From the NCBI GenBank assembly GCA_030390025.1, contig CM059438.1, forward strand, positions 9,796,001 to 9,860,000: a stretch of DNA of 64,000 bases, read 5' to 3'. Source of the DNA: Squalus acanthias. Lineage: Eukaryota. The notes below the pieces were generated by a model, which was not told the DNA's origin, ran no database searches, and worked only from the letters and a program-made list of their open reading frames with translations. This document shows, one piece after another, positions 1 through 64,000 of this stretch; position 1 is the first letter of the stretch, and every line of letters starts with the position of its first letter. The translations under genes and the position numbers were made by a program.

Positions 1-1467
1 ATATGGTACTGTAGTAGGTGGTCACCACTTGACTGTGGACCCAGCAATCCTACAGAAGGCTTCTTGGAAGTGTTGCCTCGATAACATGTTGCACATCTTT
101 TAGAAAATGTTCTGCAAAATAAGTCAAAAACACACACTGTTAAATGTGTTCTGATGAACTGAAGCTTTATGTAGCTAGTGTTACAGAATTTAACACAAAG
201 TATAGGATGCAGTGACTATAGTCTGGCTTCAAACCTGCTTTGACTGTACAGTAGAATATAGAAAAGCCATTTTTTCCTCCAGTCATACTGTGCTTGATAT
301 GTGCAACAGAAGGTAAAATGGATGCCGCTAACGTCAACAAAAACATTTTTTTGGATCAGGCTTTGCTGGCACTAAGGAGCATGGAAAATTGCCGCCATAA
401 GTTTGGCCTGTGCACTGCAATGTTAAACTTCAGTTGTGAGCCTAAATTTTTAAAAATAAATTCTTTGATGCCAGATGTTATCACATTGCCTTTTATTAGT
501 ACGGCTGAAGAGAAAGGTTTGAGCTTCAGGTTTTCCCCATATTCGACTGTAGAGTAGGATACGGTTTGCAGCAAGTCTACATTAATTGTATTCTATACTT
601 TGTTTTAAATTCTGCCGCATTTTATTACATAAACCTCCAGCAGAAATACCCACTTAGTTCAATGTCTGTTTATTTTAAGGAATGTTTTCTGAAACCTATG
701 CAACATGAAAATAGAAATGTAAATAATCTGCGAGATATTAAATTAATTTGCAAAAATTTGACTAGAGTATGGGGCTATATATGATCAAACATAATATCAG
801 ATTGATTAATGTTAATTTGATTTCTGTCAAACTTAATTCCTAATTGATCGCTATCGAGCTTAGTGTAATATGTGGATAAAACTGATGTGTTTGGCTTTAA
901 TTTGGTTTCATTGTATCTAAGAGCGTTCTCTTTTGTACCAGGGCTTTCTAAATATATGAAACATTAGAGGACTAGTTAAAGCACTAAGTGTATAATGTTT
1001 TTGTCTCCTTTTTTGTATGGTGCATATTATGCTGGGTTTTTGCACTTAAGATTTATAAAGTGGAAAAACATATGCCTCTGTGCTAGGATTATTAATATGT
1101 CACTTTGTAACCTGAAGACTTGATAACTCTGAGCAGCGTTTTATGTTCCAATTTTGGATTTACTGCATTTGCAGCTTGTCTCTTTCTCTCCCTCTCCATT
1201 TTTACCCCCATTCTCCACGTTTTCATTTGTGTGGGCTGTTTGTCTTCTCACCTGCTTAACTCTTTTCACATTCTGTTCTTTTTATCTCTCTCCACCACGC
1301 TGATCTTTCATATCATCTAAAAGCTTTTTCTGTTGAGCATTTTGGAGGTCATTCAACCCATTAACCCTCTCTGATTGGAATATCTGTTGATCCTTTCTCC
1401 CTCCTGCTTATTCTCTTCTCCCGCCCCCTTTATCCAAACGTATTCCAATTCCCGATTATCTTTTTAG

Positions 1468-1595
1468 TCTTCAGTTCTGATGAAGATACGCACCCAAACT
1501 GCCATCATCTGTCCTTTCCCTTTACAGATTCTGGGTGACTTGCTATGTATTTCCAGCATTTTCTGTTTTATTCCAGAATTTTCAGTATTTGCAGT
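1468..1595 (+). mobile_element. Degenerate Penelope-like element (PLE) 3' end
   Basis: cagttctgatgaag...acagattctgggtgacttgctatgtatttccagcattttctgttttattccag resembles the young copy at 59620-59750. Confidence 0.6.
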
Positions 1596-2304
1596 TGTAT
1601 CTTTTTTTATTTATGAACTTTGTCAGTCCTGCGCCATGACTATGGAAAGCCAACCTATTTCTGCAGTTTGTGTTTTTTTTCTCTGCTTGTGTTCTTATTC
1701 AGCAGATGTTGCAGTCAAATCCAGCACTGACAGATGGGATGAAAGCCTGCAATCTGTATTGTGAAACTAGTAATTTAATCAACTTCTTGACTGATTACCC
1801 TCCACTAACCAATGTTACACTTTCCATTACAGAGGTCCTGAAGTGAAAGAGTTTTTTAAAAAAAAGGCTATGGGGTGGACATTATTTTTAACATCTGAGT
1901 GCGCTAGGGTTGATGATCTAGCGTATTTTCAGAGTGTATGGGGAAGAAGAGATATGAAGTAGTTTTGTGAAACAATGTTGTGTGGGAGCAACGAGGCAGT
2001 GATAGAGACTCTTGCTATTTAAAAAAATCAAGGTGCTGGATGTTCGTGCTGGGGAGTGGAGGACGGTGGTGGGGGTGGGGACAGCAGATGGTGGGGACAG
2101 CTGGTGGTGGGAGGTGATGGTGGGGGGGCAGGGAGGACTGACTTCTACTTTTTGGCACCCAGTATCGGGATCAGGTTAAAAGTCTAAAAGTCCGTTAATT
2201 CCCCATTCTCACATAGCAATATTGATGGCCCTAACCTCAGTAGAGTACCAATTGCTCCACCAATATGAATGTTTCCATTTCTGCAAGCCAGCTGACAGTC
2301 AAAT

Positions 2305-2833
2305 TACATAGAATTTACAGCACAGCAACAGGCCATTTGGCCCAACTTGTCTAAGAACATAAGTAGGAGCAGGAGTTGGCCATATGGCCCCTCGAGCCTG
2401 CTCTGCCATTCAATGAGATTATGGCTGATCTTCAACCTCCACTTCACTTTCCCACCTGATCCCCATATCCCTTGATTCCCTTGGAGTCCAAAAATCTATC
2501 GATCTCAGCCTTGAATATACTCAACGACTGAGCATCCACAGCCCTCTGGTGTAGAGAATTCCAAAGATTCACAACCCTCTGAGTGAAGAAATTTCTCCTC
2601 ATCTCGGTCCTAAATGACCAACCCTTTATCCTGAAACTCTGCCTCCTAGTTCTAGACTCCAGTCTATGCTGGTGCTTGCTCCACACGAGCCTCCTCCCAC
2701 TCTACTTCCTCCAACACTATTAGCATATCATTCTATGCCTTTCTCCCTCACGTACTTAACTAGCTTCTCCTTAAATGTATCTATGCTTTTTGCCTTGACT
2801 ACTCCATGTGGTAGCAAGTTCCATATTCTAACC
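2305..2833 (-). mobile_element. CR1 3' end with a second CR1 3' end (2354-2661) nested inside
   Basis: Two different CR1 tails. The inner one encodes RNFFTQRVVNLWNSL on the - strand and is flanked by GTCTA at 2349 and 2662. Confidence 0.85.
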
Positions 2834-2924
2834 ACAAATAGCAGTGAATTATAGGTAGTTTTGTACTAGACCTACACCGATGGAAAACTCGGTTGAGATT
2901 ATCCATGCTCATTTCATCTAAGAA

Positions 2925-3041
2925 CTTCCTAGCCTGCAGAGGGAGAAATCTCTCATCCCAGTACTCTGGGCTAGATTTGAATGAGCCCTGTTACCAGAGG
3001 TGAACAGATGACGTGCTAAACCACTGCACCACTCAGTCTCC
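2925..3041 (-). mobile_element. Ancient tRNA-derived SINE head (LF-SINE-like)
   Basis: Reverse complement ggagactgagtggtgcagtggtttagc...ttcacctctgg...ttcaaatctagcccag has A-box- and B-box-like motifs. Confidence 0.5.
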
Positions 3042-3384
3042 AGAGACTCCAGTTTCATGAAGCTTCGCAATGTAATTGCTAACAGCGTGCACATTTGTTT
3101 GCACAATGGCTGCTTCTATAATAGAGAATGTGATTGGCTACAAGGGTGGAAAATGATTGTGTAGAATGGATTATTTCCTTTTTTAAAAAAAAATCTTTTT
3201 TTGCGCTCTTTCCCATTTTTGGAGTTTGAATTTGTTTTGCATTGGTTTTTCATAATTACTAGTAACCAACAATCTTGTGCTTTTTTAAGATGGAACAACA
3301 GTTTTTTTTCCCACCTTCAAAAGAAAACAGTTTTTCAGTAAATCTGCAAGTCCTGAATTGTTTTGGATTCTAAACTAACTTGTG

Positions 3385-3562
3385 CCTGTCTGCCTCTCCT
3401 TTAAGACGCTCCTTAAAACCTACCTCTTTTTGACCAAGCTTTTGGTCAGTTGTTCTAATATCTCCTTATGTGGCTTGGTGTCAAATTTGTCTGAATGCTC
3501 CTGTGAAGCACCTTGGGACATTTTACGACGTTAAAGGCATTATATAAATGCAAGTTGTTGTT
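3385..3562 (+). mobile_element. L2-type LINE 3' end
   Basis: cttaaaacctacctctttttgaccaagcttttgg...gtgaagcaccttgggac...aaaggcattatataaatgcaagttgttgtt; related to 4960-5153 and 57638-58040. Confidence 0.75.
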
Positions 3563-4959
3563 TTTGTCTTTTGTTAACACTATTGTATTAAGCATTTTTA
3601 GTGCTCACCACTACCTTTGGTACACAGTGTTGGCATCAAGCACTTTTGTGTTAAACGCAGAGTAAAACTTAATGGATTCTACCTTAATGTGTTTTAACTC
3701 CAACTTTGAATCATCTCCAACTGTACTAGTGTTGTTTTCCATTTCCAACACCAGTCATGCTTGAGGGCTGTTGAGGGTTCCAGTTTAGGGCTAAATAGTT
3801 CCTACTTTGGATCTAGAATATGGCCACCCAAAATCTCATTTCACTAAAGACCCCTGCAGCTAACTTCATTCGTGTTCACTTGTACTTTTCATACTCTGTT
3901 TACATTCAAACCAATGTGCATCCATGTTGTACCTTGTAAGCACCTTGGGATGTTTTATTATGTTATAGGCGCTATATAAATGCAAGTCGTTGAGCACGGC
4001 CCAGCTCTGGCTGGCCATGGATTTACACTGGGGTTGTTAGTGTAAATCATTCCTGAAACCTGAGCCTTGAAGACTTTCCATGACCTTTTCTGTTGCTGAT
4101 CTACAATTCATTTGCCAACTTTTCCTTGCATTAAATCTGGACAAGATCCTTGTTTGAATTTTTTTTCTCTGTTTAAATCCTTGTGCTCTCGATTATGATG
4201 CTTCATTTTTTAACGATTTAGCTTGATAATTGGCTTCTTTAATTCTGTCACAGGGCATAGGATTAAAAACCAGTTTAACTTGATAGTTGTTACAACAGTT
4301 AGTTGGTTTGTATGAGGACAAGGCTAAGCCAATCAATTGAAATACAAACATCTTTTAGGATTTGTTCAAAGGTGCATTTGCTGTTTTTAGAATTTACGTT
4401 ATTTAAATTCACTTGATCCTGGTCACTCTTTTTAAGATGATATTTAATGGCCTGGTTTTTTTTCAGCTCAGTGGATCTATGGAAATCCTTCACAGATAGG
4501 GCCAGATAGCTTCTGTTGGTGGTGAGAAAAGGCAAACTGCTACATAAGAATATTATAGCTTCTCATAGCAGTTGGGAGCTATTTATTTTCCATTACATGC
4601 ACTAGTTAAGCTTAACTATTTCAAAAATATATTACTGTTAAGTATTTGGGTCAGCTGTAAATACGTTCTTGTGTTCCGTAGCGCCAGTCACTCCTGTAAG
4701 CTGTCTGAATGCCTTACTTTTATAATTGATTCTCACTGTCATAAGTCCACTTTTATAATCTATTTATAACAATGAAACTCCTTGTGACCTGGGCTGGATC
4801 TTTAGTCTCTCTGTAGGTGGACCAAGTTAACACTAGACAAGGTAAAATTTGGCTGTGATCATAAGCTGCTTTATTCCATAGAAAGGTAAAATGTACAAAG
4901 CAAAAAGGTATGATGAGAATCACTTAGTTAAATCGGTAAAATTTATTTGTCTTGTTCCT

Positions 4960-5703
4960 AGGCTGCCCAGACCCCACGCTATTTAATGACATTCACCCCT
5001 CCATTTCCCCCTCTTAAGACCCTACTTAAAACCCACCACCTTGACCAAACTTTTGGTCACACCTACTGATACCTCCTTTTTTGGCTCGACATCCATTTTT
5101 TGATTCCGCCTCTGAAGTGTTTTTCTACGGTAAGGGCGCCTTGTAAATGCAAGTTGGAGTACTGCATTCAATTCTGGTCGCCATATTATAAAAAAGATAT
5201 AGAGGCACTGGAGAGGGTGCAGAGAAGATTTACAAGGATAATACCAGAAATGCGAGGGTATACATATCAGGAAAGGATGAACAGGCTTGGGTCCCTTTTC
5301 TCTTGGAAGAAAAGAAGGCTGAGGGGTGATCTAATAGAGGTCTTTAAAATTATGAAAAATTTTGATAGAGTGGATACAGAGAGAATGTTTCCACTTGTGG
5401 GGAAGAGCATAACTAGAGGCCATCAATATAAGATAGTCACCAAGAAATCAAATAGGGAATTCAGAAGAAACTTCTTTACCCAGAGAGTGGTAAGAATGTG
5501 GAACTCGCTATCATGGAGTAGTTGAAGCGAATAGTATAGATGCAATTAAGGGGAGGCTAGGCAAGCATATGAGGGAGAAGGGAATAGAGGGTTATGCTGA
5601 TAGTTAGATGAGGAAAGACGGGATGAGGTTAGAGTGGAGCATAAATATCGGCATGGACTGGTTGGGCTGAATGACCTGTTTCTGTGCCGTATATCCTATG
5701 TAA
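4960..5703 (+). mobile_element. L2 3' end (to about 5153) followed by a CR1 ORF2 3' fragment and tail
   Basis: ORF 5100-5525 contains LEYCIQFWSP, LERVQRRFTR and FFTQRVVRMWNSL; tail ends tatatcctatgtaa. Confidence 0.85.
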
Positions 5704-6324
5704 AAGTTGTTATAATACTGATACAAAATAAAGAATGTATAATGCTGTCTCACTTCGGTGGGTTGTCTTGCACAATTTAAACAGAATAATCTCTGCATCC
5801 TGTCTTACCCTGTAGTCTCTTGCTTTTTCAACCTTCCCACAACATTTACCTGCCTGAATGAACTTGTCTGTTTTTTTTTAAAAGCTTGACTCCAGTCTCA
5901 GATTTTAATGAACCTGACTAACCTTCTCTTTCCCACCCCCCCTCCCCCATTGCAGAATCCACAAACATAATTTAGCAATGACCTGTGTTAGTTTAAATGA
6001 ATGGAGTTGCTGCAGCAGCAATGGGTGTGAATGGCCGCTGAAATGTCACATTGTCTTTCGTTGTGTCTGGGAATTTTGGGGTCAGCCACTCTGTCTGAAA
6101 GCTAACACACACCTGCCAGTCCAGCTGTCCTGTGACTTTAACCTCCTTAAAGCAAGCTTTAATCTTATATTTTAAAATAACTCGTATCTTAATTTCTTCA
6201 GTGGCAAAAGGGTGCAGAATCATGAACGTTATGTTCCTACTTTCATTTATTTGGCAGTTAAACCCCTTTCTTATTACCTATACACCTAAAACTTACTTTC
6301 CCTTCCAAGTTGCCTAATTTACTC

Positions 6325-6450
6325 CCTTGCTCTAGCCCTGCCATATTAGTTTAAACCCCCTCTCACAGCTCAACTTGCATCCCCCTTCCTAACTATTCTC
6401 CAAGTGGCAGGGTGACCACATCTGCAGTGTATACTCCAGGTACCCTTCCT
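6325..6450 (-). mobile_element. Old CR1 ORF1/ORF2 junction remnant
   Basis: Reverse complement gggggtttaaactaatatggcaggg matches the junction motif at 52634 and 31261. Confidence 0.55.
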
Positions 6451-6927
6451 CTGCCATATAATGCAGATTATCTCCCCTTATTCATGAGCTCCATAGCTTT
6501 GAGCTTGAGACACTTCTTACACCTATGGTTGTCCTCGATGCTCATAGTTTTCAGAAACTCTCATTATGTAACTTTTACACAACGCAGATTTGGACTGTCA
6601 TGCAGTGCTAAATGGACTCAAAGGTCTTGGGAACAAATAACAAAGTAGTTTTAAGCCAACTACACTTCAGTGCCGAACTCCAGTTTCAGCAAACTCCCAG
6701 ACTTAGCTGATTTCTTGCTATACTGGCCTTTCGTTACTTAATTGCCTCGTTTATGCAATCTACTTAAATCTTTTCAGAACCAGTTATATATACTTACCTG
6801 CCTGGTCTTGCAGATTCTATCCCACTCTGTCCTGTTGTTGAACTTCTGTTTGGACCAAATATGTTGCCCCACCTTCTCTGAGTAAAGTACTGACTGAATT
6901 TTTGCTCAGTCAGCCTCTCACAAACTA

Positions 6928-7492
6928 CAGGAAACTCTTGTTTATCCGGCACCCAAATATCCGGAATTCTCGCTTAACCGGCAAAAATCATCCTCCGAAA
7001 ACTCCCTCAAATAACCGGCAATGTTGCCGAGTCGCAGTCAGAGTCTCCGCGAACGCCGAGTACTCCGAAAACTCCTCTCAAATAACCGGCAATGTTGCCG
7101 ATCCCGAGTCCGCGAACGCCGATTTAGTCAGTAGGGGTAGTTTTCAAAAGTGCCACTACTCGGCCTCCTGGCGCTGTCGGAAGTCCGAAACACTGCAGTA
7201 GCAGGAGTTGATTCTCCCGCGCTGCCGGGAGTCTCACTTACTGTTAAGTAATTAAAGAGTTATGGATTGCTCTCAACTGGCAGTACTGTACTTAATCAAG
7301 CATCTTCCACCATCCATTTAACACAACATTCTGTAGGTGAGTACCCAAATACTGTATACTGCACATTTCTTGATTTTTAAATTTTTCTTTGTTAAAAATA
7401 GCCTCGGTAGATATAACTCTCCATTATCCGGAACTTTCGATCAACCGGCACCACGCCGGTCCCGTCGGTGCCGGATACCAAAGAGTTTCCTG
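6928..7492. mobile_element. Non-autonomous Tigger/pogo (Tc1-mariner) DNA transposon
   Basis: 26-bp TIRs CAGGAAACTCTT-NNN-TATCCGGCACC (23/26 match) with TA on both sides. CpG-rich, with an internal duplication of about 65 bp. Confidence 0.88.
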
Positions 7493-8801
7493 TAATACAA
7501 ACAAACTAGCTTAAATTAATATTACAGAAACTCAGGACATCCCAAAAGAAGTGTAGTTCTCTGCAAATTGTGTGTATTTTAATTGCTCTGAAAGATAGGC
7601 ATGTGTAAATATAAAGTATGTAATGAGGCTTGACATAAAACACAAGAATACCACAAGTAATAATCCTTTAGGACAAATATAAATAGAATGTTAGAATGGG
7701 TGGATGTGCCTTGACATATCTAATCATTTAAGTAATATATCTTGAGTGCCTAAATGAAGAGACAGTGTGCGGTGAATTGCTTTTTAGACATTTCTGCTGA
7801 GAGTTACATATGTCTACCTTGCCATGCCTTTCTAAACCAGCAGCTTCACCACATACTGTCAGGCAGATCTGGTAGGGAGGAGGGGCTTTGTAAAAGACTT
7901 TCAAGAATGTCCTGAAATGAGACTGAGTGGGGGCAGGCTGCATGTTTTCACGTAACAATCCAAGCTTATGTAAGGATTCTCTCTGCATTGCAACATTCTT
8001 ATCCTCGGGTTTTGTGCCACAATATGATTGGACTTGCTTGCCATTGCTTGCGTTTGAGTGCCTTCATTATTTTGTGGTTTTTCTCATCTGCAATAATGCG
8101 TAGGAAGATAACATTGACTATATTGCAGTCCATTGTTTAATTATTGGCCGTGAAATTGATGAACATTTTATTGTCTGCTTTTTGTGTGTTATTGCAGCAT
8201 CTCGATGCTTTCTATATAAAGCTTAATTCACTAATCGCTTGATCTAATAAAATTTCCAATTGCTATCTTTATCCACAGATTATATTAAAGTTACTATTTT
8301 AAGTTAAGCATATTTTACCCATTAGTGCACCGTGGGCAGATTTCAACAAAAGAACCACATCAGCTATTTGGATTTCTGTCTCTTACTAGAATTCTACACT
8401 GTGATATTGAATATTTCAAACTTCTAAATTCTTCTTACATTGTTAATTTTGGAACCTTTTCTATACTCCAGGGTTTAAAACATCTACTTTGTCTGCAGGT
8501 TGCCGAATACCCAGCTGCTTGCTGTTTATTTTTAAGCTGAGATGAATAGGTTGTTGAAGTGAAAGCCATATGACTTTCAAAAGAGGATTAATATTACAGA
8601 CAGTTTGTAGTCTTAAGCCTTGGTTTCATTTAGCAGGGCTTGATTATCACTGCCTTTTGTAAGTTTTTTTTGAGTATAACTGCCTGCTGGTAATGCGAAC
8701 CCATGTGTGGAAATGTGCATGTTTTTTCCCCTACAAATTGTGTTCCAGAAAACCAACTCATTTCGTGTGATTTCTGCTAGCTGCTGGTGGTACCTGTATA
8801 T

Positions 8802-11165
8802 AAGAACATAAGAAATAGGAGCAGGAGTAGGCCATTTGGCCCCTCGAGCCTGCTCCGCCATTCAATAAGATCATGGCTGATGATCTACCTCAACTCCACC
8901 TTCCCACACTATCCCCATATCCCTTGATTCCCTTAATATCCAAAAATCTATTGATCTCTGTCTTGAATATACTCAACGACTGAGCCTCCACAGCCCTCTG
9001 GGTAGAGAATTCCAAAGATTCACCACCCTCTGAGTGAAGAAATTTCTCCTCATTTCAGTCCTAAATGGCTGACCCCTTATCCTGAGACTGTGACCCCTGG
9101 TTCTAGACTCTCCAGCCAGGGGAAACATCCTCCCTGCATCTACCCTGTCGAGCCCTGTAAGAATTGTGTATGTTTCAATGAGATCAACACTCATTCTTCT
9201 AAACTCCAGAGAATATAGGCCTAGTCTACTCAATCGCTCCTCATAGGACAATCCCCCTATCCCAGGAATCAGTCTGGTGAACCTTCGTTGCACTCCCTCT
9301 ATGGCAAGTATATCCTTCCTTAGGTAAGGAGACCAAAACTGCGCACAATACTCCAGGTGTGGTCTCACCAGGGCTCTATATAATTGCAGTAAGACGTCTT
9401 TACTCTTATACTCAAATCCTCTTGTAATAAAGGGCAATATACCTTGCTTTCCTAATTGCTTGCTGTACCTGCATGTTAACTTTCAGTGATTTGTGAACAA
9501 GGACACCCAGGTCCCTCTGAACATCAACATTTCCCGATCTCTCTCCATTTAAAAAATACTCTGCTTTTCTATTTTTCCTACCAAAGTGGATAACTTCACA
9601 TTTCTCCACATTATATTCCATTTGGAATGTTCTTGCCCACTCACTTAGCTTGTCTATATCCCCTTGAAACCTCTTTGCATCCTCCTGACAACTTACATTC
9701 CCACCCAGCTTTGTTTCATCAGAAAACTTGGATATATTACATTTGGTCCCCTCATCCAAATCATTGATGTAGATTGTGAATAACTGAGGCCCAAGTACTG
9801 ATCCTTGCGGTACCCCACTAGTTACAGCCTGCCAATCTGAAAATGACCCATTAATTCTACTGTTTTCTGTCCGTTAACCAATCCTCAATCCATGCTAGTA
9901 TATTACCCCCAATCCCATCAGCTCTAATTTTGTTTAGGATTCTCTTGTGTGGCACCTTTATCGAATGGCTTCTGAAAATCCAAATACACCACATCCACTG
10001 GCTCCCCCTTATCTATTCTGCTAGTTACAATCTCAAAATACTCTAACAGATTTGTCAAACATGATTTCCCTTTCATAAATCCATATTAACTCTGCCCAAT
10101 CCTATTATTTTCTAAATGCCCTGTTATCACATCCTTAAAAATAGATTCAAACATTTTCCCTACTACTGAGGTCAGACTAACTGGGCTGTAGTACCCCATT
10201 TCTCTCTCCCTCCTTTTCTTAAATAGTGGGGTTACATTTGCTAACTTCCAATCCGCGGGAACCGTTCTGGAATCTATGGAATTTTGGAAAATGACAACCA
10301 ATGCATCCACTATCTTTATAGCGACCTCTTTCAAAACCCTAGGATGTAGGCCATCCGGTCCAGGGGATTTATTGGCTTTCAGTCCCATTAATTTCTCCAG
10401 TACTATTTTTTTACTAATTTCTTTCAGTTCCTCATTCTCGCTGGACCCTTGGTTCTCCACTATTTCTGGGAAGTTTTTTGTGCCTTCCGTGAAGACAGAC
10501 ACAAAGTATTTGTTTAATTTCTCTGCCATTTCCTTATTCCCATTATAATTTCTCCTGTCTCAGCCTGTAAGAAACCCACATTTACTTTTGCTAATATTTT
10601 CCTGTTACATAGCTATAGAAGCTTTTACAGTCTGTTTTTATGTCTCTCGCTAGTTTACTCTCATTCTATTTTCCCTTTCTTAATTTCTTGGTCCTCCTTT
10701 GCTGAATTCTAAAATCTTCCCAAGCCTCAGGCTTGCAACTCTTTTTAGCAACATTATAAGCCTCTTCCTTTGATCTAATACTATCTTTAACTTCTCTTGT
10801 TAGCCACGGTTGGACCGCTTTTCCTGTGGTGTTTTTGTGCCTTAAAGGAATGTATATTTGTTGTAAATTATATATTAATTCTTTAAATGCTAGCCATTGC
10901 TTGTCTACTGTCATACCTTTTAATGTAGTTTTCCAATCTACCGTAACCAATTCGCCCTTCATACCTACATAGTTTGCTTTGTTTAGATTTAAGACCCTAG
11001 TTTTGGATTTAACTAAATCTATTCAAACTCAAAATAAAATTCTATCATATTATGGTCACTCTTCCCTAAAGGCTCCTTTACTACAAGGTTATTAATTAAC
11101 CCTTTCTCATTGCATAATACTAGATCTAAAATAGCCTGTTCCCTAGTTGGTTCCTCAACATATAT
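8802..11165 (-). mobile_element. 5'-truncated CR1 LINE with frameshifted ORF2 (RT)
   Basis: Fragments 8973-9437, 9412-9759, 10086-10529 and 10666-10962 (KSPGPDGLHPRVLKE, FSDETKL); tail taagaacataagaa. Confidence 0.95.
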
Positions 11166-13544
11166 CTGGCGGTACTTGTATATCTGTCATTATTTAGACA
11201 ATGGACTAATTTGTGCCGAATCCTGAGATCCCTCAATTTAAAACACAAACTATCCATATAGTTAGGGTTAATTAAAGTAGTCTAAAATTGGTGTAGAGGA
11301 GATCTGAGAGTGGCATTGTATGTGTGTAAAATTTTTACTTAAACGGAAATGTTCCAATCTCAAATGTTTGGAAATCTTTTTTGTTTTATAGCTTACCAGT
11401 TAAAATGTCACAATAGCCTAAAATGATACCTAATAATATGCCGGGGTACAAATCTGAAAAGGGTATTGAATAAGTTGGCATACTGCATTACACCTTCAGA
11501 ACCTCTTTGAGCAGAGCTCAGTTTGATGGATTACTGTCTATTTTCTTTAGCTCCAGGAGCCCTACATGAAATGTGATTTACTCGTCTCAAGTCAGTTCCG
11601 AGTGGGTATGAGGCCACAGCACAAAGCTACTCCTAATTTGGTATTAAATTGGCAGGTTCGGAGGCTGCATTGGCTGATAATTGAAATGTCATGCTGATGC
11701 CATCAGGAATAGTCTGAGATTGGCAGAGTGGAGTTGTCAGTTTACTCTGGCTGTACTATATGCATGACCTTGCAATCCTTCATGCTGATGCTGACTACCT
11801 GAAACGGGGAAATGTTCTGTTTTCCTAGTGGTATCACTGAACTTAATGAATACAAACATTTGGAGAAAAAAAATAAAAGGGAGAAAGGCATCTGAATCTA
11901 AGGGAAGAACGCTAATCTTTCCCTTTATGTAACTACGGCTTATTGGATATCTCTCTCCTCGAGTCCCATCAGGGGAGTTAGGAGCTCCGATGACTGGAAT
12001 ATCCTGGAAGCATCACTGCTGAGAATTTGCATTTTTGTTATGTCTTTTTGAAATGAGACAAGAGCCTAGGTTAAACCAGCATCTGCACTGTTTGCAGGAC
12101 TAGAACTGGCAAACTGTGCAGCAATATTGTACAAACTGCAGTCAGTGGCTCTACAGACGTCTCCCATCAAGAATTTTTTTCACAACTCCAAAGATGCGGT
12201 TTCAGGAAGCTTATGCTTATATGGAATGTAGTCAGAATTCACAGGCATTGTCTTTTTGGTTGCTTAACAGGGGCTCTACAAACAAATTATTGAATGAAAT
12301 TAGATGCTTTGTGTTGTATGCTATCCAGCTAATGTGCAAGTCAGAAAGCAAGAAATGTCAACTGTTATGGTGTGTACACAAGACATCAGGCTTGAAAAAA
12401 ATCTTTTACATAAGGTAGTAAAAGCACCTGGGCCAAATGAATGTGGTCTGCAGTTTGAGTTTTCCTGTATTTTTAAAGATTTTGCCTGAATAAGAACTTC
12501 TATGTAATATCTTAAGATGTTGTTCATGTTATGTATTTAAAGACTCAAACATAATACTTATTGCCACCTCTTATCCTCTGCTACCTTGGCTTTTGTGATT
12601 TGAATGACTATAAATAACTTGAATTTGTTTAAAATCTTTTATCTGAATTGGGCGCTCTGCATTCTTGTATTCTTTTCACCTTCCCCACATCCTAATGCAG
12701 TATGGGCTTTCTCCGAACACTTAATGTGATCACAGCAAGAAGGCAGTGTTAGCAGACCAGTTTTCTCTGAACCCTCTCTGAACTCTGCCCCCTTGCGCTT
12801 GCAGTGTCTGATTAAAATGCCAGGATTAACAATTACCATTCTTGTTGCGATACAGGCTGCTGATCAGATGATTGGCCAAATGTGTTCTCCTCTTGCCTCT
12901 GATTAGACAGTAAGCGCCACACCATCGACCAATGAATATAGGCAAAAACTAAATATTTATTTACACGCACAAAAGCAGTAAGGCGTACTTTTAATTTCTT
13001 GTATAATAACTCTGATCACTGACGTGATGCTGTATGAGAGTGACGCAATTCCAAAAAAAGTCATATATATCAGAGTTGTGGAATCAAGATAAAGGACACA
13101 ATAGAGCATACCATTGAGCAGAATGACTGATGAGCAGGTGTGTATCCAGTGCAACTTGGTCAGTACCCAAGACAGAGCGCCTCTATCCTGAGTAATTAAC
13201 GAGTCAAACAACCTGGTCTGTCTCAGACAGCTGGGCTCTGGTCTCCATCTTGAAATTTAGTCAGGAAATTCAGCTTCCATTTTAACTCTGGATACCCGGT
13301 TTTGTTTTTTAAATCAAGTTTCTTAATTTAACAAGTGTCTCTGGGAAAACTGAAAATGCTCATAATTAATTTGATACTCATTCTGAATGCTACCTTTTTA
13401 AATGTAATCATATCCACCAAGTAGAACCTTTACATAACCTGCATTTACTTTAACTTATATATAGCAATTTAAGTATTGTTAGTGTCTGATTAGATTTTTG
13501 GACTTGCTAAAATTAATTCCTCCTCCAGACAAGATCACCAAAAG

Positions 13545-14003
13545 GAAAGAAAGACTTGCATTTATATAGCGCCTTTCATGACCGTGGGATGTCCCAAAGT
13601 GCTTTTACGGTCAATGAAGTACTTTTTGAAGTGTGTCCACTGTTGTAATGTAGGAAATGCGGCAGCCAATTTGCGCACAGCAGTGTCCCACAAATAGCAA
13701 TGTAATGATAACCAGATAATCTGTATTTTAGTGATGTTGGTTGAAGGATAAATGTTGGCCAGGACACCAGGGAGAACTCCCCTGCTCTTCTACGAAATAG
13801 TGCCGTGGGATCTTTTACATCCACCTGAGGGAGCAGATGAGGCCTCATTTTAACGTCTCATCCGAAAGATGGCACCTCCAACTGTGCAGCGCTCCCTTTA
13901 CTGCACTGGAATGTCAGTCTAGATTTTGTGCTCAAGTCTCTGGATTGGGACTTGAACCAACAGCCTTCTGACTCCGAGGTGATGGTGCTACCAGCTACGC
14001 CAC
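13545..14003 (-). mobile_element. Full-length SacSINE1-like DeuSINE
   Basis: Reverse complement shows a tRNA-like head (gtggcgtagctggtagc...ggttcaagtccc), a Deu-domain core (ggaggtgccatctttcggatgagacgttaa...gatcccacggcactattt) and an L2-like tail aggcgctatataaatgcaagtcttt. Confidence 0.85.
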
Positions 14004-14669
14004 AATTGAAGCTAGCTTATAGGTGATCATTTTATCTTTACAATTTATCTGTGTTAAAACATTTAAAACTTCTGCAGTGTTCCCTGTTTTCCAGGAAGCT
14101 TTATCCCTTTAAACCAGCCCGTCTGCTGACATTCTAACTCATTTGGAAGTTGGGCTTTTTAATTTTTTAAACCGATTTTTTAAAAACCGTTTGAAACATC
14201 ACGTAAACAGGAAATGGTCAAGTGTACTCTTTGACAGATATCTAAAATCAATTTTTGGTTGATAAATCCGCAGACAGAAAGCATTTCCTGTGACACTGCT
14301 CTGGGCTGCACGATACTAAAATATTTTTTTTCCACAAAGTCTTGTGTGTATATCTAGAAATTACATTACAACTGTCTTAATATATTAGCATTCTTTCAAC
14401 TCATAGCTGCAGTAAATAATATTTTCATTTTGTTTTGAAAACCACGTAAAACCTCTGCAAAGAAGAAGCAAAAAATTCGTAAAGCTATACTGCTCTACTT
14501 TTGTCTTGGTAAAATCGCTATTAATTATCATGACTGCAGCGCTCCCTCAGTACTGCATGGTTCAATCTCTGGTCTGTGCTGAGTTACAAGATTTCAATTG
14601 GCAGTGATCATAGTGGCTGGCACTAGAATTAACCTTGTCATCAGTTGGGGACAAAACCTCTGACCCTGA

Positions 14670-14858
14670 AAGAAAAAAAGATTTGCATTTATATAGCGCC
14701 TTTCATGACCACCGGATGTCCCAAAGCGCTTTACAGCCAATGAAGTACTTTTTGAAGTGTAGTCACTGTTGGAATGTAGGAAACGTGGCAGCTAATTTAC
14801 GCACAGCAAGCTCCCACAAACAGCAATGTGATGATGACCAGGTAGTCTGCTTTAGTCA
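14670..14858 (-). mobile_element. Truncated SacSINE1-like SINE (3' part)
   Basis: Near-identical to 13550-13735. Confidence 0.8.
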
Positions 14859-15794
14859 TTATCTGGTAATTCCTGCTGGAAAATTTGTGTGGAATTTGAA
14901 TGAGGACAGAAGAAATTTGAAAGAAAGAGAATTTAACACACAGCTGTGACTTAAAAAAACGTTTTTTAATACTTCGATCCTTCCTCCTAGTAGAAGCTTC
15001 ATTTATTCTTGTCTCTTGTAGTGTATTGATTGTGGTCTGAACTCGCTATATTGAATATATGTTTTTTAAATGACTATTAATGGTTGTCTTGATACTCATT
15101 GGTACTGGTTAGACTAAGCAGTGGGCAATTAAAAAGTAATTCTGATTTGGCTTAATTCCATTTAATCATATTAAGCTGGGATGCCCTAATTTGTGTTATG
15201 TTCGTCTGAGCCATTATTGAAGAGGAATGTAGGTTTAAGTAGGAATCAAATCTTGCTATAATTGTTGCAAAATTTAGCCTGAATAAGGTTAATTTGCAAG
15301 TTGGCTGATGTTATCAAAGCGCATCAGTGCAGTTTGATTTCTGATGCTGTTTTTTATGTCGGTTAGTTTTAATCTTGTAGGATCTGAACATTTTCACATT
15401 GCACCAAGTTATTTATTTATGTTGTAAGCTCTTTAGGTTGATTGTAGATGGGTTTCAGTGGTTTAAAATTTAAAAAAAACTTGCAATTGTGGAAGTGGAG
15501 CCATGTGGGGTGGTCCAGTGCACAACTACACAGAACAGGGTGTGAGATTGCAGATGCCCATGAGTTGAATTAGGATTTGCTGTCACAGGGAGTGAAGGCT
15601 AGTTTTAAAAGTGGGGGGGGGGGTGAAATTGGAGGGTGGGCAGTAGTGGCCTTTACATAGGGGGCCTGCCTGCTCTCTTGGTCAGAAAACTATTGGGGTT
15701 GTTGAAGAAAAGAGCCACAAAACACATTGAATGAAAAATTGTAACTCTATGTAGATGGAAAACAATACATTTTTGCAATTAAACAATACTTTTT

Positions 15795-15884
15795 CCAGTT
15801 CTGACGAAGGGACACTGTTTCTCTCTCCACGGATGCTGCCTGACCTGCTGAGTGTTTCCAGCATTAACTGTTGTTATTTTGGAT
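15795..15884 (+). mobile_element. PLE 3' end remnant with the hammerhead stem II/GAAA part deleted
   Basis: ccagttctgacgaaggg[deleted]...ctctctccacggatgctgcctgacctgctgagtgtttccagc. Confidence 0.7.
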
Positions 15885-16407
15885 AACAATAGCTTGTTTC
15901 ATACAGTAGCTGGTGAATTTGGTTTACATTTGCTTGTTTTTGGATGGGCTTAAGGAGCTAAGTATCCCTTATGAGTCACTCATGGAAAAATAGTTGCTCA
16001 TTACACTCAATAGATCAATAGGAATGAAAGGTTATATATTAGTCTTTAAAGCCAGAATGTTTTTAAATTAAGGGATATGGCCTTGTGGATGAATACTGGA
16101 GCCTGTTGTAAGGCGTTAACTTGGAATGTTACTTTAATGTGTACAACCTGCAAAACAAATGTTACGTCATGATCTATGTTGGCATATTTTAAAGTTGTAA
16201 AGTTCTAGTGTTGGACCACTTTTGAACCGACATGATTACACAGCAAAATTCAGCAGGTTGGTATTGTGGCAGTGTAATTTGAACTTTGTACATAAACCAA
16301 CTTTTTAAAAAAATTAAAGGGCTATATATTATTTGATGGAAGAGACGCTGTTTACCACAGATACATTTGTACACACAAATTGTGATTACATTATCAATAT
16401 GACCTAG

Positions 16408-16572
<165 letters not shown>

Positions 16573-16830
16573 TAAAATGGTTTGTGAATTTCTGTGACAA
16601 CTTTCTGAAAATCAATATCTTTTTTTGTTTTTATATAGGTTTATTCAAAAATGTGCTGCATTTCTTTATTGGAGTTGCTTGACAGTCTTTCCACCAAATC
16701 TTGATACCATGAAAGAATGGGAGCATTCTTGCTCTTCTAAAAGTCAAATCTGAGTTTTAAGAATATTTGCATGTAATCTTGGGTGTAGATTTCCCAGCTA
16801 ACTGCTCAAGGAAGAGGACAAAAAAAAGTG

Positions 16831-17050
16831 ATAGGATATACGGCACAGAAACAGGCCATTCGGCCCAACCAGTCCACGCCGGCGTTTATGCTCCACACGA
16901 GCCTCCTCCCGTCTTTCCTCAACTAACTTTATCAGCATAACCCTCTATTCCCTTTTCCCTCATTTGCTTGTCTAGCCTCCCCTTAAATGCATCCATACTA
17001 TTTGCTTCGACCACTCCCTGTGGTAGCGAGTTCCATATTCTCACCACTCT
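16831..17050 (-). mobile_element. CR1 3' end
   Basis: ataggatatacggcacagaaacaggccattcggcccaacc; same family as 5520-5703 and 26305-26592. Confidence 0.85.
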
Positions 17051-17214
17051 TAGCCAAGAATCGGAAATCTAAAACTATGCTAGATCGTGTTTGATTTTTT
17101 TTCTCCTCTCCCACATAAACACTAGTGGAGGTGAAAGCTGAAGGTGTGGAAATATACTAGATTTCAGTGCTTTAGCTGATGCAGTGGTTTCTTCTGGCCT
17201 GAGCATGTTGCAAT

Positions 17215-17300
17215 ATGAAACAAAACACTGGAAATACACACCAGGTCTATTAGCATCTGTAGAGAGAAGACAAGTTAACATTTTGGGCGTATATGCTGCA
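17215..17300 (-). mobile_element. Degenerate PLE 3' end
   Basis: ctggaaatacacaccaggtctattagcatctgtagagagaagacaagttaacatttt resembles 59000-59065. Confidence 0.55.
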
Positions 17301-18815
17301 AGATAACTAAAAGATAAAAAAATTAGTACAGTTTGGAAAAAAAATAGAAAAGTGGGAGGAGTAGAAACAATAAATACTCCACTCACGAAAAATATTGCGT
17401 GCAGCGGGGCGGTTCTTCAGTTATTTAAATTAGGTACTGAAATGGCAGGCCTCCATGCAGCCAGCCTCATGACACTTTAGAAATACAACAAAAATGGTGG
17501 CTTTGGTGAGACTAATTATGATTGAGTGAATTTTTGAAAGTCTCAATTAAAAAAAAAATGCAAATATGTTCTTGGAAGAAATGCAGTGATAATTATACCA
17601 GAAATTAATTTTTCGCGGTAGCAAATCACTGGCTAAAACAAAATCGACGTTTTTTTTGTTGCAATTAGCAGGTTTCCTGTGGCATTGCAGTGAATCAGAG
17701 GATATGCTGTTTTATAACAATGGCGAGTTATGCCATGATCAAGGCCACTGATTTACACTGACTCACTATGCCAAATCAATGCTGTACGGCAGTGTTTTGA
17801 TTTAATCCTTCAAGCATTTTTAAACTAGCAATACGGATATTTTTCTAATATATCTGGAGTGACTAGAATGGAAATATGGAGTCTTGCAGCGGAACTCTTC
17901 AACTGGTTACCTTGATTATATTGGCAGTACCTATTGAGTAGCCTTTTTTAAATCCATTGTTTCTTGAGCCCTACAACTGTATGAACACAACCACTGCTTT
18001 AACAAAACGTTAGCAATAAGTAAATAGGCTCTTTGCTTTAATTAAGCAACTACTCAGTGGTGGCTCCTGTTTGAAACTGCATTAAATTTGAGTTTAGAGC
18101 TGAATGTTTCACTGTCTATTGCCAGGATACAACAGTCCTCTGTCTAAACCTAAAAGGACAAAGTTAAAACAAACTGTCTTCTGTCTTTAATTAGCCACTT
18201 GCTTCAGTCCCAGTTGTCACTGCTAAATAAAGGTTCCACTGTATTTTGTGTAAAATTGAGTGCAGTTGGCTGGTAAAGCTGAGTATGAGCTTTTGGCTTA
18301 ATCATACACTGTAGAAAAACGAGGGGACCCATTTACATTACTGATTTTTGTTTTACTGGGAACTGGCTTTGTGGATGGTCACTGTAGCCTTAGGTCTGAT
18401 ACTTTTACAGTAAAACAAACCAAGATGGCTTTGTTTCACAGTTCTGATTTTGTCAATTTCATAAATGTTGCTCAATATTTGTCAAGCAATACTCTAGGGA
18501 AGGCTCAACAATAGTTTGGACATAGTATTTGTTGGACAAGCTCTTGTGTCTAAATTTTCATAAAATAATGGCAAATGTTTGTAACTACCTCAGTGGCTGT
18601 TCCCTTGTGCTAGTTAGTTGGTTAGCCTCAATTCTGGGAACTCGAGGAAATAAATCTATTTCAGTCGCTTAGCCTTAAATAATATGAAGGTAGTGCCTGT
18701 GTTAAAATGCCTGCCATTGCAAGGAGTTTTTTAAAAAGGTTTGGTTACATTTTTTTCTAGTGGATTCGGGATGGTAAATTTTACAGATAACTACTTGATA
18801 TGGCCATTCCTTTAA

Positions 18816-19169
<354 letters not shown>

Positions 19170-20430
19170 TGATTCTGACAGGAAAAAGAGTTCTGAACAT
19201 TTTATATTACAATCAACTAAGGTTTAAACTTGATGAGAAGTTGTTTTCTAAAATATTGGCAAGTTTTTGATTCAGGCAATCTATTTTCAGTGGGCGTCAT
19301 ATGTTTATATTGCTGTTGAGGTTGCCCATTGTGCAGTATTGCTGCTGTTAACAACTGATCATGTATTTTAAAGTTAAAAGTTTATGGAAATAGTTTATTT
19401 ATTTCCAGCAGAGATTTTAAATTTACTGACCAATTTAATCTTTTTTCAGATTTCAGAAATAAACTGGAGGTGTACATTATATTGCATGCTTATTACAAAT
19501 TGGCTGGCACCCAGCCCTGTTCTAATTCTTTGGCTTGACTATTTATAGTTTTGCACTGCATTGTTATAGGACTTGATTTTTCCTTGTGATGTCTCTCTGC
19601 ATTTTATGCTATGGCTCTTACATTTGCCTGTAACTAGTTTCCAAGCCTCCCCATTACCCATTGTTTTACCACTTTTTTTGACTGTCTTGCACACTAAATT
19701 TGGCGATTATGCTATCTGTTGTATATACAAATTTAGATGTGAGATCTGTCATTAGTTTCTGCTGCTAATTGATGCTCACAGAATTAACATTCAAACTGTA
19801 TTGATCAAGCATTATCATTTTGGCAGGAGTGAAGTGAGTTTTCTTCAATGTAATTGTAGAAAGATCTACTTTAGGTGGTAAAACAGGTTGGTTTGTTCTT
19901 CCTTTGTTGCATTTATGCATCTTACAATTGCCCTATCTCCCATTTCCCAGTAAAGTGATTGACAGGTGGCTTGTTCTTTGTCAATGCTATAAATCGTCAC
20001 AGCTGCAATTGGGTTACTGAAGTGTAGCTGTTTTTGCACATCAGAATTTGTAGAAATCCTATCACTAATTTTAAAATTGTCTGAAACATCATCATATCTT
20101 ATGGACCAGGAGTAGCGACAACACAACGACATTTATTTAAAATCAGAGAAATCGTCTTTCCACTTCTAGTTTGCCTTTTAGTAATTGTAACACCCATATG
20201 AACATTAAAGGAGAATTTAAGCATCAAAGTAAATTTTTAGTTTATGGAAAAGTGCTAAGTTCCTTTTAATAATCACGAATTACAGAAAACAATAGTTTGA
20301 AGGCTTTCAGATTTCTCGCAAGTTAAACGTAGGCTTGATCAAAAAACAGTTACGCCAATAATTTACTTAACACACCCACTTTCATTTCTTTCTGGTTGAA
20401 TGATCCAAACCTGTCTTCTGGTCTCCATAG

Positions 20431-20649
<219 letters not shown>

Positions 20650-21538
20650 TAGAAATTAGCTGTTTACGTCACATTGCAGTAAAATCTCTGGTGTTAGCAT
20701 TTTAATTGCTTAAAATTAATGCTTTCCAACTAGGATTTCTTTTGAGTCATGGTCTGCAAAAGTAAAATTGCCTTAACTTGCCCTTCAAATGCCATGGAAT
20801 AAGAGTGGGACCCTGTATCTTAAACAAATAGTCACCCTGCGTCCTCTTCGCTTCCTATGTCTGTTCCATTTATTTTGTTTTGTCATTACCATCATGTTTG
20901 TGCTGTTAATCTCTTTTCAGAGTAGCGGGAGAGGAACCATATTTAATCCATTTTCAACCTGAGATTGAATTATTCACAGGAGCTGCAATGACTAGCTGAC
21001 CTTAGAGTAGCATGGGATCAATTCACCTACCTCGCAGCAAGCAATAATGTATGACTTGGGGAAGGGGCAGGGAGAGTCTATTTTTCAGTCGGGTGAAATA
21101 GTGCTCCAGACTGGTGAAAAACCTAAGCAGATTGAGCATCTAATTCAAATCTACAAAGCTTACCAGAAAGATCTTTGACCAGGTCGATGCTTACCAACCG
21201 TAAACACGATTTGCAAGATATTCTTGACTGCCTAACCCATCGAACCAAAAGGCTCTCCAAGGGACCAGAAAAGGTCATTGTTGTAATACTCGAGCTCTCA
21301 AACCAGCCTTGAGGCGTGTACAGTTGGAAGCTCTGAAAACTCTTTTATAGTCAATCTTATTAGTTAATGGATGTGTTTTTTTTATGTAAGGGGGGCCAAC
21401 ACAAAAACTGTGTACTTAAGAGCATAGTTGTATATTGAAAGATTGTTTTTTTTTAAATGTCTGAAATAATTATATTGTCATCTTAGGGCCACTTGCCTGC
21501 CATGGGATAAAAGAACATTTTTAAAATAAAAAATCAAT

Positions 21539-22249
21539 GGCCCTGAAATTGCGGTGTCTGTGACAGCGTACTCTTGAGTACGGCGTCGTAATCCTTTTGA
21601 AATGCTGCGCAAAATCCGGAACTTGCGGCCTGTCAACGTACCCGTTAACAGGCCATCTGCGGTGGGGTCTGAAAAAGCAATCACTGGCGCAGAGTTGGGC
21701 TATTTGTCCAGCGACTGGCCAGCAATTGCCCACGTAAGTCTTACGGTTGATGCAAGCAGGCCCGATGCCAGCTTGCATCAGCGTAAGGGGATATCTAAGC
21801 CTTAAATAAACATTTACATATCCAAAATTATGCACATACTTTATTAAATGAGTTTATGCAAATATTGGCCCAGATTACAGTTTTAATGCGAGATTATCAA
21901 AAAATTAAATTTTTATTGGGTTTGGTGGATTGAAGATAATTATAATTCAAATTCTGTTAATTGTATAATTTTTACATTTCGGGATTCCATTGCATATCAT
22001 TAGGGGATTCCCTTCGTAAATGATTGCAATGAAATTCTCCTTTGTCATTGGAGGACTGGGCCCACGTGATCCAAGGTACGCTTCCGAACCGCCTGTGTCT
22101 CTGGGATCCGTGGGCCATTACGCTGCCCTCCTCCTCGAGGCCTGAGACCGCAACTCTTCGCAGCCTGGCCACCAGGAGGTAATTTCGTAAATGTTTCGCG
22201 GGTCGGAGGCGTACTCTGGAGGTTCGCCTCCGACCGGAATTTCTAGCCC
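21539..22249. mobile_element. PIF/Harbinger-type MITE
   Basis: TIRs GGCCCTGAAATTGCGG / GGGCTAGAAATTCCGG (reverse complement); 3-bp TSD AAT at 21536 and 22250; CpG-rich ends with an AT-rich core. Confidence 0.8.
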
Positions 22250-22439
22250 AATGAATTTCTTAAGGGGGCATTAACACACACAATCATGCTATTTACTGAA
22301 TTTAGCAAAGATGATTCTACTTTTTTAATTAAAGATTAAAACACAGGGTTCACTTTAATTTTCTGTATCTTACCCATCCCCTTGAAGTGAGCATTTGAAA
22401 AAAGGTTATCTCCTATTCTCAAGATAAATAGGGGCCATC

Positions 22440-24059
22440 TTCATTGTGAAAGAGGAGGTAGTTGAGATACCGGATGGGATAAAAATTGATGAGGAGGTAC
22501 TAGAAAGGCTGGCTGTATTAAAGTAGATAAGTCACCAGGACCGACCGGATGGGATGCATCCTCAGACGTTGAGGGAAGTAAAGGTGGAAATTGCGGAGCT
22601 ACTGGCCGTAATCTTCCAATCCTCCTTAGATGCGGAGGTGGTGCCAGAGGACTGGAGAATTGCAAATGTTACACCCTTGTTCAAAAAAGGGTGCAAGAAT
22701 AAACCCAGCAACTACAGGCCCGTCAGTTTAACCTCGGTGGGGAAGATTTTAGAAACTATAATCCAGGACAAAATTAACAGTCACTTGGACAAGTGTGGAT
22801 TAATTATGAAAAGCCAGCACGAATTTGTTAAAGGCAAATCATGTTGAACTAACTTGATTGAGTTTTTGATGAGGTAACAGAGAGGGTTGATGAGGGCAAT
22901 GCAGTTGATGTGGTGTACATGGACTTCCAAAAGGCGTTTGACACAGTGCCACATAATAGGCTTGCTAGCAAAGTTGAAGCCCATGGAATAAAAGGAACAG
23001 TGGCAGCATGGATATGAAATTAGCTTAGTGACAGGAAACAGAGAGTAGTGGTGAACGGTTTTTCGGACTGGAGGAAGATACACAGTGGGGTCGGTACTAG
23101 GACCACTGCTTTTCTTGATGTATATTAATGACTTGGACTTGGGTGTACACGGCACAGTTTCAAAATTTGCAGATGAGACAAAACTTGGAAGTATAGTGAA
23201 CAATGAGGACGATAGTGATAGACTTCAAGAGGACATAGACAGGCTGGCAGAATAGGTGGACACGTGGCAGATGAAATTTAACACAGAAAAGTGCGAAGTG
23301 ATACATTTTGGTCGGAAGAATGAGGAGAGGCAATATAAACGAAAGGGTACAATCCTTAAAGTGGGTGCATGAACAGAGAGACCTGGGGGTATATGTACAC
23401 AAATCGTTGAAGGTGGCAGAGCAGGTTGAGAAAGCGGTTTTAAAGCATACGGGATCCTGGGCTTTATAAATAGAGGCATAGAGTACAAAAGCATGGATTT
23501 TATGATTAGCCTTATAAAACACTGGTTCGGCCTCAACTGGAGTATTGTGTCCAATTCTGGGCACCACACTTTAGGAAGGATGTGATGGCCTTAGAGAGGG
23601 TGCAGAAAAGATTTACAAGAATGGTTCTAGGGATGAGGGACTTCAGTTACGGGAATAGACTGGAGCAGCTGGGGTTGTTCTCCTTAGAGCAGAGAAGGTT
23701 GAGGGGAGATTTGATAGAGGTGTTCAAAATAATGAGAGGTCTAGACAGTAGATAAAGAGAACTGTTCCCATTGGTGGAATGGTTGAGAACCAGAGGACAC
23801 AGATTTAAGGTGATTGGCAAACGAACCAAAGGTGACATGAGGAAAAACATTTTTACGCAGCGAGTGGTTATGATCTGGAATGCACTGCCTGAAAGGGTGG
23901 TGAAGGCAGATTCAGTCGTGGCTTTCAAAAGGGACGAGAAGTACCTGAAAGAGAAAAATTTGCGGGGCGGCGGGGGAGTGGGACTAGCTGAAGTGCTCTT
24001 GCAGAGAGCCGGCTCGACTGGCTGAATGGCCTCCTTCTGTGCTGTAACCATTCTATGAT
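22440..24059 (+). mobile_element. 5'-truncated, decayed CR1 LINE
   Basis: ORF2 fragments (VPEDWRIANVTPLFKKG, NYRPVSLTS, FTQRVVMIWNALP); tail ctgtaaccattctatgat. Confidence 0.93.
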
Positions 24060-24962
24060 CTTAGCAAAATGGGTCTGGGGTGAGAATTTGGACCCTTATT
24101 GTAGTTTGAAGCAGACTGAGCTGAGCCATTTCACAAACTGCCCGTCTGGTTTCGATGCACACCTGCAAACTTTGGCTTCCCTCTTTATAAACTTGTGTGA
24201 ATTCAGTGTTCAACCTTTCAGTAAAACTCAATCCCAAAATCCTTTCTGTGAAGGAACAAAATCAAAAAGCAAAAATCATGAAATGTGACACAGACCTTGG
24301 AATGTGTCCATGCTTAGTGCCAGCATGCAGAGGCTTTAATATCTGTGTTGATCTTTTTGTTTTTGGTTTTTTGTGTTTCTTTTTGTAACAGCACTGAATA
24401 AAATGGAACATAAAAGCTAAACATAAATTTATTCAGAAGCATCAACTGCTGTATTCCTGTTCTATCAGCAGTAAGTCCTTCTGCTTCCTTGTCAAAACTG
24501 TATTGAAACTTCTATCAATCCTCCTTTCTCACCTCTCTCCAATCTTGATGGTTCAATTGCTAGTTCCCCACAAGATAACATTTATCTTTTTGACTCAATG
24601 GTTCCTGATGATCTTACCAATGAACCTCTTTCCGTTGCTGTGTTCTACCACTGTCGGCACCTCCACTCTTTGGATTCTAATATGGCTTCTGCTCCTAATG
24701 GCATCTCTTCATTGTCCTCAAGCGATGTACCTTTGAACTTGCTCCTGTCCTATTTGGTCTCTCCTTTTCCCTGGAAATTTGTTTATCTAGTGTGCTGATT
24801 TGAATCTGGCTAGCTTTGTATTTATCGCTAGACCTGTAGTTTTCACAATGTAGTTTGTTCGCGCCTGAGTGCTCTTTTAATAAACAAGTGGGTGAGCCAT
24901 GAGAGATTTCTAGGTGTGGAATTCAAATGAATTTACTAACTCTTACAATGGTTCATGTCTAG

Positions 24963-25115
<153 letters not shown>

Positions 25116-26304
25116 TAGACCTCGAAATCCAATTGAACTTGGCTACCTTCCTTAATTTTTTTGTCCTGTTTGTACTCTATGTTCTGTAATGTAAACTTGA
25201 CCTTCAAAGTTTGCTTCATGCCTTTAGTTCTTGGGCAGTCACAGGGATTGGAACCAGCACAGGTACGTTTAGAAATAAACATATAACTACATAACTGCCT
25301 AATTGGAATATTGAACCATTGGAATGGTTTACTTTCCCCTAGATTTTCCATTGTGGCTTTTGCTACTGTTGGATTTTGAGGTCTTCAGAGCCCCCTAAGC
25401 CCATTTTCCCCCCATCCTATTTGGAGTGCACAGTTTCAGCATTTCCACTCTAGTTGCTTATTACAATTCAGTAAGATACACGGTCACATGTAAATTTGCT
25501 ATACGGTAAATGGAGAGCACATTTGGTTATCCCAAAAATAAGAATAGTAAACCGCACTGGAAATTTAAAAATAAAAGTAGATTGTGACCCCTAAATCAGT
25601 CAGACATTGTTATTATGCTACAGTGCATTTGTATTTAGAACATTTGTCCTTGAATTTTTTTTTCTACTTGTCAAGTTTTGTATTAAGGAGAGTATCTTAT
25701 CAGGGATAAACTGTATACATATATAATTGAATGACTTGTTCAGACAAGAGGTGGAAATGGTCACAAATATTAAGGCGGTTGTGCACATTCAAATTTTGGA
25801 AATGCTATTGCTAATTCAAAAATTTTCCCATGAACTTCATAAAACTGAAATCTGTTGTGTTTTTTTTTAACATATAATGTGTGAAAAGCTATCCTTTGGT
25901 AAAATGCTAAGTAACAGCTGTATGACTTACTAGGTGTAATAAGCACTGTTCAGTAAATGTCAAATTGCCATCTCTATTTTAATAAAATGCTAAAAGTATC
26001 ATAGTAAAAACCTAATAATGGTTGTATTCTATTGTGGTAGATCATGTATTCCCATTATCTGATAGTCAGGAGGAGTCAGGTCAGTATGACAAAAGTTTAG
26101 ATTAATAAAATGTAAATTCAAATTTAGATTTTTAAATTCTTTACTCAAAGGTGAGATGTTTGAAGTCACCTACATGTGAAGGACATTTCGGGGAATTCAG
26201 TGTGCAGTTAGATGCTAGGCTGGGCAAGTTGGGAGTAATAGAGGGGCAAACTCTTGAGGCTAAATAGCCTTTCCTCATCCTTGAATTTTTTTCTTATCTT
26301 GCAT

Positions 26305-26592
26305 ATAGGATTACATAGGATATACGGCACAGAACGGGCCATTCGGCCCAACCAGTCCATGCCGGCGTTGATGCTCCACTCAAGCCTCCTCCTGTCTTTT
26401 TCCTCATCTAAATCTATCAGCATAACCCTCTATTCCCTTCTCCCTCAAATGCTTGTCGAGCCTCCCCTTAAATGCATCTATACTATTCGCTTCAACCACT
26501 CCCTGTGGTAGCGAGTTCCACATTCTCATCACTCTTTGGGTAAAGAAGTTTCTTTTGAATTCCCTATCGGATTTCTTGGTGACTATCTTATT
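26305..26592 (-). mobile_element. CR1 3' end
   Basis: ataggattacataggatatacggcacag tail plus gtaaagaagtttct... Confidence 0.85.
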
Positions 26593-26643
26593 TAAACAAA
26601 TGCTGTAGGAAGCATCAGGAAATCTTTCTTGAGCAAATACAAT

Positions 26644-27359
26644 GGCCTGGATTTTGCGGTGGGTAATGATGGTGAACTGTCAGCGTTTGCCGTCATTACC
26701 CCTCTGAAACTGACCATAACTTCAGGATTTAGTGCATGCGCAGCTAAATGCAGAAATCCTGAAGTTGCGGTTAGTCATTCACTGCTCCGACACTGGCTGC
26801 GCTGTGGACCTCTTTTCCCCCCCCAATAACTGGAAATCAGTGGAACTGGCGAAAACCTAAGCTAATATCGCTGTTAAACACCCCATTAAATGTTATGCCT
26901 TGTTGAAATAGGTGTAACTGGAGTTTTAACAGCATATTGACTGCTAAACAACCGTTCTGACCCTAAAAAACTAATTTTATATTTGTGGTGTGTCGAGCTT
27001 TTCCATTATGATAAAAATGACTAGATTTTTTTAAAGAAATGTTGTTTTAAAAAGTTTTTTCATATTTCAGCTTCTACCGTAACCCCATGTGTATGTCCCA
27101 ATCTTTATGTTGTGCTCTAACATTTTAAAAAAGTGCTTTTCATTTCCTGGTTTACTATCTGAGAATTCTTTAATGTGATTGGCTGCTTAGACAGCTTGAT
27201 GACATCACTGCTGCTCTTCGCTGGAGTTCCCCTTTTGACAGCGCGACAATCAATTTCACGTTGAGGAAGCTAAAGTTCTCGCCACGAGATCTCTGGGCAG
27301 CTTTCTTCGAGGTCAGCGGCGATCGCCGTCACTTTGCCGCTGAGTGCAAATTACGGGCC
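26644..27359. mobile_element. PIF/Harbinger-type MITE
   Basis: TIRs GGCCTGGATTTTGC / GGCCCGTAATTTGC (reverse complement); flanks AAT/ATT; subterminal hairpins. Confidence 0.7.
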
Positions 27360-28256
27360 ATTGAAACCTTGAATTAACAAATCTTGTTTATCCCCATGCA
27401 GTGATTCCAATGAAAGTTCACACAGTTTATATGGAAGCTTCATCTTGTCTGCTAATTACGTTGATATCAAATAAATTGTTTCAAGGAAATAGTGCAATTA
27501 GGCATTCCTAGTAACGGAATGGCCATTAAAGGAAGTGCACTGTATAGCTTATAATCATGTGGTAGGGTATGGGTGGGAAGGAATAAACAATGATGCTATT
27601 TGGGCTCTCTCCCAGCACTTCAAACCTACGTTTATCGCAAAAAGGCTCTTTCCTTAAGCGGACCCACATCTTTTATAAACTGAAACTTGCACCCTTATGC
27701 ATGAAATGAATGGAATAGTATGCCATAGGGCTAATGATCCTTTTACTGTAGTATTGTGTACTGGAGACAAAATGCACTGCTCACCATGTTCTGCAGTCCA
27801 CGCCAAAAGGTGGTGGATGTCACCTTGTCAGCCCACTGCGCCAGGCTAAAACTAAAAGCTACATTTATTTACAAGCAAGATAATTATACAGATGCTTAGC
27901 AACTGACTAGTAGTACAATATTTGACTTGCACGTTACTTAAACTGTTCCAAGAAGAGTCCAAAATCTGTAGCGATCTTTCCAGAGTCTCTGAAACATTGT
28001 GAATGATAACCACCATGGAGTCCCTGTTTGCCATCTTGTGTAGCAGAGGACTAAAGTGCTCGAGAAGGCCCTCTGCTTTTATAACCGTTTCTGGGACTTC
28101 CAAGGACTGGTTTCCTCTGAAATTCTTTGACGGGCAAATATTTTATCACTCAAATCGATACGGTGTGAATGGCAGTCTCTTTGTCGTTTGTTTGAGTTTG
28201 TTCTTGACATTTAACGTTCAGGGAAATAATTCTAAATATTTTATACGAGTTTGCTT

Positions 28257-31200
28257 ATAGAATCATAGAAAGTTACAGCACGGAAGGAGGCCTTTTCGGC
28301 CCATCGTGTCCACGCAGGCCAACAAAGAGCTATCAGGCCTAATCCCACTTTCCAGCTCTTGGTCCGTAGCCCTGCAGGTTAGAGCATCCCAAGTGCACAT
28401 CCAAGTACTTTTTAAATGTGGTTAGGGTTCCTGCCTCTACCACCCTTTCAGGCAGAGAGTTCCAGACCCCCACAACCCTCTGGGTGAAGAAATTTCCCCT
28501 CAAATCACCTCTAAACCTTCCAATTACTTTAAATCTGTGCCCCTGGTTTTTGACCCCTCTGCTAAGGGAAATAGGTCCTTTCTATCCACTTTATCTAGGC
28601 CCCTCATAATTTTATGCACCTCAATAAGGTCTCCCCTCAGCCTCCTCTGTTCCAAGGAAAACAAACCCAGTCTTTCCTCATAGCTAAGATTCTCTACTCC
28701 CCAGCAACATCCTTGTAAATCACCTCTGTACCCTCTCCAGTGTAATCACATCTTTCCTGTAATGTGGTGACCAGAACTGCACGCAGTACGCTAGCTGAGG
28801 CCTAACTAGTGTTTTATACAGTTGAAGCATAATCCTCCTGCTCTTGTATTCTATGCCACGGCTAATAAAGGCAAGCATTCCGCATGCCTTCTTAACCACC
28901 TTATCTACCTGGCCTGCTACCTTCAGGGATCTGTGGACATACACTCCAAGGTCCCTTTGTTCCTCTACACTACTCAGTGTCCTACCATTTAATGTGTATT
29001 CCCTTTCCTTGTTAGCCCTCCCCAAATGCATTACCTCACACTTTTCCAGATTGAATTCCATTTGCCATTGTTCTGCCCGCCTGACCGATTTATTGATATC
29101 TTCCTGCAGTCTACAGCTTCCTTCTTCAGTATCAACCACACAGCCGATTTTAGTATCATCTGCAAACTTCTTAATCATACCCCCTATATTCAAGTCTAGA
29201 TCATTGATATATACCACAAAAAGCAAGGGACCCAGTACTGAGCCCTGCAGAACCCGAATGGAAACAACCTTCCAGTCACAAAAACACCCATCAACCATTA
29301 CCCTCTGCTTCCTGCCTCCAAGCCAGTTTTGAATCCAACTTGACACTTTGCCCTGGATCCCATGGGCTTTTAACTTCGTGACCAGTCTGCCATATGGAAC
29401 CTTATCAAAAGCCTTGCTAAAGTCCATATACACTACATCAAATGCACTACCCTCATCTACCCTTCTTGTTACCTCCTCAAAAAATTCAATCAAGTTTGTC
29501 AGACACGACCTTCCCTTAACAAATCCGTGCTGACTATCCTTGATTAATCCGTGTCTTTCTAAATGAAGATTTATCCTGTCCTTCAGAATTCTTTCCAATA
29601 ATTTTCCCACCACCGAGGTTTCGCTGACTGGCCTGTAATTACTCGGTCTATCCTTTTCTCCCTTTTTAAACAAGGGTGCCACATTAGTAGTCCTCCGGCA
29701 CCACACCTGAAGCCAGAGAGGATTGAAAAATGATGGTCCGGGCCTCTCTTTCCTCTTTTGCTTCGCTTAACAGCCTGGGATACATTTCATCCGGGCCTGG
29801 GGATTTATCCACTTTTAAAGCTGCTAAACCCCTTAATACTTCCCCTCTCACTGTTTATTTCATCTAATATTTCACACTCCTCCTCCCTGATAGCAATGTC
29901 TGCTTCGCCCCTCTCCTTTGTGAAAACAGACCCAAAGTATTCATTAAGAACCCTACCGACGTCTCCCGCCTCCACACATTACCCTCATGATGTCTAATAG
30001 GCCCTACCCTTTCTTTAGTTATCCTCTTACTCTTAATATATTTATAAAACATCTTTGGGTTTTTCTTGATTTTACTTGCCAAGAATTTTTCATGCTCTCT
30101 CTTTTTGCTTTCCTAATATCCTTTTTAATTGCACCCCTGCACTTTCTGTACTCCTCTAAAGATTCTGGAGTATTTAGCCCTCGGTATCTGTCATACGTCT
30201 CCCTTTTTTTCTTTATCCTACCCTGTATGTCCCTAGACATCCAGGGGGCTCTAGATTTATTAGTCCCACCTTTTTTCTTTAAGGGCACATATTTGGTCTG
30301 AACCCTCCGGATCTCCTCCTTGAATGCCTCCCACTGCTCTGACACTGATTTACCTTCAAGTAGCTGTTTCCAGTCCACTATGGCTAAATCCCCTCTGAGC
30401 TTAGCAAAATTTGCTTTTCCCCAATTTATAATTTTTATTCCTGGTCTATCCTTGTCCTTTTCTATAACTACCTTAAACCTAACTGAATATGGTCACTAGC
30501 ACCAAAATGCTCCCCCACTGATATGCCTTCTACCTGCCCAGCTTCATTCCCTAAAACTAAGTCCAGAACCGCCCCCTCCCTTGTTGGGCTTGCTACATAC
30601 TGGCTAAAAAAGTTCTCCTGAATGCATTTTAGGAATTCCACACCCTCTATACCCTTCACACTAATTTTATCCCAGTTAATATTGGGGTAGTTGAAATCCC
30701 CTACTATTACTGCCCTTATAGTTTTTGCACTTCTCAGAAATTTGTCTACATATTTGCTCTTCTATCTCCCTCTCACTGATTGGGGGTCTGTAGTACACTC
30801 CCAGCAGTGTGATCGCCCCTTTTTTGTTTTTCAATTCGACCCATATGGCCTCGTTTGATCCCTCCAACATATCATCCCGCCTCACAGCTGTAATAGTTTC
30901 TTTCATCAATACCGCGACCCCCCCCCCTCCCTTTTTACCTCCCTCTCTATCCCGTCTGAAAATCCTTCAACCAGGAATGTTGAGTTGCCATACCTGCCCC
31001 TCTTTCAGCCACGTCTCTAATAGCTATAATATCATAGTCCCAAGTATCTACCTGTGCCCTCAGCTCATCTGCCTTGTTCGCTATACGCCTTGCATTGAAG
31101 TATATACCATTTAGTACGGGCAAACCTCCTTGTTGACTACTATCTAGCCCTTGATTCCTCTGTCCTTCCAATTTACTTGCTACGTTTTTGTTTTCCAATT

Positions 31201-31343
31201 CCAGTTTGTCTTCCCTCCCTACTGACTCTATTCTTAGGTTCCCATCCCCCTGCCAAGCTAGTTTAAACCCTCCCCAACAGCACTAGCAAACCCTCCCGCG
31301 AGGATATTGGTCCCGTTCCCATTGAAGTGCAACCCGCCTGGCT
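28257..31343 (-). mobile_element. CR1 LINE: end of ORF1 plus the whole, disrupted ORF2 (EN-RT)
   Basis: YFNARRIANK, GVYYRPP and a 328-aa RT segment (DFSKAFDKV, QGSVLGP, FADDTK). ORF1 ends LHFNGNGTNILAGGFASAVGEGLN*. Tail atagaatcatagaa. Confidence 0.96.
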
Positions 31344-31379
31344 TGCAGCAATGTTTCAAAGACACGTGGCAATTTCTGA

Positions 31380-32822
31380 TGTAATTAACTTACGATTACA
31401 GCAAATTACATCTCTAAATCAGTGATTAGGATATAGGCTATATGGAGTGGTGTCCATATTGGCAGGTGATAATCTGAGGATCAAAAGAAGCTGCAAGAAG
31501 ATATTGATAAAATGATGGAATAAGCATAAAAGTGGCAGATGGAATTTAGTGTCAGTACATGTGAAGTGGTACACTTTAGTTTAAAAAAAATATAAAAGGA
31601 ATAATTATACTTTTTTGGGAGGGGGAAGCTAGGTGATGCAGAAGAGCAGAGGGATTTGAGAGTTTAGGTTCTGAAGACATTAAAAGCAGCACCTCAAGTG
31701 GATAAGGCCATTTAAAAAAAAAAGTAATGGAATTCTGAGTTTTATGGCAGGAGTTACAGAACATAATAGTTGAGAGGTAATGGTGAATCTATATCAAATT
31801 TTAGTCAGACACAGTTGGAGTGCTATGCAGTTTTGGGCTTCACACTGTAGGAAGGATGTTGAGGCAATAGAATATGTGTAGCACAGATGCATTAGGATGC
31901 TGCCTGGTATGAGGAAATATAAACATGGAGAAAGACTCTTAAACTGGTGCTGTTTTCATTTGAACAAAGGAGATTAAGAGGTGATTTGATGGTGTTTAAA
32001 ATTATGAAAACATGGGACAGAGTAGATAGAACCAGACTCTTTCCAGCGGTTGAGAGGTCTCGAATGAGGGAACATAGATATAAAAGAAGCAAAGAACTTG
32101 CAATTATATAGTGCTTTTCATGACCACAGGACATTGCAAAGTGCTTCACAGCTAATGAAGTATTTTGAAGTGTAGTCACTGTTGTAATGTAGGGAAACGG
32201 GGCAGCCAATTTGCGCACAGCAAGCTCCCACAAACAACAACGACATAAATAAACCAAGTAATCAGTTTTAGTGGTGTTTGGTTGAGACACAAATGTTGAC
32301 CAGGCCACCAGGAGAACTCCTCCGTTCCTCTTCGAATAGTTCTATAGGATATTTTACATCAATCTCGGGGCAGAGAGACCTCAGTTTAACAACACATCCA
32401 AAAGACTGTATGCCTGACAGTGCGGCACTCCCTCATTACTGCACTGAAGTATCAGTCCACATTATATGCTCGAGTCTCTGGACTGGGACTCGAACCTATG
32501 ACCTTCTTACTCGAACGCCGGAGTGCTACCGCTGAGCCATTGTAAGATCAAAGACTGAGAGCAGGAGACATTTTTTACACCGAGTCGTGAGGCTGTGGAA
32601 CGCATTACCTGGGTTAGTGATTGAGGCAGAGATCACGTCTACATTTAAGAATGGGTTAGATAGGTGGTTGAAGGAAAGGGGAATAAATGGAAAGGGATGA
32701 CCACATGGGATTAGCCTGTTGCTTATGTAGATGTTAACACCAACGCTGTGGCAGTTAACACCAACACTGACTAGTTGGTTCGGACAGCCTGTTTCAGTGT
32801 TGTAATTTCTGTGTAATTCTGT
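31380..32822 (+). mobile_element. Old CR1 ORF2 3' fragment interrupted by a SINE
   Basis: Degenerate WQMEFSV..CEVVHF and ttggagtgctatgcagttttgg, resuming after 32540 with tttacaccgagtcgtgaggctgtggaac. Confidence 0.75.
32087..32540 (-). mobile_element. Full-length SacSINE1-like DeuSINE inside the old CR1
   Basis: Colinear with 13545-14003; head reverse complement tggctcagcggtagcactc...ggttcgagtccc. Confidence 0.85.
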
Positions 32823-33882
32823 GGCAATCAGCTAAGCTAGATGGCTTCCCCATGACTGTTTTGTATATTTTTATTTGCAGCACTGAGATAATAGAACTTT
32901 CTCTTAGCCACAGATCTCTGAAGTCTATTTAAAATCATATTAAACAAAGAAATATATATATATATAATGCATTTTCCTGTATGAAGTATAATGGAGGTCT
33001 GCTTCTGTCACTGAAAATCCTGCACAGAATCGGAAGGTTTTGTATTCCTTGCAGTGCCCTAGTTTCTGACCTCAAACCTAACCCTGCACTATTGCTCAAC
33101 TAATGTCTTATAAAATATTTTTTTCAAAATCTATTGCACATCATTTGGGTTTGAGAGCGTTATTTCTCATTAGAATTGTGTCAAAGTGCACTGTGGTTAA
33201 ACTTGCAATCTTACAGAAATACAGCAGTGTAGTTACACCTATGCAGTCTGCAAAGCTGACTAGCAGAGATGGTGAAGATGGCAAATATAATTTTAGATAT
33301 ACTAAGTATTCTGGCATGTCTTCCAGTTCTAATGTATTTAGAGTCCTATGTCTTCAGTTGGATTTTCAGTCTTTGTTGCCGAGAGGGTTGGCTGCTGTTT
33401 GAATGTTTCAACCTTTTAGGCAGTGGGACAAATAGATGTTCTGTGGCGCTAACTGTGTTCTGCAATGATTTGTGTTTCCTTTATGCTAAGTGAATTATGT
33501 TCCACTTTTATTAATGCTGTGGTTAGTTACTTTTGAGTGCCGTTTGCATTTATTTGTAGTTTTGAACTCCTACTAAAATGGGATATTCAGCCCTTCATTA
33601 ATATTCAAATTGCTCTGTAGCCTTCTGTCTATTTTATCCTCCACTGTAATGTATGTGTAATCTTTCTATGGTGTTACAGTACATCTCCCTGCTAACTGCA
33701 GAAAGCTGCAGGATACTTTGCGGTTTCTTTATTATGTCGTTCCCAACTTGCTTAATGCTTCATTTTGTGTGATAGTTTGTGTCTCAAGTTTGAATTTCAT
33801 TTCAAATCTTCTGGTGGAGTGATTCACCACAAGCTTAGCCTACTTTAAATATGGCCTTTTCAATTCATAAGCACATCCCAAG

Positions 33883-34055
33883 CAATGTTCCCTTTAAGCC
33901 GCGGAGCCGCGCCGCGCTCTGCAGCTCCCGCGCAGCCGGCTCACTAGCTTTAAAATAGGAAAAATATGCGTGCGAGGTATTTTGAATGGGCCGCACAACC
34001 CCTTAAAGGGGCCGCACCCGCCCCCCCCCCCCAAAAAAAATTAAAGGGAACATTG
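33883..34055. mobile_element. hAT-family MITE, 173 bp
   Basis: Perfect 15-bp TIR CAATGTTCCCTTTAA and perfect 8-bp TSD ATCCCAAG (33875 and 34056). Confidence 0.93.
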
Positions 34056-34229
34056 ATCCCAAGTAAATACAAATTAATAATCTAGGAAGGGATAGCAATA
34101 TTGATGAGGTAGAATACCCATTTGTTTTGGTGGAGGTGGCTTCACTTGTATAATTGCCGATCCCAAAACACCACCACCTAGAGATTTACTTTTCTCTTGT
34201 TTTGTGTACACAAATGCTTAAAACTTTAA

Positions 34230-34406
<177 letters not shown>

Positions 34407-34987
34407 TGAATTAGTATGTATGAAAATTCCATTCATAGTGCTGTTATTTTTAATTTATTTTAAATGTTGTGCTCGTTAATGTTATTGTTGGAGAATGGAA
34501 CATTTCCCATTACAGGTCACCCCAGTTAGCATCAAGCGCTCCCAGGTTATATGCAGCATGAAATACCCTCCATTCTGCCCAACAATGTGCTTCATCCTCA
34601 AAAAGCACTTCCTGCTGCCCTAATGTAACATTTCCTTTACAAGCCACAGGAGCACCTCATTTGAATATTTTAATAAGTTACATTATCCCTGTTGGCAGGC
34701 TAGAATATAATTCTGAATTCTGACTTGTTACAGAAATGGTGCGATAAGTGTTTGGAAATTCAAACACTTTTTAAATCCCAAGCTGCTGCTGAATTATGCT
34801 CAGTGAAGCCAAGGGGTTAATTTGGTTAGTCGCCAAAGAATGTGTTTACTATATATTCTGTGGGTGCCAGCATTTGCATTAGTGATTGCCATGTATGTTG
34901 CAATGAAAGCCACCCTTTCAGCATAAGTGTAGCAGTCACGGGTTGAATTGTTTTATATAGTAATGCAGAAGGTTATCGGAGACTTTG

Positions 34988-35173
34988 GGGGTTGAAATTA
35001 GTCAACGCCTGTAGCACAAAATAAGCTGATAGTGAATTGCAGCCTGTTTTTCACAGCACCCGATATTCTTTTTCGTCCGTGTCAATAGAAAAGAAAATTG
35101 GGCGTGGTATAAAACGGGCGGCTGATATGCAATTGGCCCATTTTGCGCTACTGGCGTTAACCAATTTCACCCC
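34988..35173. mobile_element. Short palindromic Harbinger-type MITE
   Basis: GGGGTTGAAATTAGTCAACGCC versus GGCGTTAACCAATTTCACCCC; the element is an imperfect palindrome along its length; flanks TTG/TTA. Confidence 0.72.
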
Positions 35174-35349
35174 TTATTTCCTCATAGGCTTCAAAAGAAA
35201 AGTTAACTGGGGTGTCATACAATTTAAAATGGCTGTAGAACGTCAAGCTTGATTTCAGGTGTGATTCAGCTTTTAGGAACATAGAATCATAGCTATTAAT
35301 TAGAATAAAAATTCTATCTAGTAAGTCTGACATTTCCTGATTTTTTCCC

Positions 35350-35570
35350 ATTACGATATCACCTGCGTCTGTTATTCAGGGGCCCACATTACACTTAGCC
35401 ACCCTCTTCCTCTTAATATATTTGTAAAAACCTGTAGTGTTGTCCTTGATATCCCTTGCAAGCTTTTTCTCGTATTCCCTTTTTGCAGCTCTTACCACTT
35501 TCTTTGTATCCCTTAACTGTTCTTCATATATCTCCCAGTCTGTGGGATCTCTACTTTTCTTTCAACTGGT
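35350..35570 (-). mobile_element. Internal CR1 ORF2 fragment
   Basis: Resembles 10550-10720 and 30000-30130 (cttaatatatttgtaaaa, ctttttctcgtattccctttttgc). Confidence 0.6.
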
Positions 35571-36424
35571 GTATAAATAACCCTTTCAAGGATTGAACTG
35601 AGGGCAGTGGTTTCAAACTTTTCTGTGTGGAGGACCCACTGCAGGTATTCACACATTCCTGACAACCTTTGTAAATATTGACACACTCCTAGGGATTCTC
35701 TGTCCTAAATTTCAACAAAAGGTGACGCTTATCCAAAAGAAAGCCATTGCAGAAAACATTGTGTACAGCAACTGAAATAATGTCTTGGGAAAGCAACAAA
35801 TATAGAAAGATGCAGAAACCTGACCTTGCAGATCTCTTGATTTCACTTATGGACCTGCTTAAGGTATGGTTTGAAAACCTGTGGTAGAATAGATAAAGGT
35901 ACACAGAATAATTAAGCAAACAATAAGTTGCTTTAAATACTGATTTTTGCAGACTTTCACAAACCTGGATTTTTTAAATTTAAATAGTAAAGCCATTTTA
36001 CATTAAATTTACCAATGCCCTCCAGTGGCCAAAACCAGGTGATCTTATAATATGTAAAACATTCTCAAATAAAAAAGCCTTATGGGGTATGCATTTTAAA
36101 TTGTTCATTTGAATTGATTCATTCAAGTTTGTGTTATGGCAATCTACCTCCTTACTGACACAAAACCTAACTTCCAGTCTTTGCCACTAGCCCCTTCATC
36201 CATAGTGTGGAAATGCAGCTGCTTTACTTGAGTTTGCTAGTAAAGTAAGTGTTGTACCTCAAACAAACGGTGATCCACTGAGCTCTTTGTTGTTTAAACT
36301 ATCTTTCTCCCCGGAAGTTGAGAGTGGCTCTCGAGCAGATGATGGTACATGTTTCTAAGTCTGTGCGATCTAACCTTTTATGCAAGTTGCATATCTGATG
36401 TAAGAGATTGATTCCATTAATTGA

Positions 36425-36652
<228 letters not shown>

Positions 36653-39600
36653 CTGAGTCGGAATGTTGCATACACTGTACAAAATATAAATTGCATTATT
36701 GTCATTATATATAAAAGCAATTTTACTAAGACAGCATTATGTGTTTCTGGTAATAGAGGAATCGTAGCCATTTAGAATTTTTAAAAAACCTGTAAAGAAT
36801 TACAGTGCTGGATCGAGGTTTCCTCGCAGAAGTAAATGATATATGTTAATGTGAGAAGTACAGTTTTTTTTGTTTGGGATGGGGGGGGATCTTGCAAAAT
36901 CATAAGCATGATTTTTTTTTTAAATAGTGTGCATTTAAGATACTGTTCTGTGTATTTAATACACAGTGTAGTATTTTCTTTACAATGAATTTTTTTGTGC
37001 TTAAAATGGCAGGCGTAGGACCTGGGGAATCCCTATCTGAAGAAGTAGGTGCCAGTTGCAGACTTGGTTTTTCCCGCTAGTTACCTTGCACCTTTGTTTT
37101 TCTGCCACTGGATTCTAAATCATGGTCATCATTGCAAAAGCCTGTAAATGCTCCAGGTCTGGCATTTTCCTTCATGTCCCAGTCTAACTCAGTAATTGAG
37201 GGAAGTCAGATTGTAAAGTCTAAAGATGGAAGGGAGGATTTAGGGAGGGGGGGGGGGGCGGTGGCAAAAAAAAGGCCGATTAAAGAATGGGAAGTAAAAT
37301 GCAAGGAAAGTTAGGCCGTAAAAGATTGAGAACTCACAAAAGACTTAAAAACAAAGGATGGAAAGAAAAATAAAACCAAAGAGAGAAATACAAAAAAAAG
37401 CAAATTGAGGCAAAGGATAGAAAGAGTTAAAGGTCTTCTCCCTACACAAGTGTTTTGTATATTTGACAAAGACTACTTAAATGGTTTCCTGGGAGTAAAA
37501 TGTTTTCCTTAAAAATAATTTTGCTATATTCTTGATCGTTTCCATAATTTTTGTCGTCCCCAAGATTTGCCACTTGATTTGAACAATGTTGTGATGCTGA
37601 CAGGCAATATGCGTATAATATGGATATACTGATCATGCAGTACATTGCTTCATAGTTTACCTGTATTATGACCTCTCTAGTATACACAGCAATATGGCTT
37701 TTAAAGTTTGTTACCCATTATTTTATCATTTTCTCCCATTGAGGGTCGAAATAGGAGCTTAAGAGCAAAGCAAATGGATGGTCCCAGACTCGGCTAATGT
37801 TTCCCTAAATGACTCGAGGGAAGGGTTCACATTTAATATACATGTAATACTTTTCCCATATAAAGTCTGAAGCACTTTGGGCCCTGGATACATACAAATG
37901 TATTCTCCCTCCCCCAAGTCCTGTGACAAAACCACCTTTTACTCAATACTTTTACAGCTTGCAAGCACGTGTGGTGATCTGTGTCAAGTCTGTTCAAGTA
38001 ATCCAAGGTTTAGTATTTTTACCTGTCCTTCATGTTGCATCGGCGCATGAAGCTATGTACGGAGGGCTAATTTTCCTCATACTGTACATTTTTTGCTGCT
38101 GCATGTATTTTTCCAAATACTTGTATGTGTGGGCTAATCAAGTGTGAGCATTTCCTTTTAGTTTCAGTTAATGTGAATACTAGTGCAGTAGAACCATGAA
38201 AAACGTCATGAAGTTTTTAGGAACCATTCTATAAATAATGAGATGCACATAGTATTGATACAAGCCAGTCTTTCTGTCCAGTATTCACTTGAGGAATGTT
38301 CCCCAGTTGGAAACGGTTGATTCATTCTCTGTACAGGCTATTACCAGTTGCCTTTTCTAAGTTAGTGTAGGTGCATATCACTGCATGTAGTCAGCATTTT
38401 TTTTGGATACAGGAAGGCTTTTACATCATCTGATTTGCACTCCTCTACCAAAAATATTGCTGCATTTTTAAGGCTTAAATTTCAGTGGTTAACTGAAAAA
38501 AAATTGCAATTTTTTTTCACTCCCCTTTCAAAAGTTGGCAAAACTCAGAAGTTGCACTGAAATGAAACCACTTCTGTGTCTCCTGCAGCAGTAAGGCGAT
38601 GCTCATTAATGAGCGAGTTGTCATTTGTCTACAGTTTGCTGTTGCTCTTGACTAATCCCAGATCAGTTTGTTAGTGGATGGCCACTTCAAGCCTTGCATG
38701 AAGCCATTGTAAGCTTATTGTCCAGGTCAATGTACTTGGTGTTGTCTTATCCCTTTCTAAGGGAATGTACTGTCCTGCAAAATTTACAAGGCAGAAATTG
38801 ATCTCTGTAAACCGAGGGCTATTTTACGGGTATCCTGTGTGGTCGCAGCCACGGAACGAGTTGTCTGCTTAATTGCAATCAAGATCACAACTTGGAAAAC
38901 TGTCAAAAGAGCTAATTTGTTGGAAAGAGTCCTTTAGCAGTTGTATACCTCTAGAATATCCCTGTATTAATTCAGTTTCTATCATGAAATATGTGCATCC
39001 CCTTTCAGTTTTACACTAGAGATCTAACCCCAGTGATGACAAACAAATTAGCGGCCACAATGAAACCTATTTTAAAGTTGCAAAAAAATGACATTAGAGC
39101 AGTATTCTTTAGATTGAATGCTTACTATGCTGCCACTGTAGGCTTTGTTGACTTGTTGTCGCACATAAACCTTTTCTCCCCAACGCGTATTGAGTAGACT
39201 GCCTTGTGCAATCGTAAAGAAGTTTCCATTGCAAAACAGTCACTGATTTGTACTTTGAATGTGAGCATAATTGAGCAAGGCTGCTGTGCTTGGTGGTTCC
39301 AAGTTTCGCCTTTGGCCCTAAGTATTCTACAAATCGGAAATTTTGGCATGCAGGAAGAATGAAAATGTAAAGTTTCTGTATTTAAAACATGTCAAGCAAA
39401 CAACAAAAACAGAGCATTGACTCTACACAGCAAAGTACTTTTAACTGCAGTGGACAGAATAAACTTAAATTCAGTGTAATTGTGGTTATTCCAGTGTATG
39501 AACTGTAGGGTGCTAATTGTATTGTTTTATGGCACATCAAACACTAGGAGATCGAGTGCTACATGTCAATTATTTTTTATTATCTAAAGTCTGTAGAAGA

Positions 39601-40770
39601 TACTCTATGTATTAATGTTTCTGGTTTTGACTTTTTTTCCCAATTCTGTCTTGTCTATCTTTGCCTTGCTGTAGAACACAATCTGCTTTTACACATCAGT
39701 TAGCAAGTACGAAAAAATGCTTAGCACCTGACGAGTCTTACTTCTGATCCATGGTGAAGCCTAACAAAAACTTTGTGCTTCTGGTTTTTTTTAAAAAAGA
39801 AAAATGGCCCAAGTTTTTCAGCCATACAGTGAAGTTTTAAAATTGCAGTATTCACTTTATTGTTGTGTTCACTGGTACTTTAAAGTAAGAATGGATAGTA
39901 CTCCCTTTTAACTTACTTTTTGGCCACACAGTTCAACTTTTTATAAACATATTTTTGTGATTCCAATGAGGAAATTGGTTGATAAACTGTGTAATCATTA
40001 ATCTCCGTGTCATTTCTGACCTATTGACTGCGTGAAGGCGAAGGTAAGGGATGTTATATAGTTCGTTTTTCATGCTTTGCGCTGTTATCTAATAGGGAAG
40101 AAAAAACATAAGTTTTAGAATGTTAGTAAAATATGGTGCAAAAATATTCATACATTCACACAGCTGCTTTATCAGATTAGTTGCAAAATTCAGATTTTAG
40201 GGTGTGACTGGTGAGAAATGTGCAGTTAGAGGTGGTGTCATAGTGACAGTTGTATCCAACAAACCGAAAAGGGTTAGATCTTTGCAGCTTCAGCTATTGC
40301 TAATCGCTTTGGGTGGCTGCTGCCTTTGAGGTCGCTGCTGTCTACTACAGTTTTACTACTCTGGCTCCTACATAAAGCTGCATTAGTATTATCTAGAATC
40401 CAGCATTTGAAAATACGGTGTCGAGAAGGGAAAGCAGCTTAAAGTCAAAGATTAGTAAGTCACACCGAATACAAGACCCATCTTGAATTTAAGTGCAATT
40501 TAAATAAAAGGATTTTATACATGCATATCCCTAAAAGGCAGCAAGTAACTTATTTTCAATTATTCTGCACCAGCCCTTGTAGATTTTGGAGAAGCTAATT
40601 TGGCTAACTCAACCAGTATGTCTATCAATAATGGTTCGGTTACTTTGTTGCCTACCTTTTTTTTTGGCAGGCCTTTTACCAGATAGCACAAAATATTTTT
40701 GTTTGGTAGTGTAATCAGACCGTTAGATCCACACACCAAAATAAAGAATGTACAAACCGGTTAACAAATA
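36653..40770 (+). other. SHOC2: Probable long SHOC2 3' UTR (3' end uncertain)
   Basis: AT/U-rich with no recognisable TE for about 4.8 kb after the stop. Candidate AATAAA at 39458, 40503 and 40740. Confidence 0.5.
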
Positions 40771-41507
40771 TTTTTAAACCAATTGTCAATTATGTTATGT
40801 CTATATAAAAAGATTGCCTTTTTGTTTTGTTTTTATAAAGGTCATTCAGTGTATCAGTGCATTCATTATAAATAGTAAATTTGTAAATGAGCTGTTGTTG
40901 AGTCTTTTGCAACTGTTGCATGATTTTTTAAAGGCTTAACAGTGTACAATTGACTTTGATCCTTGGGTGTGGGGAAGGGGTGATTTTTGGCTGCTGTTTT
41001 GGAAGGAACATTCACTTCCGCTATAACGTTTAAAGTAAGACCATTAATATTTCCTGTCAGGTAAGAATATTAAGACAAATATCACAGGTGATAATTGTAT
41101 ATCTGATTTGCTATTTCATTTTGCACACGAGCAATTGACATTTAAATGTGTTGCCAATGTTTCTGGTGTAAACAATATTAAACTATTTACTGAAACTTCA
41201 AATATTCTATAATGTGTTAAATGTTGATCCAACAAATGGAAGGAACCTGCTGATTAGCGTTTTTAATGCTGGACATTCTAGTCTAATTCTATAAATTCAT
41301 ACACGTAACTAAGATATAAAAAATGCAAAAGGTGAGTACCAAAATTGTAGATACAGACTTACATTTTTAAAGCACTTTTTCATATACTGAGATTTTTCCA
41401 AACCCAATTTTTTTAAAGATATATAAATAACAAAAATGATCTTTTTTAAAGTCTTTGCATGTTTCAATGTAATATCTTTTAGGTAAGGATCATTAGGGCC
41501 TGTTCTT

Positions 41508-41630
41508 AGGAACAGGAGTAGGCCATTTAGTCCCTCAAGCTTGTTCCACCATTCAATTCCATCATGGCTGATCTGCAACCTAACTCCATATACCCACCTT
41601 TGCCCCATATCCCTTAATACCTTTGGTTTA
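41508..41630 (-). mobile_element. CR1 3' end
   Basis: aggaacaggagtaggccattt...catggctgatctg...ccccatatcccttaatacc. Confidence 0.8.
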
Positions 41631-43829
41631 AAACAATCTTATTCTTAAAACTCAAAAAAAAAAGCAAAGAAATTAAAGAAGGTACAGTCAAGCTAAATTA
41701 CAACCCATAACTATTTGCACAGATCACGGGCACCACTTTTATAGGGCTCACCATCAAGACTCTCGCTTAACCCCTAGATGTTTTAAAAAGAAATTAAAAC
41801 CTATGTTTATTGTGCTTCCAGCCACGTACCTGCCTTTAATGATGGGGGGGGATAATAAAAATTGTTGGAATTTCTGCACAGGTAAACAGTTGTGATCTCG
41901 CTTTTCGTAAACATTGCCTTGGTGTGTGACCTGTGTTTGCCTTTGATCAATGACCTCAGTCTTCAGGGGTCTATCAGTGTGGTAAATGCACCACTGTCCT
42001 TGCTCCATATTTAACTAGGAATGAGAGACTGGCATTTGCTGCAGTATAAAAAGATGGTCGTCACAGCATTACCTAAAAATGATCCAGGTCTCGTCAATAA
42101 CACATCCAAATTGTTTTCTTTTCCTGCTGAACATCGTATCCAGAGACGTATGTGCATTGCATCGGTGATGTTGGCACAGCATGCACAGTGTGTAATGACC
42201 TCACATCTTTAGGCCTGAATTGTGGCAAGAAAACAAAAGAGCTCAGGGATTTTTTTTTCCCCCTCAAATCCACGAGGGAATTATTTTGCAACAACAAATA
42301 TCTAAGTCAGTTGAAATTGGTAAAAGCTGTTTTCAATGATCTCTACCTATAGAAACCGCTTTTAAATAGTCTAGTAATGTATTCTATAAAAGTAAAACAT
42401 TTTTCCCTTCCCTTTTTAAAAAAAAAATCAATCACCGTGTTCTGCCAGCAGCTTTCACGAAACAGTAATGATCTTGCCAGTTCTCTTCATTCCTCTTTCC
42501 TCCCCCACACTGTAATCTAGTAGCCTCAACTATGTTTAGTTGCCTGGCTACTCGGACAGATTCCCAGCTCCCTGGTTTGGGACATTATTTTTGTATCCAA
42601 TAAAGCTATCGGGCAACCTCCATTTCAATTTTAAAAGTCTATTGTTTGAGAGCTGCATTTAAGTGTAAACAAGTATTGATAGGTGAGATAACAAAGATAG
42701 ATATATCACTAATGCACATCAAAACTGTTTAATGTACCCAAAACCGTTTAATGAACCAAAACTAGTCTGTTTTTTCCACAGTATACAATGTGACCTTCGT
42801 TTTTTTTTTAGAGAAAACATTGGAACATTCCATTAACTATTGGAACATGATCAACAATTACCTAATCCTCCAACTATGTTTTGTTCCAGCATGCATCATG
42901 TGAGCTAATATTGGAGGAAGGCTGTCACTTGTGATTTAACTTGACCCTTTCCCACCTGTTAAGTTCCAAATATTTCCTGATTCCTATCATTGTAAATTGT
43001 TCTTGGCTGTACCGAGAGCAAGCCACGATGTTGGGTAAATATTTTATGCTTGTTGGATTAGGAAGGGTTAAATGCTGTAGTTCAGCCATAAGCAGGCAAT
43101 GACTTGCAAGCTGGAACGAGTACAGTATTCTTTGAGGTGGAACGGAGGAGTGATACAATTTTGGTTCAAGATCCAGCATCATCTGTTTGCCTGGCTCAGG
43201 CTATAGTTTAAAATCATCAAAAAGCAAACATACACAATCAAATCCTGCATTGCAGTTGTCAATTTAGTTGCTTGTAATTCCATTTAAAAAATGATATGTA
43301 ACTACTAATTATTGTATTAGATAAAGCCTGCCCAAGTGTATAAAATGAATACAGTGATTGCAATATTTTGATAAAATCTTTGCCCACTCACCAATTTTGA
43401 GGTCTTCAGGTATGTTTTCAAGGAATACATTAGACTTGTAATTTGCAGAAATTCTGATGTTTAAGCAAATATTAAATGGGCCCATTGAGTTTAAAATACT
43501 TTTTTTTTACTTTAATATGAGCCCCTGTACAAACAGATGGGATAAAAGTCTGCATTCTGGTTAAGTATGTTAGTTAAATGTAAAAAAAAAAGTGTTAAGC
43601 TTGTTCCCAGTGGATATGAATTGCAAAACTGGCTAAGATTTGGCACAATTGCTTGTTCAGCAACTTAAGACCATAAGGAGAGGCACTTTGGTAGATGGAA
43701 GTGAGCTGGGTGGAGTCCTTTTGCGAGGTGGTTTTAAGCACATCATGGTTATGTAGAAAGCATACATTTCATCAGACCCATGAAGTGTTTAAAAGTGCCT
43801 TTGTACTAGTCGCTTGTTTAGTTTGTATC

Positions 43830-44092
43830 TAGGGTTGCCAACCCTCCAAGATTGCCCTGGTGTCTCCGGGAATTAAAGATTAATCTCCTGGATGCTGCTA
43901 TGCGCAACCTTGGATACAAATCATAGGGGCATTAAGCAAAATTTTCTTTTAATTTTGTTTGATCGCTTTAGTTTATTATAAAAAAAATATTGGGAGATGG
44001 GGAAGAAAGATTGACTGGACGGGGTGATTGGAGGGCGGAGGTCAGGTGATTAAACCTCCAGGAATATGTCCAATTATGAGTTGGCAACCCTC
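43830..44092. mobile_element. hAT (Blackjack-like) MITE
   Basis: TIR TAGGGTTGCCAAC / GTTGGCAACCCT; TTGTATC duplicated on both flanks (7-8 bp TSD). Confidence 0.82.
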
Positions 44093-45415
44093 TTGTATCA
44101 CAAAAGAGCGACTCCTGCGTACTAACCCCATGCATTTACATTACTAAAACTGCTTTCCTTGTTTCTGATGGAAGAATTGTAAATACATGTTTTTGTATGT
44201 CTAAAATTATGCTATCGGGTTAAAGGAGCTAGTTTTAGCAATGTTAATGTGGGAAGCAAGCACCTGGACATTGCAATCTGAACTACACAAATGCCAAATG
44301 TAAAAGTAATTTAATTTACACTTAGTATAAAGTGAGAAGGGATCATATGTTCCATTCCCCAACACCTTTAATCTGGCCTTGAATGTATATGTGTAGCTGT
44401 GTGTGCAAAAGGATCATAAATACGCAAGATAAATAACTAGAAGGAGTATTTCACAAGAAATAAGTGATTCCGGTCTAATTTCTTTTGATTTGAAAACATA
44501 AATGATGTATAAATACAAAAACTGGAAATTGTTACGACTATACAAGGTAAGCGCAAATACCTGCTAAACCGAGAAATTACTGACCAATTGCCCTAAACAC
44601 AAGCATGAATTTATAAAACAGTCTGCACTCTAAATCAGCCTAAGAAAACTCGAGCATTGATAACCTGAGACGGGTTTCTCAAATTTACAAAATTATAATG
44701 CTACTTGGGTGCCACTCTAAACTCATTGCAGTGTTCCAATTGATTGTAATAGTATTCTGAAAGTAGCCAGAACAAAGGTTTTTGGAAAACTTGCATGGAT
44801 TCCTTTTTCCCCATTGGAGTTGGGTGCAACCAAGTTCTTGAAGAAATCCATTACTTCCTTTCATCATAACCTAATGCACCCGCCAGACATAGTAACTTTT
44901 ATATAAGGTATTTTGAAATAGAGCTTCCATTTAGATGTCTGGATTTATAAGAATTTTACTGTAATTCATCTCATGAAAAAGCAATTACCCCTATTTGGTG
45001 GCCTGGAGCACAGGTGGTTGTGGGGATCCTAAGGATAGTCGAAAACAGTGTAAAGAAGGTAAGTGCCATCTGGAGATGTAATGGTAACAGCCATTTTAAT
45101 GTGAAACTCTTAAAGGACTTGATGGAATTTACTCAACAATGCTTTGTGACATAGAATTCTAACTTTTAATCTCAATTTCTGTGATAAATGTGTGACCTCT
45201 CAGTCTTACGAACCCATGAAGACTATCATGATTATCGCTATTTACTCTATCATGAGCTTTTTATAATTTTGTTAACTTCCATGTGTATGCCAATGACGCG
45301 CAGCTCTCCCAACTTCACCACCTCTCAATCCCTCCACTGTGACTTCTTGTCTGACATCCATTCTTGGGTGAATTGTAACTTCTTCCAGTTGAAGATTGGA
45401 AAGACCAAACTCAAT

Positions 45416-46153
45416 GGCCCAACATTTGCGGTCGGAGGCTTCCTGCGGACGGATACCTCCGATCTGTAAAATATCTACGCATTGACCTGGTGGCCCGGGA
45501 GGTATGGAGGCTTGCGATCCTGGGCGCCTCCGACTACGCGCGGGTAGAGGCCCACGTATCCCAGGGGTGCAGGTGATTTGCAAGCGACCCTGGGATCACG
45601 TGGACCGGCCCAACCAATAAAAGAAGGGAATCCCCATTCATACTTATGGGAGTTCCGTACATACGGAACTCCCATAAGTATGAATGGGGATCACTTAAAA
45701 AAAAAAATACACGAACACATGAATTTTTTTTAAATTATATATTTAAAATTAGTTAAAATGCCATTTAATTAAATATTTTAAATTTTTTTTTAAAAACCGG
45801 GCTAAAAAATAAACTTGCCTTATTGGACAGGGTTTTGTATAAATGAGTGATAAAATGTAATTTTTCTATTTTTAAAACTCTTATGCTGCTAAAAGCAGGC
45901 CTTACGCCTGCTTTCACCAGGCGTACGAATTCACGGGCATTCAGCGGGTGGAAGTTGGGCAAATAGCGCAACTCTCCACCCGCAGAGGCCCATCTCCCGG
46001 GGATGTGGAGGATCTGTCAAGAGGATTCTTGGCAGATCGCAAGTTCCGGGTTTTAGCGCATGCGCTTCGCATGCCTAAACCCAGAATTTTGCACGGCCCC
46101 AACGGGCACGTGCACACCTCATACGCACCCGTAGGGGTCACAAAATACGGCCC
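45416..46153. mobile_element. PIF/Harbinger-type MITE inserted next to an L2 RT remnant
   Basis: TIRs GGCCCAACATTTG / GGGCCGTATTTTG (reverse complement); flanks AAT/ACT. The left end is homologous to the right end of 21539-22249. The flank at 45280 reads like a degenerate YADDTQL. Confidence 0.75.
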
Positions 46154-46479
46154 ACTAAATGTATAATAAATGTATTCAAAGGACATGGAAACTCCAATAA
46201 CTGAAAACAACTACATTTAAGTATCGAATTCCAGTTCAGGACAGCCACCCTGGACCCACTCAGACTGCCCCCTTGTTCGCTGCTCTTTTGTAATTGATTT
46301 GGTTATTTCACTGAACGTTCTTGCTAACTCTCTTCCAGGCTGGGAGGATTAGTAATTTTAATTCTCATCGGTACTTGACCCACCAAATCTTGTTAGGCAC
46401 AGAGATAGGGCAATCCTCATACTGCACTCATCTGCTGCACTCATCTTTTTGGTCGAAAGTTCAGATTTGATTGTCGCTT

Positions 46480-47350
46480 AAGAACATAAGAAATAGAAGC
46501 AGGAGTAGGCCATATGGCCCCTTGCGCCTGCTTCGCCATTCAATAAGATCATGGCTGAACTTCTATCTCAACTCCACTTTCCTGCCCTATCCTCATATCC
46601 CTTGATTACCTTAGTGCCCAAAAATCTATCAATTTCAGTCTAGAATATACTCCTCATCTGAGCATCCACAGCCCTCTGGGGTAGAGAATTTCAACGATTC
46701 ACAACCCTCTGAGTCCTAAATGGCTGATCCCTTATCCTGAGACTATGGCCCCTAATTCGAGACTCTCCAGCTAGGGGAAACGGCCTCTTAGCATCTACCC
46801 TGTCAAGTCCTTGAGAATTGTATACATTTCAATGAGATCACCTCTCATTCTTCTAAACTCCAGAGTATTTCAGCCCACTCTACTCAATATCTCTCTCATC
46901 CCAGGAGTCAATCTAGTGAACCTTCATTGCAGCCCCTGTAAGACAAGTATATCCTTCCTCAGATATGGAGGCCAAAATTGTACACAGTAAACCAGGTGTG
47001 GCCTCACTGAAGCTCTATATAATTGCAGCAAGACTTCCTTACTCATATACTCCAACTGCCTTGCAATAAAGGCTAACATACCATTTGGCTTCCTAATTGC
47101 TTGCTGTACCTGCATGTTAACTTTGTGATTCGTGTACAAGGACACCCAGGTCCCTCTGAATACCAACATTTATTAGTGTCTCAACTTTTATAAAAAAAAA
47201 TTCTGTTTTTCTATTCTTCCTACCGAAGTGGATAATTTCACACTTCCCCACATTATATTCCATTTGCCACCTTCTTGCCCAATCACTTAACCGGTCTATA
47301 TCCCTTTGCAACCTTCATGTCCTCCTCACAGCTTACTTTCCCACCTAGAT
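46480..47350 (-). mobile_element. CR1 3' fragment
   Basis: Tail taagaacataagaa; ORF fragments WQMEYNVGKCE and RPHLVYCVQFW. Confidence 0.9.
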
Positions 47351-47374
47351 TCATGTCATAGATGAAGACATCAG

Positions 47375-48325
47375 TTACATAAAATTACATCAAATGTACA
47401 GCACAGAAAGAGGCCATTCGGCCCAACTGGTGCATGCCAGTTTTTCTTCCCTCAGGCCTCTCACCCTCTTCATCTCACCCTATTAGCATAACCTTCTATT
47501 CCTTTCTCCCTCGTGCACTTATCTAGCTTTCCCTTAAATGTGTCAGCTATTCGCCTCAACTACTCCTTGTGGTAGCAAGTTCCACATTCTAACCACTCAG
47601 TAAAAATGTATCTCCTGAATTCCCTACTGGATTTATTAGTGACTATCTTATATTTATGGCCCCTAGTTTTGGTCTCCCCCACAAGTGGAAGCATCATCTC
47701 TACGTCTACCCCAGCGAACCCTTTCACAATCTTAAATACCTCCTATTAGGTCACCCCTCAGCCTTCCCTTTCCTAGAGAAAAGAGCCCCAGCCTGTTCAA
47801 TCTTTCCTGATGGCTATAACCTCTCAGTTTGGTATCATCCTTGTAAATCTTTTTTGCACCTTCAGTACCTCTCTCCTTTTTATAATATGGGAGACCAGAG
47901 TTGTGCACAGAAATGTGTTCTAACCAAGGTTCTATACAAGTTTAACACAATTCCTCTGGTTTTCACATCTATCCTTCTAGAAATGAACTCTATCCCTAGA
48001 TTCCTTTGCTCCTCTACCACATTCAGACTTCTTATCCAAGCAGTCTGTGGCCTCCTTATTCTTCCTACTGAAATGCACCAGCTTACACTGACCTATATTG
48101 AAGTTCATTTGCCAATTACACACCCATACTGCAAGTTTATTAATGTTGTCTTGTGTGTTGTCGCAGTCTTTCCTGGTATTAACTACACCCCCCAATTTGG
48201 TGTCATCTGCAAATTTTGAAATTGTACTTCTGCTTCCCGAGTCCAAATCATTTATGTAAATAGTGAACAACAGTGGTCCTAGTACCGATCCTTGTGGAAC
48301 ACCACTTCCCACCTTTTGCCAGTGT
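47375..48325 (-). mobile_element. CR1 3' fragment of another subfamily
   Basis: [22 protein letters not shown]...FADDTKL; tail ttacataaaattacatc. Confidence 0.9.
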
Positions 48326-48549
48326 TTCATTTGCTACCTTACTTTTCCACTGAAATGAAGAATCATTGAGTTGACAATGAAGAATCATTGAGTTGATGTG
48401 CATTAAGTTTCTATGTATAGAGAATGATAGACTTTTGTCAATCAAGGCTTTGATTTTATTCCCTCCTCTCCTGAATGTACTCACGCATGACTCACCAGCA
48501 GCACTTCAGTATCTTGCCCAAGTGACATTTCATCAAATATGTTGATGTT

Positions 48550-49580
48550 CCTAGCACAAAGGAAGATGGTTGTGGTTGTTGGAGATTAATTATCACAGCC
48601 CCAGGTAATCGCTGCAGGAATTCCTCAGGGCAGTGCCCTAGGCCCAACCATCTTCAGCTGCTTCATCAATGACCCTCCCTCCATCATAAGATCAGAAGTG
48701 GGGATGTATGCTGATGACTGCACAGTGTTCAGTTCCATTCAGATAATGAAGCAGTTCATGTCCGCAGGCAGCAAGACCTGGACGACATTCAGGCTTGGGC
48801 TGATAAGTGGCAGGTAACATTTGTGCCACACAAGTGACAGGCAATGACTATCTCCAACAAGTGAGAGTCTAACCACTGTCCCTTGACATTCAACGGCATC
48901 CCTTGACATTCAACGGCATTACCATTACCAAATCCCCCGCCATCAACATCCTGGGGGTCACCATTGCCCAGAAACTTAACTGCACCAGCCACATAAATAC
49001 TGTGGCAACAAGAGCGGGTCAGAGGCTGGGTATTCTGTGGTGAGTGTCTCACCTGACTCCCCAAAGCCTTTCCACCATCTACAAGGCACAAGTCAGGAGT
49101 GTGATTGAATACTCTCCACTTGCCTGGATGAGTGCAGCTCCAACAACACTCAAGAAGCTCGACACCATCCAGGACAAAGCAGCCCACTTCATTGGCACCC
49201 ATCCACCACCTTAAACATTCACTCCCTCTACCACCGGTGCACTGTGGCTGCAGTGTGTACCATCTACAAGATGCACTGCAGCAACTCCCAAACCTGCGAC
49301 CTTTACCATCTAGAAGAACAAGGGCAGCAGGCACATCGGAACACTATCACCTGCAAGTTCCCCTTCAAGTTACACACCATCTTGACTTGGAAATATAGCT
49401 GTTCCTTCATCGTCGCTGGGTCAAAATCCTGGAATTCCCTTCCTAACAGCTCTGTGGGAGTACCTTCACCACATGGACTGCAGTGGTTCAAGAAGGCGGC
49501 TCGCCACCACTTTCTCAAGGGGTACTAGGGATGGGCAATAAATGCTGGCTTTGCCAGTGACGCCCACATCCCAGGAAATA
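48550..49580 (+). mobile_element. CR1-group LINE 3' kilobase from a divergent family
   Basis: cctcagggcagtgccctaggcccaacc (PQGSxLGP) and tatgctgatgactgc (YADDC); 3' end gatgggcaataaatgctggc...gacgcccacatccc. Confidence 0.85.
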
Positions 49581-52079
49581 ATTTTTAAAAAATAGGAGCA
49601 GGAATAGGCCTTCAAGACTGTGAAGGGCTGAATGTCCTACTTTGGAGGACATTATAGTTGACATAGTTGAGCCTGTTCTTGTGTGTAATGCAGGGACGTG
49701 CACTTATCATCGGATGATGGTCAACAGTGGAAACCATGGCCATATCTTGTTTTGCTTTTTTTCTTCCTAGCTCCAGAAATTTGAGGCCATTTGTTCCTCT
49801 GCCACTAGGTGCTATCAGTGGACACAGTACCAACCAGGGATTAAAACTGACGTCTTCATCTGCATGGCTTGGTGCCACATCATGCTGTGCATCGACCCAG
49901 TGAGCCATTGGTTGAGCCATGGGCGTTTCATTGTTTCCTTTGGAAGTGATTTTATCTGACCACAGGTTTAAAATTGACTAGTGGACTTAATTCCCTTGTT
50001 TGTGTTACTCCCTGGCGGGGCAGGACCCATGAGGAAAAGTAGCTCTTGTTATTTCTTGGACACATATGGAGAAAGTGTTCCTCAAAGCCATCTATTCAGC
50101 TTCCTGGAGTAGTAATGTCTTCACTTAATAACTCACCAGGCAGCACACTGTTTCATTAAAAAAAAATGCTGTTGATTTTCCCCTTTTGGGATTCTGGCTA
50201 TACCAGAAGGGGCCACAGACCAGAACTAGAGTATGTAGTAACATTCATTTAAAGTAGATTTTTTTTTTGGGGTGGGAGGGGTGCAATGGATCCAATAGGA
50301 ATAAGAATGTTTAAGGATAAGGGCAAATATGTTTAAGACATGTAAGGAACATTAAAAGGAAGTTTTCAATATTCCATATACTCAGCAAAAGTACTCAACT
50401 TGACAGCACAAACATTTGAGCGGAAAGTGGGCAAGAGATCGATGGAACTAATGTGAGGTAGAATACTTTGCAAGAGTAGACCTGTTAAATAGAGTGGAAT
50501 AGCAGAATTTTAGGAAGGGCAGTTAGAGGGAGAGGTGGCAAAAGCCATGTGGATGGGAATTCTTAATGAAAGGGATAACTATGGGCTGGATTTTCACATT
50601 GGAGGCGGGTTGGGTGCGGGGCAGGTGGCCGGCGGGTCCCGAACCCGCCCCCGTTGTCAGGTCAGAAAAAACTGAGATTTTACCCTAATTGGCCAATTAA
50701 TTCCAGGCGTGTGGGTTCCCCTGTGCCAATTAGTGTTTTGGGACTGAAACTCACCTCTGCTGCTGCCACTTATCTAGCTGGATTGAAGGCCTCCAAGCTG
50801 GCTTGTTCCCTATGCGCCTGTTTTGCTGATACTGTGGAAGCCTGGGGATCCTGCCTTCATCGGTGATGTCAAGATTCACTGATGACTCCCTCCAAGTGTT
50901 GGTAGAGGGAGTCACAGCTAACAGGAGGTGCTCTTCCCTTCTTCTGGGAGGAAGAAGACTCCTCAGCAGACAAAAGCTGTATGGCTTCAGATCGCGAGGG
51001 AAATGAGCAGCAAGTCGGTCTGCAGCAGAACCTGGCTGCAGTGCCGTAAAAGGTTCAATGACTTTGTTCGAACAGGAAAAGTGAGTAGAGCATCACCTTT
51101 ACCCTCATTCTGCTCCCCATCTCCTCTCCGCACCAGCACTCTGCATTGTCAACCTACTCCTACACATCCCACTGTACCCTTACATGCCTTGCACCCCTAA
51201 CCATCCCTCTCTATGTTCACAAGCACTTCACTATTCGACTATGCTGCCCTCACACTCCCTATCACAGTTATGCACTGACAACAACTACCAACACCAGTGG
51301 TATCTGCACCTCGCTCCATCCCTGTCTCCTTCTAAACATCTGCTCTGGAATCTCTACACTCACTCCATCATCTCAGTCAAACTCCACTTGTCTCCCTGCT
51401 GGAAAAGAGCCCACAATAAGCGGGAAAGGACGAGGACAGGAGGTGGGCCACCCTCAATAGCCTCCTCAAATGCTGAGGAGGCGGCCCTGGAAATCGTTGG
51501 TGCTAGCCTGGATGTGGAAGTGGGGGGCGGACAGACGGGCACAGAGGAGCAAGCTGGTGACCGAATAGTTTTGAGAGATCTCATTTACATTGCATGAGTG
51601 ACTGAAATGGCTGCTGATGTTCATACTGATTGATGATTATCTGCACAACTCCATGTGAGTGCTACATTAATATCAGTTGTCTAACTCATGCCTTTACTCC
51701 ATCACAGGGCCATCGACATTCCCCCCTCGCCAGTGTCCCGGAGGAAGAAGGCGACCATGAAGACTCCTCAGAGGAACCTGCAACCTCTGAGGGCGCAGCG
51801 TCAGCAGATGTAAGCGCACCCAGCACTAGCGCAGATACACACACCTCAGTGGGACCCTCGCGACATAGAGTAGTGTTGTCACCTGGTGTATCACCGCTCA
51901 CAAGTGAGCATCAGCAGATGGTGGAGACGGGGCCAGTAGCGGAGGGTCCTCGTCAGAGGTCACAGGACTCCTAGCTCTGCTCAGCTGCATGTGGACCCTG
52001 TGCCTCCAAGTCCATACGAAAGGAGAGTGGTGCTGGAACTCCAGGAACAGGTGCAGGAGTCTCTGGCAGGTTTTGTCTC

Positions 52080-52643
52080 ATGACTGGCACCATGACTGGC
52101 TCTGTTGCAAAGAAGGGAGGGAAAAAGAGTGGCAGGGCTATAGTAATAGGGGATTCGATTGTAAGGGGAATAGATAGGGGTTTCTGTGGTCGCGACCGAG
52201 ACTCCAGGATGGTATGTTGCCTCCCTGGTGCAAGGGTCAAGGATGTCTCGGCGCGGGTGCAGAACATTCTGGAGGGGGAGGGGGAACAGCCAGTTGTCGT
52301 GATACATGTTGGTACCAACGACGTAGCTAAAAAAAGGGAAGAGGTCCTACAAGTAGAATTTAGGGAGTTAGGAGCCAAGCTAAAAAGTAGGACCTCGAAG
52401 GTAGTAATCTCTGGATTACTACCAGTGCCACGTGCTAGTAAGAGTACAGAGAACAGGATAGTTAGGCTAAATACGTGGCTTGAGCAGTGGTGTAAGAGGG
52501 AGGGTTTTAAATTTTTGAGGCATTGGAACCAGTTTTGTGGTAGGTGTGACCTATACAAAAGGGACGGTCTACACCTGTGCAAAGATGGAACTGATGTTCT
52601 CGGGGTAATTTTTGATAAAGCAGTTCGGGAGCATTTAAACTAG
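52080..52643 (+). CDS. CR1 ORF1 C-terminal part, SGNH/GDSL esterase-like domain
   Basis: Motifs IGDSIVRG, LPGA, HVGTND and DGLHL. Confidence 0.9.
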   Translation: MTGTMTGSVAKKGGKKSGRAIVIGDSIVRGIDRGFCGRDRDSRMVCCLPGARVKDVSARVQNILEGEGEQPVVVIHVGTNDVAKKREEVLQVEFRELGAKLKSRTSKVVISGLLPVPRASKSTENRIVRLNTWLEQWCKREGFKFLRHWNQFCGRCDLYKRDGLHLCKDGTDVLGVIFDKAVREHLN

Positions 52644-55585
52644 TATGGCAGGGGGCTAGAAACCTATGTAGTGAAATAGAGGAAAGTGAAAGGCAGACAG
52701 AAATAAATGGTAAAAGGGTGAGGAACAAAAAACAAAGGGCCAAACTAATTCATAAAAAATGTGAGCATAAAAAAAGCCTGAGGGTTTTATACCTTAATGC
52801 GAGAAGCATCAGGAACAAGGTAGATGAATTAGCTGTGGAAATAGAGGTTAATAATTATGATCTAATTGGGATTACGGAAACATGGTTGCAGGGTGAGCAG
52901 GGCTGGGAGCTTAACATGCAGGGGTATTCAGTATTTAGGAAGGATCGACAAAAAAGAAAGGGAGGAGGGGTAGCATTGCTGGTAAAAGAAGGGATAAATG
53001 CAATTGAAAGGAAGGATATTAACTCAGTTAATACAGAATCTATATGGGTGGAGCTAAGAAATAGCGAGGGGCGAAAAACATTAATAGGAGTGGTATATAG
53101 GCCTCCAAATAGTAAAATAGAGGTTGGGGAGGGCATCACGAGGGAAATAAGAGAAGCGTGCAATAAGAGCACAGCTGTCATCATAGGTGACTTTAACTTA
53201 CATATAGATTGGAATAGCCTAATCAGTAAAAATAATGAGGAGGAGGAATTCCTTGAGTGTTTAAGGGATGGTTATCTGGATCAATATGTCGAGGAACCAA
53301 CTCGGGAACAGGCTATATTGGACTGGGTACTGTGCAATGAGAAGGGACTAATTAGTAATCTTGTTGTACGGGGACCCTTGGGTCAGAGCGATCATAACAT
53401 GATCGATTTCTCACTCGAAATGGAGAGCGAAGAAATTGACTCAGATACTAAGGTCCTGAATTTAAACAAGGGGAATTATGATGCCATTAGACGGGAACTG
53501 AGTAGGTCTGATTGGACAACGTTCCTGGGAGGACTGGAGGTAGATAAACAATGGCAAGCATTTAAAGATAGAATGACAAAATTGCAAAAATTGTTTATAC
53601 CAATCTGGCATAAAAGGAAATCTAAAAAGGTGACTCAACCGTGGATAACAGGGGAAATTAGAGACAGCATAAAATCCAAAGATAGGGCGTATAAAATAGC
53701 CAAAAAAAGCGCCAGAGCGGAAGATTGGGAACAGTTTAAGATGGAGCAAAGGAGGACAAAGGGCTTAATCAAGAGGGGCAAAATAGCTTACGAAAGCAAG
53801 CTGGCGGAAAATATAAAAACTAACTCCAAAAGCTTTTATAAGTATATCAAGAGGAAAAGACTGGTGAAAACCAAAGTTGGCCCATTGCAGTCAGATACGG
53901 GGGAATATATAATGGGAAATAAGGAAATGGCAGACCAACTAAATGCATACTTTGGGTCAGTCTTTACGAAGGAAGACACAAAAAACCTCCCTGGGATATC
54001 GGGAAAAATAGGGACATTTGCAAAGGAGGAACTGACGCAAATCAATATCTCTAAGGATATGGTGTTAAGGAAGCTAAAGGGATTGAAGGCGGACAAATCC
54101 CCAGGGCCTGATAACATGCATCCTAGGGTGCTGAAGGAGGTGGCCCTAGAGATAGCGGATGCACTAAGTATGATTTTTCAGAATTCATTAGACTCGGGAA
54201 CAGTGCCCATGGATTGGAGGGTAGCTAACGTTACCCCACTATTCAAAAAGGGGGGTAGGGAAAAAGCAGGTAATTACAGACCTGTAAGCCTTACATCAGT
54301 TGTGGGCAAAATGCTGGAGTCCATCATTAAGGATGAAATAGCGGAGCACTTAGCAAATGGGGACAGGATAGAACAGAGTCAACATGGATTTACAAAGGGT
54401 AAATCGTGCTTGACTAATCTATTGGAATTTTTTGAGGGAGTAACTGGTAAAATAGATGGGGGAGAGCCAGTAGATGTGGTGTACCTGGACTTCCAAAAGG
54501 CCTTCGATAAGGTCCCACATAAAAGATTAGCAGGGAAAATTGAAGCTCATGGGATAAAGGGGAAAGTATTGACGTGGATAGAGAACTGGCTGTCAGATAG
54601 AAAACAGAGAGTTGGAATAAACGGCTCATTTTCTGAATGGCAGGCAGTAACAAGTGGGGTACCACAGGGATCTGTCCTGGGTCCCCAGCTGTTCACAATT
54701 TACATTAATGACCTGGATCAGGGAGTCGGATGCAGCATTTCCAAATTTGCAGACGACACTAAACTAGGAGGGGGGGTGGGCTCAGAGGAGGAGACCAGGA
54801 AGCTCCAGAGCGATTTGGACAGACTGGGTGATTGGGCGGATAAATGGCAGATGCACTATAATGTGGACAAGTGCGAAGTTATCCACCTTGGGTGCAGGAA
54901 CGGGAGGGCAAATTATTATTTAAATGGCAATAAATTGGGAGAGGGGGAAGTACAGAGAGACCTGGGTGTTCTTGTACACCAGTCACTGAAGGCGAGCATG
55001 CAGGTGCAACAGGCGGTCAAGAAGGCAAACGGTATGCTGGCCTTCATAGCAAAAGGGTTGGAATACAGGAACAGGGATACCTTGCTGCAGCTGTACAGGG
55101 CACTGGTGAGACCACACCTCGAGTACTGTGTACAGTTTTGGTCGCCTCATCTGAGGAAAGATGTTCTTGCCATGGAGGGGGTGCAGCGGCGATTCACCAG
55201 GCTGATACCAGGAATGGCGGGATTGACCTATGAGGAGAGACTATGTAGTTTAGGGATGTACACACTGGAGTTTAGAAGATTGAGAGGGGACCTCATAGAA
55301 GTGTATAAAATTCTGACAGGTCTAGACAGACTAGATGCAGAAGGAATGTTTCCCTTGGCGGGTGAGAACAGAACTAGAGGACATAATTTAAGGATAAGGG
55401 CTAAAACATTTAGGACAGAAATGAGGGGGAATTTCTTCACTCAGAGGGTGGTGAACCTGTGGAACTCATTGCCACAGAGGGCAGTGTACGCCAGCTCATT
55501 AAATATATTTAAGAGGGAATTAGATATATTTCTACAGGCAAAAGGGGTTAAGGGTTACGGAGAGAAGGCGGGGATGGGATACTGA
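52634..55585 (+). CDS. CR1 ORF2: APE endonuclease + reverse transcriptase, intact frame
   Basis: [47 protein letters not shown] and FADDTK. The frame is open from 52619 with no stop to 55585. Confidence 0.95.
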   Translation, partial: FKLVWQGARNLCSEIEESERQTEINGKRVRNKKQRAKLIHKKCEHKKSLRVLYLNARSIRNKVDELAVEIEVNNYDLIGITETWLQGEQGWELNMQGYSVFRKDRQKRKGGGVALLVKEGINAIERKDINSVNTESIWVELRNSEGRKTLIGVVYRPPNSKIEVGEGITREIREACNKSTAVIIGDFNLHIDWNSLISKNNEEEEFLECLRDGYLDQYVEEPTREQAILDWVLCNEKGLISNLVVRGPLGQSDHNMIDFSLEMESEEIDSDTKVLNLNKGNYDAIRRELSRSDWTTFLGGLEVDKQWQAFKDRMTKLQKLFIPIWHKRKSKKVTQPWITGEIRDSIKSKDRAYKIAKKSARAEDWEQFKMEQRRTKGLIKRGKIAYESKLAENIKTNSKSFYKYIKRKRLVKTKVGPLQSDTGEYIMGNKEMADQLNAYFGSVFTKEDTKNLPGISGKIGTFAKEELTQINISKDMVLRKLKGLKADKSPGPDNMHPRVLKEVALEIADALSMIFQNSLDSGTVPMDWRVANVTPLFKKGGREKAGNYRPVSLTSVVGKMLESIIKDEIAEHLANGDRIEQSQHGFTKGKSCLTNLLEFFEGVTGKIDGGEPVDVVYLDFQKAFDKVPHKRLAGKIEAHGIKGKVLTWIENWLSDRKQRVGINGSFSEWQAVTSGVPQGSVLGPQLFTIYINDLDQGVGCSISKFADDTKLGGGVGSEEETRKLQSDLDRLGDWADKWQMHYNVDKCEVIHLGCRNGRANYYLNGNKLGEGEVQRDLGVLVHQSLKASMQVQQAVKKANGMLAFIAKGLEYRNRDTLLQLYRALVRPHLEYCVQFWSPHLRKDVLAMEGVQRRFTRLIPGMAGLTYEERLCSLGMYTLEFRRLRGDLIEVYKILTGLDRLDAEGMFPLAGENRTRGHNLRIRAKTFRTEMRGNFFTQRVVNLWNSLPQRAVYASSLNIFKRELDIFLQAKGVKGYGEKAGMGY

Positions 55586-56446
55586 ATTGGAGGATCAGCC
55601 ATGATCTCATTAAATGGCGGAGCAGGCTCGAAGGGCCGGATGGCCTACTCCTGCTCCTATCTTCTATGTATCTATGTATCTATGTATCTATGTCTCCAGG
55701 GTCACTGCATGTGTGGAGAGGATGGAGGAGTCCAACTCAAATATGAGCAGAGCCTTTGTGGAGTCATTGGCGCATGAACACATCACCATGGAAAGGATGG
55801 CTACGGCCATCGAGGAGCTAAGTCGCCAGAGTGTTGAAAACATGGTCATTGTTCAGAATAGACTGACATCTCTGGAGGAGCGATGGACAGCTATTGAGCA
55901 GAGAAACCAGAGATTCATGGAAGTCCTCTGGAGTAGGACTGCCACTGCAGATACGGGTCCTCATGGCCCCCCTGATGTGCAGCAAGGTGATGTCCAGCCA
56001 CTTGCTAGCACTGAAGTGGGGCTGACCCATGAGAGGGATGTTGGTGGCAGCCAACAAGGAAGTGGGGGCTCCTCTCCAAGCGCGCTCACTCCCATGCCAC
56101 TGAGTAGCCCTTGGTCAGAGTCCTCACCCATCTGTGATGGGCGTCTCAGCCCCTGCACAGATGCAGGAGGAGCAGATGTTTGCTGAGCTGTCACAGGCTC
56201 GCAACCCCAGAGGACGCCCGCCAAAGGTGTCCAAGCAGGAGCAGCATGAAAGTGAGCAAGGTGCCTCCACATCTGCTGAAGCTACAGGGGAACCAACACG
56301 TAGGAGCACACGTAAGAGGGAGATTAAGCTCAAGTAGTCACAAGGGTAGTCACTTGGGTGTTCTGTTCTGTTCAATTATTAGATGCCATCATTTCCTTAT
56401 TTTAATAAACTGCACTGATGGCAAACTGCTGCAGTTGTGGTCTTGG

Positions 56447-57033
56447 TCATATCGGAAATGGAAGTTCCACTTTGAGGACTCGGGGCGACTTGGACTGGTC
56501 ATGATGGTGGTCACAGTGATAGGAAGCCACAGGCTCTTGTCCATTGTCTATGGTGGTAAGAAGGTGCCAGCCACGTGTTTGATTGGCCAACCTAAGCATC
56601 ATGCAAGCATGTGTGGCCGACTGGGAGATGCTGCTGATGATCCCTGGATGGAGACTGAAGCAAAAAAGCGTGAGTGCGGTGGTGACTTTCACAGCCACTG
56701 GTGAGGGGTTTTCACCTGCTCCTCTGGCCTCCAGGTGTTGGTGCAGCATTGCGCAGATGTGTGCGATTATCTATAACGAACCTCTCGGCCTCCTTTGGCA
56801 CTGTTGCTTAGTCATGTTGGGGAAGGTCATCCTCAGCCTCTAAACCCTGTTTTGGGGCGCTCTCCTGTGCCAACCATCTTCCCTGCGCTGACGCCCTCTG
56901 CAGCATCAGGTGGGCAAGGAGGAGTTTGACGCTGCTGATGGTGGTGCTACTGTTGTTCCTGGTGCTGCTGCGGCCGCGGATGCTCCTCGTCCAAGGCTGA
57001 GGTCCACGATTAAAGGAGATAAATGATTCCCAT
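56447..57033 (-). pseudogene. Harbinger (HARBI1-like) transposase remnant, internally deleted
   Basis: Starts MGIIYLL; contains PVAVKVTTAL...ISQSATHACM, typical of the Harbinger transposase N-terminal HTH region. No DDE core is visible. Confidence 0.7.
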
Positions 57034-57637
57034 GCTGCTGGTGGAAACCTCAGGCGAGGAAGCGCTCAGGCAATGTGGGGAGAGGGTTTCCCCAGGAGGT
57101 GACACTGGAGATGAATCTCATATTCACTAAATTCTAAATCAGTAGGCCTGCAAGAAGTTTACCAATACCTGAAAAAACAAAGTTTGGCAACACCCAAGTG
57201 ATCCTTGGTGGAAGCTCTGCTTTTATGCTGGAGAGGCAGTGGGCGGGAAGGCAGTGAAAACCGCCAGGTATAGCTGGCGTGTTTCAGGAGAGGCGTGCAG
57301 GCTGCTGAAAACATTGGAAAATCTGAAGGGCCTCAAAATCGGCTTACTGAGGTGGTTAAGTGGCTGTTGAGGGCCTGTCCCGCTGCCTGGAGGCGGGACC
57401 GAAACGGTCTCTCCAAGCCCACCTCTGGGGAAGTTGCGCGGAGGCGGGTTGGCAGCGGGATCGGAACACGCCGCCACTTGTTCCGACTTTCCCACCTGAC
57501 CCGCCTCCAAACCCGCCCCCTGAGCGCCGGCAAAATCCAGCCCGAAGTAAGTGTCAGTAGTTGAACATCAGCTCAAGGTGAACACTTGTACCATCACCCA
57601 ACAATTCGCTCACCCGTTACCCAGCAGTGACTTGTAT

Positions 57638-58040
57638 AACAACAACTCGTATTTATATAGCACCTTTAACGTAGAAAAACATTCACAGGAGCGTTATAAA
57701 ACAGCATTTGACACTGAGCCACATAAGGAGCTATTACAGCAGGTGACCAAAAGCTTTGTCAAAGAGGTAGGTTTTAAGGCGTGTCTTAAAGGAGGAAAAA
57801 GAGGCGGGGAGGTTTAGGGAGGGAATTCCAGAGCTTAGGGCCTTGGCAGCTGAAGGCACGGCCATCAATGGTGGAGCGATTAAAATCAGGGATGCGCAAG
57901 AGGCCAGAATTGGAGGAGCACAGATATCTCGGAGGGTTGTGGGGCTGGAGGAGATTACAGAGATGGGGAGGGGCTAGGTCATGGAGGGATTTGAAAACCA
58001 GGATGAGAATTTTAAAATCGAGGCGTTGCTTAACTGGGTG
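57638..58040 (-). mobile_element. L2 LINE 3' end
   Basis: QRLDFKILILVFKSLHDLAPPHL...GRAFSCQGPKLWNSLP; tail aacaacaactcgtatttatatagcacc. Confidence 0.88.
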
Positions 58041-59051
58041 TGAATAAGTGTGTGAAGCAAGAATTATTGCAGGAAATAATGTGATAGTCAAAGGACCATT
58101 GGTTTTCATGGAACTGTAGGATGTAATCTCCAAACACTGGTAAAAATCCTGGAGTCCCATATTATAAAAACTGATTTATGACTTAGTCACGAAAAGCCAG
58201 AGGCTCTGACCATGGGAGCTTTCATTGTGTTGGAGCTAGAGTGGCGATAATCAGGACAAGCTAAAGGCAAAAGTGAAAGCACAGGCTGTTTCATAGCGGT
58301 AATTGTAGGTTGTGTCTTAACAAGTGAAGTAGGGTATTAGGCTAGATGCTATAATAGAATTTTTTTAATTCACTTTAAAGAATGTAGAAAGGAGAATGAG
58401 AAAAGCAGCAGGAACACGATCACAGCGGCTGGAAAATGAGGTCAAAAACAAAGGCTTAGTATAATCTTTTAAAAGATGCAAGAAAAGTAGCAAGCCCTGG
58501 GACTTATGCCCAAGTTTGTTGAAAGTAACTAAAAAGGAGTATTTGAAGTGAACAATAAGTTTTCAGAATATATGGCAAAAGGATCTGAAGAAATTCCTTT
58601 TATGTAAGCAGCCAATCTGGGCATTTTTAAGCAGTACATTGTGATACTTATTGAAGTATTGGTATGGCAACCAAAGCCAGAATGCCCTGGATGACGAAAG
58701 CGACAGAGAGCAAGGTGAAGCAGAAAAAGGGGGCGTATGACAGATGCCAGGTTGAGAATACAAGTGAGAACCAGGCTGAATATAGAAAGTTCAGAAGGGA
58801 AGTGAAAAATGAAATCAGAGGGGCAATGAGAGTATGAGAATAGATTAGCAGCTAACATAAAAGGGAATCCAAAAGCCTTCTATAGGCATATAAATGGTAA
58901 ACGGGTATTAAGAGGAGGAGTGGGGCCGATTAGGGACCAAAATGGAGACCTATGCATGGAGGCAGAGGGCATAGCTGAGGTATTAAATGAGTAATAACAG
59001 AAAACGCTGGAAAAACTCAGTGGGCCAGACAACATCCGTGGAGAGAGAAAG

Positions 59052-59088
59052 AGTTAACGTTTCAGGTCGATGACCTTTCGTCAGAACT
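59052..59088 (-). ncRNA. Minimal type I hammerhead ribozyme motif (mirror copy)
   Basis: Exact reverse complement of 59622-59658. Confidence 0.75.
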
Positions 59089-59621
59089 GGGAAGAGCCGG
59101 AAATCAAATAGATTTAAGGCCAGGGTAAAGCTGGGAAAAGGGGGAGGGGATAAAGGAACAAAGGGGGAGATGAAGAAACATTAAGAGACATTAAGAGATA
59201 TGCAAGGCTAGAGGTGGTGTTAATGTGACAGATTAAGGCTGAAAGAAGTGTGAAATCCACTGGCAGAATGAAGGACAGCTGCCAGCTTCTAGGAGGGAAA
59301 AAAAAGGTGGGGGGGGTGGCAAATAAAAGGGTGGAAAAAATAAAATATAAATGTGATTGGCACATTTATATTTTATTTTTTCCACCCTTTTATTTGCCCC
59401 CCCCACCTTTTTTCCTCCTAGAAGCTGGCAGCTGTCCTTCATTCTGCCAGTGGATTTCACACTTCTTTCAGCCTTAATCTGTCACATTAACACCACCTCT
59501 AGCCTTGCATATCTCTTAATGTCTCTTAATGTTTCTTCATCTCCCCCTTTGTTCCTTTATCCCCTCCCCCTTTTCCCAGCTTTACCCTGGCCTTAAATCT
59601 ATTTGATTTACGGCTCTTCCC

Positions 59622-59658
59622 AGTTCTGACGAAAGGTCATCGACCTGAAACGTTAACT
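59622..59658 (+). ncRNA. Minimal type I hammerhead ribozyme motif
   Basis: agtt-CTGACGA-a-aggtc(atc)gacct-GAAAC-GTT-aact: core boxes, 5-bp stem II, palindromic ACGT stem III and 4-bp stem I. Confidence 0.75.
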
Positions 59659-59890
59659 CTTTCTCTCTCCACGGATGTTGTCTGGCCCGCTGAGTTTTTC
59701 CAGCGTTTTCTGTTATTTTGGATTTCCAGCATCCGCAGTATTTTGCTATCGTATTAAATGAGTACTTTGCATCTGTCTTTACCAAGGAAGAAGATGCTGC
59801 CAAAGTCATAGTGAAAGAGGAGCTAGTTGAGAAACTGGATGGGATAAAAATTGATAAGGAGGAGGTACTAGAAAGGCTGGCTGTACTTAA

Positions 59891-61594
59891 TACTTTGTTT
59901 CTGTCTCCACGGAGGAAGACACAAAAAACCTCCCACAAATACGAGAAAACCAAGGGTGTGGCAAGAATGAGGAACTTAAAGAAATTATTATTAGTAAAAA
60001 AACAGTACTAGCAAAATTAATGGGACTAAAAGTCGATAAATCCCAAGGACTGGATGACCTACATCCTAGGGTTTTGAAAGAGGTGGCCATTGGGATAGTG
60101 GATGCATTGGTTGTCATGTTCCAGAATTCTATAGATTCTGGAATGGTTCCTGCAGATTGGAGGATAGCAAATGTAACCCCACTATTTAAGAAAGGAGGGA
60201 GAGAGAAAACGGGGAACTACAGACCTGTTAGCGTCACAGCAGTAGTTGGGGAAAATGCTGGAATCTACTATAAAGGATGCAATAACTGGGCACTTAGAAA
60301 TTAAGATTGGGCAGAGTCAACATGGATTTATGAAAGGGAAATCCTGTGTGACAAACCTATTGGAGTTCTTTGAGGATGTAACTAGTGGAGTAGACAAAGG
60401 GGAACCGGTAGACGTGGTGTATCTGGATTTTCAGAAGGCCTTCGATAAGGTCCCACACAAGAGGTTGGTGAACAAAATTAGGGCACATGGAATTGAGGGT
60501 AATATACTAGCATGGATTGAGAATTGGTTAACAGACAGAAAACAAAGAGTAGGGATAAACGGGTCTTTTTCAGGATGGCAGGCTGTGACTAGTGGGGTAC
60601 CGCAAGGATTGGTGCTTGGGCCCCAGCTATTCACAATCTATATCAATGATTTGGATGAGGGGACTAAATGTAACATTTTCAAATTTGCTGATGATACAAA
60701 GCTAGGTGGCAGTGTCAGTTGTAAAGAGGCTTCAAGGGGATCTCGACAGGCTCAGCGAGTGGGCGAGAACATGGCAGATGGAATATAATGTGGATAAATG
60801 TGAAGTTATCCACTTTGGTAGAAAAAACAGAAAGGCAGAGTATTTCCTAAATGGTGAAGATTGGGGAATGCAGATGCTCAAAGGGACCTGGGTGTCCTTG
60901 TACATGAGTCACTGAAAGTGAATGTGCAGGTGCAGCAAGCCATTAGGAAGGCAAATGGTATGCTGGCCTTCATTACAAGAGGATTTGAGTACAGGAGTAA
61001 AGAAGTCTTACTCCAATTATATAGGGCCTTGGTGAGACCACACCTGGAGAACTGTACAATTTTGGTCTCCTTACCTAAGGAAGGATATACTTGCCATAGA
61101 GGGAGTGCAATGAAGGTTCACGAGATTGATTCCTGGGATGGCGGGACTGTCGTATGAGAAGAGATTGAGTAAACTAGGCCTGCATTCTCTTGAATTCAGA
61201 AGAATGAGAGGGGATCGCATTGAAGCATACAAAATTATTACAGGGCTTGATAGGGTGGATGCTGGGAGAATGTTTCCCTTGGCTGGGGAGTCTGGAACCA
61301 GGGGCCACAGCCTCAGGATAAAGGGTAGGCCATTCAGGACTGAGATGAGAAGAAATTTCTTCACACAGAGGGTGGTGAATCTTTGGAATTCTCTACCCCA
61401 GAGGGCTGTGGAGGCTCAGTCATTGGGTACATTCAAAACAGAAGTCGATAGATTTCTGACTAGTAAAGGCATCAAGAGATATGGCGATAGGGCCGGTGAA
61501 TGGAGTTGAGGCAGAAGATCAGCCATGATTTCATTGAATGGCGGAGCAGGCTCGAAGGGCCGAATGGCCTACTCCTGCTCCTATTTTGTATGTT
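59891..61594 (+). mobile_element. Nested 5'-truncated CR1 (same family as 8802-11165)
   Basis: Frameshifted RT ORFs at 60020-61509; tail ctattttgtatgtt; TSD CTTAA (59886 and 61595). Confidence 0.93.
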
Positions 61595-61766
61595 CTTAAA
61601 GTAGATGAGTCACCAGGACCGGATGAGATGCATCCTAGGATACTGAGGGAAGTAAAGGTGGAAATTGTGGAGGTACTGGCCGTAATCTTCCAATCCTCCT
61701 TGGATACGGGAGTGGTGCCAGAGGACTGGAGAAATGCAAATGTTACACCCTTGTTCAAAAAAGGGT

Positions 61767-62305
61767 AGAAACATAGAAACTAGGTGCAGGAGTAGGCCAT
61801 TCGGCCCGTCGAGCCTGCTCCACCATTCAATACGATCATGGCTGATCATCCAAATCCAGTACCCTGTCCCTGCTTTCTCACACAGAATCCCCATCGAGCC
61901 TGCACCGACACATATCCCACCCTATCCCCGTAACCCCACATATTTAATTCCCCCTAACATATCCCATCCTATCCCCGTAACCCCACATATTTAATTCCCC
62001 CTAACATATCCCATCCTATCCCCGTAACCCCACATATTTAATTCCCCCTAACATATCCCATCCTATCCCCGTAACCCCACATATTTAATCCCCCCCTAAC
62101 ACTAAGGGTCAATTTATCACAGCCAAATCAACCTAACCCGCACATTTTTGGACTGTGGGAGGAAACCGGAGCACCCGGAGGAAACCCACGCAGACACGGG
62201 GAGAATGTGCAAACTCCACACAGACAGTCACCCGAGGCCAGATTCGAACCCGGGTCCCTGGCGCTGTGAGGCACCAGTGCTAACCACTATGCCACCGTGT
62301 TGCCC
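61767..62305 (-). mobile_element. HE1-like V-SINE with an internal minisatellite and a CR1 tail
   Basis: Reverse complement gggcaacacggtggcatagtggttagcac...gggttcgaatc, then the V-domain gtggagtttgcacattctccccgtgtctgcgtgggtttcctccgggtgctccggtttcctcccaca; TSD GGT. Confidence 0.9.
61910..62098. repeat. 4 x 47-bp tandem repeat
   Basis: Unit ACATATCCCATCCTATCCCCGTAACCCCACATATTTAATTCCCCCTA; copies are nearly identical. Confidence 0.97.
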
Positions 62306-62949
62306 GGTGTAAGGATAAACCCAGCAACTACAGGCCAGTCAGTTTAACCTCTGTAGTGGGGAAGCTTTTAGAAACGATAATCCGGGACAAAATTAACAGT
62401 CTCTTGGACAACTGTGGATTAATTAAGGAAAGCCAGCATGAATTTGTTAAAGGCAAATCGTGTTTAACTAACTTGATTGAGTTTTTGATGAGGTAACAGA
62501 GAGGGTTCATGAGGCAATGCAGTTGGTGTGGTGTACATGGACTTCCAAAAGGCGTTTGATAAAGTGCCACATAATAGGCTTGCCAGCAAAGTTGAAGCCC
62601 ATGGAATAAAAGGGACAGTGGCAGCATGGATACAAAATTGGCTAAGTGACAGGAAACAGAGAGTAGTGGTGAACGGTTGTTTATCAGACTGGAGGAAGGT
62701 ATACAGTGGTGTTCCCCAGGGGTCGGTACTAGTTCCACTGATTTTCTTGATATTATTAATGACTTGGATGTGGGTATACAGGGCACAATTTCAAAATTTG
62801 CAGATGACACAAAACTTAGAAGTGAACAGTGAGGAGGATAGAGATAGACTTCAAGACGACATAGACAGGCTGGTGGGATGGGCGGACAGATGAAATTTAA
62901 CGCAGAAAAGTGTGAAGTGATACATTTTGGTAGGAAGAATGAGGAGAGG

Positions 62950-64000
62950 TGGAAGGTTTCCAAAATTTGCAGATCCCCAAAACCTAAGGAAAAAGGACTT
63001 TGGAACTACCTCAGAGTGATAATATTGTATTTGAGCCTAACCTAAGAGACTGTAAGACCAAAAACCAAGTTTTGGCATTTTAAAAACATGTCTGGGCCTG
63101 TAAAGGAACAAGAGGTGGGCTCAACCTCTGTAAAAGCAGTTTGGGTATTGCAGTTAATTGCAATGTCTGGGGAACTGGGATGACCTCACTCAAAGCCCCA
63201 GCAAGCATTAACATTTTGACAACAGGTCCCATCAAAACCGTTTACGGAACCCATTAAAGACATGCATAAAGCAAATATTCTATAGAAGTCCTAGGGCCAG
63301 TCAAGAAACCCAAAACACGAGGACAATTCAAACTCCGATTAAACAACAGTTCGACAGGATGGAGCTATCCTGAAACCACTTCACACATTTACAAAACCAG
63401 TTAACGCACTAGTAAAGTCGTTACTGTTAACGAGGCCTCAAATTGAAAGGCTGTTTTCTCAAGAAGGCAGTTCAGCAAGTAAAACAGTTCAAGTTCAACA
63501 GAAGGCAGTTCTGCAGTTTGGAGTTCAATTGAAAGCCTGTTTTCAGCAGAAGTCCGTGCTGGAGTTAGAGTTCAGGAGAAGCAAGTTGGGCAGTTAAAGA
63601 AGACAGTTCAGTAAGAAGGGAGTTCTCCAGCACAACAGTTACAGTTCTGCAAGAAGGCAGTTCCACAGCTCGGAAGAAGACAGTTTAGGCAGAGTTCAAC
63701 AGAAAGAATTTCAACAAAGAAGGCCAACAGCTCCAGAAGTAGGCCGACACGCAAGAAGAGACCAGAGCGACCGCCTCAGTGACCATTGGACACCTCGCGG
63801 CAACAAGGGCCTTATGAAACTTTTTACTCAAAAGACTCTAAACCCTAACTCTCAACTGTCAAGGATTCGTTTGGTGAGCATTATCCCTGGTTCTCCAGAG
63901 TCCAACCTAGCTAGTGAAGTGGGATTGGGAGGGGTGAAGTATTCTCCTAATGTTATTTCCCTCGCTTGTACCGAAGTGTTCCCCACTTTTAGAGTGTTGA
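62950..64000. mobile_element. Unclassified insertion, possibly an LTR, running off the window
   Basis: The CR1 stops abruptly after gaggagagg and new sequence starts with TG. No ORF; internal degenerate repeats. Confidence 0.45.

Follow-up and report, generated by a model that had tools for sequence, protein, structure and literature searches.

Evaluating the ORF1/ORF2 junction of a CR1 LINE in a 64,000-nt window (the whole stretch of Squalus acanthias DNA analyzed here), we found a U_UUA_AAC slippery heptamer directly before the ORF1 stop codon, and we consider it likely that programmed -1 ribosomal frameshifting at this site yields an ORF1-endonuclease-reverse transcriptase (EN-RT) fusion in esterase-type CR1 elements. 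By comparison among sequences, the junction signal is real and strongly conserved across distant families. A previous, sequence-only reading of this DNA had proposed the frameshift, and that proposal is now supported at the level of sequence comparison by codon conservation at the heptamer, a second copy in the window and a linker that is open in the -1 frame.

The window element is an esterase-type CR1 LINE of the cartilaginous-fish type, an assignment based on shark, ray and reptile homologs (the best named ones being from rays and sharks) and on its likeness to CR1 junctions in a consensus library. Its ORF1 remnant (52080..52643, + strand) encodes an SGNH/GDSL esterase (PF13472, E 1.8e-11) ending in His-Leu-Asn-stop, and its intact ORF2 (52619..55585, +), which encodes an APE endonuclease and a reverse transcriptase, runs for 988 codons without a stop in the -1 frame relative to ORF1, just as the sequence-only reading had placed it. 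The 3' tail (55586..55690, +) consists of a stem-loop (fold z -2.62) and then short tandem repeats, with no poly(A). Esterase ORF1, APE and RT in ORF2, and a stem-loop tail with short repeats are likewise found in the vertebrate CR1 elements described as type IVB, CR1 subgroup 7 (PMC4120745) and as canonical CR1 (PMC13343379); unlike here, no recoding signal is described in the main texts of these two papers, in which the word 'frameshift' does not occur. Flanks and homolog alignment place a 5' truncation of the window copy near 52080, and a candidate 6-bp target-site duplication borders the copy (left 52074..52079, right 55691-55696, +), a short match that could be due to chance. Lacking promoter and ORF1 start, the truncated copy probably cannot make ORF1, so the mechanism proposed here concerns the full-length members of the family. 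That the copy's ORF2 is intact suggests that the family is young. The host sequence of this CR1 bears Myb/SANT.

At the junction itself, the heptamer TTTAAAC (52634..52640, +) is phased T TTA AAC in ORF1, placing a predicted -1 shift site of the form X XXY YYZ immediately before the ORF1 stop TAG (52641..52643, +; TAA or TGA in other families) and inside an ORF1/ORF2 overlap that an upstream -1-frame TAA (52616..52618, +) bounds at 25 nt. The five codons between this TAA and TTT hold neither AUG nor near-cognate start, the first in-frame GTG of ORF2 lies at 52718, and its first in-frame ATG is codon 100 (52916), which bears out the earlier placement of that ATG behind the NARS and ETWL motifs (Asn at 52796 and Glu at 52877, respectively). 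A PDB search with the endonuclease as a single sequence gave 0 matches; a search with a profile from 25 ORF2 sequences matched the Asn of NARS to N14 of human L1 ORF2p and the Glu of ETW to E43. We take N14 and E43 to be active-site residues of the endonuclease; as both of their equivalents lie upstream of 52916, the first AUG cannot serve as the ORF2 start. The downstream ORF in the window copy thus lies in the -1 frame without a start of its own, and the 51-codon linker from junction to endonuclease (52643..52795, +) is open in the -1 frame only, with 0, 5 and 8 stops per frame (P=0.014, 5000 dinucleotide shuffles). An AUG at 52645 opens a 4-codon mini-ORF (52645..52659, +) that is absent from the second copy and likely incidental; as an ORF2 start it was rejected, being in the wrong frame and not common to both copies.

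An independent ORF2 start further down this linker (at the near-cognate GTG 52718 or CTG 52778, or by way of a shorter transcript), with Leu-Asn kept for the sake of esterase structure, would be in keeping with the several near-cognate codons ahead of NARS and with predicted ORF2 homologs, which begin at varied Met-like linker positions. These predicted N-termini are uninformative, as gene callers impose a start, and a downstream start would explain neither the open frame from the heptamer to the near-cognate codons nor the fixed codon choice described below; we regard it as highly improbable.

The heptamer is not rare per se (13 and 17 copies on the two strands of the 64-kb window), such that its significance comes from its position and conservation. 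Its further in-phase occurrence inside ORF2, at 53461, together with its presence in two 5' UTRs, was counted against frameshifting.

A second CR1, decayed and lying on the minus strand of the window, carries the same heptamer and TAG at its ORF1/ORF2 junction (31258..31267, -), its ORF2 segments having 28-52% amino-acid identity to the first copy. In both copies the -1 frame is shut by a stop six codons upstream of TTT, with no AUG or near-cognate codon in between. The second copy has no ATG after the stop, the in-frame codon there being GCT versus GTA in the first copy, and its linker too is open in the -1 frame only (0/6/3 stops, P 0.019 with 5000 dinucleotide shuffles), although the two linkers are related and the P values of 0.014 and 0.019 are therefore not independent.

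Conservation was then evaluated in the consensus library of the PMC13343379 supplement (about 1000 consensuses), where the first 400 letters of each entry were covered such that only 5'-short consensuses show the junction. Within this portion, 18 of 23 matches to the heptamer plus a stop were CR1-group ORF1 ends, as judged by eye, with 11 TAG, 6 TAA and 1 TGA among their stops and hosts comprising sharks, rays, a chimaera, coelacanth, bowfin, a halosaur, a frog, crocodilians and a lizard. The other five matches were two shark CR1 5' UTRs (SquAca_CR1-3 and -18) and three L2 or Rex1 rows, while ScyCan_CR1-13 has a further heptamer junction whose stop is unclear and which stands outside the count of 18. 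None of the 14 matches to six synonymous Leu-Asn-TAG variants (searched mainly before TAG, and before TAA or TGA only in part), and none of the 15 with a changed first heptamer base, were ORF1 ends in the same library portion, such that the heptamer is conserved at synonymous positions there, the outcome on which the sequence-only reading had staked its proposal. Approaching from upstream, esterase anchors (picked after the junction rows had been viewed) gave 17 matches in these partial consensuses, 9 of them true, and all 8 that reach the junction have the heptamer. In the window element 18% of the Leu codons are TTA and 42% of the Asn codons are AAC. As TTA and AAC are thus not the element's sole choice for these residues, their fixed use for Leu-Asn suggests that selection acts on the RNA sequence.

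Similar constraint is seen in proteins. Among 131 of 240 esterase homologs examined (P0012-P0120, distant near-duplicates, being left out), 110 align to the C-terminal region and 83 stop within 4 residues of the ORF1 end; 65 of these 83 end in Leu-Asn and come from sharks, rays, turtles, lizards, a frog and an eel, most of the exceptions belonging to a single cyprinid-type group. Leu-Asn is preceded by any of 9 different amino acids, none of them E, Q, K, M or W (0/65, versus 28/65 one position earlier), which have no U-ending codon; the 65 proteins form 16 clusters at 60%, and their families share ancestry. A further 126 representatives, identified with a profile derived from Leu-Asn sequences and biased accordingly, included 79 with a recognizable last esterase motif, of which 35 have Leu-Asn at the usual distance (one of them with Glu before it), 2 have it at another distance and 42 lack a Leu-Asn end. 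That these more distant esterases do without it (42/79) argues against Leu-Asn being kept for esterase structure, as the downstream-start explanation would have it.

Homologs were also inspected for natural fusions, and no clean single-ORF esterase-EN-RT element occurred among those searched, which we counted against frameshifting. Three predicted proteins (P0001, P0002 and P0371) read across the junction as F-K-L, which is the -1 frame and was counted in its favor; they are probably decayed copies whose frames were joined by an indel. The frog predictions P0250, P0251 and P0295 were rejected as natural fusions, since they pass over the junction and resemble joins made by a gene caller. Scanning metagenome DNA for junctions yielded 35 loci (21-41% identity), and an endonuclease lies downstream in L019 only; this locus was rejected as the same junction because its endonuclease is in the same frame, 54 nt past the stop, and the heptamer is absent. 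No further junctions were found in prokaryote genomes, and scans of viral sequences gave 2 distant loci and then none.

Could the frames instead be joined at the RNA level, by splicing to CTAG or by a polymerase that slips on the U/A or G runs, or could this motif be a DNA- or RNA-binding site unrelated to translation? CTAG does resemble a 3' splice site, and the motif's presence in the 5' UTR consensuses of SquAca_CR1-3 and -18 would suit an unrelated site. In 7 of the 18 library junctions, however, the stop is TAA or TGA, so that the AG needed for splicing is gone, and 922 and 1477 RNA reads over 52450-52850 had no joints or indels listed at a 3% threshold, though these reads (two runs, about 87 and 105 deep over the junction) may stem from introns and not from true transcripts of the element. 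We therefore hold this group of explanations to have very little probability. Among the variants listed, the sole one between 52583 and 52709 changes TAG to TAA; the DNA read sets X21 and X22 gave scant coverage of the stretch.

A weightier rival is termination-reinitiation, in which ribosomes would stop at the ORF1 end and, at the junction or close to it, begin again in the -1 frame to make free ORF2p, either at an overlapping UAAUG where present (as in SART1) or without AUG (as in L1), the conserved bases then being a termination/reinitiation signal. This is the accepted route for L1 (PMC11485995, PMC5009743) and SART1 (PMC10275272), which like CR1 have a bicistronic LINE RNA, and L1 ORF2 is made without an AUG, perhaps by reinitiation (PMC11485995, PMC5009743). 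Reinitiation would also account for the open linker with no need of a stimulator, and 3 of the 18 library junctions, all from sharks (ScyCan_CR1-1a, SquAca_CR1-17a and SquAca_CR1-6c), have a UAAUG with its AUG in the ORF2 frame, and one of the 18 has UAGUG; we counted these against frameshifting as arrangements that would suit reinitiation. The in-frame AUG is, however, absent at the other 15 library junctions and in both window copies, neither of which has an AUG that overlaps the stop in the ORF2 frame as in SART1, and AUGs near junctions occur in three different frames. The Met, Val, Ile and Ala seen at this ORF2-frame codon fit an amino-acid preference. L1 differs in that its ORFs do not overlap, whereas the window CR1 has an overlap and no in-frame AUG at its junction. 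Reinitiation also leaves the exact X XXY YYZ unexplained, including the third-position U of an otherwise variable codon. On balance we judge it unlikely, and frameshifting and reinitiation could coexist in some families.

Returning to frameshifting, we evaluated the junction for a stimulator, which is the weakest step of the proposal. The earlier reading had seen no convincing pseudoknot downstream, and folding agrees, such that no local 3' fold in either copy beats its shuffles (z +0.66 and -0.55, +0.24 and +0.58) and no stem-loop or pseudoknot was predicted 5-9 nt downstream of the heptamer, by a program that makes no direct pseudoknot prediction. As no 3' structure is predicted, we do not file the junction under the structure-stimulated type of frameshifting. 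Rfam gave no real match to the junction, only two at chance level. A hairpin upstream of the shift site (52594-52634) has a regional z of -2.67 and was rejected as conserved because the register of the fold is shifted in the second copy. With 70-nt windows, which cut the tail's own stem, pairing with the 3' tail (the plant virus type) ranked the tail 3/294 and among the first 10 of 304; such pairing was rejected for the first copy since this rank was lost with a folded tail and G-matched controls. Using 60 nt of tail, binding was -1.7 kcal/mol in the first copy, with 652 of 698 control queries better, and an unremarkable -10.7 kcal/mol in the second, with 123 of 598 controls better.

The remaining candidate is a G-rich motif (52647..52655, +), a putative stimulator with G5 at +11 to +15 past the heptamer in both window copies. 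Runs of at least four G occur in 14 of the 18 junctions in the library portion, starting at +10 or +11 in 9 of them (by eye), and are absent from the other 4. Our best guess is that a protein binds this G-run, 11 nt downstream, and that the G-run thereby serves as the stimulator. We make this suggestion because a short unstructured motif lies 11 nt 3' of the shift site in the PRRSV nsp1beta/PCBP system (PMC5009743), the same offset as the CR1 G-run. The likeness is positional only, in that the PRRSV motif is C-rich rather than G-rich, directs a -2/-1 shift, belongs to a virus and has known binding proteins, and the CR1 pattern may merely reflect Gly codons.

In programmed -1 frameshifting as we envision it, most ribosomes would halt at UAG and release ORF1p, whereas in a minority the Leu-tRNA on UUA and the Asn-tRNA on AAC would re-pair on UUU and AAA, with reading then continuing as ...R-E-H-L-N-L-V-W-Q-G-A... 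for 981 further codons. A protein would bind the G-run 11 nt 3', perhaps aided by slow termination at the stop next to the heptamer, and slippage would fix the ORF1p:ORF2p ratio, as in Gag/Gag-Pol. A stronger version, that esterase-type CR1 LINEs of jawed vertebrates make their RT only as an ORF1-ORF2 fusion by a shift triggered by protein on the G-run rather than by RNA structure, in a Gag-Pol-like and possibly self-regulating manner that would tether the RT to the lipid-binding esterase multimer, is conceivable, though we think it doubtful.

No paper proposing frameshifting for CR1 was found in our literature search, outside the scope of which lay the 1990s chicken and turtle CR1 papers and the Repbase notes; these original papers and notes may mention a frameshift. 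The part of PMC5009743 that was searched does not mention 'CR1'; it ranks U_UUA_AAC among the most shift-prone mammalian heptamers, and the same heptamer serves coronavirus ORF1a/1b (IBV; PMC5009743). IBV and retroviral Gag-Pol resemble the CR1 junction in their short overlap and in having the polymerase as trans-frame product; they differ in using a 3' structure 5-9 nt downstream (PMC5009743), none being predicted at the CR1 junction. Among APE-type non-LTR elements, a -1 frameshift is stated for ORF2 of Dictyostelium TRE5-A and TRE3-A in a figure legend of PMC5911963, and the principle is therefore not new for such elements, though these belong to the L1 clade, reside in amoebae and have another ORF1, and we liken them to CR1 on that review statement alone.

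In most vertebrates the dominant retrotransposons belong to the CR1 group (PMC13343379), and translation of LINE ORF2 is described as still not fully understood (PMC11485995). If the frameshift is true, CR1 ORF2p is mis-annotated, in that the protein would start where ORF1 does and include the esterase, and the junction would represent a natural -1 site that is spread very widely among animal genomes and has no obvious RNA structure.

Upstream of the slippery heptamer at the ORF1-ORF2 junction of the main CR1 copy, folding revealed a G-U-rich hairpin of 11 bp (window 52594-52634, + strand) that terminates exactly at the heptamer, and the fold of the second, decayed CR1 copy lies in a shifted register. 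Coronaviruses carry an attenuator hairpin at the equivalent position. An additional in-phase U_UUA_AAC lies within ORF2, directly past the endonuclease domain (53461-53467, + strand). Among shark CR1 families, SquAca_CR1-3 and SquAca_CR1-18 also have the heptamer and stop, followed by a G-rich stretch, in the 5' UTR, as seen in the first 400 letters of each consensus in PMC13343379 Table S2.

Evaluating the insertion site, we found that the main CR1 lies within a Myb/SANT-like gene (PF13873, E 1.6e-05; 50922-51200 and 55692-56340, + strand), whose downstream portion resumes beyond the CR1 tail and which we take to be likely a Harbinger-type element. More than 10 further CR1-like fragments occur at several places across 2364-61879; their tails fall into two types, with a central GGCC hairpin common to both.

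Database relatives included two shark-type CR1 proteins (P0126, P0247) on 3-4 kb contigs filed as Pseudomonas aeruginosa and Carnobacterium maltaromaticum, bacterial names that likely reflect host contamination. A distant esterase-plus-endonuclease element in a metagenome locus (L019, 1249-1378) has no heptamer at its junction, and its ORF2 shares the frame of the upstream esterase ORF, 54 nt past the stop, with an early Met.

Within the same 400-letter consensus starts of PMC13343379 Table S2, three families (ScyCan_CR1-1a, SquAca_CR1-17a and SquAca_CR1-6c) possess a UAAUG overlap right behind the heptamer, its AUG in the ORF2 frame. In these families, frameshifting and stop-start reinitiation could both operate.

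Follow-up and report, generated by a model that had tools for sequence, protein, structure and literature searches.

How a near-perfect inverted pair of repeat copies came to be lodged inside a CR1 retrotransposon is the question raised by positions 58980–59764 of the 64,000-nt (64-kb) stretch of Squalus acanthias DNA analysed here (the window). A preliminary description of this locus proposed a Penelope insertion produced by a single recent event, in which the cDNA folded back or switched strand. Our analysis indicates that the foldback consists of two head-to-head, 5′-truncated 3′ ends of a hammerhead-bearing high-copy repeat, likely made in one event, and that the repeat, judged from its structure, is likely a Penelope-like retrotransposon (PLE). 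No other long foldback with a short spacer is present in the window. The coding exons of SHOC2 (plus strand, 16420–36652) lie at about 16.4, 18.9, 20.4, 25.0, 34.2, and 36.4 kb, and the last of them ends the protein. With the last SHOC2 coding residue at 36649, the foldback is situated about 22 kb downstream, in a nest of LINEs; placement in a SHOC2 intron was rejected, as the locus is that far beyond the last coding exon. Several smaller repeats were noted in the window: a 62-bp near-perfect palindrome (45630–45691, 96.8%) without spacer and unlike the arm, a 26-bp perfect A/T-rich palindrome (38494–38519), a tandem array of 47-nt units (61863–62142), and an old inverted pair (85–259 and 539–707), 68% alike and 280 nt apart. 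The parts of the locus are as follows:

58821..58993, plus strand: matched part of the host CR1 ORF2 fragment on the left side of the insertion (E 6e-10 in a tblastn search with the CR1 ORF2 of the window)
58980..58993, plus strand: left copy of the target-site duplication (TSD), an exact 14-nt match that duplicates CR1 ORF2 codons
58993..59360, minus strand: inverted tail-less arm, starting at the inner terminus (equivalent of 59717) and reaching 5 nt further toward the element's 5′ end than the right arm, these 5 nt being the loop
59356..59360, minus strand: ATTGG loop of the hairpin, which comes from the element, reads antisense on the top strand, and joins the right arm bluntly with no microhomology
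59361..59717, plus strand: sense arm, the 5′-truncated, non-coding, pyrimidine-rich 3′ end of the high-copy repeat (pLTR-like)
59533, plus strand: T shared by both arms, C in the family (contig depth, arm comparison)
59718..59750, plus strand: one-sided tail of 33 nt, on the right arm only
59751..59764, plus strand: right TSD copy, an exact 14-nt match
59751..59890, plus strand: host CR1 ORF2 fragment right of the insertion, broken at 59890 by a second CR1 and resuming at 61595

The foldback is a 757-nt insertion in which the left arm (58993–59355, 363 nt) is the reverse complement of the right arm (59361–59717, 357 nt). The two are 97.8% identical by blastn (E 7e-179), and the longest perfectly paired stretch between them measures 196 bp. 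Two substitutions (59100/59610 and 59021/59689) set the arms apart, as do two indels of 3 nt each, located in C and T runs near 59297–59319, where the right arm is shorter; these gaps may represent slippage or consensus error. The arms of about 360 bp with few substitutions and homopolymer indels, as initially described, were thus borne out. The unpaired extension was also found on one side only, yet it covers 33 nt (59718–59750) and not the roughly 34 nt counted earlier from 59717. Five letters, ATTGG, do separate the arms, but they are not a mere spacer: they are family sequence, the reverse complement of the letters that precede 59361 elsewhere. The copy holds no ORF of the element and, to judge from its sequence, is likely inert.

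The 14-bp TSD, GTATTAAATGAGTA, is duplicated at the two ends over exactly 14 nt, with no extension on either side, and has no further occurrence on either strand of the 64-kb window. Eleven of its 14 bases are A or T. The probability of such a duplication arising by chance was calculated to be 1.3e-8 when the offset is fixed and 2e-5 when a slack of 20 nt is allowed on either side. The left boundary of the insertion is ambiguous by 1 nt, because the last A of the left TSD copy also pairs with T59717. The left flank aligned to residues 387–442 and the right flank to residues 441–489 of the window's intact CR1 ORF2 (52619–55585), which carries RT and endonuclease domains. As the flanks match consecutive residues, the host is collinear across the duplication and the duplicated bases are CR1 coding sequence; the earlier claim of an exact TSD interrupting a CR1 was therefore confirmed, at 14 of 14 nt. 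Loose contig ends before 59751 (see the contig data below) represent the uninterrupted form from other copies of the CR1 family, not an empty allele of the foldback locus. The surroundings hold two further CR1 copies. One, 5′-truncated, is nested in the host CR1 at 59891–61594 between 5-bp duplications (CTTAA, at 59886–59890 and 61595–61599), and contigs of the host CR1 family continue as at 61595, beyond the nested element. The other, at 51975–55585 on the plus strand, is seemingly intact, with a GDSL-esterase ORF1 and a 988-codon ORF2.

To place the arm in its family, contigs from three sets of one organism (two samples) were aligned to positions 59320–59930 (611 nt), which contain the right arm, 41 nt of the left arm, and the CR1 flank; an empty-site joint would not show up on this stretch. 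Four of 22 runs were used in all, and the fourth, X21 from a different organism, gave 8 reads and was uninformative. Between 17,940 and 26,859 contigs per set aligned to this stretch, CR1 flank included (3/3 sets), and the summed contig depth, which is not a copy number, was near one million over most of the arm. On this evidence, the arm is a member of a very high-copy repeat family. Contig depth drops about 7- to 24-fold from the bin 59425–45 to the bin 59362–82 across the three sets. Family copies extend upstream of 59361, where one of the loose ends listed (9 contigs of run X5, agreement 0.88, with 884 further loose ends outside the listing) reads into letters ending in CCAAT. Among the contigs listed for 59320–59930 none crosses the foldback centre; contigs drop rare variants. 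Of the 11 joints listed, two connect an antisense to a sense arm, skipping 57 and 136 nt and adding 2–3 letters; another, 59623/59713 between opposite strands, allows two readings and was left out of the reasoning on loop direction. We also observed that hundreds of contigs leave the arm at 59620–59623, the 5′ edge of hammerhead helix I (285, 107, and 138, one run), for mixed upstream sequence (agreement 0.33–0.53). Either truncation is favored at this point, or there are sister families that have just the hammerhead and the 3′ remainder in common with the arm.

An nhmmer search with the part from the hammerhead to the tail gave seven matches in the window: the two arms, three older copies (E <1e-4), and two weak ones. 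Four older decayed relatives of the same 3′ end could be aligned (nhmmer, alignment):

1123..1176, plus strand: older decayed relative
1472..1595, plus strand: older decayed relative
15789..15887, plus strand: older decayed relative
17209..17290, minus strand: older decayed relative

Two of the four stop near the inner terminus, while the other two run into the tail (one weak, E 0.35). In the relative at about 15.8 kb, part of the hammerhead is gone.

Each arm carries a hammerhead motif, and a stem was predicted downstream of the right-arm copy:

59622..59658, plus strand: minimal type I hammerhead motif of the right arm (core scan; descriptor in the excerpted text of PMC4209133)
59052..59088, minus strand: left-arm minimal hammerhead motif, with the same sequence as in the right arm
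59673..59734, plus strand: predicted RNA stem (59673–80 with 59727–34) enclosing the inner terminus 59717; a weak prediction, as the region has a fold z-score of only −0.87

These two motifs were the only matches in 64 kb of a hammerhead-core scan requiring a helix II of at least four pairs. Shuffled controls gave a mean of 0.05 matches, and 5 of 100 shuffles contained any (helix II of at least five pairs). The right-arm motif comprises a 4-bp helix I (59622–25 with 59655–58), CUGACGA at 59626–32, a bulged A at 59633, a 5-bp helix II, GAAA at 59647–50, and, where helix III would otherwise stand, a palindromic ACGU; the cut site is predicted after 59654. The features of metazoan PLE hammerheads are thus present: the CUGANGA and GAAA boxes, the bulge between 9 and 10.1, helix I of 4 bp, and the palindromic 15.2–16.2. 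The 10.1–11.1 pair is A-U in both arms and not G-C, though still paired and purine-pyrimidine; G10.1–C11.1 is described in the available part of PMC4209133 as highly conserved in minimal hammerheads, outside the descriptor. An Rfam search over the foldback returned no hammerhead family, and its 57 matches (E up to 10), mostly to miRNA hairpin models and all below the gathering score, were rejected as a hairpin effect. Since the two motifs lie on opposite strands, they should not form a dimer within one transcript. A transcript of the whole foldback is predicted to fold at about −699 kcal/mol, and any RNA transcribed through the locus would contain a perfect duplex of as many as 196 pairs; cruciform extrusion of the DNA is conceivable in principle. 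The earlier suggestion of a cruciform, or of dsRNA and endo-siRNA, found no support in our results.

An inverted 5′-truncated copy, a one-sided tail of 30–40 bp, and a TSD are together typical of PLEs in the portions consulted of PMC8557442, PMC3846280, and PMC8969392. The foldback displays a terminal repeat with a minimal hammerhead motif, an inverted 5′-truncated copy directly at the 5′ end (the family continuing upstream of 59361), a tail of 33 nt, within the 30–40-bp range, at one end only, and a TSD of the variable-length kind at an AT-rich site (14 bp, 11/14 A/T). All structural tests of a PLE insertion fit, and on this structure the assignment is very likely. The Penelope-type reading first suggested by the inverted truncated copy, the one-sided tail, and the TSD is hence upheld and strengthened by the hammerhead in each arm, by the signs of a single template, and by the case against an artefact (both below), and we are highly confident that the locus is a single Penelope-type insertion.

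We also looked for a parent protein. The GIY-YIG domain was found in none of the 43 ORFs scanned for domains, out of 84 window ORFs of at least 95 aa, and the RVT_1 matches beside the locus align with CR1 ORF2. A DNA pattern of the arm had no matches in metagenome contigs, viral contigs, or prokaryote genomes, which is uninformative, as vertebrate DNA is not expected there. The 74-aa open frame of the arm matched none of 45 candidates in a protein search. An ATG at 59675 opens 25 codons through the tail (59675–59750, plus strand) and is kept in two older copies. The 31-aa frame that begins there had no atlas match; a search of 1.84 billion representatives gave a single match, to a surface protein rich in repeats (35% identity), which was rejected as chance. 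In PAc (PMC11167929) and Pen2a_Av (PMC3846280), as excerpted, the ORF starts inside the terminal repeat, and by analogy the ATG at 59675 may be the ORF start of the element. No open-licence paper was found on the 34-bp tail in D. virilis.

Several marks in the arms bear on how the pair was made. A T stands at 59533 in each arm, whereas C makes up more than 99.9% of the family's contig depth at that position (3/3 sets; 946,093/946,093.1, 727,027/727,250, and 1,132,314/1,132,371). Shared against the family, this T means that the arms stem from one template or were later homogenised. It could mark a small source subfamily, or be a consensus error; its near-absence from contigs does not mean that the locus is absent, as contigs drop rare variants. 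At 59610 the family C is the left-arm state, so that the right arm changed; at 59689 no other letter is listed in contigs, so that the family G is the right-arm state and the left arm went from CpG to CpA. Each arm has therefore changed on its own, by about 0.3%, and the insertion is young. ATTGG is the reverse complement of the CCAAT that stands before 59361 in the family, and the loop thus belongs to the left, tail-less arm; this assignment draws on the one listed loose end (9 contigs, one run) and one joint running through 59360. The turn shows no microhomology: the 60 nt before it do not offer even a 2-nt match.

These marks agree with the preliminary description in two respects, one template (T59533) and youth, yet loop direction and tail together speak against its simple single fold-back. 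On the bottom strand, which corresponds to the tail-primed cDNA, the loop reads in sense and so is not obtainable by simple fold-back of that cDNA. On the top strand the loop continues the tail-less cDNA, which, we infer, cannot supply the tail. A single fold-back could thus account for the loop direction or for the tail but not for the two together, and the locus must have involved a second priming event or been edited afterwards. The excerpted text of Frangieh et al. (2024, PMC11167929) describes how the Poseidon element PAc, from Anolis carolinensis, cleaves both DNA strands and extends each of them; AT-rich targets are preferred, and reverse transcription begins at two neighboring positions that delimit the tail. 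Because of this behavior, we favor priming at both nicks.

In the route that we propose, the element's GIY-YIG endonuclease would nick the AT-rich CR1 site on each strand, with 14 nt between the nicks. The left nick would prime cDNA at the inner start site (59717 equivalent), of which about 367 nt would be made, giving an arm without tail. The end of this tail-less cDNA would then turn back over a 5-nt loop and copy itself, producing the sense arm. The right nick would prime at the outer start site, supply the 33-nt tail, and anneal to the new sense strand; fill-in would generate the TSD, and the arms would later drift by two substitutions. For the full route, in which both nicks prime, the tail-less cDNA turns back, and the tailed cDNA joins, we see the chances as evenly balanced. 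The more specific version, that the inner-primed cDNA closes a hairpin without homology, copies itself, and is captured by the tail-bearing cDNA from the other nick, is advanced tentatively. The turn-back of the tail-less cDNA is favored by the offset of 5 nt, by the loop direction, and by the T59533 common to both arms, and the window's older relatives, which fall in both end classes (2/4 at the inner terminus, 2/4 into the tail), would count for two start sites; the missing microhomology at the turn is awkward for self-priming.

A fold-back could be dispensed with altogether if both nicks primed on the same RNA, at the inner and outer sites, and the two cDNAs stalled independently near the U/C-rich stretch before their ends were repaired. 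This twin priming with end-joining accounts equally well for the TSD and the tail and suits the blunt joint without microhomology; the family joints that skip 57 and 136 nt with 2–3 extra letters look as joints of two independent cDNAs would, and the 7- to 24-fold drop in depth fits a stall zone, but equally variable homopolymers. Over about 360 nt, however, its two truncations would have to fall no more than 5 nt apart, the shared T59533 would have to come from the source copy, and the loop direction would be correct only half the time, so that we regard it as unlikely. The present centre might also be secondary. Long palindromes are stabilised by central deletions, and a longer or perfect one, made by any route including fold-back of the tailed cDNA, could have lost its middle asymmetrically, in keeping with the blunt 5-nt asymmetry, or the arms could have been homogenised by conversion, which would account for T59533. 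Differences specific to each arm persist along the arms, so conversion was neither recent nor complete, and we find such an origin improbable. An older published view, proposed in the excerpted texts of PMC3846280 and PMC8557442, puts the hairpin first: an antisense transcript primes itself, and the endonuclease resolves the hairpin, removing the tail of one arm in the process. Under this view the tail-less arm should carry the loop in antisense and the two arms should have a variant in common, both of which were observed, yet the published model rests on palindromes at the joint, none of which exists here, and in vitro work attributes the tail to two start sites (PMC11167929, in the part available); we judge it quite unlikely.

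The insertion itself might be questioned as well. A mirrored read or a mis-joined contig could have given the second arm: no spanning contig was among those listed, the homopolymer gaps and the shared T59533 could be consensus errors, and PLE inverted structures are known to trouble assemblies (PMC8557442, excerpt). Past the second arm, however, come the tail, the collinear CR1 flank, and the exact 14-bp duplication, with no mirrored flank, and relative to the family each arm carries a substitution of its own, with 5 nt in the left arm that are missing from the right. The earlier argument that the exact TSD and the one-sided tail speak against an artefact accordingly holds, the sequence continuing into tail and collinear CR1 flank, and an assembly or library artefact is highly improbable. 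We think it just as improbable that the locus is of non-Penelope origin, although no link to an RT or GIY-YIG protein was obtained. A foldback DNA transposon or MITE was rejected, since the 33-nt overhang keeps the inverted repeat off the right end, so that the repeats do not abut the TSD at both ends, and single-arm relatives are dispersed in the window. A LINE twin-priming inversion was rejected too, as the arms overlap fully, duplicating rather than partitioning sequence, there is no poly(A) or simple-repeat tail, and the arm does not match CR1 ORF2. Against an unrelated hammerhead repeat stands the minimal hammerhead of PLE type in each arm; a non-LTR retrozyme (bioRxiv 10.64898/2026.07.22.740005, as excerpted) needs tandem direct hammerhead units, and those of the foldback are inverted. 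The fold-backs covered by the accessible part of PMC7058536 are of chromosome scale and were set aside.

The origin of Penelope inverted pairs is called unresolved in the excerpted PMC8557442. As an object, the foldback is one more, likely inert, copy of a known layout, and its value lies in the evidence that it provides. If the proposed turn-back of the tail-less cDNA is true, young head-to-head pairs should always have the loop antisense on the tail-less arm and first-strand errors common to both arms, a rule applicable to the thousands of family copies in the genome. Loop direction relative to the tail, together with variants shared by the arms, would turn the origin of inverted pairs into a genome-wide count. 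We found no statement of this rule in the open-licence literature, which misses most subscription papers.

In LINE-1 twin priming, two nicks prime one RNA and yield a 5′ inverted segment inside one TSD, the inverted piece being the upstream neighbor of the direct piece. In the foldback, by contrast, the two arms span one and the same sequence, and poly(A) is absent. Its structure is an ordinary example of an already described layout. Pen2a_Av of Adineta vaga (PMC3846280) and the general scheme of Craig et al. (2021, PMC8557442), both as excerpted, likewise have an inverted 5′-truncated copy beside a direct one. The optional tail at one end measures 31 bp in Pen2a_Av, 30–40 bp in PLEs in general, and 33 nt here (same excerpts), and the TSD around the whole unit 8–10 bp in the A. 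vaga cases (PMC3846280) and 14 bp here. Unlike what these excerpts describe, the foldback lacks an ORF as well as a palindrome at its joint, and because both of its copies are non-coding 3′ ends of almost equal length, it forms a near-perfect hairpin. With PAc, as far as the excerpts of PMC11167929 go, it shares the AT-rich target and the order of a hammerhead followed by two alternative 3′ termini bounding the tail. Measured from where helix II begins, the tail ends at 117 nt, and the start sites of PAc fall at 111–118 nt, possibly by coincidence; the tail is T-rich here and AC-rich in PAc. The excerpts on PAc do not take up head-to-head joints. The foldback family is known here from non-coding DNA. 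The minimal hammerheads of metazoan PLEs (Cervera and de la Pena, 2014, PMC4209133, in the passages available) match those of the foldback in core boxes, in the bulge before helix II, in the 4-bp helix I, and in the palindrome replacing helix III. The latter differ from that type in A10.1–U11.1 instead of G-C and have a helix II of 5 bp. Hammerhead pairs on opposite strands, 100–700 bp apart, are reported in the same excerpts, and the two motifs of the foldback, about 540 bp apart, fall within that range.
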